Of a DNA stretch of 64,000 nt, positions 1 to 64,000 are shown piece after piece (within the stretch, counting starts at the first letter, position 1; the number at the start of each line of letters is the position of its first letter). The notes under the pieces are model-generated. The model made no database searches. It was not told the DNA's origin and saw only the letters and a program-made list of their open reading frames with translations. Both the position numbers and the translations under genes were made by a program. Source of the stretch: Octopus sinensis (Eukaryota); assembly GCF_006345805.1 (NCBI RefSeq), contig NC_043003.1, positions 75,516,001 through 75,580,000 of the forward strand, written 5' to 3'.

Positions 1-1394
1 TTCCGAATTCCGCAACATATCATCTATGATTGTTATTTGAATCATATACTTTCCCCCGTTTTCTTGTAGTTCCAACGTTTTCAAATTCTGAGATTCGTGT
101 TGTCATACGTAATCTTCGAGGATATTGAATAAATTCCGTCAGATTTTCATGCAATGAAAGTTAGATCCTTTCATTCATAACCATTTTATTTGGGAAGCAC
201 TAAACAAAACGATAGATTTGATACCACTAAATATCTTTGTTACAAGTATAAGGCTATTTACTATTACCGATATTTTCGTATACCCATTATAACTTCACCA
301 AATGAAAAGATGTGAAAACTATTTAAACATAAACATCTTTTTTTAAGTCGTATTTAAGTAAAAGTTTCTTGACAGATTTCGTTCAGCAATGAATCACAGT
401 CAATTCCTTTTCATATATTTATGTCAAGTCTAATTTTGTTTTTAATGGTGATAATATGGTTTTCTACTGTGTCTATATAAGCACATAATAATCTTTGCAG
501 TCAGAATAGTTAACCATTCCCTTTCACTGAAATAACTGTTACTTTAACTGATGCATGTAAAACAAATACAAGCAGCATGTAAATACACACACATTGCACT
601 AGACAAAAAGCATAACTTTAGCATTCATTCTCTCAGATTCAGTGCTCCTGTCTTCAAACAGGTTGAGTTTTGGTTATCTAGTGAGCTAGATCCGTTAACA
701 TCACACATTCCTATTTCCTTCAATTCGACTGAGCATGTGTTTATACGTGGCTCAGGAAACGTAAGAAACACGCATCACAACAAAGCATAAACAAAGCATC
801 GGCAGCAACTTTACACATTATAATCAAATCACATATTAATCATTTTGATTTCCCCAATGCACCTTCTCCTTCGTTCTTTCCATCTTCAATTAACCGTGAT
901 TATCTGCAAAGTAGAAGTACTACGGGAAAATGAAACTGTTAGTTAGAATCCACACTAATTGTGTTTGGATAATGAAGATCAATTCTATTAGATGCAGATG
1001 TGTCATATTCTACGATGTATAATGACATTCATTTAGATCTCAATTTATTTGAGAATTTGATAACGGCTTGTATTATGTGATTGTGGTCGAATTCCCAATT
1101 GCATTAACACAGTACGTTGGCCTACTCTGCCAGGAAAGGATATTTCATTATACTACATTAACGGAATTTTATATAATACACACTCACACAAAATTATATA
1201 GAGAAACATACACATTAACAAGCTTATATATGTATACGTATATACATATTAATATATAAGTATAAACATATTTTTATATACATAAGAATGTTATTTATTA
1301 TATTTATATGCATGTGCTTATGTGTGTGCGTGTGGTGGGGTTATATGTATGGACGTTCGTGGATCTATGTAAACAAGTATGCAAACAGGTCGCT

Positions 1395-1960
1395 CCTAAC
1401 GCACCGCCGATTTACAGATGACGTCGCACACATCGCCGAAAACCCAGATAGGCTACAAACCAATAGCAGAGCAGTCGGCGTTAAAATAAAGAACCTGAAA
1501 AAAAATTACCTGCGGTCCAAAGACATGACGCAAGGCTGAATACAGGTGAAAGTTCATGTTTTCGAGGAGGTTAATTGATACGTTATTGGGGGCACAAAGC
1601 ATATATATATGTCGGGATATGAACTCTGAAATCTTGAAGAGAACAAGAACAGAATAGAAGGAGGATACATCTATAAATGGTATGCTCGAAGTAAAATAGT
1701 AAAAGATCCTACGTACTAGTGCCGTCATTACGAATAAAACCTCTAGCTTTATATGCAACTGATACGTGGGCTACAAGGAGAAGGGAGGAATATTTATTGC
1801 CTGTGAGGCAAGCTAAAAATATCATTGCGGGAGCGCATCTGAAATGTGTTGGACTCGAGGATGAAGTGTGATTAACTACCTCATCATCATAGAATAACGA
1901 AAGACCATGTTTCACTGAACCTGGAATCTCGCAAGCTCCATAGACAACTGGAGGACGTGT
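1395..1960 (+). mobile_element. Degenerate RTE-like non-LTR RT fragment
   Basis: Frame of ORF 1288..1539 reads RRFTDDVAHIAENPDRLQ...SRAVGVKI, matching the RTE RT motif LRFADDIVL.AE...LQ...S..VGLKIN; LYATDTW near 1750 resembles LYG.ETW. Many stops and frameshifts. Confidence 0.45.
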
Positions 1961-4023
1961 CCAGTCTCAGTGTGTATGCAAGTGATAAGAAAAAGCTACT
2001 CAGCTAAACAACAGCACCATTATAAAATACCATTATAAAATAAGATATCAACTTCTTTGGTGGAAGGTGGGAAAAAATCTATGCATTTCTTGACGTTCTT
2101 TGCAGCCCGTGCGAATTTGATTGGTGTACCGGAACAAATCTTGTAAAAGAAATATATACTGTATAAAAATGTTATCGTTATGAAATTTTCCGTAAATTTC
2201 AGTATGGAAAAGTAATAGCCCCTCTTGGACTTTTACTCTGGATTCCATTTCGGTGCGAAAATTATGCATGGCTAGAAAATATTTTAGCAAGCTGCAACAG
2301 TTGCAAAGTACTTGGAGGTAGAAACAAGTAGTTGTTGTTCTCGACACCGCAAGATCGAGAAGGAAGTAAATCTTAGACGACTGATTTATTCCATGTTAAT
2401 GTCTGTTAGTATCAGGCATGTTAAAGAACACTCATAGTCTGAAACCCATTGCAATTATCATACAACACAGGAAATTTAATACATAGTGCATCTTGTAAAA
2501 ATGCATGCATCCCACAGGATAGCTAGGGAACACTGCAACCTGACTTAGTGTGTTTACACTTACTCCTATAAAGCTAAAACATTTCTCCGTGTCAAGATAG
2601 AGTAAATGGCTTTCTAACGGAGATTCAAATATGCCTCAGTCATTTTTGAACTGGTAACATGTTTATATATATATACGTCATAGCTTATATCTATTATTTA
2701 TTTCATTATGCCCGAACCGTTTACTAGCGCAATCAGTAGCAGTATACTGACTGGAATATAATAAGAAGAGAAAACTATCTCGGGTCAATCTCTTGCCTCT
2801 ACCCCTTCCATTGTCTGATGTTGAAGAGGAGATTACCACTCTGAAATGCATGCATGCATCCATCAGTCTGGTTAAGGGTTGCTTTGAGCTGATTTACTGT
2901 GTGTACAGTCTTGATCGGAAGCAAAACTAGAAATTTTTCCGTTCATTTGAGACCTTGCTCCAGCTAAGTCATTACAAGTATGCTTTAATCATTAATCATT
3001 CAGTCGAATGCTTCCACTCTATGAAATCCACCCTCTGAGCATCATTCAGCCCTCACTGGTTCAAATCTGAATATTAATCGCATTGTATCCCCTCCCCTAC
3101 CTATCATATCTTAGTGAAATGGAAACTTAATAAGACACGAAAAGCATAAAGAAATCAGTTATCTGTCACGAAAATAAAGTCGAAATCTTGCGAAACTATA
3201 TTTGGAACAGACTGTCAGACCAAAAGAAAACATACTCGGCTGCCTCTATGCTGGTTGTTGCATAGAAATTTTAATCGATACCAAGCATCCTTTACAATTT
3301 TAAACATTTCGAGATTGGAAGCTAAAACAACACCGGTTGGACTTGAACTTCAGATTTTATGACATGGAACTGTATATAGCAAAATATATGAACCGAAATG
3401 CTCACCAGTTTTACCAACATGAAATTAAATGAAACAAAGCAGCGTAATAATAAGATTTACAAAAAATAATATCCCAAAATAACTGTGGAATATGTTTGTC
3501 TCTTTCTAGAGGAGACTGAAGAGTGCAATGTAATTCATTTGATAACATAACAATGGCTTTTGTGCTGCCATTAAAAAAAGCGACCTGCTGCCATTGTTGG
3601 AGAATATTTTCTGCAGTAAATGTTGTAGCTGCCATTATTATTTGTTTTTTTTTCATTTTTTCCTTTTTTGTAAGTTGACATTGTTGTAATTATAATTCAT
3701 ATAATTACATCATCCTTTTGATTCAGCTGTTTATTCTAAGTGTATTCGTTTAGAAGTTTACTATTATGTCTGTATTTCTGTAAACATGTACTTCGCTATC
3801 TGTGTATACATGTACTTAGTCATTGTATATACATGCACTTAGTGATTTATTAACTTGGAGCATTTTGCACTCAGTGCATTTCAAACAAAGAGTTAAAACA
3901 AAACAAATAAAACATGATATACAGAATAAAGATATTCTGAAACGATATTTTAATGAAATATGAAATAGCCTATACAACTACTCAACACAGCCTCCATATC
4001 ACATTTTGCCTGAACTCCAAGTT

Positions 4024-4069
4024 CTAAACAATATTTGTTTGTAGATCTATGTCTATGCTGATATTATTA

Positions 4070-4124
<55 letters not shown>

Positions 4125-4271
4125 TGTTATTATTATCATTATTGTTATTATCATTATTATTATTATTGTTGTTGTTGTTGTTTTTGTTATTTTTGCTGTT
4201 GCTGTTGCTGTTGACGTTGTTGTTCGTGTTATTATTATTATTGTCATCATCATCATCCTCCCCATCATCAC

Positions 4272-4302
<31 letters not shown>

Positions 4303-4345
4303 TTCCTCATCATCTCCATCATCATCATCATAATTACTGATAATT
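4024..4345. repeat. Compound trinucleotide microsatellite (ATT)n/(GTT)n/(ATC)n
   Basis: Read directly; explains the poly-N/D, poly-L/S and poly-M/I pseudo-ORFs. Confidence 0.97.
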
Positions 4346-4548
4346 TCGATCAAAGCTATTCAAAGTATTTCAAAAGTTATAGGAAAATATCAAATATGAA
4401 TTATTAAGTTACTTTGCATCTAAATATTGAAGATTATAAATAAAATCCAGTGGGAATAAAGAAGCATTTATTTGCAGCCCTTCTAATCGCTCGGTATTCT
4501 TTTTTATTTTCAATTAAATATGTTCTAATATATAATAAATTCTGATAA

Positions 4549-4552
<4 letters not shown>

Positions 4553-4597
<45 letters not shown>
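4553..4597. repeat. (CA)n microsatellite
   Basis: Read directly. Confidence 0.97.
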
Positions 4598-4598
<1 letters not shown>

Positions 4599-5374
4599 GA
4601 AATATATAGATAATGAAAGAAGGCATATAGCGTATCTATTCAAATTACTCGACCACATATATATTGCGCTCAGACGTCCGCACTTACTCTTATGAAAACC
4701 CAACTATACATAGTTTGAGTATGTTGTTTCTAGATAAGCCTTCTACGCAGCTACGATATTTCCGCTTACCTGGATACTCCAACTTCTATTTAGAAATCGC
4801 ATATTTGCACATTACCTTCCAGATTTTTGCTACTACCATGACCCTCAGACTTAGCGCATTGAACAATCGCATCTTTCGTTGATGAAACAGAAATGAAGCC
4901 GAATGTAGGTAAAGTTGTTCCATTAAACATGTTTTAAGAACACTATTTCTTTCAAGTAACACAGAATTATTTTCAGGCATTATAAGTCCAGTGCTCATTG
5001 AAATCATCGATATGCCATTAACGATTTAATTTAGTTGTTTGACATTCTTGATAAATAGGAGTTTCTGTGTCTATAACCCCGCTCATGTTATTAACAGGTT
5101 ATACTTTCTTCAACAGATATTACAAAGCAGCATCGTGTTCGAGGATTTAACGTTTTCTCCAGTGCTATTTCTCGAATTGATACCTTCTTTAGCAACTCAT
5201 GAGAGTGAAATATAGCGCTGAATTAGGGTTCTTAAACTCAAACAGCAACATAGGAAACTTCGTATGATAAGACAGTCAGTAATTAATACAAAACATATAA
5301 GAATAAATTATATACGTGCTGACTGCCAGGACAGGACTTAGTTGAAAGGTACTGGTTAAAAAAAAATTAGTAGA

Positions 5375-7547
5375 TTGCATGTGAGGCTGAGGGAACAAAT
5401 TATAGATTGCCCTAATGAAGGACTAAAATTAGATTGGATAACTAGAGGGAGAACGGTATTCCCTATGGAAGACTATATCAAGGGTAATACCGATAGCAAT
5501 TACAGACCAATCACTTGCTTACCGTTAGTGTGGAAGCTGTTCGCAGGAATGCTTTCAGGAGGTTTTTACGAGCACCTTGACAACCAGAATTTACTGCCAG
5601 GAGGACAGAAAGGTTGTAGGAAGAAGGCGAGAGAAACATATGCATTATTATACAAAGACAGGAGGACAGAAAGGTTGTAGGAAGAAGGCGAGAGAAACAT
5701 ATGCATTATTATACAAAGACAATGCAGCTCTAAATGAAGTAAAATCTAGGAAGAATAATCTAAAAATAGCATGCATAAATTATAAGAAATCTTATGATAT
5801 GATCCCACACTCATTGAAAAGTGAATGCTTGAGTATATTCAATATTACAGACAGCATATTGAGAATTAATTAGACAGAGAATTAATTGGAATTAGCACGA
5901 AGAAATGGAAAATAAATCTCTACAAAATGGGAAGTAGATTTCTACAATTTTCCAAGGAAACTCGTCATCCTCTTAATATTTGTCTTATGTTTTATCACTT
6001 TCAGTTTAGATTTAAAGAAGGCAAAGGAAGGGTATCAGTTCAGAAATACTAAAGGTAGAAATTAACCATTTGCAAGATGAATGATCGGAAGCTTTGTAGT
6101 AAGAAGGAAAAATAGATGGATTCTTTAATACATAGTGTAAGACACTTTATTAAAAAAATGGTATGGCATTTGGCATAGATAAATGTACCAAATTATTGAC
6201 GAGAGGGGACATGTAGTTAAAAGCAAAGGCATCTAATTACTAGATGGACATATATTAAAATCGTTGGAAGGAGGAGAGAGGTAAAAGTACCTAGGATTAT
6301 TACAATGTGATAGAGCACTAACTATAGAAATGAAAACGAAAATTGAGAATGAGTACATCAGAAGGGTGAGGATGCTGGGGAGTTAAAGCTAAATTGTCTG
6401 AATCTAGTAAAGGCTGTAAATATAGGGGCAGTATCATTGCTAAGCTACTCAGCAGCTTTGTACATTGGACTAAACATAGATTAGCAAAGCTTGACAAAAT
6501 AACTAGGAACGGATTCGAGAGGAATGGAGGACTCCACCCACGAGCAGGATTAACAAGATTATACTTACCTAGAAGGGAAAGTGGAAGAGTGTTAATATCA
6601 GTTGAAGACTGAGTAGAGTTAGATATAGACGTCTATGTAGGTAATCGTGAAGAAAGTTTATTCAGAGCTGCTAGAGTCACAGCAGGGCATAGGAAAACCA
6701 AAAGTCAAAATAAAGTTAAAACCAGGAAAGTGAACAAATATAATCTTACTGATAAAAGAAAGCTTTGCATGGTAGATTCCTAAATATATTTGCAGCAAAT
6801 AGTAGTAGTGGAACATAGTTATGGTTGCAGAAATGAAGGTTGAAAAGGGAGACACAGAGTTTGTTAGCAGCAGTACAAGATCAAGCATCAATGACTAACT
6901 GGATACAACCCATAATAGACAAAAACTAGGTGGATTCCCAGTGTGGGTGATGCAAATCAAAGGAAGAAATATTTACTCATATAGTAAGTGAATGAAGCAT
7001 ACTCGCACGGAAGGATACAAGAAAACACATAACAAACTAGGGAGAGTAATCCACTGGGAGTAATGGAGGAAGCTAGTATTTTACCATACTGATAAAAGGT
7101 ATGAACATAAACCTAGTAAAGTACTAGAAAGTAAGAAACACAAGTTGCTGTGGGACTTTAATATTCCGAAGTTAGAAGACCTTATTTAGTGGCAGGAGAT
7201 AAAGAGAATAGAAAGTGCCATATAATTGACTTTGCTGTCCCAAATGATAAGCAAATAAAGATGTGGTACAGCGAAAATAGCAAGGTACCAGGATTTAGTT
7301 ATTGAATTACAGAGACTATGGAAAGTGTGAGTAAAATGTATCCAAGTAATTATAGGTACATTAGGAACTATCCCTAAAGATTTAAACAGGTGGGTAGAGG
7401 AAATAGGCATAAAACCTAGTCAGGTATATCTCCAGAAAACTGTGCTATTAGAAACATCTAGGAGACTTAGGGTTTTGACATGTAAGATTACATATTGTTA
7501 TTCGGTATTAGGAATGTTTCTATTCTTCCAGTTTTATCTGTTGCGAG
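5375..7547 (+). mobile_element. Decayed R4/Dong-clade (RLE-type) non-LTR retrotransposon, copy A, 5'-truncated
   Basis: RT motifs NYRPITCLPLVWKLFAGML, QKGCRK, NYKKSYDMIPHS; RLYLPRRESGR; degenerate CCHC knuckle near 6945-6990; RLE segment LLWDFNI...IIDFAVPND...RYQDL.IELQRLW...PVIIGTLGTIP...LQKTVLL. Ends in a TAA/TGA repeat at 7547-7573. Many stops and frameshifts. Confidence 0.85.
5598..5721 (+). repeat. Exact 61-bp tandem duplication inside Dong copy A
   Basis: caggaggacagaaaggttgtaggaagaaggcgagagaaacatatgcattattatacaaaga occurs at 5598 and 5659. Confidence 0.95.
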
Positions 7548-7573
7548 ATAATGATAATGATAATAATAATAAG

Positions 7574-9205
7574 AAACCTGGATAAATGTGCAAAAGCTCC
7601 CTTTATCAAAGAAAAATTGACAGAAACATCTAACGTTAACGTTGACAAGCAGAACGTCATAAAAGAGTTAGAACCAGTGGAAAACTACAAATACCTAGAG
7701 GTAATTGAAGTGGACGGAATCAAACAAGCAATGATTAGGGAAAGGATCAGAAGAGAATGTTATCGCAGAGTGAGAGCTATACTGAATACAGAGCTGAATG
7801 CAAGAAACAGGATCGAAGCAACCAATGTTGTAGCCATACTAGTGGTGACTTACAGTGTCAATGTCATTAACTGGCCAATTACTGAAATATTTAATCTTGA
7901 CAGAAAAATACGGACACTGTATGGAATGCACCACGCTAAGGCAGATATAAAACGGCTTTATCTGCCAAGAAAAAAGGGAGGCCGTGGACTGTTACAACTG
8001 GCATTAAAAGTGAAGATTGCTACAATTGGCCTAGACAGCTACCTGAAAAAATCTGAGGACTGGATGTTAAAACTTGTCTCAAAACATGAAAACAAGGAAG
8101 CATTAAACTCAGTGACAAAACAGGCAAAAGAATATCTAAGTGAATTCCTAATACAGCAAATTTCAGAATTAGAAGTACTAGAAACAGGCGCAGAAAAAGC
8201 TAAGCGCAAAAACTGCTGCCTTAGATAATCTGACTGATAAATGACAAGGAAAATCTCTCAATGGTAAACACCCAAAGAGAGCTAATAATGTCAATGTTGG
8301 CAAAGCTCCTATCCATCAGTGGCTAATGGCTTCTAGCTTCTGGCTTAAAATCAGAAACAGAAGGCTTTATCGTAGTAGCCCAAGATCAACGTCTACCTAT
8401 AAGAAACTATCAGGCCAATATATTAAAGAACGGCAGGTCCACAATATGTCATGAATCTCAACAACAGAATGAGACCATTCACCATGTTGTCTCCACGTGA
8501 CGTCTTCTTACGCCTACAGAGTATCTCAACAGGCATGATAGAGCTGCACAATATATTCACTGGGTAATGTGCAAAACGTGGACTTTCCCCATGATAGAAA
8601 CCGGTAGGAAGACAAACCACCTCCAGTGCTTGCAAATGAATACATCTCACTCCTCTAGAACTTCACCATTCCAACTGACAGAAGGATAGATGCAAATGGG
8701 CCAGACATCATATTGAAAGCCTTCAGATAAAAATCATGCCCCCTAATTGATATGACTGTCCCAAATGATATAAACGTATCTGTGAAGACCTACCAAAACT
8801 GAGCAAGTATTAAGATCTTGAAATAGAAATTAGCAAAATGTGGAACCTGAAGACTAAAACGATACCTGTTGTCATAGGTGCCCTAGGAATGATAGAAAAA
8901 TGGGCTGATTGCTACCTAGCTCAGATACCAGGAAATCCCAAAATGGCAGAAATTCAAAAGATATTGGTCATAGGAAATGCCCATATCCTACTTAAAATAC
9001 TGACTATGTAATCTCAAAATTTAAAACAAACCCGTAATTTTCTTAAGCTTTCTTAAACATTCTCTAGAACAACACTGTGTACAAAACCAAATATTTGGCA
9101 CCCTAGGCATAAAACCAACAGGAACTTCTAACTCATTGTCTCTTGAGGTCTTTGGGTGAGACTTGGAGCCAACTTGTACACATGCAAAACTAAAATCAAC
9201 CATAA
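7574..9205 (+). mobile_element. Decayed R4/Dong-clade non-LTR retrotransposon, copy B (3' half, different subfamily)
   Basis: ORF 7551..8228: NLDKCAK, YKYLEV, HHAKADIKRLYLPRKKGGRGL. Downstream GLKSETEGFIV.AQDQ, knuckle remnant, HDRAAQYIHW, ANGPDIIL...LIDMTVPND, KMWNLKTKTIPVVIGALG. 3' UTR then (TAA)n tail. Confidence 0.9.

Positions 9206-9282
<77 letters not shown>
9206..9282 (+). repeat. (TAA)n tail/target of Dong copy B
   Basis: Near-perfect TAA run with one interruption near 9244. Confidence 0.95.
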
Positions 9283-9550
9283 CATGATGAAAGAATTGCT
9301 TGTCAGTTGCTTGACATGTCCCTTGGTGGCTGACGATATGTGCATCTCTGATCACGAGCAGAAGTAGTGTGGGACGCATCATAGCCATGTGTCGAGAGGA
9401 ATCCTTTGGGGTTTGGATAATTCACATTTGGAAACATAGGTGTTTTGGTAAACATCCTTAAACAGCCCTTATTCTGGGACCTCTTGATCGGGATGGGATG
9501 CGCAACCTCAAGAAAATTCTATCTGATTTGTGGCGTACAATTCTACCCCT
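9283..9550 (-). mobile_element. Interspersed repeat fragment (SINE-like 3' portion)
   Basis: GC-richer non-coding block between two microsatellites. Resembles a common octopus dispersed repeat by recollection only. Confidence 0.4.
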
Positions 9551-9556
9551 CCCCCC

Positions 9557-9590
9557 ATCATCATCATCATATTTCTCCTCCTCCTCCCCA

Positions 9591-9649
<59 letters not shown>

Positions 9650-9665
9650 GTTGTTGTTGTTGTTG

Positions 9666-9700
<35 letters not shown>

Positions 9701-9712
9701 AATAATAATAAT
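9557..9712. repeat. Compound (ATC)/(CCT)/(ATT)/(GTT)/(AAT) microsatellite
   Basis: Read directly. Confidence 0.95.
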
Positions 9713-10574
9713 ATATAGGAGAGGGAGAGAGACAGTGACGTATATGTACACATTGGGTTAGTGTAAAGTGAGAAAATTGAAAAAAACTTGAGAGCATATC
9801 TGAACGAGAATGGAGATAAGTGCCTACTATTATATTATGAGTATGCTTAATCTAAATATGCTTAGTATAAGTAACACAGATGAGTGTACAAATGGATGGG
9901 AACTAAAACTTCAACCTCTCTCTGAAACCCTTGCACCTTGAAAACGAAATCTAACAATGAAAATATTCATTATTCATCTAATATGTTAGTTGAGATGCAG
10001 ATAAATACAGGTTGTCTTGAAACGTGTATTTACACGGAACTCAAAATATAGGCTACAAAATAAAGAAAAATGACAACAAAACAGAATAGAAAACTTATGC
10101 ATAGTGTTATCTCAACAACTGTTTCCAGATAGGCTTAACTTACTATAAACGTATTCATACTTAATATGTGCATGGTGTCATATGTGAATGTGTCGTGCGA
10201 AAATTCCCGAGGAAATTGTTCAATTAATTTTGTAGCCTCTTCTACAGAATAATGGGGTTGACGTCGTGTGTATGTTATATTTGTTTTATTACGTAAGTTA
10301 TGACTAACGTGAAAACCCTGCCACAATAAGGCTTCAAGTATTTCTTCTGCTCTCTTTGCCCTTCCGTCAGTAATGTGTTTTTTTTTGTCCATGTAAATAT
10401 ATGTATCAAACTTTCCGTTTTTTTTTCTGCCTTTCTACTTACAGTTATGTCAGCGTATATAGCATATTTAGTGAGATTTACCACCGGAAATGCGACAAGA
10501 ACTAAATAAGTTCAAGTGATTCTGTTAATATCTTCGAAACCGAAATTGTTGCAACCTTAAAAGACTGTAGGATG

Positions 10575-10671
10575 TAGTAATGGACAATGTATGTATGAAT
10601 ATATGTATGAATGCATGTACGTATGTAAATATGGATATATGTACGTATGAATATGTATATGTATGTTTGTA

Positions 10672-10716
<45 letters not shown>

Positions 10717-10740
10717 ATATACATACATACATATATATAC

Positions 10741-10813
<73 letters not shown>

Positions 10814-10875
10814 TATATATATTATATATATATATATATATATAAGTGTGTGATTGTGCGTGTGTGTGTGAGTGT
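10575..10875. repeat. (TA)n/(TATG)n/(TG)n array
   Basis: Read directly. Confidence 0.95.
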
Positions 10876-12705
10876 ATATAAACCTGTAATGGATGCTTGT
10901 ATAGTGTACGTATGCGATTTCAAATATATTATATGTAACCAGTATCTAGATACTTATCAGTATTTTATATCAAGAAAGATATAACTGTGAAAAGCATTCG
11001 GGTTTTATTGTACGACCTTGGTCTAAAGTACGTCATTGGTCTAAATAGACAAACGGATTTTCAATATACTAGGAAAAGCTGTAGTCGTATATTGTTGAAT
11101 AACATCATCTCATCCACGTTTGAGTAAGGATAATGAAGGAATTATGAAATCCAAGACTGATGAAAATTTTAGGTTTGAGTGTCTGATGAAGTGTGACCTA
11201 GAGAAGGTACGTGCCTAGGATTGCATATTTTGCTAGGTTTCTTCAATGAAACACGTGAAAGAGAACGTAATTTAATAAAAGTGTTTTTATTCTTTTTTTG
11301 TTACATATGTGTATGTTTATGTGATTGTGTACATGATTTCGCATACAAATAAAAGTAAACACTCGATGTATGAAGTAGAAAACATATTTATTCAGGAAAT
11401 AGCGATTCAGGAAAATTTTAGTAAGAGATTGGCACACATGCAATGTTTGGGTGATAAGCTGGAGAGTTTACTAGTGAATGCATGTCACAGTGTAGACATA
11501 AAATTTCTGTCTTTGTAATCCACTCCACTGTGGTGATATCTAACATAATATTACAGGATTATGGTGGCATATTCTTTAGTACACAATGATGCCTGTGTGT
11601 AATTCAACTGATAATACCTTATCCCAAGTAAATATTCCAATGTTGTGAATTTTAAACATTTAGGAAACTTGCGTAAACGGCGAATATTACTGCTGGATGC
11701 CTCTTGCTTTAACAAAACAGATTATCCATGCAGGTTTTTCTTATAAAAGCAAATATTGAATCACTTCTTAAGATATCACATCTTAAGAAAACATCAATAC
11801 CATTTCTTAACGTAAAATAGAGCATTTGTAACGTGTATAATTTTTTTTGTTGTGAAATTAAAGGAGTGAGATTTGATACATCTTAGTAACAGAATATTGG
11901 AATTTCGGGCGCGAAAAATATTGCAGTATCATATATCGATTTATTAACTGTGTATGTTGACATTTTTTTATATTTATAAATTATCATATAACAACAAAAA
12001 ATATTTGATTATAGCAACCATAAAATATTGATTTTATTGAGATAAAATGTAAATTTGAACTCTTTTAAGATTTAAATTTATAATATAGAAGTGATCGACT
12101 TAATGAGGGATTTTTATTCAGTGAGTAGGTGTCCGTGTCTATTTCAAAGTTAATTCGTATCGGTAATATTCGAACTAATGCGTAGTTAAAAGAATGATAC
12201 ATCGTACTTAGTATCCTCACAGTTAGTGATTTTTGTTTATTAAATATCAGAAAAGAAATGAATACCTGAAATATCGGACTTCATAACTATAACATAACAG
12301 TGTTTCTCAAATCTTCAATTTAAAACTCGTATAATATTGACAGAAACGTTAAAGCATCGTACAATGAATTTTGCGATATTCTAACCCTTTATTTAGTGAA
12401 GTCAGATTTCTTTCTATTCCTCGGATTCGATGACGTACCACTTCGCATTTTTCTTTCTTTTTTTACGTCCTAAGCACTGAAACACATTCTATATCACCCC
12501 GATGGAATGGTGCTTTCTATAACATACACAGCAAAGACAAATGGAGCAAATTATGGACTCTCCCAACCATTTAATGTTTTGTCAGCTAAGTCACAATGAT
12601 TGTATCAGTGAATATTTCTTTAACTCTGGTTTGCGCATATCTGAGGAATTATTCACGCTAACTACTTTGTTAACTTGGGTAAGCACAGTATATATATATA
12701 TATAT

Positions 12706-13597
12706 ATTTATAAATGAGGGTGTAAAATTGATATTAATTTAATAATACCATTAATTTAACACCGAGTGGCTTAGCACAAAAAACTACGGAGAAAATACAA
12801 ATTTATACATAAATTATTAGAGAGTTAACCACTATGTGGATAACTCTAGTGCTAAAAATAGCCCCGATCGTATGTCCACAGAAAAAGATGTTTCCAACTA
12901 GAAGTAACATACATTTAACGGAAGGAAAGTGAAATATAACGAATAAATAGATTGACCCTGAACAAATTGTTTCATTACTAATGTAATATGCAATTTTACT
13001 TACATACACATCTATAAATCATCAGCAGAGGTTTGTCTTAAATACAATTAATTAGACCGACACGGGCGTTAAAAACACGAGCGGTTTAACGAATTGCATT
13101 TTTAGTTATGCCTCAAATACCCCGCCAAAAGCATGCCAAGTCTCCATTGGAAACGTATGCTGCATCAAATAAAATATTTACTACCGCATAATTAAATTTA
13201 TAAATTTATAAATGAGGGTGAAAAATTGATATTAATTTAATAATACCATTAATTTAACACCGAGTGGCTTAGCACAAAAAACTACGGAGAAAATACACAT
13301 TATACATAAATTATTACAAAGTTAACCACTGTGTAGATAACTCTAGTGCTAAAAATAGCCCCGATAGTATGGCCACAGAAAAAGATGTTTCCAACTAGAA
13401 GTAACATACATTTAACGGAAGGAAAGTGAAATATAACGAATAAATAGATTGACCCTGAACAAATTGTTTCATTACTAATGTAATATGCAATTTTACTTAC
13501 ATACACATCTATAAATCATCAGCAGAGGTTTGTCTTAAATACAACTAATTAGACCGACACGGGCGTCAAAAACACGAGCGGTTTAACGAATTGCATT
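12706..13597 (+). repeat. Direct tandem repeat, ~498-bp period (1.8 copies, few mismatches)
   Basis: atttataaatgagggtg at 12706 and 13204; near-identical pseudo-ORFs at 12803..13009 and 13300..13506. Confidence 0.95.
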
Positions 13598-13649
13598 AGA
13601 TTGACCCTGAAAAAATTGTTTTAAACATGGGTAAATGAAAAGCATGCCA

Positions 13650-13963
13650 GGGGAATTTGAGGCATAACTAAAAATGCAATTCGTTAAACCGCTCGTGTTT
13701 TGACGCCCGTGTCGGTCTAATTAATTGTATTTAAGACAAGCCTCTGCTGATGATTTATAGATGTGTATGTAAGTAAAATTACATATTACATTAGTAATGA
13801 AACAATTTGTTCAGGGTCAATCTATTTATTCGTTATATTCACTTTCCTTCCGTTAAATGTATGTTACTTCTAGTTGGAAATATATTTATCTGTGGCCATA
13901 CTATCGGGGTTATTTTTATCACTAGAGTTATCCACATAGTGGTTAACTCTCTAATAATTTATA
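13650..13963 (-). repeat. Inverted third copy of the 498-bp unit (reverse complement of ~12808-13123)
   Basis: gaggcataactaaaaatgcaattcg...ctctctaataattt is the reverse complement of the unit. Confidence 0.95.
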
Positions 13964-13984
13964 TATATATATATATAATCTCTT

Positions 13985-14153
13985 ACTGGCTGACGTTGTT
14001 ATACTGCGGCCATCTTGTAGCACCACCTTGAAGGATTTTTAGTTGAATGAATCGATTCCAATACATTCTCTTTAAAGCCTGGTCTCTTTTGCTGAACCGA
14101 TAAGTTACCAGAATGTAAACACGCAAACAGTTGTGTGTTTATACATAGCTATA

Positions 14154-14241
<88 letters not shown>

Positions 14242-14425
14242 ATATATATACATATATGTATGTATATATGTATATGTATGTATATTCGACAGCCTTCTTT
14301 TAAATTCCGTCTATAGCTCCAGTCACAAGACTTTGATCGGCCTGTGACTATAACAGAAGACACTTGCTAAAGGTAACACGCAGTGCGACTGAACTGGAAA
14401 CCGTGTGACTGGAAAGCAACTCTAT
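13985..14425 (-). mobile_element. tRNA-derived SINE (family A) with internal (TA)n expansion
   Basis: Minus strand: head ...ggtttccagttcagtcgcactgcgtg...agcaagtgtcttc...ggccgatcaaag...gacggaa...gtcg, internal TA array 14140-14285, 3' part ...ggtgctacaagatggccgcagt. Homologous to copies at 51130 and 58420. Confidence 0.75.
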
Positions 14426-14428
14426 ATA

Positions 14429-14600
14429 CGGGGGGCTGATGAAATGGTCCTGGCGTGCGGTGAAATAAAATACATGAAAATCAGTTAATTTTGATTTAAT
14501 CATTTCCGTCTGAGATTCACACACCTATTGCAGCGGTCCTTCAGTTTTTCTGAGACTTATAAAAATCTCGGAAGGATAGGTACCCAGACATGCCTATCGC
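14429..14600 (-). mobile_element. Mariner-like 3' end fragment with TIR
   Basis: TA at 14427-28 followed by cggggggctgatgaaa (TIR-like). Minus strand encodes LKDRCNRCVNLR, like the mariner C-terminus L..RW.KCV...G. Confidence 0.6.
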
Positions 14601-14638
14601 GATACCCTTAAAGCCAGGAAAGGTTCAGCGCCCCATCG

Positions 14639-14718
<80 letters not shown>

Positions 14719-14764
14719 AATGTGTGTGTGTGTATGTATACATACACACACGCGCGCACATACA

Positions 14765-16043
14765 TAGGGTGTCCTAGATAGATTTTCATTTACTCATGTT
14801 TAAAACTTTCTGTAAAGAATATCGGTTCAGGTAATATTATCTACACTTTATGTAAAAATTTGCATATGTCTTTTATTTATGTGTCTGTTGTTTGTTCGTC
14901 TATAACAGGTTTGTAAACAAATATGGCGTCGAAATTAAAAGGTGACAAGATTGTCGTTTTGAAAATAACTGGGTGAGAAAGGACGACATAACAAAACAGT
15001 TGGATGTGTGCGAATAACAATGTTCAATACCTGGAAAAGGTATATAGAGTCTGCTACTACGTCTAACGAGCCATTTTCTGGAAGGAAACGATCACTAAGT
15101 ATTAAACAAAACTTCGAAGCTGTGAGGAAGGAAATGAACCTAAATACTCTGCAAAAGCACTTGATATTTCGAAATCGCCAATGCACAGTTTTTTTTTAAA
15201 GAGGATTTAAAGCTAACTGCATCCAAAAACCAACAAGAAATTTAATTTCAGTAACTTTCAAGAAGAAACTGCTCGACATGGGTAACACCATGTTAGCTGA
15301 GATGAAGCGCGCCGCTAACAATGTGTTGGTCTGGTCCGACGAGAATACCTTCACTGTGGAGGCAGTTACAACAGGCAGAATGACAGGCTTTATGCACGTA
15401 ATGCAGGAGACTTGCCCGAATGTAGCAGATGTCTTTCACGCCATCAGAAGCTAGCTTTACTCGTGGTGTGGCCCGCAGCTGCACTGTTGAGTCGAAGTCT
15501 CCTTTGATTTTCATTGATGTTGGCTTCATGTTCAACAGTGAAGTTAATGTGGAATGTTGGATGAGAAAGTTTTACCCTGGGCCACAGAGAACTTTAGAGA
15601 CCGTTACATATTCACTCAAGACTGGGCTCCGGTCCATAAATCCAATTTCACACAAAGCTGGCGCAAAGAAGAGCATATCAGTGTCTTGGGGACAATCTGA
15701 TGTCTTCCCTCATGTCCAGACGGCAATCCCATGGTCTTTGTTACCTAGTCCATATTAGAGAGTCATGTTTCCGCTCGCTCCTATTCAAATATGTCAGATC
15801 TGAAGAAAGCCCTTCTGTCTTCGTGGATCAAATTGGATGAAGTGATAGTATGGTGCTCATGTAAGTCAGTGAACACACGATTGCCGGGTATAATCAAGGC
15901 GAAAGGCAGACATTTTGAAATGAAATTACAGTAATGGATTGACAATTTACGTTAGAACATGTTTACCAAATTTCATTATCCTACCTTAAGTTTAATTTGA
16001 AGAATTAGAAATATCAATGGGTAAATCTTTCTAAGACACGCTG
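14765..16043 (+). mobile_element. Full-length decayed Tc1/mariner element, DD37D (maT) family
   Basis: Imperfect 21-bp TIRs tagggtgtcctagatagattt (14765-85) and aaatctttctaagacacgctg (16023-43) followed by TA. Transposase from ATG 14923 has VWSDENTFTVE, NRQNDRLY, FTQDWAPVH and SCPDGNPM[V]F. There are exactly 37 residues between the 2nd D and the 3rd catalytic position (mutated D>V). Contains stops and frameshifts. Confidence 0.88.
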
Positions 16044-16220
16044 TATGTATGTATGTATGTATGTATGTATGTATGTATGTATGTGTGTATGTATGTATGT
16101 ATGTATGTATGTATATATATATGTATGTATGTATCTATCTATCTATCTATGTAGGTAGGTAGGTAGGTAGGTAGGTAGGTAGGTAGGTAGGTAAGTAGGT
16201 AGGTAGATATGCGTGTATGT
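16044..16220. repeat. (TATG)n/(TATC)n/(TAGG)n tetranucleotide array
   Basis: Read directly. Confidence 0.95.
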
Positions 16221-16959
16221 ATATATGCACATTATTAATATTAAAGCAGCAAAAACACCACGAAAATATCACAAAAATCTGCTACTAACAGTTTATCGCT
16301 CGTGTTCGTCGCACAGTTTAGATAATAATAATAATAAAGTATATTACTCTACTTCCGATATTTGAACACTATTTTTCCTACCTTGTCTCACATTTATGTG
16401 CTAATTTTGGTATAAATACACACACACACACACACACATTCACACACATACATACGCACACACGCGCACGCACACACACACACGCACATACACACACACA
16501 TACACACACACACATTGCTGCTGAGGCAAGCTAATTGCACCAAAGCCTGTCTATGTATGTATTCTCGTTATATATATAACACTACCATGTGAAATGCTTC
16601 CAAACGGTGATGTCTCGGCGTCATGTTTAATATTCAATATAATTCCATTCATAATTTAAACATTAATATAAAAACATTATTAATCACAATTTTTATACGT
16701 AAATATATAAATACGATTTAAAATGTCATCAGTTAACGACGACCAATTTAAATGTTACATAAACTGCTTTTTTCTTTTATCATTTTTCATTATAATGTCA
16801 GTATACTGTAGTAATAAATACTTTGAGCTTGCACGTAGGGTACGTCTGAGTGGACATTTGCTCAGCTAGGAATAGCAGCCGCGTTTCTTATAAATGATTC
16901 TAAGAATTTTAGAAGAATAACACAATAGAGGACGGAAACTTATCTCTAAATCTCTCTAT

Positions 16960-17032
16960 AAGCATATGTAAAGCCCACATACATTCATACAGACAGAAAC
17001 ACACGCACACACAGACATACATATATATATTA

Positions 17033-17111
<79 letters not shown>

Positions 17112-17264
17112 CATATAATATATATATATATATATATTCATATTATATATATATATTCATATAATTTATATATTATATATATATATATATATATTATATA
17201 TATTATATATATATATTCACATATAATATATACATATATATATTCATATTATATATATATATTC

Positions 17265-17310
<46 letters not shown>

Positions 17311-17456
17311 CATCAATGCATTGTCTAAAGATGAATAGGGTAAACGTGTTTTTAATTTTCCTTAAATTTCGGAATTACTACTATTTGCGGTTGGAGTCCT
17401 GGCTGCTCTTTCTAGTGGGTCGAACGACCCATTGTGGCCGTTCCTCAATTGTTGTT

Positions 17457-17521
<65 letters not shown>

Positions 17522-17550
17522 TATATATTATATATATATATATATATATA
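16960..17550. repeat. Two interrupted (TA)n arrays (16960-17310, 17455-17550)
   Basis: Read directly; a higher-order repeat of tattcacatataat...tattcatatt occurs at ~17105 and ~17213. Confidence 0.9.
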
Positions 17551-18157
17551 TTCAAAATTTAAAAATAGGATAACATCTTCATAACAATTTATCAAGTAGT
17601 TAGCGGGAAAAAACATATAAGAGAAAAAATCCAACAATGTTTTCACTTAAATGTATTTATTTATATTATATAGAGGGCATTATTACACAAAAATGCCACA
17701 CGCTAGGAGGGACTCGTGAAATCAAAACTACTATCGCACCGAATGCAAACTGTTGAAGCCAGACATTTAAAAAAAGAATTTAGATATATATCACCTGTGA
17801 TTTCGTAATTAGTACAGTATTTTGTGATCTTTACTCCTCAGTAAAAGCATAATTCAAGATTTATAATGAATAAACAAAATCAACATGCCAGACGAACAAC
17901 TGTCGTATCCACCGTAGTATTAAGAACTGTTCACCCCTTATATCTCAATGTAAATGGCAGTCTTTTTCTAATTGCATTTCGGTAACAACGTGCTTATTGG
18001 GAATAGAAATTCAGTATTGAATATACTCCGGTTAAATTTATAATTTAAAAATAGGCTTAAAACGGCTTAAATTGTAATGGGACAGTAGATGGCATAAATG
18101 GCATGCGAGGAACGAAGACAATTATATACATATATATATATATATATATATTCATAT

Positions 18158-18209
<52 letters not shown>

Positions 18210-18263
18210 CTTAGAATAACTTAGAAAGGTTTTTGGCCAGTATTGGCCCAGGCCATGTCTAAC

Positions 18264-21200
18264 TTAATAGCACCACCTGGCGAAGTCTTTCAGTTCAGGA
18301 TTTGGGCACCAAGGCCCATTCGAGCAGAGAGTTATTGTTTGCAGAGACATATCCGGGTGTGGGTGGTTTGTCCGGTACTGTTTGAAGGAATTTGTCCAAA
18401 GACTTCTTGAATTTTGTGTGGTCAGTTTCTTTTTGACGTGTCCTGGTGTAATGTTGAAGAGAGCGGGTCCAATTGAGGTGAAATAGTTGTGCCGTATTGT
18501 CGTTATGTGATGCGATTTAGATTTTTGTTGTGGACGGATGGCACGTGGTCCAAGCCTTGGATGCATTTTGAAGGTGATGCCAACATCATTCGGACAGTGC
18601 TGATGGAATATTTTCCACATCATACAGATAATGTAGCGTTCACGGCGTCGTTGGAGTGAATACAATTTCAGCTTCTCTAGTCTACCCCAGTAGTCAAGGT
18701 CTGACATGCCATCTATCTTTTTTGTGATTGACCTTTGGGGAGCTTCAATTCTCATAATATTTTGTTTTGTGTAGGGAGACCACAGTGGACAGCAGTATTC
18801 AAGGTGGGGTCGGGCAAAAGTGGAGAAGAGAAGGATAATAGCGTGGGAATCTCTCGACTGGAAGGTTCTGAGAATCCAGGAACACATTCTGCGGGCCATG
18901 TCAACTTTGCTGCTTATATGTGTAGCCCAGCTTATGTTGTTGTCCACTGTTACTCCCAGGTCTCTGATGTTGTTGGATGCCATGAGAATTTCTCCAGAAG
19001 GAAGAGAGTATGGGAGTTTCAGAGCGTCCTCCCTTCCAAAGTGGATCAGTTCGAATTTGTCTTCATTTAGCAACATGTTATTCTTTTCCGCCCATTGGAC
19101 AACAGCCAGTAGGTCTGACTGAAGGTTTATTCGGTCATCCACGCCATTGATGACCTTCTGGAGCTTGGAATCATCAGCGAAGGTTCTGATGTTGCTGTGT
19201 TTGATGGTGTCAGTAATATCATTTATGTAGATGATGAAGAGAAGTGGGCCCAACACAGTGCCTTGTGGGACACCACTGCTGACTTTGGCTGGGCTGGATT
19301 TGACTCCTTCGACTACAACATGTTGGGTTCTGTTAGAGAGGAAGCACTTGATCCATTGCAGCAGCTTTCCAGTGACACCAATATTGGACAGCTTTCTCAG
19401 AAGGATCTTATGATCAACCCTGTCAAAGGCCTTGCTGAAATCAAGGTAGATGACATCAGTGTTGGAACCCTCTCCCAAGGCTCTCAAAATGTCATCAAAA
19501 TGATGCAGTAGCTGCGTCAGGCAATCTCTCCCATTACGGAATCCATGCTGGTTGGGGTTCAGCATATTATGACTCTCAAGGAAGTGAGTCATACGCGATC
19601 TCAGCACCCTCTCAAATACCTTGATGATATGAGAGGTGAGTGAGATTGGACGGTAATTCACGGCAAGCGATTTGTTTCCTTTTTTGAAAACTGGGACAAC
19701 AGACTGGGATAGAAGGTCTTCTGGTATATATCCAGCATCCAATGAGTTCCGCCACAGATTGGCTAGAGGGGGTGCAAGTTGGTTTTGACACATCTTCAAG
19801 ACACAAGCAGGGAACCTATCGGGACCTACTGCTGAATTATGCTTCATTTCCTTTATTGCTGCTAAGACATCAGGAGCGCCAAATGTTATGTCCGATAAAG
19901 TGTATTGGGGAGTAACATCACTGATACAGCCCAGATCAGTCATATCAGGATTGCTGAAAACAGAGCAATATTGTTTCTGCAATATTTCTCCCATGGTTTT
20001 GGCATTGTCTTGGAGAGTACCATTTTCATCAATCAGAGGGCCAACAGTAGAACCAGTGACTCTGTGTTTTTTTGCAAATGAAAAGAACACTTTGGGATTG
20101 AGTTTGATCTTCTCAATGGCCCAGGCCTCTTCAGCTCTTCGCTGACTATTGATGATAGACATCATGTTGTTTTGGAGTTTATGTTTTTTAATCTCTAGCG
20201 ACGAGATGGCAGTCAGGTTGGTGTGTTGCTGTTGACAGTATTTCAGCATGTTGATCTTTTTGTTGATTCTTTTAATTTTCCTTATGAGAGATTTTCTATT
20301 TCTAGGGATTCGACACTTAGATTTGTTTGCAGATCTTAATGGGGTGTGTCTTGCACATATGTTCGTAATGGTGTCTACAAGTGACTGCCAGGACTTTTTG
20401 ATGTTAGTGGGTGTGTATGTGTGCGTGAAGGACCAATCGACTTGTGCAAGATCATTATTGATCGCTTCCCAGTTTGCATTGTGGAAATCCATAGTGTCAA
20501 ATGGATGAGCAGGAGGGATGACATTTGTTTTGCATTTTGGCCAGTGAAATCTCAGATCACAGAGAACCATGTCATGGTCGGAGAGTAGGGTTTTCTCCAC
20601 TGCAATATTGTGGATAGTATCAGTGTGATTGCTGAAAATTAAGTCTAAGACGTTTTTGTGACATCTCGTTGGTTCGAGTACCAGTTGGGACAAGAAGAAG
20701 TCATCCATGAAGTCAAGAAGCGATTCCACTGCCTCCCTGTCAGGGGTTGAGAGAGAAGAACCTGGCGGCAGACTGTTTGTAGACCAGTCAACCCTGGGAA
20801 GGTTGAAATCTCCCATCATTAAAATGTTGTCAGGTTGACACTGCTGAATGAAACACTTTATGCTGTTGAGGCATTCCTTGAAGCATGGTAGGGGCGTTTG
20901 GGGTGGTCTGTAGAGCCCAACTACTGTTAAGTTGTTGGTTTGACTGAATACAGCAACTGCTTCGCAGTATCCATTCGAAAATATGTTCATGGCTTCTGTT
21001 GAGAATGAATCATGGACATAAATGGCAGTCCCACCCTTTCTTCTGCCAACACGATCAGCACGAATGGATTTGAAATTTTTAACTTTCACCTCGGCTTCCA
21101 AGTGGAGGTCACTAAGATGGGTTTCAGTGAGGACGAAGAAAGGGATGTGGTTTGGATGGGCCTCGACCCAGTCCTCCAGGAATCTTATCTTCCATTTTTG

Positions 21201-21311
21201 TGTATTGGTGGAAGGGCTGATGCCTTGGGCATTAAGCAGAAATGTTGAGGCGAGAGTGGATGGTTTTAATTGTTTTGGTGATTTGTTTATTTGATTGCTT
21301 TTTAATGGCAT
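18264..21311 (-). CDS. LINE ORF2: apurinic-like endonuclease plus reverse transcriptase; C-terminus frameshifted
   Basis: EN motifs LLNAQG, LTETHL, RADR..RKGGTAIYV, GLYRPP, MGDFNLP, LDLIFSN, SDH. RT motifs NYRPISLTS, QHGFR, YLDFSKAFDRVDH, GVPQGTVLGPLLF, FADDSK, LGV. C-terminal YSLQRRRERY. The authentic C-terminus appears to be in the alternative frame with stop at 18295-97. Confidence 0.95.
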   Translation of the reverse strand: MPLKSNQINKSPKQLKPSTLASTFLLNAQGISPSTNTQKWKIRFLEDWVEAHPNHIPFFVLTETHLSDLHLEAEVKVKNFKSIRADRVGRRKGGTAIYVHDSFSTEAMNIFSNGYCEAVAVFSQTNNLTVVGLYRPPQTPLPCFKECLNSIKCFIQQCQPDNILMMGDFNLPRVDWSTNSLPPGSSLSTPDREAVESLLDFMDDFFLSQLVLEPTRCHKNVLDLIFSNHTDTIHNIAVEKTLLSDHDMVLCDLRFHWPKCKTNVIPPAHPFDTMDFHNANWEAINNDLAQVDWSFTHTYTPTNIKKSWQSLVDTITNICARHTPLRSANKSKCRIPRNRKSLIRKIKRINKKINMLKYCQQQHTNLTAISSLEIKKHKLQNNMMSIINSQRRAEEAWAIEKIKLNPKVFFSFAKKHRVTGSTVGPLIDENGTLQDNAKTMGEILQKQYCSVFSNPDMTDLGCISDVTPQYTLSDITFGAPDVLAAIKEMKHNSAVGPDRFPACVLKMCQNQLAPPLANLWRNSLDAGYIPEDLLSQSVVPVFKKGNKSLAVNYRPISLTSHIIKVFERVLRSRMTHFLESHNMLNPNQHGFRNGRDCLTQLLHHFDDILRALGEGSNTDVIYLDFSKAFDRVDHKILLRKLSNIGVTGKLLQWIKCFLSNRTQHVVVEGVKSSPAKVSSGVPQGTVLGPLLFIIYINDITDTIKHSNIRTFADDSKLQKVINGVDDRINLQSDLLAVVQWAEKNNMLLNEDKFELIHFGREDALKLPYSLPSGEILMASNNIRDLGVTVDNNISWATHISSKVDMARRMCSWILRTFQSRDSHAIILLFSTFARPHLEYCCPLWSPYTKQNIMRIEAPQRSITKKIDGMSDLDYWGRLEKLKLYSLQRRRERYIICMMWKIFHQHCPNDVGITFKMHPRLGPRAIRPQQKSKSHHITTIRHNYFTSIGPALFNITPGHVKKKLTTQNSRSLWTNSFKQYRTNHPHPDMSLQTITLCSNGPWCPNPELKDFARWCY

Positions 21312-22528
21312 GTGTAGTGGGGTAATAGTGGTGGATGGCGGTGGGTGATAGCTCGGATGTTTTTTTCCAGTTCTTTTGCTAGATTCATTATAGCTAAAAA
21401 AGAGGAAGAAGAGGTGGTTTCCTGTCTAGGGAACCGCAGGTGACTGTGGCCGCGGCTATTTTTATGTGAGTGGTTATCTTTAAATGTCCGACGAGTCCCC
21501 GGGAGATGGGTAAAGGGGCAATCCCTGTGCAAGCACAATCTGTCTCGCTGGGAATAGCGGCAGATTTGGGGATTCCTTGTTTGAGATATTGGTGGTTGTG
21601 GTGATGTTGTATTATGGTGGTTGCTGTTGTAGTTTGTGGGGATAGAGCGTTTTGTTCCAGGTAAATGGGTGAATTTGCAGTCTCTATCAGTGCACAGTCT
21701 ATGGCGAAGAGAATATCGGCAAATGATGGGGTTTCGAGTGGGTGTGTAGGTGCGTGTGTGTGTGTGAGCTGTGAAAGGTGTAGATGATAGTTTGTTGAAG
21801 TTTTGGCGACCTTTGTGACCTGTAGGAGGTAAATTCCTTGAGATAGCATTAGTAGTAGTAGCTGTAGTAGTAGTAGTAGTAGTAGGTAGAAGAGATGTTG
21901 ACAGTGGTAATGATTGAGGAGGTCGATTCCAAGACAAAGATGTTTGTCGATATATAGTGGGAGTAGTACTAGTAGTAGTAAGCAGAGGAGATAGTGTTGA
22001 CAATGATGATGATTCAGCTGCTGGGGCAGTGAAAGGAAGAGGTGGTGCTTCCTGCTGTGTGACCCTGATGACTGGGGGGTCAATCGTTTCATTTAGCAAA
22101 TCAGCCATTGTAGATGAATCAAGGAGTGGTTCATCCTGTTGTTGTTGTTGAGGTTGTTGTTGCCTCTGAGGTTGTTGCTGCTGAAGTTGTTGTTGTTGCT
22201 GTAGCTGTTGTTGTTGTTGTTGCCGCTGAGTTTGTTGTTGTTGAGGTTGTTGTTGTTGTTGTTGCGCCGGTGATGCGTTCGAAGAGAAAACACATCTCAG
22301 TTTATCGAAGTGTTTATTTATTAATTTAAAAGCAACTTCGATTTGTTTTAATTTATTTTGGATCTGCTGTTCAGATCGAGTTTGCAAATGGTGAACTGTT
22401 CGTTTGGCAATTTCGTTCAGACACGAAGCACCTATGCTCTCTGTTTCGGTAAGGCCATGCCATGTGTTGATAAGAACGTCGACTTCATTATCAGACCAGT
22501 TTTTGTTGGATTTTTGGTGGCTAGCCAT
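21302..22528 (-). CDS. LINE ORF1: Myb/SANT(trihelix)-like domain, polyQ, S/T/P-rich linker, two CCCH-type zinc fingers
   Basis: 408-aa ORF with agaATGG start. N-terminus WSDNEVDVLINTW...EIAKR...RSEQQIQNKLKQIEVAFK; Q-rich aa ~89-131; fingers CRYSLRHRLCTDRDCKFTH (aa 270) and CRYSQRDRLCLHRDCPFTH (aa 323). Overlaps ORF2 by 10 nt. Confidence 0.9.
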   Translation of the reverse strand: MASHQKSNKNWSDNEVDVLINTWHGLTETESIGASCLNEIAKRTVHHLQTRSEQQIQNKLKQIEVAFKLINKHFDKLRCVFSSNASPAQQQQQQPQQQQTQRQQQQQQLQQQQQLQQQQPQRQQQPQQQQQDEPLLDSSTMADLLNETIDPPVIRVTQQEAPPLPFTAPAAESSSLSTLSPLLTTTSTTPTIYRQTSLSWNRPPQSLPLSTSLLPTTTTTTTATTTNAISRNLPPTGHKGRQNFNKLSSTPFTAHTHTRTYTPTRNPIICRYSLRHRLCTDRDCKFTHLPGTKRSIPTNYNSNHHNTTSPQPPISQTRNPQICRYSQRDRLCLHRDCPFTHLPGTRRTFKDNHSHKNSRGHSHLRFPRQETTSSSSFLAIMNLAKELEKNIRAITHRHPPLLPHYTCH

Positions 22529-22969
22529 TCTGGTTGATATGTTTTATTAAATTTTATTTTGTTCGTTCGTTTTGTTGATTACTTTTAATTATTATTATTA
22601 TTTTTTTTTTAAGGAGAAGTATGTAGAATTGATTGTACAGAATGTTTGTTGTAATACTGAGAAGTTTGTATTTGAATTATGAGCTTGTAGTTATTTTATC
22701 TTTCTTTTCTTTTTTTTTTTTTTTTTTTTTTTCCCCTCTTTTTCTAATTTTTAATGTGTGGGTGATCCTTTAGTTATCAGAAGGTGTTTGAAAATATTTG
22801 GTCGTTTGAAAATTATGAAAATAGTTTGTGGTTAAGGAAAAGTCTACTCACGAGTTGGGAAAAAGCGTGGTTTCAAATATACAGGAATATATGTGATGGT
22901 CAATTACGACGAATGTAGCTGTGAAGCTTGCTGCTGACCGGCATATATATATATATATATATGTATATA

Positions 22970-23013
<44 letters not shown>

Positions 23014-23019
23014 ATATAT

Positions 23020-23430
23020 GAAAAAACAAGTCAAAATAGAAAATGCTAAAATGATTTTATAAAGAACATTTCAGTACCGGTTTCGGTCATTTTGAGACCT
23101 TTTCAACTGTAACGATTAAATAATTAAATTTAGAAAAATTGAAAGAAAAGTTTTTTTAAAGGAATATTTATATAGTGTTCAAATATAAGTGGCATTCTGC
23201 CTTTCTCCGTCTCCCTTGTTTGCACTTGTGTGTTGGAGGTTGTGAATTCTTGGTAGGGTAGCAGAAGAAGAAGGTTGATAAGGAGAGGGGGTGGAAAAAT
23301 TTGGGAGTGCCTTGATGGTCGTATTTTGAATGGTCAATGGCGGCTAGCAGTTGCAGTTCAATTCAGAATATTTCTATTGAAAGGTTTGTTTATAGAATTT
23401 GCGTAGGTGTTATACTAAAAAGCATTAGTG
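23020..23430 (-). mobile_element. Penelope-like element pLTR/3' fragment
   Basis: Carries a minimal hammerhead motif of the PLE type, followed by a T-rich tail ending in (TA)n. Confidence 0.55.
23071..23110 (-). ncRNA. Minimal type I hammerhead ribozyme, U3:A8 covariant core
   Basis: Minus strand: CAG|UUGAAAA|GGUC-UCAAAAU-GACC|GAAA|CCGG-U-A/CUG. Stem I CAG/CUG, stem II 4 bp, palindromic stem III ACCGGU, GUA cleavage triplet. Confidence 0.75.
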
Positions 23431-23454
23431 ATAAAATTAAGAGGTAGAAGGTGG

Positions 23455-23642
23455 AGAAGAAGAAGAAGAGAAGAAGAAGAAGAAGGAGAAGGAGAAGGAG
23501 AAGAAGAAGATGATGATGATGGTGATGATGATGACGACGATGATGATGATAATGATGATGATGATGAAGAAGAAGAAGAAGAAGAAGAAGAGAAGAAGAA
23601 GAAGAAGAAGAAGAAGAAGAAGAAGAAGAAGAAAGAGAAGGG
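23455..23642. repeat. (GAA)n/(GAT)n compound microsatellite
   Basis: Read directly. Confidence 0.95.
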
Positions 23643-23959
23643 AGAATATAAATGGGTGAAAGTAGTGAGGTGTTGTATGACTTGAAGTTGGCACGTTATG
23701 GATTATAGCTGTGATTGGGACTGATTTGTAATGGATTCTTTGGAATGTAATATTTGTGTGTGTATTTCTTTTATTCTAAAGTTGAGGTGTATTAATCGTT
23801 TGTCGTAGACCCGTTAAGAAGTGGCCTGTATTTTGTAATAAAGAGAGTTTCTTTACTTATTCGTTGTCTCGTGGTTGTATCGTCCCTAAATTGGTAGAGA
23901 GGGAAAATCCTGAAGCCTGGTGTTTTGTTGATTAATATACCTCAACTTTAGAATAAAAG

Positions 23960-24065
23960 AAATACACTATATTAGAATATACCTGCCCAACGTGCCATGC
24001 AGTGGGATTGAAATTGGAACCATGTGGTTGAGAAGCAAACTTCCTGCAGCATAACCACACCTAAA
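23960..24065 (-). mobile_element. SINE family A 5' head fragment
   Basis: Reverse complement of ...ccacatggttccaatttcaatcccactgcatggcacgttgggcag, homologous to 51130/58420. Confidence 0.6.
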
Positions 24066-26284
24066 TCTATATGTAATTTTAGTTTAGAACAACTGAATCA
24101 AAATAATTTTTAGTATGTGTTACCGGTGTGTTTTATTACACCTAACATCAGATATATATTGGATCTTAAAGTAATTCCGTAGTCAATCAATGCTAATAAT
24201 AGATCTCTTATTTTATTTCCCACGTGTAATTCTATTTATTTATATATATTAATAGCATTTATATACATTAATAGCATAAGGTCGAATTTATGCAGCTGTA
24301 ATTAAAGAGGGCAATGAGTAAGAAATATAAAATTGATTGTACAATGATCGTACCAACTTCTTTCAAATCCCCATGGGAATATATCGCTTGCGTTATGATT
24401 CAGTTATTCTCATGTGGTTGAAAAATGCTTCCCTATATGATCTATGATATATTTCCCAGACTTGTATTTATTGTATGTTGGTTTGACATTATTAAACTAT
24501 CCCCGAAAAATAGATACCATAAACCCTATTGATGCCAACTATATTTTAGAAATGTAATATAGCCAATGAAATTCAGGCAATTTCAGTAAATATTCGAAAA
24601 TCTTAACTGAAGCTTTCCATCAATCGAAATATTCAGTGTAGATATACGTACTGAGATGATCAATAATGAAAAAAAGACGTATGTGTTCCTTTATGTCAAT
24701 ATTTTACTTTTTGATAATCTATCATCGAAGTGTGAGGTTTCACTTTAGAATTTTGCTATCATTAATCTTTTATTGAATGAACTTAGATTGTAGTGTGTGA
24801 GACGTGTTTTGATTTGTTGAGTGCTTAACGAAATTGTTGAAATGCCTAGAAAATAGATCTGCGATTTCAATATTGTTTACTTCGGCTAACTTTAGAGGCA
24901 AATGTCTGTCTGCAAATAGTGTCCAGAAAAAAATCAATGAATAAGAGAAGTCTATGATGCATAATGATTTATTTCCATGACACGATGGTACTTATATAAA
25001 CATGTCCAGACATTGTTATTCAAATGAAATTGGATGGGAATTTGATCTATTTGGGTGGATAAAATAATTCCTATTCCTTAATAGCTTTTCTATATCTGAA
25101 TTTCTAGCTTGATATCTCTTTTGTGTTAATAACTGCTGCAACTCGATATTTAGCGCAAGAGAAATAGAGACAAATTTTATAGGCAGCATATTCATATATG
25201 GCATACTACCAGAGGACACGTAATCCATCAAATTGTATATCAGCTCATCATTTTCGATGTTTTGTTATACACCATCAATTAAACATTATTTCCAAGTTAT
25301 TTTATTTTTATACATTAGGGTAAAAAGCATAGATAATTACTCAAAAGTATCAGTGATGTAAGAATATCACAACCAGCACGAAAGCAGCTTTAGAAGAAAT
25401 CGGTGTACAAATATGCCCGCGATAAACATACACTGTTAGTTCAAAAGAATTTAGATGGAAAATATGAAATAGCGTAATACTTTATGAATATAGAGGAAGA
25501 ACTGTAGTGGTATAGAATACAAAAATAAATGAGATACGGCTAGGGAAATTCTAATTGCCGGTTCTTCTCCCTAGGGATAACAGCCAAATCTCACTCATGC
25601 CAGACCTTTATACTGTAGTTACGTAATTTATCGACACTGGATAAAAGGCCAGGCATTATTTATATTGTTTCTAGACATTTAAAGGTTTCCACAAGTTACG
25701 AGAATTTTATACATCCATCGTTTTGCTGCCACGATCGCTTTTACGCCCTCGAATAATTACAATTGGTTGGTTTCATTTCCTTGTCGTTTTCTTGCTCATT
25801 ATAAGTAAGGAAATAAATAGAAAACTTCAGTTAAATGCCTGAATTTCCTTTCCTTTTAAATGAGAATTCTATTGTAAAAGAGATTTATTCTCTCCTGGTT
25901 CATTACCATTCTGATTCTGACAAGCGTACAACGTGTGCGTTTGAGTGTGAGTGTGTGTGTGTTTATGCGAGCGTGTGTGTGTGTGTGTGTATTTGTGCAC
26001 GTGCGTCTTTCACCTCTAAATGTCTTTAAAATGCCTACTGATGAAACGCAGAACCTATCTCCTCTACTAAATTATAACAGGATTTCTTTGCGAAGTTATT
26101 AACCGGATGTCAGATAGTGCTATTCACCAATATAAACAATAAGAGAACGTTATCTTTTGTTTGCTGGTCGATGGAAGAAATGTGACCGAATGTATTACTA
26201 TAAATATATGAATTATGTTATTCTGTCTATGTGTGCATTTATGTATGCATGAAAATATGTGTAAATTTATATATGTGAATAGGT

Positions 26285-26650
26285 ATATATGTATATATGT
26301 TCGTGTTCGGATATATATATATATACATATATTATACAGAGGGCACTATTACACATAAATTACATATATAAAAAAATATATATACATATATATATGTGTG
26401 TGTGTGTGTGTGTGTCTGTATTATATATATGTGTGTGTATACATGTATATATATATATATATATATACGCATTTTTATATATACATACATATATATGTTA
26501 TAGTATACTATATTATATCATATTATATCCTATTACATTATATTATATCATATTATATCATATTACATTATATTATATATTATATATTCATGTATATATA
26601 TATCGCATGTATGTATGAATGTATATGCGCGTGTTTATCTGCGTGTATGT
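26285..26650. repeat. Interrupted (TA)/(TG)/(ATATT) array
   Basis: Read directly. Confidence 0.9.
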
Positions 26651-27979
26651 AGTTTTCTGATGCACCTTTCCATTGAAGCATTTCTATTAGTTACTTTGTC
26701 ATTTGTATGTGCATATATTATTATACACTTGATCATTAATCGGTTTGAATAATTTGGATATTTGTATGGTTGTATGATTGCCTATATTCGCATATTGATA
26801 TGTGTACACACGCGTATAAGTGTCTTATGCGTATATGCAATTTTATAATATTTTAAATTATTATTGTTACAGTTCCGTTGCCATAGAGTTATGAATCAGA
26901 TGATTGAGTGGAGAAGCAAACCGTTAGCTTCTAGTCTCTGTGTTACACTTCGTTGTCATAACGTTATTTTATGAAACCCCATTCGTAGTTGCCTTATGTT
27001 CAGATAAGCGGAAAATAAAATACTTTTTGACATATTTGAGTCGAATATAGAATATATTATACTTAGGGGATATTCGGTGAATTTAGTCGTTAAATGTTTG
27101 TACTATCGATTTCTAACACAACCACCGAGGCATTCCATCGATAATGTATGATGTAGATTGAAAAATTAATATTTTTTCTAGACACCACGGCGACGAAATT
27201 AAATGATTTCCAAATGGGATTTACAATGTCCACAACATTTGTTCGCTCGATAAATATTCACCACAGCAGATACCGTGGGCTATATAACCCGAATTTCATC
27301 CAAAGCAATGTATGTGTTTTACAATATGCTGTAATTTGTAAAATTATTCATCACCGATTTATTAATTCACGAATTCCAACTGGCTGCTTCAAAGTTTCGT
27401 GAAGTATCAATAATATGGTCATATTTTATTATCATTAATATAATATTCTTCTATTCCAAGTTGGCAGCCAAAGTAAATCCATCAAACAAAATACTAGAAA
27501 GTATTTTTGAAAATTTACATAGGTTTCTAATATGAGGTCTGTAACGTAGTTAAACGTATAATAATATTATAAATATATTAAAATAAGTCGCCAAAAGCAG
27601 TAGAATGTCAAATTAAACGTCTAGTGGTAATACCTTATATTCCTTATCATCCAGTACCTCAAACAGTGATGTCACTGAGGTGGGAAATTCCAAGTTCCGT
27701 TGACTAAGTTACATTATTCCCAACAATTAGAAAGTTTTATCTTCTGATTCTGATTTATGACCAAAGAAGGTTACGTATACTCTGTAAGACAGAACCTGTT
27801 CGTTATTTCCGCTATCAAACTATGTATTGAAATTAAGTTCCATTCATTTGATCACTCGTACTATTGTGCATGTGAGGGTGCGGTGCGATGAGCGAGTGGT
27901 GCAGTGTATATGCGTGTGTGTGCGCGTGTGTTTAAGGACACTGCTTAGGATATAATTGCTAATCGTTAATTTTGTGCAG

Positions 27980-28157
27980 GAAAAGGATCATAAAATATTT
28001 TCGAATAAAAACCTGCACTCATAAATACCAGGAATGTACGCATATTTCAGTATCTGTGTAATGGCCGCTGTCTCGTTTCCAGTATATTTCTCAGTCATGT
28101 TACAAGTGACTTTCAATGATGCTGTCGAAGGTGTGCATATTATGCTTAAGAGAGCTG
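27980..28157 (+). CDS. Candidate first coding exon of a secreted or membrane protein (coding part 28034-28157)
   Basis: Branch-like CTAAT at 27959, ttttgtgcAG acceptor, in-frame upstream TAA, ggaATG. Encodes MYAYFSICVMAAVSFPVYFSVMLQVTFNDAVEGVHIMLKRA, then G|GTAAAA phase-1 donor. No homology recognised. Confidence 0.3.
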
Positions 28158-28699
28158 GTAAAATTTTCCTTCCACAATGTCTCAGAGTAAGAACCAAAAT
28201 CAGAGAACAATCTATCAAAATCTTTCTATTTGCATACGATTGTACGTTGACAGCACGTTTATAGAACATTCAAGTATTTTTTTGAATATTTTGCTAATGC
28301 TGCGTAATCTTTTGGCTTAAAAAGCGGCTTCAGAGGAACTGAAGTATTGCAACCGTGCACTTCAAAATGAACATTATTTTCATAATATGCGATCCATTTC
28401 TAAATGCCCTACCAAAATATTGCTACTTGGATAGATTCTGTCAAACATTGACAAACTGTACAAGGAGATCAACTAGTGATTTTCTGATTTTGACTTAGGA
28501 GTGACTGAAGATAATTCATGGCAAAGATTGAAGAACACCACGCATTGGCATTTAACTCTTTCGTGTATGGCTGTGAAACATGAATACGCCTTTCTGAATG
28601 TCTAGATTCATCGGTTTTCGCAGCCTTCGTTCAATTTGAAACATCAAGTGGCAGGACAAAGTCCTCAAAAAAGGAATTCTTGCAAGATTATTTTATTAT

Positions 28700-28790
28700 T
28701 TTACATGTTTCAGTCACTAGACTTTCACATAGTGGAACTAGCCCCGGAACCATGTGGTTATGAAGCAAGATTCTGACCACAAAATCACGC
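28700..28790 (-). mobile_element. SINE family A remnant
   Basis: Reverse complement of cttgcttcataaccacatggttccgggg...tcca ctatgtg. Confidence 0.5.
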
Positions 28791-29276
28791 TTCAAAGCAT
28801 TTACAGTTTACTTATCAAAGCACTACTAAAGTGTGTTGGGCATATGGTACGCATAGAAAAACAAATTATCTAATGCCATCTTCTTTTGTCAGCTTCGCAC
28901 TGCTGCCAGTCGCTCAGGCCGCCCACTACTCCCAGGATAGCATAAATACCTTCTCCACATGACTGAAGAGTTAAAAGTTAGTGGAGAAAATCTTATCAAG
29001 CCATGTGCGACTTTGCGACAGGTGGGACTACACGCTGAGGAAAATAGCCCAGCGTTGAACCGGGTCCAGTCTCCATCTAGAAGACGATAACCACCTCTGC
29101 AACCTTTGCAAAGCGAACTGCATACCACAAATAGATCCATATTTCCATATGGGATGACGATGAAAAGTTACAATTGTGTTACACTGGTACTGCCTGCAAA
29201 TTTTGTTAAGAGTGCACATGTCTTTGAAATCCTTAGCCACGAATACATTAATCCAGACGCAGTACTCTTGTATGTA

Positions 29277-30561
29277 TCAGGTCATCCCATACGTTCTGTC
29301 AAATTTTACCTTTTTTAAAAAAAATGAATGAAATTTAATAGTATTTTAGAATGTATAATGCAATTAAAAATTAATTTTATGCATTTGTGTATATTTATAC
29401 TGATTAAATATTATTTTACAGAATAATAGAATTAAAATTTCTTTGATTAAAACCCTTTCTAAAATGGAAGTGTCCAAAGAGCATTTGAGGCACATAATGC
29501 TTTATGAATAGGGAAAAGGAAACTCTGCAGCCGAAGCGACTCGAAACGTACACACGGTTTATAGGAAAGGATGCTTGAATGAAAGAAGATAGTTTGCAAA
29601 ATACAGAGGTGGAGATTTCAGCCTTGACGATGAAGATCGTATAGGACGTCCAGTTGAGTTTGATGATAAGCTCCTTCTGGCATTACTTGAAAAACATCCT
29701 GCGTTATCAGTTGAAAAATTGGCAATAAAGCTTAGTTCAAACTGTACAACTGTTCATCATCATCTTCACCAACTTGGAAAGGTTTCTAAACTTGGAAATT
29801 GGGTGCCTCCTGCATTGTCCGAAACTAACCGCAAATCTCGAGTTGACATCTGCTTTTCTCTCCATTCTCACGAACTCATTTCACCCTTTAAGTATAGACT
29901 TGTGACTGGTGACGAAAAATTGATCTTCTATCGAAATGTTAAACGTTGTAAACAATGGCTTGATAAAAAGGAAAAAACGCAATCACAACCGAGAAGGGAA
30001 CTTCATGGAAAAAACATTTTTCTCTCTATCTGATGGGATTGCAAATGAATAAATCACTTTGAATTATTCCAACCTAATGCAACAATCAATGCTCAAGTCT
30101 ACTGTCAGCAATTAGAGCGTTTGAGCCAAGCTTTGAAGATAGAACCGCTCTAGTGAATCGAAATGGAGTGATGTTTCATCAGGACCGTACACAATGCGTG
30201 ACCCTACACTGCAAAGATCACATCACAGAAGATCGAAGAGCTTGGTTGGGATAAAATTTCTCATCCACCTTATTCTCCCGACCTTGCTGCTTTAGACTAC
30301 CATTTGTTTTGTAGTTTACAGAATCATTTGGGGTACATAACTTTCGCAAGCCAGGAGGAGGTCTAAACTGACATTTCAGAGATCTTCGCTTTGAAACCAA
30401 AAGATGTTTATATTGACGGTATTAAAATGCTTGTAAATAGATGGAAGGAAGTCATAGATAATCAGGGAATGTACGTTGATGATTAAATTTCAATTAGATA
30501 TAACATGTAATCATTTCTTTTTTTTATTCAAAATTCGGACAGAAATTATGGGATGACCTGA
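29277..30561 (+). mobile_element. Full-length (1285 bp) decayed DD34D mariner, mellifera-like
   Basis: TIRs tcaggtcatcccatacgttctgtc and gacagaaattatgggatgacctga, each flanked by TA. Transposase 29464-30486 reads MEVSKEHLRHIMLYE, GRPVEFDD, WVPPAL, VTGDEK, HQD, PPYSPDLAALDYHLF, with stops and frameshifts. Confidence 0.92.
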
Positions 30562-33214
30562 TATATATGTATATATAAATATATATGAAGTGAGTATATG
30601 ATTCTGCATATATGTGTGCATATATATCTATGCATAACTACATGCAAAAATACAAACCTACTCAAATATCATTTCAAATACTCCCCCCACACACACACGG
30701 CTTAGAACATTTTCAATTCTCTATTGCTGTAATTTAGAAGCTTCTAATACTTTTGCTAGACGGACAAATCTGATGACCCACGAACATATACTGAATCATC
30801 TATAGCCAATCAGTCACTACCTAGGAGTAGATGTACCACGTATTCTTTTTTAAACCATCTTGTCATCTTATACTATTAAATATTTAATATACAATCTTTC
30901 AGTTGTACGTGTAAGTTCTTGGACAATTTATTGAATTGAAGATTTGCAACTGTTCCCAACATCATTTAATCATAGTTGCTGATACAACATAAGAACTGTA
31001 TGTTCTCAACATATTCGAAGCGTAATCATCACCGGCGTATCGATTGTTCAGCATCAATTTAATCATGACCAGACAGAGAATAGTAAAACGCTTTTACACA
31101 AGCACCAATTAACACGTGACAGGCGATACCTTAGCGAAACTAATGCTTTTAATTTGATTTTACGTAGCATGGTTATATTTTTTTTAATATATTTAATCAT
31201 AGCGGCTATAATCAAAATATCTCGTTCAGTCTATCTAGTCAATATTTTTTGTCTTCGGTGGAAGAGAGACATCATCGTTGTTGAAGAATACTAATAGCAA
31301 TTAGTCTTTATCAATAAGAAAAATTTGATGGCATTTTCCATTTATGTCTTATAAGATAATTTATCCGTTGCTTTCTAAAGTTGCATAAGAGCAACTATTT
31401 CAATAGTGCGCCTATGAGTTTTTAATAATCCATGCACGTACATGTGTACTGACATATATACACACATACATACACGCTCACACACACATATGCACGAGCT
31501 CACGCTCAGTCATATATGCACCTGGATGATATATTTAAACTTAGAATATCATTAGGATGTAAAATAGAACTATATGCATTTGTCTACTAAAAATGGAATG
31601 GTGACATGAAGTATAAAAGGGAAAGTAAAATCAAACACAGAAAATCTCTTGTCTGCCAAGGGAACCAGAATCAGCGTAGCATCGGCACATTTAATGTCTG
31701 AACATTTGACCCTATTTTGCTACAGCTCGCTAGTAGTTTTGAATATCACTGAAGTGGACTATGTCAAGAATACTTCTTAGAATATCCTACCAGCAACCAG
31801 TAGGAGTGAAACAAATATTACAGCAGATATATGCAATAGGTTGGACAAAGAAGAGACTAGTCTTTCGGCTGGGTTCGGAAGGAAGAATTTCCTGGAAGGA
31901 ATGCTAGAGCAAAGAAACAATAATAATAAAGAAAGAATAAACTTGGCTGCATTAAGAGCAAGAAAGAACACGAATTTAAGATTAAGATACCAAGGAAACT
32001 TTCAAGTAAAATTATTTAATGAAAGAGATGATTGTCGGAACAGGTCCGGTAGCCCCAACAACAGGCTTCAAGAAAGGATTTTGATACAGGACACGTGTAA
32101 AAAAGAAATATAAAGACAGAAGTGGGAGAATGTTATTGAAATCTATTCTTTAAGTATATAGTCCGCGTGCGTTATTTTAAATCAATCATTTGGAGACATA
32201 GCCAGATATTTTTACATATTTACTTTCCTTTTGGCTGCTGTGAACATGTTGACTCATATAATGTGAGTGGGGGAGCGGTGAATGTGTGAGTGTTCATGTG
32301 TATGCGTGTCTGTGTACGTTTGTGTTTGTGTGTGTGAGTCTATGTTTCTGTGCGTGTGCGTCCACGTGTGTGTGTGTGAGTGTGTGTGTGTATGTGTGTG
32401 TATGATTGTTTTGTGCTTCGCAACGGTGAACCAGCGTAGGATTCTTTACGTCCTTGTAACATAAATTTGGTAAAATGTGATAGAAAGAAGTACCAAACTT
32501 TAAATATTTGCAATGCCTTCGATTACAATGGACTCGTAAATGAAACTTTCAATATCTTCTACATTCCGATATCCGATGAAAGCGGAAGTTTGTGTTATGT
32601 TATTCATCTATATTTTCATATACTTACAGTGCGAGTTTTCCAGATAGTCCTCTGCGTTTGATAATAAATTATTGCACCCTAACTATTAGTATATTGATAA
32701 TTATATATCACTCACATAATGTCTACTCAAAATAATTGTGAACAAAGCTTCTTAGATTAATGGATCGTTTAGGCAGCGAATGTGTTTATGCACTCATATC
32801 TTTTTAATTTCAGTTTTTTGAATGCTTACATTTCAATATGATGTCAGCCGAAATTCTCTAGCTTAATTTTAACATTTTCTGTTTTCATGGCCAGCATGGA
32901 ATTAAAGTGCGAGAGACATTTTTTTCTAAAACCAATTATTAAATTAAATTTCAGAATTTATGTCTACTTGTTGTCACCCAACATATTTCCATGTAACATT
33001 TTAAATCCATCTGCGTGTCGTACCTGCCACCTTCAATATGTGAAAGCAATTACTATAATTTGTATGACCCAAATATATTTTGATTAATTACAGTTTTATT
33101 GGTTAAATATATGTTACTGCAGACAAATAGAAGAGATATGCAGCATTCAGTAATATGCAGTTTGTTACAAGCGACATTTATCCGAAATTTCAATATAATA
33201 AGACTAAGTCTGTA

Positions 33215-33420
33215 AACTAGCAGAATCTTTAACAAGCCGGTCAAAAGGCTTAGCGACATTTCGTTCTTCCTCATCTTCTGAGTTCAAATTCCACCGAGAT
33301 CGACTTTGTCTTTCATCAATTCGAGGTCGATTAAATAAATAGCATTTGAACACTGGGATCACTGTAATCGACTTAGCCGTCTCCCAGAAAGTGCTGGCTT
33401 TGTGCCGGAATTTTAAATTA
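33215..33420 (+). mobile_element. tRNA-derived SINE (family B)
   Basis: ctgagttcaaattccaccgagatcgactttgtctttcatc..gaggtcga..aaata...cactggg...gtaatcgac; homologous to 34170 and 55035. Confidence 0.7.
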
Positions 33421-34169
33421 GTATTAGAAATGTATTCAGTACATCGCTAAATAAATTGCGGTTTTTATCGACTGCGGCCCATTTTGTTTATTCGACATGC
33501 CTATCGTTTTACTATTTCCTTCATATATTACAGTTCCTTTTACTAAAAACTCTAAAAACCGCAGTAAGCATCACTATTAATATATTTTAAGTTGGATTCA
33601 CATGTGTATAAGTGTGTGCAGACACATAGATGAAACTACAGTATCCATAAAGTATATGAGAACATTCTGAAGACATGTCACATGCTAGTTATCTTAGTGC
33701 ATCTAGCTAAACAGAAATAGAAATTTCATTCGTGTATTTAAATCATAATAAATTAATTTCTATTTCTATTTGATATTGAACGATACGAATAACTTTTGAA
33801 ATAGTTCTGTAATGAAAATACACGTAACAATAGCATTCCGAAAATAGCACGAAACGTATAAAGTTTAATATTAGAAAACAATATCACAATTTATTGCTCT
33901 ATTGTTAATTAGCGAAGGTGAGGCTTGACAAAAACATTTTACCATGTTGTTTCAATGTAGTAAATTATCGGTATCACAATACGAAGACGACTTGAAACAT
34001 GATGGACTGTGATAAATGGTCTCATCTTTGTATTGACGTTTATATAATTACATCAAAGTTAGACAAGGTTAATAAAGTAAATTCACCAAAATTGCCAATC
34101 GAAATGTTGCCATTGAAGTTGTCAGCACAAGAGATGTTGTAGTTTCTAACAATGCTTTGTAATTTTCGT

Positions 34170-34335
34170 ACAAAGCCCACAATTTCGAGGGAGGGGATGA
34201 ATTCATTACCAGTAATCAACTGGTACTTATTTTATTGATCCTGAAGGTTTGAAAGACATGTGAACTAAAAGCGAAAGGTATGCCACTAAGCATTTTGTCC
34301 GACGCAGAAACGATTCTGCCAACTCGCCATTTTGA
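34170..34335 (-). mobile_element. SINE family B, internally deleted
   Basis: Reverse complement has ggcgagttggcagaatcg...caaaatgcttagtggcat and tcaataaaataagtaccagttg. Confidence 0.65.
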
Positions 34336-35935
34336 CGTCGTTTGTGATGTTATTGACAAATTCATTCATTTTTTTTACCTATATATGCATTGTGAGTAAA
34401 ATGTAGTTTCTTGATGACTTAATATATTGATACTTGATCCTCCTCTTCAAAAGTCTACAGACTTCTGGTATGCATGCAACATTCATGCGTAAATTGCAGT
34501 AGCAACAGATAGTACAATATAAGCACTACATAGGCCACAGGTGAAGTCCGTGCAATTTATAAGGGCTACTGATTCTTTAGTACCTGTAGCTTTACGCTAC
34601 TACAGCCTACTCTCGGATAGCATCACCGCAATTAAAAGTAAACAGTCATACGTTTTTAACATCAAGACTACTTAGAACATGAAATAATCTATTGTCTAGT
34701 CAATTCATTTGTAAGTGAATAATTCCGTCTTCACCGTTTGAAGTGTTTCACTGTTGTAGAAAGAAGGAAACTATCGGTTTTTAATTTATCATGGTACTAA
34801 TGAGAAATAATTTATTATGGATTTTTTTACTGATTGTTTGTGTCCGTCTTCCCCTTCTGAGTTCAAACAATTCCGATGGGACTATGCAGGTTTAACACTG
34901 CAATAGAAACAAATACAAAACGAATGCGATTTAGTGTTGCTTCTGGAAGTTTTACTTTGTCAATGTAGTGCTTTGATCCAACATCACTGAATGAATGTAT
35001 AATGTTTTCTAGTTTGCATATCTGCATTATTATTGCTATTGTAAATCATGTTTTTTTATAAAATTTGCACACCTAAGACTATATATCATCCAATTTGATA
35101 TTTTCTCTGAGAGCAGCAGTGTGTGAATGCAAGAATAACTGAGTACTATTCCAAGTAAGTCAACCCACCACATAGATGAACCCCCAATAGACAATAGGAC
35201 TCGTATTCCTTGCCAGGGAATTTCTATAAACTGTTGCTGAAGGAGTTTGGTCAACAGAACAAATCTAATTTGGCTTCAGGAAAACTCCACACGACGTCAC
35301 TGTGAAGCAGCTCTGTAGTGGATGTAACCGCCATATACTTTCATGTTTACACTCTCACAATGTATGTAACGGAAATCACAAATATCTGCTTTGATTTTCA
35401 ATAAATGCAATCCCATAAATATATTATTATCACTGACAGTCCTAAATTAAGTAACTGATTTAATGATAAGCGTTATGGGGATTAATAAGCATTCAATATC
35501 ATTCAGGTCATACTGGAAACGAAATCGTGAAGCGAAATCAAGCTTTCAATTGATCATGTAATAACACGAAAGAGAGGTTAGTTTACCATAAAAGAAACAT
35601 TATGGTAAATCCATGGATATGATTGTACATGAAACTAGAAAATTTGAATTCCCATAACCCTACGACAAAGGTAACACAAGTTACATATAAAAGGGGCAAT
35701 CACCGTTTTGGTCAGATGATTTGGCAGGGAAATTTTGAGTTACCGATGATGAAAAAAGGAGAATCAAGTTCACAAACTGATAAACTGAATTGCTTTCGAA
35801 AGCTAGGTATATACTGTTTGTCATTCATGTTATTAGTGAGGCATTTGTGATTACCAATGATATTGTTGTTGTTGTTGTCATTATTGCTGTTGTTGTTGTT
35901 ATTATTGTTATCATCCTCATTATTATTATTATTTC

Positions 35936-38900
35936 CTTTGCACAGCATCTAACGCTGGAGACGTACTACTGTGTCAGATGTTCACTACCAGAGAACTAAG
36001 GTAACACCTCTTATTTTTCGATCACCTTCAGGAGTGTTCGAGCTGTTCCGAGCAGTGCTGTTTTCTGCAAGTGCTCCACTCTTATTGCAGCCTTATTTGT
36101 TCCATGAACTTCTCAAGATTTTTATTCACTGTTCCCAGGGATCCGATATGGTTTGGTACTACTACCACCTTTTTCATCGCATCGACTACAACTTCTTAAA
36201 CTCCCACACTAACCTGTTATATCTATCAGCTTTCCTTTCTTCCTTATCGCATACATTGTTGTCAGCTGGGCATACTATATCTATAATCCAGCATAGTTTG
36301 CTCTCTTTCTCAAACAAGACTATATCTAGCGTCCTATTCTCTATCTCATGGTGACACTGATCATAAAATCCCACAGGATCTTTGTATTATCATTTTCGAT
36401 GATGCCTTCGGGTTTCTGGTCGTACCAATTTTTGGCTCTGTCAAGACCATACTTCTTGCAAAGTATCCAATGGACAATCTGGCTATTTTGTCATGGCATC
36501 TCTTATATCCTTTCTGGGCTAGTGGCGTATATTGGCTGGTAATATGCCACACGATTTCGCCATTTTGCTCACAGATTTTCCACTTATCACTTTCTGCTGT
36601 GTTTTCTATGTATGTTTGTTCTTAAGGCATGCTCTTGGGCAGCACAGATGAGAGCCTCCGTTTCTAGTTTTAAAATCCTTTTAGTCCTCCAAAGTCATCT
36701 TTTTTCTCTGTCTGTCTTATCTTCAAAATCCCTGCATCCTTTTCTTTACCCATCTATTTTCAGTTTCATTCTTTCAATTGTGTGTACAGCACTTTCATTT
36801 TGCAATCTTTCATCCTACACAGGCCTGGTCTTCTTACTTCTAATAATAGTGGTTCTGTGGTATTTTGTACATACTATGCGAGGGAACTGACTTGGGAATC
36901 ATCTTTACCATAAAGTTTGAGGTCATCCTTGAATAACAAATGAATGACCTTTTGTTGGCGACATTTGAATACATACCCTTCAATTGCTTTCTTCAGAATC
37001 AGTGTTAGTGGTATCATGCACAGTAGAAAGATCAGTGAGGACAGGCAGTCCCCATGTAAGATGTCCTTCCCGATTCCTACTGTCTCTAAACTTCTTCCGT
37101 ATGCTGTCAGGTCCGTCCTCCAATTCACCATACTTTTTCCAAGCAATCGCTCAACGTTCGATTCAATGCCAAATAGGTTCATACATCCCATTGTCCAAGA
37201 GTGTGGGATCATATCAAACGCCTTAGTATGATTGATCCATGATATTACTAAGTTAGTTTTCTTCCCCATGCACTCTCTTTGGTGCCTCTGCACTTACGCT
37301 TGCAAACCTTCTGCTCATGTGACAGGGCTCCATTTTGTCCAGATGTTCGTACATTGAATCTGCTAGTATTCCAGTCAATAATGTCCACATAAGTGGCAAA
37401 CTGGGTATCGGCCTGTAATTTCTACCATATTGCTTTTTCGATGTTTATCATGCTCAACATTGTCCTACCCGCTGTCAACCACTCTGGTGTTACGTGGTCG
37501 GCATTTAACAAGGTGCTGATCTGCGCAGCTACTCGTGCATGAGATTCACCAAATCTTTTGATCTGGTAGCCTTGAACTCCATATAGTCCCAGGGCCTTCC
37601 AGTTGCTCATTTAAAAAAGTTTTTGCTGATTTCCTAACATTCCCTAACTGAAATGACTAATTCTGCCTGTTATGACAGACTACTGTTTGCTTCAGTTCTT
37701 ACAACCATTCAGCATCCTTCTTGTGCCCTTTATCATTGCTCCAGATCTCACTCCAAAACCTTTGACTTTCAAATGTTATCTGGTATCAACTTTTCATTTG
37801 TACGCTCTCCATTTATTTCTTTATTGAATCTCTTCCGATCTAATCTGAATAACCTATTCTGGTAGTAACACTTCATTCTCTGGTCTTAACTTACCATCTT
37901 TGCTTTGTTTGAAACGAGGCGCTGTTTCAATTCCTCCATTATCACTTTCAGGTCCTTTTTTTCAATATTATACTTCCTTTTCAGCACCCTGTTTTTTTAT
38001 TCACTTTTAAGCTGCCGTTTCTCTTTTCGGTCTAATATAGTAATTTCTTTCTTGAGCATATCTTACCCTACCTCTATTCTTCTTTTCCACCATGGAACTT
38101 TTCTTTTGTCACTCCCATTATATTTCTTTTCTTGACACCAACGATTCCTGCTTCAACAATACTTGCTGCCTTATCAAATTAGTTGTTTCTGTGATGTTGT
38201 TTGTTCTAATGTATTTCAGAATTCCGTTGACATTTTTCGTTACGTGGCTCAATTTCCACCGATCAACCTATTTAAGGTTGCAAATAATGTCGGTATCGTC
38301 CTCCTGTAGTCTTGCCTTTATTCTGTCGTAGATTGCCTTTTGTTCGTTTGTCATGTCTCCATTAGTTTTATTGTCTTCTTTTAAATCATCTATATGTTTC
38401 TCATCAAGTAAACTACCACTGTTCCTCTCCTGTGCTATGAGATTACTCTTATTAGTAAGAACTGTATTTTCATTGTTATCTCTGCTGCTATTTTCCAAGA
38501 CTCGTCTTTTGATAGTTTCGAGCTCTACGTCTGTGACGCAATGATTTTTTTTCTTATTGCTCTAGCTTTATTACATAGTCTCTGTTCCATGAGTTGAAAC
38601 AATGTCTATTCCCTCCAATGTCATATATACGTTTTTGATAACCCCTAATTTGAGCACCATTTTCATCGACCTGTTTCCTCAGGTAGTAACACTCCATGGA
38701 AATAACATTAATTTGCTTGCTCCTTCTACGCCGCGTGTGGTGGTTCCTTTCTGGATATCGACAGGCTGGAGCCGGAACAGCTTCTCTGAGCCTGCTGGGT
38801 GCAACACTGTCACCATTATTGGCTTCAGTTACATTATCACCATTATTCACAATATTTTGTGTCTTCATTGTCCCTCATATGAAATAGAGATTATCAGGTT

Positions 38901-39150
38901 GCGCAATTACCATTGTTTTTATTGTGACAACATCATTAGATGTATCATTAACCAGAACATGGAAAAGGTCCACCCGATCCCTTCATTATTATTATTTTTA
39001 TTATCTCTAATGTCACCGATATTGTATTTTTACTATTTATCATTGTTATATTAGCAGACTCATATGTTACACAGGTGAGGCAGTGGTAGTAGTTGTAGTT
39101 TGGCTTGAGATTCCTGTGCGCTCCGAATAGTAGTAGTTGTAGTATTAGCA
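35936..39150 (-). mobile_element. Near full-length decayed R4/Dong-clade retrotransposon, copy C
   Basis: N-terminal ISMECYYL...RGYQKRI; RT KAFDMIPHSW, HGDCLSSLIF, HLLFKDDLKLY; knuckle remnant WHITSQY..LAQKGYKRCHD; RLE RTLDIVLFEK...IIDIVCPAD; EHLQKTALLGTAR. 3' (AAT/AAC)n tail at 35861-35932. The 5' boundary is uncertain and may extend to the (ATT)n at 39558. Confidence 0.88.
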
Positions 39151-39557
39151 GCTGCAACATATTATCATTATTTTTATTTTATCATTATCAGCATCACCAC
39201 CACTACCATTGTTATTATCATTATTATTATTTCCATCTATTATTAAAAGATTTTATTAAATGTTCTTTATTTTCAACTTTTTATCTTGTACGTGAGATAA
39301 TCATAAATATGCGGTTGCTGGAGGGAACAGTTGGGGAAGACTAGCAGTTTGGTGACTAGATTAATTTCTGCAGGTTTATAAAGAGATTCGGCAGTTGGTG
39401 AGGAGATCAGCCATATAGACAAGAGTATCTTCGCACCCTTTGGTTCAACAGAGGTCAAATGTATTTCCTACTGACAGCGACAACTGTGAGCACTGTCCTT
39501 GGCCTTGAAACAAAGCAATTCAACCTGTTCTATTTCTAATTACTGGTACGAAAAACA

Positions 39558-39720
<163 letters not shown>

Positions 39721-42700
39721 TTCGGGTGGTTAAGGTGTATTGTATACATAAACATTTATACATCTAGTATACATTATCTAGAATTACAAGTACGCCTACC
39801 TTATCATATGTATCTAGTTCCTAGTTCTTGCAATATTTGAGATGTCATTCGTTTTAAAGAGATTTATTGTCGTGTGTGCCATTGCACAGTATTCAAGCTA
39901 TTGTTTTCTAACACATACGCATACACACACACGCAGACAAACACGCACGTGCGCACACACACACACAAGCAAACGCACACCAACATGTGCGCGCACACAC
40001 ATGACCACGCACACAATGTTACAATTCCTGTAGAATTCCCTAAATGCTTTATTTATTTGAAGCATTTCCTATGCCGCCCTGATAATTACGCATTATGCAA
40101 TACACAAGTTCAAACGTAATGTATTTATTCCATTATCAATAATGTAATGGCCAGTCAGTCTGGAGGATTTAGTTTCATTTGTAATGGAAGCCATAGTCAT
40201 CCGTCGATAGAAGACAATTTTAGTAAAGGCCTGATTTCCAGTGTGAATATTCTATGATTTCCCGTCGTTATATAAAGACCATTGAAGCCGTGCTGTAGAG
40301 TTTGAAATTTAAAATTTCTGAGATGTTACAGACTCTAAACCGGAATTTGATCAGAATATGTGCAGGATCAATGCTCTGAGCCTCAAACTGTCCTCGAATA
40401 GATCAGTTCATGTTTCACTATATTTGGAGAGAAATAAGGTGTATTAGAAGAACAGGTCCTAAAATGATGGTGAAAAATATGTCGATGGATTGAAAGCATC
40501 CTACCATTAATTAACAAAATATTGATGTATTTACAACATCTAAAACCTGAAAAACAAATTTTGTGGCTTGGCTATATCTGCTTATTGATCGAGACAAAAT
40601 TTAAGACGATTGGCAGTATTTAAATATTGACTTAAATGTTGACGAAATAGTAATACCTGAAGATTGAGACAGAACTGTAGAAGATTGGCAACATCTAAAT
40701 ATTGGCTAGAATTATACTATGGGTGTATTGTCAGGTAAAATATTAGTAGTTTAGAAATACATGTAGAGTGATGGGAAAGATGCTATGCGATGTCCTTGGC
40801 TGCTCACTTTTAGGCTGCTACTATAAAGAACATTTTTTCCTCATTTTCCTACTACGGATAGTTATGAACAAGTTAATATTGGTATCAATCGAATCTAAAA
40901 TACTAGTTCGTTTAATACTGAGATCCTTTTGTTCTGTATTAAATCACAAAGTATTTAAAGAATATATTTGTTGAGATATTTAGCAGAGTACAACGCACAT
41001 CCCCGAAATATTCAGCTACATCATTCTAATACACTTTGAGTTCTTTTGACTTCTTAACCACTCCAAGGTCGAGAAGCATATACCAAAAATACACAGGGTT
41101 CAGACTAATTCAACAGAGAGTCTCCTTCATACATTTATGATATACTGCCATTGCAAGTTGTCCAAATTTTTCTATATTTCAATAAATATATTATTAACAT
41201 TTTGGGAGAGCTGTGAAAATCGTACTCACAATCCCTGCTTTTTTCAAAACTGGTTTACACTAACGCGCTAAATGTAAGAAACCAACGAACATCGTCGTCT
41301 TATCAATATACGGGTGAAAGCTTCTTTATACATTAATAAGTGCATTCACTATGGAAAGGAAAACGATCCATAATTGTAATATTCATGAACATCAAAATAA
41401 CAATTTGTTTTCACGGAATTTTTTGTTCTTTCATAATGGCAACTGGTATTGAATGTGTAACTCCTATTCAGTACAATCTATTTATTGATTTTTCGTACAT
41501 TCATAGTTCGAAATTTATCGGCGCCATAGGGGGCTTAAGTATTGATGAACAATGCGGCGTTTCAAATCAATGCAATGAAATACAAAATTCAATATTTCCA
41601 GTACATTTGTCCGGTACAAGTCTCCTTTATAAGGCAACATAACTTTGATATTCCTGTTTAACTGTAATTTTTCTTCTCACGCTTTTAGTTTTTGTACTGT
41701 TATTCTAATAGATAAGAAAGTAAAAGTTTTAATGTTCAGTATTGCAGTGTCTAGACATAAGTAATTTATCTTAAACAAAACTTAGATATTCACTGTTCCA
41801 ATTATTATTTTTTGTTTTCGTCCACAACACTGCAGTATTTCGAAACGTATTGTTCTGACATTTAAAATACGTCATTTATCGTAAATATGTTTAAAACAGC
41901 GCTCATTTCTTTTTTCATTTATTTACCAATTCATATTATCAGACGTCTAGACGAAACAGCCAAAATGAGACATCAATATCTACTACATATGTTCTTTGAT
42001 GTAAAAATAAAATAAATAAGGATTTCATCGTTCTCGAATAGTACTGAATGCACATTTGTATATGTATGGGTGTATGCAAATGTGTGTACGTGTGCGCGAT
42101 TATATATATATATATTTATACATATATTTATACATACATATATATATATGTATATATATACATATATATATATTTATATATTATATATATATATATATAC
42201 ATTCATGAAACATACACTCAGACACATTAGGAGTATACGTGTGAATGGGGGAGAGGGAGAGAGAGATATACTCTATTAAAAAAATCTGAGACACTCTCCA
42301 ATATTATATAACAAACAATATTACCTTGAAATACCATTAAGATCAGATTCTCCCAAAGGATCAATAAAATTAATAGACACAGCGTATTTGTGTTTTTTAA
42401 ATGTTACAATGTTGTATATATCGTGTATTTCCTTCGTCAATTGACGTTTCCTGTCATTGAGTGTTCAAAGAGATTTGAGCGAAGTTTTCTGGGCAAATTC
42501 TATGTGAAGTGTTCAAAGCGGAGTCATTCCCGTTAAAAGTTGGTATAGGCAATTTATCACTTTGTATATCACTACCTCACAGCCGTTGAATGCCGTTAAA
42601 GTACTTGAATTCACTGGAAGAAATTGGGTAAACACTCCAATCACCATGTAACTTTCTCTTTTTCACCCATCAATCACGGAAGCTTCCCAGATAAAAGAAA

Positions 42701-42769
42701 TAAGACTGCATTCGGACCAGTGTTTTACTTTTTCATTCAATATTCTTTTGCTTTTTTTTGTATTTTTAT

Positions 42770-42957
42770 TAACATTAGTCATTTTACTGCGGCCATGCTA
42801 GAGCACACCTTGTGGTTGCCGGTTGTCAAGATGATGGAGGGACACACACACACATATGCATATATACGACAGGATCCTTTGAGTTTCCGTCTACTGAATC
42901 CACTCAAAACACTTTGGTCGGCCCGAGGCTTCTTACGACACAGCCACGCCTGCGCCT
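42770..42957 (-). mobile_element. SINE family A, internally deleted, with intact 5' end
   Basis: Minus strand: ggcgcaggcgtggctgtgtcgtaagaagc|ctcgggccgaccaaag...gacggaaactc...gtcgtatat...gcatggccgcagtaaaatg. Confidence 0.75.
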
Positions 42958-42996
42958 ATATATACATATATACATACATTATTTAAATATATATAC

Positions 42997-43039
<43 letters not shown>

Positions 43040-43089
43040 TGTTTATATGTATATATATATGTGTATATATATATGTATATATATATATT

Positions 43090-43605
43090 ACCAAGTTATA
43101 TTGGCGCCCCTTCCTCTCACCCTCTTTAATTCTTTCTTTCTCTCTCTCTCTTGGTCATTTCTCGGCCATCCTCAATCCCCCCTCTCTCTTTCTCTCTCAC
43201 CTTCTTGCAACCTGCTGCTGCTAAGCCATTCCACTGCTGACAGCCGCCTGTACAACACATGTCTCCTCTACCGAAAAGGTAACCGCTTCCCACGCTTGCT
43301 GATCAATTGTTTTGTCTCATTTTGTCTCAAAGTCGTAAGACGCCCCAGTATCATTCCTGTTTTTATTCGTTACTGTTTCCAAGTTTATCTTCGTCTCTTG
43401 TTTTCCTATTGGTCTTGGTTGTCACATTATTTCCTTCTACCAAGCAAATCTTTTCCTTGGGGCTGGCCTTTTCGGAGCAAATCTCAGAATTAAACAGCCG
43501 AAATTTGCCATGATGAATCGGTTTCTGACTGAAGAATGAAGGCTCTGAATTACTGTCCGTTTTTCCGTGTTTGTCAATTCGTGAATTTCACGTTCTTTAT
43601 ATATA
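43090..43605 (+). mobile_element. Probable Penelope-like pLTR fragment between (TA)n arrays
   Basis: Pyrimidine-rich tract and a degenerate ctgaaga...gaa motif near 43530; TA arrays on both sides. Confidence 0.35.
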
Positions 43606-43611
43606 AGTTTT

Positions 43612-43655
<44 letters not shown>

Positions 43656-45224
43656 AGTATATATGTAATATGTGATATATTGTCAACGTCTTTTACAATA
43701 TCAGTAACACGGTATTAACATTTAACCCATTCAATCTTGCTTCTATCTAAAAGGAAAGGTTGCACGTTTCATGGGTAAAAACAAATTATTCTTTTTAGTT
43801 TACAGTTAATATTAATGACATTCGACAGAGATCGTAAGTTTCAGATCACCCCCTCCCCATGAAACAATTTATGTCTTAGTGTAATGCAACCTAGTTCTGT
43901 AAGCTTTTGTTTGGAAACGTTCAAGCTAGCTTAGACTATATGGAATTCCTTAAGATATTACGTCCTGACAAGAGGTATATTTCTATGTTAATTCCAGCTG
44001 ATTGAGAAACTCCAACTTCTTTGTAACCACTCTTGCAAGATCTGCCTCGATTATGAGTATCAGCTAACTCGTCCTCTGCTGTTTTAGAAGGGAATACTGC
44101 CCTATTCAATTTTCGAATATCTTAGCAAATGTTACGCATAGTTTTCTTGTTATGACATATATTTGCATTCTACATTTTCAAAGTTGACAGCATTTTTTCA
44201 AACAATGTCACTCCCAAATATCTTAGTATATTAGTGTTTATGTAAAATGGATTAATAATTGTTTGACTATGTTGAGCGTTAACTGTTGTCAGTTTACGAC
44301 TAACGAGTTGTTCTCCACACGTTTGACACTTTTAAGTGGAATTTCTCTGTTTAAAAGCTAGTCTTGAAACAGAAACAGCAATAAAATAAACATCAACAAC
44401 TACAACTTCAACAATGACAAGAGCATCAAAATCGCAAGTATTTTTGTTTTATGTGCACTTTGCCCTGATAACACACCAGGTCTGATAATTTACAGCAATG
44501 TTTAATCACTTTCCATTAACATTAATATAAGCTTCTATAAGTTCACTTCACAATACAGAAATACGAATATTTCAGTCAACTGTGTTCTGCACTAATCGTT
44601 GAAATTTTAAGTTTCTTCATAAATATATAGAAATAATCTAAATGTTAGAGCTAAAGTTATCTTAATTTAAAGCTTGTTTGGGAATAGCAACGTTTATTAT
44701 CATAATATCAAACGCGATTACAAATATGCCTTCGGTTTTCAATGAATTACAAATAATTAAAATATTTTTCTTTCTTTTCTATTTTTAATAATGTCTTGTT
44801 ATGTCTAGAGGAATAATATTGATAGCATATCTCTGATAAATATATTAACTTTCATTTCCGTTTATTTTTCTGTATTTAATCTTAAGGGAAAATAAATTAA
44901 AATACTGGTTAAGATCAAGTGGAAAATATGATTATGGATTATACTGATACCGAAGAACAGAAAATGAATATTATAATGCGAGATGAAAACATGATACAGT
45001 CATAGCAAGATATGTCTGCTATATATAATTGCTTCCTGTTTGAGAGGACTGTATTACAAGAAAAGTATAACGTTGAGATGTACAGCAAGGACTGCAGATA
45101 AGTTATAATTTTTTGTTGACCTTCAAATGTTTTTTGGGGTCTCCGTTAGACCTCCAAACCTTCTGGCACACATTGCATTCAAAGGTGCGCACAGACATAT
45201 AGGCAGAATAGTTGGTGGTGGTTC

Positions 45225-45325
45225 GTTTTACAGTAGAAGAGATTTGCCTATTGTGCTAGACTGTGGGTCTATGTGGTTGAAAAGCAAGCTTATTACCATA
45301 TAGCCACGCCTACGCCTGTCATTTT
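45225..45325 (-). mobile_element. SINE family A 5' head
   Basis: Reverse complement of ggcgtaggcgtggctatatggtaataagcttgcttttcaaccacat. Confidence 0.6.
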
Positions 45326-45644
45326 TCTCTCTACTCCTTTTTCGAAGTACTATACGACGTCATTACCCATTAGCTTTAATACATGTCCTGTCTTAATTCA
45401 ATGCTGTCTCATAGCCATGTGGCCTTTAACTGTATGTGTATATATATATATATTTACCATTTACCTGAGTTATATTCCTTATGTCATGTTCTGACTTTGT
45501 CTGTATTACTGCCCTTACGTTCACTCTCTCAATGCCAGCAACTTTTACCTGTTGCCGTCACCAAAATGAACAGTATTATCATTAAAGGCATGAAATTGTT
45601 ATGATTTTTGGACGATACATACAAACATATATAGATGTAAATAT

Positions 45645-46330
45645 AAATGCATATATAGGTACAGGATGTTACAAAACGTAAACAACATGAATTACAAAAT
45701 ACGAAAGAAACATGAAATACGAAAGCAAAATTGGGTTAGCGAACAACGAGAAAAACAAATGGAAAACAAAACAAGTAACATAAATAAGGATCCTTCATCA
45801 ATTGTCGGCTGTTCAGCTACTCCACATTTCAAGCAATTAACGACGATATAAGGCTTCGAAAAACAGTTGCTCCTGCGAACCAAAATATAATTTAGGATTT
45901 CCGGAGGGTTTCAAGATGGTAACAAAAACAGGAGAATGGGTAGATACAACAAACCAAATGAAAACTAACACGGAGGGCTGTTATGCCATCCGAGGTAAGG
46001 TAACGAACGCTGCAGGAATATTCTTTGACAAGAGGAAAGATAGGAGAATGCGTCTGGTCTGTGCGACAGACTGAAAGAGAAGAAAGATGATCACGTGAGG
46101 AAAAGAAAGATTGACGGCGGCCAAATGGGAACAACGAGAGAGAGAGACAGTAAAGGAGGAAGAGGAACAGAGATAGACAGACAGACAGAAAATGGTGAAA
46201 GGGAGATGAGTAGAAAAAGAATTAGAGAAAAGTAAAGAGAGAAAATTAAAGGGGGATAGAGAGAGAACTACAGGGTAGAGTCGCATCAAAGGTATTAAGA
46301 TAAACTTACTTTGAAATGGATGCGTGGAGT
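45645..46330 (-). mobile_element. Probable Penelope-like pLTR fragment
   Basis: Similar architecture to 43090 (aacagccga.aatt..tgatgaa), with a T-rich tail into (TA)n. The tail recurs inverted at 47872-47935. Confidence 0.35.
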
Positions 46331-46561
46331 TCAATCATATAATAATATAAATAATTATATATACATACATGTATGTCTGTTTTTCAGCGTTTACAAATAA
46401 TACGGGAAATATGAAGAGTTACCAGTGTAGCAAAAATTCACATGAATATCAAGGATGTAACAACCTATTTATAGAGGTAGAAACTCTGGCTTAAGGTGAA
46501 ATGATTTGTGTAATATAGATAAATAAATAAATAGAGTTAAATGCAGGTGTTATTCAAATTC

Positions 46562-46659
46562 TTTTATTTCTGGCATATGATTCGGAGACAGCATTGGTAT
46601 TATTCCAGAAGGAATAAAATGGTGTAAAACAATGCAATCTTCTCATCAGGGAAAGAAAG
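46562..46659 (-). ncRNA. Type I hammerhead remnant with long stem II (left arm)
   Basis: CUGAUGA intact (46649-46643), stem II GAGAAGAUUGCAUUG/CAAUGCUGUCUCC; GAAA>GAAU and GUC>GCC. Confidence 0.6.
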
Positions 46660-47044
46660 AATCAAAACATATTAATAAGACATTTTAACAGAATGTGATG
46701 ACTGCGTATAAGAATGAAGGGAACTCTATTAAGTTTTTTTTAACCGCCAGTAGACATAACGTCAAAGGTATCATATGGAAAGAGAAGGATGGGAAGGAAA
46801 GAAATTAACAGAAAATTAATAGTGGAGAAATATAGAGCGATGGGTCAATTAGAATAAAGCTCAAAAGCGTGGAATTAGATATAATTAGTGGAAGTGAAAT
46901 GTGAGAGGACAAAGGTCAAATTATATAGAATGGTAGAAAGCACTTACAGGAACTACAGTTATGTTTCTGTCAATGTTGTTACGTTTATTGATATGCCTAA
47001 ATGTAGAGTATTAGAAATGTAGAGTATTCTTTTGGACAACTGAG

Positions 47045-47290
47045 ATGGAGAACTACCTATTTAGGCATATCAATAAACGTAACATTACAGAGTTTAGTAA
47101 ATTAATCTGGCATCTAAAATATCATAATAAAGAATTTAATTTGGAATGGAATATTCTCTCTATTTCTTTACCGTGTGATAAACGTAAACATTTCTGCTTG
47201 CTCTGTAATAGCGAAATGCTCTATATCCTATTCCCAAAGAATCCCCTTTTAAAAACGTTTATAGAAAGCGTTTATCGTTGCAAACATTAG
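47045..47290 (+). pseudogene. Penelope GIY-YIG endonuclease C-terminal remnant
   Basis: NITEFSKLIWHLK...EFNLEWNIL...PC...CLLCNSEM..I....LL......CKH* matches the PLE pattern STELSK.IW.LK...I.W.IL...PY...C.LC..EK..I...LLN...CRH. Confidence 0.8.
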
Positions 47291-47635
47291 CAGAAATATA
47301 ACTTTAGTTCCTATAAGTGATTTCTATAGTTCTATATAATGTGACCTTTGTATTCTTACGTTTCACGTCCTCTAAATATATATTATTCCACGGTTTTAAG
47401 CTTTAATCTAATTCATTCATCGCTCTATATTTCTCCACCATTAGTTTTTTGCCAATTCTTTCTTTCTCTTCCATCTCTTTCTATATGCTACCTTTGAACT
47501 TATATCTCTACACCCATCTCTAACTTTGACGTTATTATCTAGTAACATTTATTTAGAAAACAAAGTTTAATAGCGTACCCTTCATCATTATACGCATTCA
47601 TCACATTCTATTAAAATGTCCTATTGATGTGTTTG

Positions 47636-47738
47636 GTTTCTTTCCATCCCTGATTAAAAGATTTCATTGTTTTACACCATTTTATTCCTTTCAGAATAAT
47701 ACCAATATTGTCTTCGAAACATATGTCGGAAGTAGAAA
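47636..47738 (+). ncRNA. Type I hammerhead remnant with long stem II (right arm)
   Basis: CUGAUUA (G8>U) at 47650; GAAA 47716-19; palindromic ACAUAUGU stem III; GUC 47725-27; GGAAGUAGAAA stem I strand. Confidence 0.6.
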
Positions 47739-47795
47739 AGTGATTCGAATAACACCTGCGTTGAACTCCATTTATTTATTTATCTCCCTCCGTCA

Positions 47796-47859
<64 letters not shown>

Positions 47860-47923
47860 ATATATATACGGATTTCGTAATTCATGTTGTTTACGTATTA
47901 TGATGTCCTGTACCCATATATGC

Positions 47924-47955
<32 letters not shown>

Positions 47956-47979
47956 GTATTATGTATGGATGTATGTAAA

Positions 47980-48025
<46 letters not shown>

Positions 48026-48096
48026 TACATATATAGATGCACATATACGTATATATGTACAGATATATATATATATATGGTGGGTGTGTATGTATG

Positions 48097-48238
48097 TAGT
48101 ATTAAGAAGAACCTCAATCACAGCAATTCAATTAAATGTGAAAGATCTAATCTATAATAAAATATAAATTTAGATATATTATTCACATTGTACTAACAAT
48201 TACTATACTAAAAAAATATACATTAAGTCCACACTTTT

Positions 48239-48281
<43 letters not shown>

Positions 48282-48417
48282 GAATTGAGAGACAGAACAT
48301 CCATCAAAGTAATTCAGTTAATCGTGAACGATATTATCTATAATAAAATATAAATTTAAATATATTATTAATAGTATACTAAAAATTACTATACTAAATA
48401 ATATACATTAAATCGAC
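48097..48417. repeat. Degenerate ~135-bp direct duplication (48097-48232 / 48279-48417) separated by (CA)n
   Basis: aattca.ttaa..gtgaa.gat.t.atctataataaaatataaattta.atatattatt...caatt/aaattactatactaaa..atatacattaa is shared by both copies. Confidence 0.85.
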
Positions 48418-48459
48418 GGTATATTTCAATGGCTACGATACATAGCCACTCTTCAGGTC
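48415..48459 (-). ncRNA. Minimal type I hammerhead remnant (U16.1>C)
   Basis: GAC|CUGAAGA|GUGGCUA-UGUAUCG-UAGCCAU(U)|GAAA|UAUA-C-C/GUC. Confidence 0.6.
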
Positions 48460-48973
48460 TAAATAAACAAAAAATATTACAACATAAATGGAGACATAAT
48501 TAAACTATACATTTAGAAATATTCGATAAAATTTAACAGTATTAAGAAAAAGTAGAAGCCTAACTTATCTTATTGATGAATACCCGTTAACTCAGCAAAT
48601 TAAACATGGATACTTAAGAAATTATGTCCTCCATTTATATGATTTCCAATGTAGGAGAGATAATTTTTATTAATGAGTACCAGTAGGAAAGAAAATTATA
48701 TTCTCTATTTAAAATATTTCCAGTGTAGGGAAGATAATTTTAAAAAGACTAAAAATAAGGGGAAAAATGGGAAACAAATATATGAAGGAAAAAATTAATT
48801 TACGTGGTTAATTTATTTAAATAAATAAATAATCAGATAACATTTTACTATATTTATGAAAATTGAAAACATTATTTATCTTATTAATGTCAGATAAATG
48901 GAAAAATTTAAACTTATAATTTAAAATTTATAATTTAAATTTTGGTATTAACATTAAACTAAACTAAAATTAG

Positions 48974-49043
48974 ACTAAAACCACTTGGTTTTAGTATAAT
49001 TACTGTCTACGCTAATTTTTAGTTAATTAACTAAAAATTAGCG
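48974..49043. repeat. Two adjacent perfect inverted repeats (10-bp arms with 2-nt loop; 34-bp palindrome)
   Basis: actaaaacca-ct-tggttttagt (48974-95) and cgctaatttttagttaa|ttaactaaaaattagcg (49010-43). Confidence 0.95.
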
Positions 49044-50899
49044 CTACAGGAATTCTATTGCTTTATATCAATATGTAAATGATAATTTTAGGACTAATAA
49101 GCAGAAATATGTACTACAACGCTTCAAATTGAAATGTTAACAGTTACACTAAAAATTTGGCGCTGCAAAAAAAAATTGTATTGATTAAAAATATGACGTA
49201 AATAATTAATAGAGATAAAATAAACAGAAATACATATTTTAACGATAAAAGTAAGAGATAGACGTGATGTAATATAGTATTTGCTGGGAAGTATTTCTAA
49301 ATTCACATTTATGTAAAACTAAATCGTTATTCAAAATCCATAGAATAAGCCGAATGTCCGCAAATTGTTATATATTCATGAATCTATTTGCTTATTTATA
49401 AACCACTTAGTTAACTCATATACTAGTTACCTACGCTACCTAATCTACAGCTAATATATACTCGTTATGCAATTACTAATTATGACTATTTAATTGGCAT
49501 TCTAAATTAGGGCTTATATGTATTCAAAATTATCTAAACTTACTCTATAAGTAATTCAACCTATATCAACATTTTATTTTTCTACCGTAGACTGCACTTG
49601 ACAGAAGTGCCACACATTGGTACTGGACCAGGGACTATATAGGTTTGAAGCAAGCGTATTACCACACTGCCAATAGTGCGCCTGTATATATAAGTGTTTG
49701 TTGTACAAAGAGCAACTTTGCTATCTGTTTCGGTTACTAAATCATCGGTGCTTAGTTTTATTCCGATGCTATATTCTACTATAGACTTTCGGCAATTAAA
49801 GTAGGTCATGTCTTTAATGCTATATCCATACTTCCGTTTCGCATTGAAATAATTCAATGTGCTCAACGTAATGTACAGAAATGTGTCTTGCGTGCGTATG
49901 CGTGCGTATGTGATTTTGCGGATGTGCTCGCGCGAGTCTGGATGTGTATGTGTGTGTGTGTGTGTGTGTGCACGCGTGTGAGCATGTGTGCATTTATATG
50001 CCGTCATGTAAGTCTCTTCCTGACATATCTTCATGATAGAAATAGAAAGTCAGTTTCTCACAAATGACACCCTATGTATTTTACGTAATCTAATATAGTA
50101 AGTACAATGATCTCGCTTGCTGGGAGTATGTCCTAGTTTGTTTTCATTGTTATTAACATATTCAAAGACATTTTCGTTTTGCGGATTCTACAGTACTAAA
50201 ACATAATGCTTACTATACTAACAAATACTCCTTATCTCAATGACGATGCATTCCTTATGTACCTGAAAAATTACAGTGCCTCCCGCTACTAACCGGCTAC
50301 TTTATGACTATTGCACCAGGCAGTTATATAGATTTAATCTGAAATACTTTGTTACATAAGGTGAAACTGGGTGTGAAAAGAAATGGAGGCTTTTAAAATA
50401 CAAATGTCAAATTATTTGCCTTCAAAGCTTCTCTGGAAGAGTCGTATGCGTCAATTTTTTGTGACATGATTGGATTGTGAGATATAACATCATATATACT
50501 ATGATAGCTTCTGGGTAATTCCAAATTATTGGTAGGTTAGGTTTATGGAATACAGAGATTCGGTAGACATTCTTTCTAACTATCGCCTTGCTGGCATTGT
50601 TCTCCTTATAAACAATATGGGTGTAAACATTCCACCCGGACATGAATAATGTCACATGACTATCGGATCATTATGCTGCAGCCTTGATCTACAAACAAAA
50701 GTGAATCTTTCGAGACAAATTATGCAGAATATTTTCCTTCCATTTCTGAAAGTCTACCAACGGTCATATTGCATACGAGTGTACAGAACTATTTTTGATT
50801 GAACATTACTTATTGCTGCTCTTGTATATGTGTGTGAGAGAGTGTGAGTGTGTGTGTGTGTGTGTGCGTGTGCGTGTGCGTATGGTTGTGTATGCATTT

Positions 50900-51605
<706 letters not shown>

Positions 51606-51649
51606 TTATATATGGGTGTCTGTGTGTGTACTCATACATTACTGATCAC

Positions 51650-51880
51650 AATACGCTTCATTGCTTTATTGTAGCCTTCAAATGATGCCACCCTCTAGTT
51701 ACGTGGACAGGCCAAATTCCCCGTAAACCGAATGCCGGTCTGTGTCTGTGATACCCGTTTAAATTCGGAATAATGTCAACTGAAATATTTTTCAAAAGAA
51801 CACGAAGTATCTCCTGTCTGGGAGTCTAAATCATGAACCTGCGATCGAGAGTTTTACACCCGAAATATAAGGTTATGTCA
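51650..51880 (-). mobile_element. Probable third tRNA-SINE family remnant
   Basis: Reverse complement shows a degenerate tRNA-like head (gggtgtaaaactctcgatcgcaggttcatgatt). Confidence 0.4.
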
Positions 51881-51921
51881 CTTCAAAACACATATAAACA
51901 TATATATATACATACACACAT

Positions 51922-51995
<74 letters not shown>

Positions 51996-51997
<2 letters not shown>

Positions 51998-52182
51998 TGA
52001 TAGATCGTTAGCCACTACACACAGTTTTTCTCTCCTTGTTTTTTTTCTGCGTTCCTTTCTGTAGAAGAGTGTAAGCTCGAAACGTAAAAGACTTTTTTCT
52101 ATTCCTCATCGTTATACTAATATATCTGTTTGTTTTGTACACCACCTGTCTTCGTCTATTGTTTTTTTTCGTAAACTCTCCC

Positions 52183-52185
<3 letters not shown>
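51996..52185 (+). mobile_element. Short Penelope-like pLTR fragment with variant hammerhead at 52055-52090, flanked by (TA)n
   Basis: CUUU|CUGUAGAA|GAGU-GUAA-GCUC|GAAAC-GUA/AAAG. Homologous to 63640-63862. Confidence 0.7.
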
Positions 52186-52253
<68 letters not shown>

Positions 52254-55034
52254 TATATATATACTCACACATAACGTGATAGTTAGGGAGGGAGCGAACC
52301 TGCTAGAGACAGACAGACAGGGTAAATTTCGCGAGTTAAGATCTCTAACAGTCCGAGATATGATTAGGCTGCTACAGTATGACAGATAATCATACGGGCA
52401 TACATTAAAGTGCTGCATGCAATTACTATTTCCAGAACTTGAAGCGACAATATCAAGTGACTCTTTTAAATAAATATGCTACCATGGGAGTCAGTGGTTA
52501 AGAAAATATTTACAAGTCGATCATGTACTCGATATTATCTACTGATATATCTGTCGAATATGTGAAATGTTACCTAATTTGCAAACCAATTATATATTCA
52601 CTTCTTCATTTGAAATTCATATTTCTTTTACTTCTAACTTGGGTAGGAAATAAGAATACTGAATGACATACTGCCCAATATAATCGACCATACTTTCCTA
52701 CAATTCTCATATCAAGATTTGTGACTATTGCTGAAATCACTTGCCAAGAGAAATAAACGCTCTTCGATATTTAATTATGTATCTTCGAAGTCTGATCTAG
52801 GAACTGGAATTTCAGTCCTTTTTCTACAAATATATATTATTAAGCGGCGTCAATAATCTCAGTCGTGCTATATATACTGCAACGCAGTATATGCATATAT
52901 AGGAATATATGAGTGTATGTTTCTATGTATGTATGCTTATTCAATAAATTATTATTAAATATTCACTGTGGATAACATGTGACATGTGAATGGCACCAGT
53001 TCATATCGCCGGCAACTAAACGTCAAGTTTCCAGAAAAACTGTCACACGAATATTCATACAAATAATTCTGACATCCAACACTTTGATGTTAGCCAAAAT
53101 TTTGAGAAACGATATATTGTCTTCAATCTACATATTTAATGAGGGTTGTTCAATGATCGTTGTTTGCTACACACATCTCTCTGATTGAGTGAGCTAGAAA
53201 TAGAGGGAGAGATATATCTTTTTTTCCCAGGCAGGCGAGTGTATCACGCATAATATTTTCGTTGATGTAAACAGCATCACATACAGTGACGTCAGCTTGT
53301 CAACTAGTCATGGCGTTTTACAAAGAAATTTCAACATCGATGTACGACTTCTCACTAATCTCACCTTTAAGACTTAAATACAAGACATATTAGACAATGT
53401 AATTCCTGATATGCAAGAACGACTGGATGGTCACTACTTCAGCAGAGAGCATAGACTTGTTTAATCAAAGCTGATCAGGAGCTAAACAAGAACAACAACC
53501 GAGTTTATTTCTAGTAAAGTGATGTTCTGGATAAAGTGGAGAACTCTCAGTAGAAGGGAGGTTTAGAGTTTATCAAGCTTTCATGTGAGATAGGAATATG
53601 CTTGAAAGCATGTCATATGAAAGATCTTGTATGTGTGTATTGGTGTGCGAGTAAGTGTGTGAGTATGTTAGTGTGCCTGCATGTGTCTACTCACGTGTAT
53701 GTGAGATCGAGCGTGTATGTATGGAGAATCTTCTCTTGATCTGCCCATTCCATCATGGAATCGGGAAGGTGACATCGTGACATCCGATGTGTGTTAGCTA
53801 GGCCTGGACCTAGCGAAACTTGATCCTTCTCCCGGTTGGCACATATAGATTTCTTTTTATTTTGCAGAAAGACAAAGGAAAACAAGTAAATGATAAATTG
53901 ACACTTAGTAATGTATTTGTACTTTATTTATCGATCTTGAAATCAGTAATGGCTAAGTTGAACTTAGAAAACAAGGACAATTTCCATAAGCACAACATCC
54001 GACGCTCTAACAATTCTGAGGGTGGTGCCCTAACTAACGTACTTAATACCTTGTAGGAATGAATCTAGAGCCTCATGAATAGAAAACGATATGTGTATGC
54101 ACGTCTGTGTGTGTGTGTGCGTTGACAGACACGGCATTCTGTGATATGTTGCTGTACTTGTGCATAACCATGTGTATGATGAAGTGAGTCGAACATTAGT
54201 AGGCCTAATATAAGGCTGGATGTAAATAAAATGTTCGAAGATGTATTTGTACTTAGACTAAGAAAAACAAGGCACGTTTATACATTTTTATGGGTAAAGA
54301 ACCGACTACATAGGAAAAGAGTTGCTTTCCTCTTCATGTTATAAATATGAGTTGTATACGTTGATTCCACACGAAGGAAGATGAATTGGGGGATGTCTTC
54401 AAAAAGTGAAATATACGATTATAGTTTTGCTGTTAAATTAGGCGTTGCTTGGGATGCCATGTAAACTGTCCTCGCTGAGATAACCATGATGATTTCTGAC
54501 TTTATACATTATATTGCTTAAAACAGATAATACAATACTGCATGGGGGTGGTAAACGGTAGAACTTCGACAAAAATGTTCGGCGACATATAATTGGATGA
54601 AATTCCCAATTTATTTGTCTGCTAGCTTACAAGAGGACAATTGTAGCATTCACAACACGTTCATTTACAATTCTGGAGTTGGGTATTACATAGAGTTGAG
54701 ATGTCATTTGAAATGTTGTTATAAACTGTACTGATTTCCTTAAATGTGTCCCATGGCATAAAAAACCACTCTTTGTCTGCATCCTTGAGTCGAGTGAGAG
54801 GATTTTGTATAGCGAAATAGGATAGTCACGTGCACGGAAGGAAAATTGCATTTCATTAGAGTTTTATTTCATCGTCTTCAGAGATAAAGGAATTTATAGA
54901 ATATAGCAACTTTATATAGAGTCGGGCGAGAAAGGATAAATTCAATTCAGAAGTGTGAATATGTACGTGTATAATGTACGGCAGTTGAGATGTGAGGGTT
55001 TATGATAATGATATAAATATTGGTTTCAAATTTT

Positions 55035-55245
55035 GGCGCAAGACCAGCATGTTTGGGGGAGGAGGCAAACAACTGATGTCGAATAAAACTACACCAGTGT
55101 TCAACTAGTAATTTTTTATTGATCTCAAAACGATGAAAGGAGAATCAATCCCGGTGGAATTTAAACTCAATAAATCTAAAGGGACCAAATGTCCCTAAGA
55201 ACTTTGCCCGGCATGTTAACGAGTCTTACACCTCACTGCCTTCGT
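55035..55245 (-). mobile_element. SINE family B
   Basis: Reverse complement has ggcagtgagg..cgttaacatgccgggcaaag...gagtttaaattccaccgg...cctttcatcg...gatcaataaaaa. Confidence 0.65.
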
Positions 55246-57834
55246 AAGAGCGGTCGAATAATAATACGAATGTTGAGGATATGCGATGCTTGACTATATA
55301 TGCCTCCTGAGTTCAAAAACCTCTCGTTTCACAACTTAAAATTGCTCCTTTTGCTCACTATATGATGAATAGCTGTTGATTTCCCCAGCTCACTGAAAGT
55401 GATATGGACCAATGTACTGGTAAAGTGAAATTTGACAATCAATAGCGCCTTAGACAGAATCCATAACGCATTCCATTTACTTCTCATCCGAGATATTTGA
55501 ACTGAGAAATTAACTTAAGTTGTATACGCACTCAATGACAAACATGCGCGTTTATAAACGCATGCAAGTCACCACATCCCGTTTTTATGTATAATTTTAA
55601 TACGAATTTCTGTAGCTTCTGTACAAATGTTTAAGTCTAAAATCTGATGTTTCACAAACAAGCCTAAAACTTATTTGCGAGATATATATTTCTTATTGAA
55701 ATAGTTACCCGAATAGTAGGGAAAATTTAGCAATATTACAGACATCCTGTAGATTATTGTCGAATATACATTGAAAAGCGATGTACAAATGATAAATACA
55801 ATGTGGCAATCGTTCACATCACACGAAATACACACGAAGCTTTCCTATGACACTAAGAGGTAGATACATCACTGTTGCTCATTATATCGCACATAAACGG
55901 AAGATGTATAGGAATAATGACGACAGGTTTGTGAATCATATATTTTAGACAAGTGGGTAGTTTATAATTTACATCTTAGACACAGTATGTCGAGAAAACT
56001 ATTTAAAATTCAAATCTTATTTAATATCAGTAGACCATTTTATAATTAAATGCATTTAAAATCAGTGGTAGAGCATGTGACTAAATGAAGTGGTATTGTG
56101 TTAAGTTCTTCAAGTTTCTAAGTACAGTTAACAACAATAACGTTTATCTCGCGGGTTCAAACAGTACTGCGTTCGTCTCATTAGGAACTTAAATTGATCC
56201 ACTATACTCACAAATTGCATGTGAATGGAATTGTGCCAATATAAATTATTGTTAAAGCTACTTTTTGTCAATTACGTTTTATCACTATCATACTTTTGCA
56301 TGCAATCAGAAAAAAGACTATAACCGCTTGAATGCTATGCATTATGCATAAAACATTGGCGCGACATGCTTTGTCAGCGACGTATTACCCATTCACTAAG
56401 AGAAATATATAATAGTATAGATATTCCATCTATTATTGTCGAGTATACGTTAAAGAACCGCGCGCGCGTATGTGTGTGACGAACACAACAGGTAAACGGT
56501 TATACCTCATGAAAGATACACGAAGCTTTCTTTAACCCGTTAGGAATTGTAATGCAAGTAATCTAAGAAGATAATCACTGTTGCCCTAAGTGACTAAAAT
56601 GATAGTTAATCAATAATGTATTTGCAGTTCTAAATGTAGTAGAGCTGCCAATAGCCGAAATGTGCCAACATTGTTAAGATCTCATTTGGGAGCCGAAAGG
56701 TGTTGAGTATTGGATTATAAATACTGAATGACGTTCTACGTTCATAAAATGACAGACAAACAATTCATAATGAAGGCTATTTCAGACATAAATTGTGACT
56801 AATGTGTGAGAAAAGTTTTTAAATAAATAGGGTATAATGAATATCTTGCGCGGCCAGCGCTGTGGAGTAGCAGATAAGTGTTGGTTGAAGGTAATGACGC
56901 ATCCGGTTTTCATTCACCATGGTTTATATCGATTTACACTTCAATTAGATTTGTAACGAATTTCAGGCAAAATATAACTATATTGATGGATAAGGTTATT
57001 ACACATTGATCGAACCCATAAATATGGTGCCAGTTGGATACATAATATATTTCACTATAAAATAATTTGACTTTAAATGCAGAGAAAAAATATAAAATGT
57101 AATATACGAGACGAACATTTACAATTGCAGAAACAATATATGGATCAATGAAGTGAAATAATGAAAATTAGATAACTATTAATTCAAAATGAATTGAAAG
57201 ATATACATTACCGTGGCTCTGTTGGCATCTATTGATTAGGATAAATTAAACATGTGAAAACGTTACTGGACAACAGATGCGCTCAAAATCATTAGACACG
57301 ATTAGTTTTTCTTTTCCTACTATAATGCTTAACATTTCTTTCAGGTCACTTCCTGATCTGGTACACCTGTAATTACATCAAGTTTGTTAGATTTTAGATA
57401 TATATATAATCAATCACTTCCCTAGTTATTAACTCAGATTTATACAGGGTTAGCCATGCACGGTACTGGAAAACAATACATGACGAATATTTAATGTTTA
57501 ACGGTTGCTGCCTAAACTATTGCTCTCTTAATCCAACACATGTCACGACCTCGCTATTAATCCACCGCACTTTCATATATCTGAACAAGATTATGAGCAC
57601 TTTGTCTCGAATTTCTAAAGTCATGTGTAGGCAATAAATTGAATGATGTCATTACAAGGCTTCCATTCCAGTGATAACTTTACCAATTATGCAAGTGACG
57701 AATATGCTTACATAAGACTCTATGTATATTACTATAAGAGCTTGCCAAATATTTGAGACGCACTGTCCAAGAATAAATTGAGTTAAACATTTATATAACG
57801 GAGAAGGACTGACAAGTTGTAGCATTAATCCCTT

Positions 57835-58579
57835 ATAGATGCAGGCATGGCTGCTTCCCAAACACAGAGTTTCAGGTTCAGTCCCACTGCATGGCTCCTT
57901 GGCTATAGCATCAGATCGACCAAATTCATGTGAGTGGATTTAGTTGAGGAAAAATGACAGAAACATGTCGCATATGTGTGTGTGTTTCTGTTTCTCTGTG
58001 TGTGTATTCCTCTACCTGTGTGTGCACGTGTGTGTGTGAGTGTGTATGTATGTATGTATGTGTGTGTGTGAGAGAGAGAGAGTGTGTGTGTGTACGTCTG
58101 TGCGTATCCACCGTTTAATAATCGGTTTGGTTTCTTTACGTCTCCGTAACTAGCGATTCGGCAAATGATAGTGATAAAGTAAACACCAGGCATAAACAAA
58201 TAACTTCGATTAAACAGTTCAAGGCGCTGCCGAATCATGGATGAAGTACGCTGACTAAAACAAGTAAGACAACGTTAAAAGAAAAATTACCGACAATTAT
58301 AAGTATCATATTTAATAAGAAATAACGGAATGGTTCCAGTCGAGCATCTAGAAGTGACAATAGAGTTATATCTCGAGTAATAACATATATGTAATTATGA
58401 GAAAGAATAATATTCGTAGCAGGTGATCTAGTAGAATGATTCCAATCACATGGTTCCGGTTCAGTTTCACTATGTGGCACCTTGGGTTAGTATCTTCTAC
58501 TATAGCCTCCGGCCGACCAAGGCCTTCTGAGTGGATTTAGCAGACAGAAACTGAAAGAAGCCCGTCGTATATATATATG

Positions 58580-58626
<47 letters not shown>

Positions 58627-58872
58627 TATATATATATGTATGTATGTATGTATGTATATGTGTATACGTTTGTGTGTCTGTATTTAGTCCCCCCAACATA
58701 GCTTGACAACCGATGGTGGTGTGTTTACGTCCCCGTAACTTAGCGGCTCAGCAAAAGAGACCGAGAGAATAAGTACTAGGCTTACAAAGAATAAGTCCTG
58801 GGTCTGTTTGCTCGTCTAATGGCGGTGTTCCAGTATGGAGACAGTCACATGACTAAAAGAAGTAAAAGAGAA
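57835..58872 (+). mobile_element. Two tandem SINE family A copies (57835-58275 with internal TG array; 58420-58872 with internal TA array)
   Basis: Both share the head, the ccgaccaa..gtgagtggattt core and the 3' tail with the 51130 copy. Confidence 0.8.
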
Positions 58873-58929
58873 ATGCCAATAATTTCAGTAGGTGACTTGG
58901 TGAGATGTTGGCTTCATTTTTGTTTTGAA

Positions 58930-59135
58930 CTGGAGAAGAGAAAGAAAGGAGCGCTGAAGAAATATGGCTGGGTGAAAAAAGAGGCAATAACGGATTGTTG
59001 GGGGATGTGTGATGGTGAATGTAGTTAATATCTGGCGTGTCAATGTGGAAATTGCGAATACATTGAACGAGGTGAAAAGAAAAGAGTATTCCAAGTTATG
59101 TTGAGTGGCAAAAGATGCACAGAAGGATACACTGG
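58930..59135 (+). mobile_element. Small R4/Dong-like fragment (knuckle region)
   Basis: KYGWVKKEA...C.MCDGE...QC...RRIHW across frameshifts. Confidence 0.4.
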
Positions 59136-59337
59136 GCAACAGTACGAATAATCATATATGCATATATAACTTCAAATACAAAATATTGAGAATCTTCAAT
59201 GAACGCTGAATTTATCCAGCAGTTTTAGGAATATGCACACAGAGAAATGCGTACGTAAACACAGTCATACATGCATACATATATATATATATATATAATA
59301 TATATATATATTTACACATAATATACATACAGACACA

Positions 59338-59810
59338 TGGTGGCTGCCCCCTCTTTATCGAGTATGGCCATTACACGAAGCTTAATCAATGTTGTTATCG
59401 TGCAATGCCTGTGCATGAAGATCTTTTTTTAAAGTGAGGAAAGGCTGTGCACTGAGTCAATCCCACTAACTAAGCAACAGCAGCCATAATCTGAAAAGAC
59501 GAAGAAGTCAACATCATCGGTAACTACTGAGCCGCAGGTTTTATGTCGGAGTTATCCCAGTCACCTGAGTTACCTTCTCCAAGAGGGATGCCCTAACAAA
59601 GGTCCTTCACTCCCAATGGTTTAACCGCACGATCGGGTATTTACTCCGATTATTTCTATTTCCCCGCGCATGATACATCCTTAAGACATTTATTGGATGG
59701 CCGTTGACTCTCAAGAGTTCCTCCGCCCTTTGATGGGTTTTGTTTGTCATCCCGCAGGGTGTCCAATAAATACCCTCCTCACCAAGCAGGTTGTACTGGG
59801 TTACATGTTA
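59338..59810 (-). mobile_element. GC-richer interspersed repeat, possibly an RTE-type 5' leader
   Basis: Non-coding block after a TA array. Resemblance to RTE 5' regions is from recollection only. Confidence 0.3.
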
Positions 59811-59877
59811 TCAGTAGCACTCGAAAGTGACCTGACACATATATTCATACACACACATACATTCATGCATACACAAT

Positions 59878-59911
<34 letters not shown>

Positions 59912-60661
59912 ATATATATATATATACATGCATGCACACATACATAATACATGGATACATACATAAACACGCCCATGATTATACTGACTATGACTGTCGA
60001 TTACATTAATGGCACACCCCAACGTCCTCATTACATTGTTGGCGATGAAATATTCAAAAACTCCGGAGACATAAAGACAGACGCGAAGCAACAAATGAGC
60101 ATCTGGGATTCGAATTAAAGCAGTACTGCCTATGCAATCATAGACATATGGACGATTGCGGAAGGTCTAGCTCCTATCAATTGAATCAAAAGCCATACCA
60201 GCAACCAAACTAGGTCGCAGTGCATAGTATCAAAGTTCCCGTTTCCTCACATAGAAGGTTCAGTACTGTGAAAGTTAAGGTCTCATTACTAAGTGTCAAT
60301 GTACGCATTCTCCCTCAGAAATCTACGTGGGATAAATGTAATGATTTCAAATAACATTTGGAAATTTTTTATTTGAGATACCGGATTAATCCACATCGCA
60401 GCAGGGGACACAAAGAAAACACCTCTACTCAACTCGCTACTTCAGTAGAAACAGCACAAAAAAGGAAGCTAATAACACTAAAACTGGTGTCCCAGCATGG
60501 CTTCAGTAATATATTATATATGTATATGTATAGAAAAATATATATATATATATATATATATATTAGTGTCCCATTTTAAGGGTCATTGTGACTGCACCAT
60601 TATTCTGCATGGTGCCAGCGGATAAAATATGAGGTATACAAAGTTCGTACTCACAGACGTT

Positions 60662-61737
60662 ATGAAAATGATAACAACCAAACTATGTTCAGTGATTTTC
60701 TCGTATGAGTAAAAATTGAGTCACTCTGCCGCCGGAGCTGTACGGAATATGAAACGAGAGTTTGGTGATAGATTGGTTGACATCAGAACTGGTCATAGAT
60801 GGTTCCAAAGCTCTCGTTCGGTAGATGATAACCTTGAGAATTAACCTTGGGTTATGCCAAAACCAGTTATTCGGCATGATCGATTAAATGCTTTGGTTGA
60901 ACAAAATCCGAGAACAACGGTTTGAAAACTTTCATCAGAACTCCAAACATCTCGCACAACTGTTTTTGGACACCAGTAAAAGTTTGGAGAAGTCAAGAAA
61001 AGGGATAGGTTTGGGTTACATCAAGTGAACGAGATTCAAAAAAGCAAACGCCTCTAAATGTGTTCCTTATTGTTTTCTCAACTGGAAAAAGACCATTTTT
61101 GCATCAAATCATTAATTATGATGCGAAATGAATATTCTCTGACAACAGCAGAACAGGACAGTGATTAGATGCAGAGGAGTCACTTAAACACTGCCCAAAC
61201 CTACCATTGCCCCCTAAAAGTTCACTGTATGGTGGTCTGCGAAGGGTGTTATTCATTATTCATTTTTGCAAGAAGGTAAAACGGTAACAGCAACACCGTA
61301 TTGCTAGGGAATTGATTGTATGCATGAGAATTTGGAGAAAAAGCAACTCAGACTAGTGAATAGAGATGCACGACAATGCACGTCTTCACACTCCTCAAGC
61401 TACGGTCCAAAAGTTACAAAGCCTGAAATATGAGATTTGTCACATCCTTCCTATTCCCCTGATATCTCTCTTACTGTTCATCACTTATTTAAGTATTTGG
61501 AGCTTTTCATATGCAATAAAACATTCTTAAATAGAGAAGGGGTAACTGAAGCATTTGGATAGTTTATCACAGTAAAAGATGATTTTTTTAAGATGGAATA
61601 TATGACATAGAGAAATGTTGGATAAGCGTCATAAATGTACATAGATCATACTTTGATTAAATAAATCAGTTCTCTATCAGTTCTGAAACATTTTATTGTT
61701 ACCTTTCGAATACGAGATTACATGTAAAACAACCTGA
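60662..61737 (+). mobile_element. Decayed DD34D mariner, cecropia/Hsmar1-like; 3' TIR present, 5' TIR not found
   Basis: IFSYE*K..HSAAGAVRN, PFLHQII..D.K, TVWWSAKGVIHYSFL..GKTVTA, HDNAR, SHPSYSPDIS, SYFD* (61660). Ends ...catgtaaaacaacctga followed by TA. Confidence 0.85.
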
Positions 61738-63179
61738 TATGTTGTTAGTATCGTTTCAAGTTAAAAGGTGCCAGTTTAATATGTGTTAGATAAATCTCAC
61801 GTGGATCTAAATTATGTTAGTACATTATGGTGCAAGTTCATAATTTATATTTAATGATTTTATTACTAGCACAACGTAACATGGTTGACAAAATTTGTTA
61901 ATCGTAAATCAAGAACAACCTTCCAAGATATAGTTTTGAATATATTTTTAAAGTATATAAATACAAGTTACACTATAAAAAAAATAATAAAATACCTATA
62001 CAGATAATTTTTAACAGCAAATATTATGACTAGATGTTCATTGTTCACTTAGCACTTAAGCATGGGAAACACAGTTGAACATTTTCAAATACATTTATCC
62101 GCCATTCTAAACCGCCCATGAGCCTACAGTTCCGGCCCGTTACACTGTCGTTCATGTGGAGGTTTCCCCAGTACTTGACTGAACTACTTGGCCTATTTTC
62201 TAGGTTAAATAATCTTTCCTTTTGCTTTTCTTGTTTCCCAATAGCTTTGATGTATGTATCTTGATTCTTTTCCACCAATCATACATTTTCTGAGACCCCT
62301 TTGATCTCGCATGAACATGATGTCTTCATGCAAGTTTGCAAGTTTTTTTTCAGTTCTTTCTGTGTCTTTTTTATTATATTTTGGATATATTTCGACAGTA
62401 AGTCAAAAAGATCAGGTAGCCGCTTTTTGGTGGAGTTCTCTAGTTTCTTCTGCTCTTTAAAAAGCATTTTTATTTCTAATTTTCTTTTTCTTTTTTGTCT
62501 TCCGGTTCTTCCTTTTCTCATCGTATACTTATCAACATATTTGTAAATAAACACATTTTCTCACAAGGGATGCGGTCATCACTGGAAATAAAAAAAAAGA
62601 TTTCAAAGTACTATGAAAATGAATATTTCCTTATACTTGTATAGTCACATCCCATAGACTGTGTAATTCCATGTTCTGTACATACAAACATTAAATATTA
62701 GGAAAATAATCTCAGAATATGAAAAAACAACTTGTGTTTGGTACTGTTTACAATTCAATCTATTCTTTATGTATATTTAGTCAGACATAAAAAATGAGTC
62801 ATCTAATAACATGTATATTATATATTTAGCTAGACCCTACTCTTCAGGGTATGAAATATCTAATAAAGCAGAACCTACTTAAATATATTTTCCAGTATCT
62901 TTCATCCTTTTGTAGGATTTATTTCTATGTTTCTTGCATGCTTCGATAGTTCAAAAGATATCTTTACGTTGCCAAGTAGCTGCATTAGATATCCTTCCTA
63001 ATCAGTGGTAAAAGGGTTCTAATAATATTTCTCGGGTATATGTAAGTTATGTAAGAACAGTTGTCAAAATGTTGATAGGTAGACAATGGAGAAGGAAAGA
63101 GAAGGAAGACAAAAAAAGAAAAATTATTCATAATGAAATTTCAATTGGTTGACCACATCAGATTGAAAAGAACCGCGAC

Positions 63180-63204
63180 CTCTCTCTCTCTATCTCTCTA
63201 TCTC

Positions 63205-63287
<83 letters not shown>

Positions 63288-63320
63288 CTATCTATCTATC
63301 TATCCATCTATATATCTACA
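63180..63320. repeat. (TATC)n/(TC)n microsatellite
   Basis: Read directly. Confidence 0.97.
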
Positions 63321-63639
63321 CTTTCACATTCTTTACATATTTTCCTCTTTCTTGATTGTCCTGAAACCTCTCTCTCTCTCTGTCTTTATTTTCTCCCCCT
63401 CTTTGCTTTTCTTCTCTTCCCCCTTTATCCAACAATAACAAAATTTTTTTTTTTTTACTTTTAAGCAAAGCAAAAAACATACGATTAATATAAATTAACA
63501 TGGAAATGTTCTAATTTTATCATTTTGATTTTGTCTTGAGCAGTTCGATAAACGAACGAAAGCGTTGATAAAGATTATGCAAAATCCTGGCTAACTCACC
63601 TTCTCAATATGCATTTCTGTACACCACTTCAAACACTCT

Positions 63640-63862
63640 GTCGTGTTTGACCGTTGAAATCTGCCCATTTGTTATTCTCTCCAAGTTTGTTTTTTTTTTC
63701 ACTTTTCTCCGTTTTATTTTCGCTTTTATCCTTTCTGTCGAAAAGCGTAGGCTCGAAACGTAAAAGACTACTCCATTCTTCCTGAGCGCTAAATTAACAC
63801 ACATGTTTGTTGTTCCTACACCTGTCTTCGTCCTTTGCTTTTGGCAAATTTGAACTATATAT
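63640..63862 (+). mobile_element. Penelope-like pLTR fragment with variant hammerhead at 63731-63766
   Basis: CUUU|CUGUCGAA|AAGC-GUAG-GCUC|GAAAC-GUA/AAAG; tail acctgtcttcgtc shared with the 51996 copy; ends at (TA)(TG). Confidence 0.7.
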
Positions 63863-64000
63863 ATATGTGTGTGTGTGTGTGTATACATGAATGCATACAT
63901 ACATACATATATATATATATACATATACATATATGAAGGAGTCTGCATTGATTGCCACGGTGTCCACTCCACTGCTCGATCATTGGAATGGTATACTTAT

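What the first reader, a model, noticed from the sequence alone, without database searches (positions are those of the whole stretch)
21302..22528. LINE ORF1 with an unusual architecture: Myb/SANT(trihelix)-like domain, polyQ and tandem CX8CX4CX3H fingers
Seen: helix pattern W-S-D-N-E-V-D-V-L-I-N-T-W...EIAKR...RSEQQIQNKLKQIE.AFK (aa ~8-70); a ~43-aa Q-rich tract (22264-22136); an S/T/P-rich linker; and two 53-aa-spaced repeats TRNP.ICRYS.R.RLC..RDC.FTHLPGT. Established: catalogued LINE ORF1 types use RRM+CCHC, L1-type RRM, PHD or esterase domains, while trihelix/Myb-SANT domains are typical of Harbinger accessory proteins and transcription factors. Inference: a bifunctional ORF1p in which CCCH fingers bind the RNA, polyQ drives RNP condensation, and the Myb domain binds DNA and might steer an APE-type LINE to AT-rich or (TA)n sites. 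I do not recall this combination being described. It is the best candidate for a novel system in this window.
Basis: partly seen in the sequence, partly recalled or inferred. Interest (0 to 1): 0.75.

Follow-up and report, generated by a model that had tools for sequence, protein, structure and literature searches.

The report
Octopus LINE ORF1: Myb-like plus CCCH fingers
This is the first gene of an intact octopus jumping element (a CR1-like LINE), and its protein combines a Myb/SANT-like three-helix domain, a polyglutamine run and two CCCH RNA-binding zinc fingers, a domain mix that the ORF1 survey I read does not list and that arose by swapping the front half of an older PHD-plus-CCCH protein.

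Summary
Window 22528-21302 (minus strand) is an intact 408-aa ORF1. It overlaps by 10 nt an intact 1015-aa APE+RT ORF2. The element spans about 22942-18207, ends in (TTCTAAGTTA)x2, and abuts (TA)n on both sides.

The N-terminus (aa 9-82) hits Pfam Myb_DNA-bind_4 at the borderline: 27.7 bits against a cutoff of 27 when scanned alone. Three of five family members hit the same model, best E 6e-8. AlphaFold gives a three- to four-helix fold (pLDDT 75), but Foldseek finds no significant match.

The two C-x8-C-x4-C-x3-H fingers are real, and their ligands are invariant across 11 homologues.

The fingers are inherited. Sister LINEs (ORF2 38-47% identical) encode ORF1s with a helical region, PHD, three CCCH fingers and a C-terminal helix. 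The octopus lineage replaced the front half with a non-homologous Myb-like domain plus polyQ plus linker, lost fingers 1-2 and duplicated finger 3.

The same architecture recurs in four other loci, including Octopus vulgaris.

CCCH and Myb/SANT are absent from the 448-element ORF1 survey I read. Three of five copies abut TA-rich microsatellites. Steering by the Myb domain and condensation by polyQ remain untested.

Verdict: a new variant of a known kind, of moderate interest.

The parts
18207..22942 (-). Whole LINE copy, apparently full length: 5' UTR, ORF1, ORF2, short 3' UTR and tandem 10-mer tail
   Evidence: Ends read. The 5' terminal motif GTCAGCAGCAA recurs near the 5' ends of L005 and L004. 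Both ORFs are intact. No second copy is present in the window.
22529..22942 (-). 5' UTR, about 414 nt, A-rich, beginning GCCGGTCAGCAGCAAGC directly after (TA)n
   Evidence: It does not align reliably to the L005 5' region.
21302..22528 (-). ORF1, 408 aa, intact
22283..22504 (-). Myb/SANT-like helical domain (aa 9-82); pI about 8 here and 9.6-10 in relatives
   Evidence: Pfam Myb_DNA-bind_4. Family alignment A1 with invariant R51, Q55, I56, K59, I63, H73. AlphaFold helices at pLDDT 75.5. Foldseek not significant. pI values.
22136..22267 (-). Q-rich tract (aa 88-131)
   Evidence: A Q- or Q/P-rich run of very variable length follows the Myb-like domain in L004, L005, L006, L007 and L008. AlphaFold predicts a helix at 97-118.
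21743..22135 (-). T/S/P-rich linker, probably disordered (aa 132-262)
   Evidence: Composition. pLDDT is below 50 throughout.
21665..21721 (-). CCCH finger A, CRYSLRHRLCTDRDCKFTH (aa 270-288)
   Evidence: It aligns to the third CCCH finger of PHD-type ORF1 relatives, with P, C, C, C, H and R invariant.
21506..21562 (-). CCCH finger B, CRYSQRDRLCLHRDCPFTH (aa 323-341), a duplicate of finger A 53 aa downstream
   Evidence: 16 synonymous against 9 non-synonymous codon differences in the 33-codon core. Pfam Nab2-like zf-CCCH at aa 332-344, E 5e-3. Both copies are also seen in the O. vulgaris locus L008.
21335..21415 (-). Conserved C-terminal amphipathic helix SSFLAIMNLAKELEKNIRAI (aa 372-398)
   Evidence: Predicted helix 375-397. 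The SFL..L....E motif is shared by Myb-type and PHD-type relatives.
21302..21311 (-). ORF1/ORF2 overlap, ATGCCATTAA: the ORF2 ATG lies 10 nt before the end of the ORF1 stop codon
   Evidence: (junction sequence).
18264..21311 (-). ORF2, 1015 aa, apurinic-type endonuclease plus reverse transcriptase, intact (FADD motif present)
   Evidence: Pfam. Homologues are at most 47% identical. The NJ tree places it inside a clade of elements with PHD+CCCH ORF1s.
18207..18263 (-). 3' UTR, about 57 nt, ending in (TTCTAAGTTA)x2 at 18226-18207, with no poly(A)
   Evidence: Relatives end the same way: L001 (TCCAAGGTA)x2 and L002 (CCAAAGTAT)x2.
22943..23018 (.). (TA)n flank at the 5' junction
18130..18206 (.). 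(TA)n flank at the 3' junction. It is pure from 18166 and shares its last TA with the element tail.
   Evidence: (TA)n tracts of at least 12 nt cover only 2.2% of the window.

Best explanation
This ORF1 encodes the RNA-packaging protein of a young, apparently intact CR1-like (Jockey-superfamily) APE-type LINE of an octopod genome.

**Shown.** The protein is modular. It has a Myb/SANT-like helical domain, a variable polyQ run, a disordered T/S/P-rich linker, two CCCH fingers in a basic region (pI 10.5) and a conserved C-terminal helix. The C-terminal half is homologous to the ORF1 proteins of sister LINEs, which are built as helical region + PHD + three CCCH fingers + C-terminal helix. In the octopus lineage the front half, including the PHD and fingers 1-2, was replaced by a non-homologous Myb-like module. 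Finger 3 was duplicated.

**Inferred mechanism.**
- The CCCH fingers and surrounding basic residues bind the element's single-stranded RNA in cis. They do the job that CCHC knuckles or RRMs do in other ORF1 types.
- The C-terminal helix, and possibly the heptad-patterned helix 3 with the polyQ, mediate self-association or contact with ORF2p.
- The basic Myb-like domain replaces the PHD finger as the module that contacts chromatin or DNA at the target.
- ORF2 is translated from the overlapping ATG and carries out target-primed reverse transcription, preferentially at TA-rich microsatellites.
For: - Both ORFs are intact, with APE and RT domains in ORF2.
- Myb_DNA-bind_4 is the top and only consistent Pfam hit for 3 of 5 family members, with E from 3.7e-6 to 6.1e-8.
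- AlphaFold gives a helical bundle at pLDDT 75.5 and pTM 0.60.
- The domain is basic across the family, pI 8.0-10.0.
- The finger ligands P, C, C, C, H and R are invariant over 11 sequences.
- A profile of the relatives' three fingers hits only CCCH RNA-binding proteins in the PDB: ZC3H12A, CPSF30, MBNL and Nab2, best E 0.0096. Pfam zf-CCCH_2 hits 5 of 8 and zf-CCCH 4 of 8.
- The two fingers differ at 16 synonymous against 9 non-synonymous codons.
- The same architecture is found in L005 (ORF2 59-68% identical), L008 (O. vulgaris OX597814.1), L004 and L007.
- ORF2 lies within a clade whose five examined members (L001, L002, L003, L009, L010) all carry PHD+CCCH ORF1s.
- The Myb-like N-terminus is not homologous to the N-terminus of those relatives (hhalign probability 0.5%).
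- The 3' tail is a short tandem repeat, as in the relatives.
- TA-rich flanks are seen at both window junctions, in L007 ((AT)11, 5 nt before the ATG) and in L006.
Against: - The whole-protein Pfam score, 23.9 bits, is below the gathering cutoff of 27.
- Foldseek against the PDB gives no significant match (best E 2.3, TM about 0.4-0.6).
- A PDB profile search with the N-terminal family returns only weak GCN4-type coiled-coil hits.
- Only the first of the three Myb tryptophans is kept.
- All CCCH hits in Pfam are below the curated cutoffs.
- No binding activity has been tested.
- The full-length copy in L005 has no TA repeat at its 5' junction.
- 3' junctions other than the window's could not be examined.
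- The CR1-versus-L2 assignment rests on an unsupported NJ tree with a single bird sequence as anchor.
Confidence: 0.7

Rival explanations
1. The N-terminal region is mainly an oligomerisation module and not a DNA-binding Myb domain. Helix 3 and its extension, followed by the helical polyQ, would form a coiled coil that multimerises ORF1p, as the coiled coil does in L1 ORF1p. The Pfam Myb hit would then reflect only a generic helical pattern.
For: - The hydrophobic positions I56, L60, I63, F67, I70, F74, L77 and F81 follow a continuous 4-3 heptad spacing. They are conserved as hydrophobic in alignment A1.
- The best PDB profile hits for positions 50-84 are GCN4-type coiled-coil constructs, E 0.06-0.3.
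- AlphaFold makes the polyQ helical (aa 97-118).
- Foldseek gives no significant Myb match.
Against: - The conserved W-x3-E-x3-L-I helix 1 and helix 2 (..IAK..) lie outside any coiled coil. They match Myb_DNA-bind_4 profile positions 2-72.
- Three family members hit that Pfam model independently.
- AlphaFold folds the helices back on each other (pTM 0.60).
- The domain is basic.
- The two roles do not exclude each other.
Confidence: 0.2
2. The N-terminal domain is a SANT-type protein or histone-tail interaction module. On this reading it tethers the RNP to chromatin or to a host factor, functionally like the PHD finger it replaced, and has no sequence-specific DNA recognition. The TA-repeat preference would come from the ORF2 endonuclease and from microhomology with the ...GTTA 3' end.
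For: - It replaced a PHD finger, which is a histone reader, in an otherwise conserved ORF1 scaffold.
- The window copy's domain is only mildly basic (pI 8.0, net charge about +1).
- In APE-type LINEs target choice is normally set by the endonuclease (general knowledge).
- The element's tail ends in TA, which can pair with a nicked (TA)n.
Against: - Relatives' domains are clearly basic, pI 9.6-10.0.
- The matching Pfam family is annotated as a DNA-binding domain.
- PHD-type sister copies L001 and L002 show no TA repeat at their 3' junctions. The preference may therefore have appeared together with the Myb-like domain, though this rests on one or two copies per type.
Confidence: 0.25
3. The ORF is a decayed or accidental reading frame through low-complexity DNA, or a captured host exon, with no function in retrotransposition.
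For: - About 43% of the protein is polyQ or T/S/P-rich low complexity.
- A 232-aa ORF in another frame overlaps it.
- A word-based search of 5.8 billion proteins found nothing.
- Most related copies are frameshifted.
Against: - An exhaustive HMMER search found homologues of both ordered halves.
- The same order of modules lies directly upstream of LINE ORF2s in L004, L005 and L008.
- The finger ligands are invariant.
- The duplicated fingers show a synonymous excess.
- There is a 10-nt overlap with an intact ORF2.
Confidence: 0.03

Closest known systems
PHD-containing ORF1 proteins of CR1/L2-like LINEs (Type III of Khazina and Weichenrieder; subtypes IIIA/IIIB in Metcalfe and Casane 2014, PMC4120745)
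   Same: - Sister elements (ORF2 38-47% identical) carry PHD-type ORF1s.
- The window protein shares with them the third CCCH finger, the basic region and the C-terminal helix.
- It also shares the bicistronic layout and the short tandem-repeat 3' tail.
   Different: - The window ORF1 has no PHD finger and lacks CCCH fingers 1 and 2.
- Its N-terminal half is a non-homologous Myb/SANT-like domain plus polyQ plus linker.
- Finger 3 is duplicated.
- The survey does not mention the CCCH fingers of this family.
Myb_DNA-bind_4 (PF13837) domains: plant trihelix/GT factors, and the Myb-like accessory proteins of PIF/Harbinger transposons
   Same: - The profile match covers positions 2-72 of 89.
- It shows the W..E...LI helix 1 and the R-S-x2-Q-x3-K-L helix 3 signature.
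- A helical bundle is predicted.
- The Arabidopsis GT-1 domain (2jmw) appears among the Foldseek hits, though not significantly.
   Different: - The score is borderline.
- The second and third conserved tryptophans are replaced by Leu and Leu/Phe.
- The domain sits in a LINE ORF1, not in a transcription factor or a DNA-transposon protein.
- No close relatives outside the LINE family were found among 1.84 billion cluster representatives.
Myb domains used for target recognition in other non-LTR elements: the N-terminal ZF+Myb of R2, and the Myb-like region in TRAS1 ORF2 (from my own knowledge; R2 Myb is also discussed in PMC5678591 and PMC6895275, listed)
   Same: A Myb-type helical domain encoded by a non-LTR retrotransposon, possibly associated with insertion into a repeated target.
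   Different: - In those elements the Myb domain is part of the RT-containing protein. In R2 it goes with a restriction-like endonuclease.
- Here it is in the separate ORF1 protein of an APE-type element.
- DNA binding is unproven here.
CCCH (C-x7-8-C-x4-5-C-x3-H) RNA-binding fingers of CPSF30/CPSF4, MBNL, ZC3H12A and Nab2
   Same: - The ligand spacing is identical.
- CPSF30 finger CYFYSKFGECSNKECPFLH aligns with the family consensus CRYSLKKRLCLNEDCKFVH.
- The fingers occur in tandem.
   Different: - E-values are weak, as is usual for 20-residue fingers.
- The host proteins are cellular RNA-processing factors, not transposon proteins.
- RNA binding has not been tested.
L1-type ORF1p (coiled coil + RRM + CTD) and Jockey-type ORF1p (RRM + CCHC knuckles)
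   Same: The presumed role is the same: to coat the element's RNA in cis and to oligomerise.
   Different: - No RRM, CTD or Transposase_22 hit was found.
- There is no C-x2-C-x4-H-x4-C knuckle. The protein has only nine cysteines, six of them in the two CCCH fingers.

Membership tests
APE-type LINE (non-LTR retrotransposon) | ORF2 with an apurinic-like endonuclease followed by a reverse transcriptase | tested here: met
   Exo_endo_phos_2 E 3.1e-14 at aa 129-249; RVT_1 E 1.6e-30 at aa 545-788.
APE-type LINE (non-LTR retrotransposon) | ORF1 directly upstream on the same strand, with no LTRs or TIRs | tested here: met
   ORF1 and ORF2 overlap by 10 nt. The ends carry no repeats other than the flanking (TA)n.
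CR1-like / Jockey superfamily | 3' end is a short tandem repeat and not poly(A) | tested here: met
   (TTCTAAGTTA)x2 at 18226-18207. Relatives have (TCCAAGGTA)x2 and (CCAAAGTAT)x2.
CR1-like / Jockey superfamily | RT phylogeny places it in a named clade (RTclass1 or Repbase reference set) | tested here: inconclusive
   No reference set was available. An NJ tree without support values puts its clade next to a group that contains a bird (Grus japonensis) sequence, and away from RNase H-bearing I-like hits.
Myb_DNA-bind_4 (PF13837) | Score at or above Pfam's gathering cutoff (27 bits) | tested here: inconclusive
   Whole protein 23.9 bits, below the cutoff. Domain alone 27.7 bits, just above it. 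Three of five family members hit, best E 6.1e-8.
Myb_DNA-bind_4 (PF13837) | Three-helix Myb/SANT fold | tested here: inconclusive
   AlphaFold gives helices 13-29, 35-45 and 53-72 (plus 74-81) at pLDDT 75.5 and pTM 0.60 from a four-sequence alignment. Foldseek's best E is 2.3; the hits are homeodomains, GT-1 (rank 10) and the ZZZ3 Myb-like domain (rank 14).
Myb_DNA-bind_4 (PF13837) | DNA binding | not testable with these tools
   Only indirect evidence: the domain has pI 8.0-10.0 across the family.
CCCH zinc finger | C-x7-8-C-x4-5-C-x3-H ligand spacing, with ligands conserved in homologues | tested here: met
   Two C-x8-C-x4-C-x3-H motifs. C, C, C and H are invariant in 11 sequences.
CCCH zinc finger | Profile match to known CCCH families | tested here: inconclusive
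   All matches are below the curated cutoffs. Window: Nab2-like zf-CCCH, E 5e-3. Relatives: zf-CCCH_2 in 5 of 8 (best E 3.7e-5) and zf-CCCH in 4 of 8. All 12 PDB profile hits are CCCH proteins, best E 0.0096.
PHD-type (Type III) ORF1p | PHD finger present | tested here: not met
   No PHD hit and no Cys/His cluster in aa 1-265 of the window ORF1. PHD is present in relatives: L002 at 26.1 bits, L003 and P0075 weaker.
Jockey-type (Type I) ORF1p | RRM followed by CCHC knuckles | tested here: not met
   No RRM or zf-CCHC hit. No C-x2-C-x4-H-x4-C motif in the sequence.
L1-type (Type II) ORF1p | Coiled coil + RRM + CTD (Transposase_22) | tested here: not met
   No Transposase_22 hit. An ORF1 of that type is seen in L011, a different lineage.

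The most novel reading that the evidence does not exclude
In this octopus LINE lineage the ORF1 protein, not only the ORF2 endonuclease, helps choose the integration site. On this reading, a Myb-like DNA-binding domain acquired in place of a PHD histone reader directs the RNP to (TA)n microsatellites. The whole ORF1 cassette can also be exchanged between unrelated LINE lineages; locus L004 has a Myb-type ORF1 upstream of an L2-like ORF2. This would be a case of retargeting an APE-type LINE by swapping one ORF1 domain.
Probability: 0.15. Interest if true: 0.75.

Novelty: new variant of a known kind. Interest (0 to 1): 0.5.

Why it matters
LINE ORF1 proteins are the least understood part of the most abundant animal transposons. 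Known types are built from RRM, CCHC, coiled-coil/CTD, PHD or esterase modules.

This locus adds two modules, tandem CCCH fingers and a Myb/SANT-like domain. It also shows the swap directly: the same C-terminal scaffold carries PHD in sister elements and a Myb-like domain in octopus. That gives a natural pair for testing what the N-terminal reader module of an ORF1 protein does. The candidate roles are chromatin tethering, target choice and oligomerisation.

It also bears on octopus genomes, where LINE activity has been linked to genome expansion and brain expression (PMC9115989). That study examined RTE and Dong elements, not this family.

If the link to TA repeats holds, it would be a new microsatellite-targeting lineage among APE-type LINEs.

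Tried and rejected
- **Whole-ORF1 word-indexed search:** no hit. I suspect the 8000 candidates were mostly polyQ matches.
- **Exact-sequence lookup of ORF1:** not on record. The source genome's copy is not in the protein collection, and the best ORF2 hit is only 47% identical.
- **PDB sequence search with whole ORF1:** only polyQ-type and other chance-level matches.
- **Single-sequence AlphaFold of the whole protein:** uninformative, pLDDT 40.7.
- **PDB profile search with the N-terminal family:** only weak coiled-coil matches.
- **Profile search of the 5.8-billion-protein set with the N-terminal alignment:** returned only the three members already known.
- **JGI metagenome scan with the N-terminal alignment:** nothing.
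- **Aligning the 5' UTR with L005:** not reliable.
- **Further copies or fragments in the window:** none found.
- **Literature searches:** terms for Myb or CCCH combined with LINE ORF1 found no description of this architecture. Kapitonov and Jurka 2003 on PHD and esterase in CR1-like elements is not held.
- **Homology between the Myb-like N-terminus and the relatives' N-terminal helical region:** rejected, hhalign probability 0.5%.
- **dN/dS between copies:** not attempted. The nearest copy (L005) is only about 35-40% identical in ORF1 and is frameshifted, so synonymous sites are saturated.
Full report
**1. The observation**

The minus strand of window 22528-21302 is a 408-codon ORF running from ATG to TAA.
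- The N-terminal pattern NWSDNEVDVLINTW...EIAKR...RSEQQIQNKLKQIEVAFK lies at aa 10-68.
- A Q-rich tract covers aa 88-131 (22267-22136).
- A linker at aa 132-262 contains 30 T, 16 S and 16 P in 131 residues.
- Two C-x8-C-x4-C-x3-H motifs lie at aa 270-288 and 323-341, 53 residues apart, inside repeated TRNP.ICRYS.R.RLC..RDC.FTHLPGT.R units.

The ORF2 ATG lies 10 nt before the end of the ORF1 stop codon (ATGCCATTAA). ORF2 (21311-18264, 1015 aa) has an endonuclease (Exo_endo_phos_2, E 3e-14) and a reverse transcriptase (RVT_1, E 1.6e-30).

**2. The element**

Reading outward, the copy runs from about 22942 to 18207.
- It begins GCCGGTCAGCAGCAAGC. A GTCAGCAGCAA-like motif also lies near the 5' ends of related loci L005 and L004.
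- A 57-nt 3' UTR ends in (TTCTAAGTTA)x2, with no poly(A).
- Relatives end in the same way: (TCCAAGGTA)x2 in L001 and (CCAAAGTAT)x2 in L002. This is the CR1/L2 style of 3' end.
- Both junctions abut (TA)n, at 22943-23018 and 18206-18130. Tracts of at least 12 nt cover only 2.2% of the window.
- No other copy or fragment is in the window.

**3. Relatives of ORF2 and their ORF1s**

The best ORF2 homologues are only 47% identical. Most come from ENA assemblies, and the two whose record names I saw are labelled as metagenomes. The five neighbours I could fetch are L001, L002, L003, L009 and L010. Their ORF2s are 38-47% identical to the window's and to one another. All five carry an upstream ORF1.

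These ORF1s share one plan:
- a helical N-terminal region;
- a PHD finger (Pfam PHD at 26.1 bits in L002, weaker in L003 and P0075);
- three CCCH fingers;
- a C-terminal amphipathic helix with the motif SFL..L....E.

In an NJ tree the window ORF2 sits inside this clade, next to P0001-P0003. The neighbouring clade contains a bird (Grus japonensis) sequence. RNase H-bearing hits lie further away. I therefore call the element CR1-like within the Jockey superfamily. The clade is not settled, because no reference set was available and the tree has no support values.

**3a. The C-terminal half of the window ORF1 is inherited**

An exhaustive HMMER search of 1.84 billion cluster representatives found 13 hits. 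The hits to aa 255-408 include PHD-type ORF1s (P0071, P0075, P0076). Their third finger, LCRYS(L/V)..RLCTN..C.(F/Y).HLKGTKR, aligns with the window fingers. P, C, C, C, H and R are invariant across 11 sequences.

A profile of the three-finger region hits only CCCH RNA-binding proteins in the PDB: ZC3H12A, CPSF30/CPSF4, MBNL1/2 and Nab2. The best E is 0.0096. CPSF30's CYFYSKFGECSNKECPFLH aligns with finger 3. In Pfam, zf-CCCH_2 hits 5 of 8 members and zf-CCCH hits 4 of 8. All of these are below the curated cutoffs, as is usual for such short domains.

Within the window, the two finger units differ at 16 synonymous but only 9 non-synonymous codons out of 33. The duplication is therefore old, and both copies have been kept under constraint.

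**3b. The N-terminal half is a different, acquired module**

The hits to aa 3-114 are short ORFs: P0068, P0069, P0072, and P0070 from Octopus vulgaris.

Alignment A1 shows a conserved W-S-x2-E-(V/I)-D-x-L-I-N helix, an IAK helix and an N-R-S-x2-Q-I-x-N-K-L-K-x-I helix.

Pfam evidence:
- Myb_DNA-bind_4 is the only consistent hit.
- The whole protein scores 23.9 bits, below the cutoff of 27.
- The domain alone scores 27.7 bits.
- Three of five members hit, with a best E of 6.1e-8.

Structure evidence:
- AlphaFold with a four-sequence alignment gives helices 13-29, 35-45, 53-72 and 74-81, at pLDDT 75.5 and pTM 0.60.
- Foldseek against the PDB has no significant match, with a best E of 2.3. The list is mostly helical DNA-binding domains: homeodomains at the top, Arabidopsis GT-1 at rank 10 and the ZZZ3 Myb-like domain at rank 14.

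Other observations:
- The domain is basic in the family, pI 8.0-10.0.
- It is not homologous to the N-terminal helical region of the PHD-type relatives (hhalign probability 0.5%).
- Helix 3 and its extension carry a conserved 4-3 hydrophobic spacing (I56, L60, I63, F67, I70, F74, L77, F81). They give weak GCN4-type coiled-coil matches. A role in oligomerisation is therefore a serious rival or an additional function.

**3c. The architecture recurs**

- **L005** (an ENA metagenome scaffold) has an ORF2 59-68% identical to the window's. Its frameshifted ORF1 has the Myb-like domain, a Q-rich run, one intact finger, one decayed finger and the C-terminal helix.
- **L008** (O. vulgaris chromosome OX597814.1) holds a decayed copy with the Myb-like domain, a Q/P run, a T-rich linker, both fingers and the C-terminal helix. 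These are followed by ORF2 residues 9-154 at 73% identity.
- **L007** and **L006** are 5'-truncated copies.

The Q-rich run always follows the Myb-like domain. Its length ranges from about 5 to 44 residues.

**3d. A possible ORF1 exchange**

L004 carries a Myb-type ORF1 whose C-terminal half is 47% identical to that of L005. It has an intact finger, CRYSLRERICLQQDCTFTH. The ORF2 that follows within about 150 nt is only about 25% identical to the window's. It clusters with P0040 and P0042.

P0040's own contig (L011) has a coiled-coil + RRM ORF1 and a PHD finger at the ORF2 N-terminus. That layout matches the Tnp22 + PHD layout listed for L2 subgroup 5 by Metcalfe and Casane.

L004 is therefore either a recombinant element, a nested insertion or a chimeric contig. 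I could not tell which.

**3e. Target sites**

| Copy | 5' junction |
|---|---|
| Window | (TA)n, also at the 3' junction |
| L007 | (AT)11, 5 nt before the ATG |
| L006 | TGTATA-rich repeat, about 55 nt before the ATG |
| L004 | CA/TA-rich low-complexity sequence |
| L005 | No repeat |

The truncation points differ between copies, so the repeats belong to the target and not to the element. PHD-type L001 and L002 show no TA repeat after their tails.

This suggests a preference for TA-rich microsatellites. The sample is small. Short-read contigs also tend to break at microsatellites, which may bias which junctions are seen.

**4. Mechanism**

Shown:
- a modular ORF1;
- homology of its C-terminal half to PHD+CCCH ORF1s;
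- replacement of its N-terminal half;
- constraint on the fingers.

Inferred:
- The CCCH fingers and the basic C-terminal region (pI 10.5) bind the element's RNA.
- The C-terminal helix, and perhaps helix 3 with the polyQ, self-associate.
- The Myb-like domain takes over from the PHD finger as the chromatin or DNA contact.

The endonuclease, together with the TA-ending tail, could explain the TA preference without the Myb domain.

**5. Comparison with what is known**

The survey of 448 Jockey-superfamily ORF1s lists PHD, RRM, CCHC, Tnp22, esterase, leucine zipper and one unspecified zinc finger. It has no occurrence of CCCH, Myb or SANT. It does document domain shuffling and probable ORF1 transfer between lineages, which is the process seen here.

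My searches of the held literature found no description of a Myb-type or CCCH-type LINE ORF1. The octopus LINE study covers RTE and Dong elements. I could not check Repbase or Dfam. The 2003 Kapitonov and Jurka paper is not held.

From my own knowledge, Myb domains are used for target binding in R2 (N-terminus of the single ORF) and in TRAS1 (within ORF2), and HeT-A Gag localises to telomeres. An element-encoded Myb domain and ORF1-directed targeting each have precedents. Their combination in an APE-type LINE ORF1 has none that I know of.

**6. Verdict**

This is a real, well-defined feature: a new ORF1 variant of a known kind of element, with a clear evolutionary origin by module swap. The functional reading is open. 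Interest is moderate (0.5).

Noticed in passing
L004:354-4563: A Myb-type ORF1, frameshifted but with an intact CCCH finger and 47% identical to the L005 ORF1 C-terminal half, lies directly upstream of an ORF2. That ORF2 is only about 25% identical to the window's and clusters with L2-like hits P0040 and P0042. This is either ORF1 exchange between LINE lineages, a nested insertion or a chimeric contig.
   Followed up: partly
L001:497-1837, L002:346-2496, L003:150-1865, L009:424-1794, L010:137-1396: Sister LINEs encode ORF1s built as helical region + PHD + three tandem CCCH fingers + C-terminal helix. The 2014 survey of Jockey-superfamily ORF1s does not mention the CCCH fingers. They may be an unrecognised part of its 'PHD-only' types.
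   Followed up: partly
window 22943-23018 and 18130-18206; L007:1-22; L006:1-30: Copies of the family abut (TA)n or TA-rich microsatellites at junctions with different 5' truncation points. This suggests a preference for TA-repeat targets. L005 is an exception.
   Followed up: partly
window 23760-23797 and 23930-23967: A 38-nt inverted repeat, 97% complementary with a 132-nt spacer, lies about 800 nt beyond the LINE's 5' end. It looks like a small MITE or hairpin element.
   Followed up: no
window 23428-23694: A GAA/GAT/GAG trinucleotide microsatellite produces spurious 85-aa ORFs on both strands: an E/D/K-rich one on the plus strand and an L/F/I-rich one on the minus strand.
   Followed up: no
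window 21394-22092 (minus strand): A 232-aa ORF in a second frame lies inside ORF1. It is rich in L, H and Q and results from the low-complexity CAA/ACA-rich coding sequence. I do not consider it a gene.
   Followed up: no
L011:2-673 and 1104-4475: A related but distinct LINE has a coiled-coil + RRM (L1/Tnp22-like) ORF1 and a PHD-like finger at the N-terminus of ORF2. This matches the Tnp22 + PHD layout listed for L2 subgroup 5 in Metcalfe and Casane.
   Followed up: no
L008:7240-7400: Upstream of the decayed O. vulgaris copy is a stretch that looked to me like a SINE, following a TA/TG microsatellite. I did not analyse it, so the 5' boundary of that copy could not be placed.
   Followed up: no
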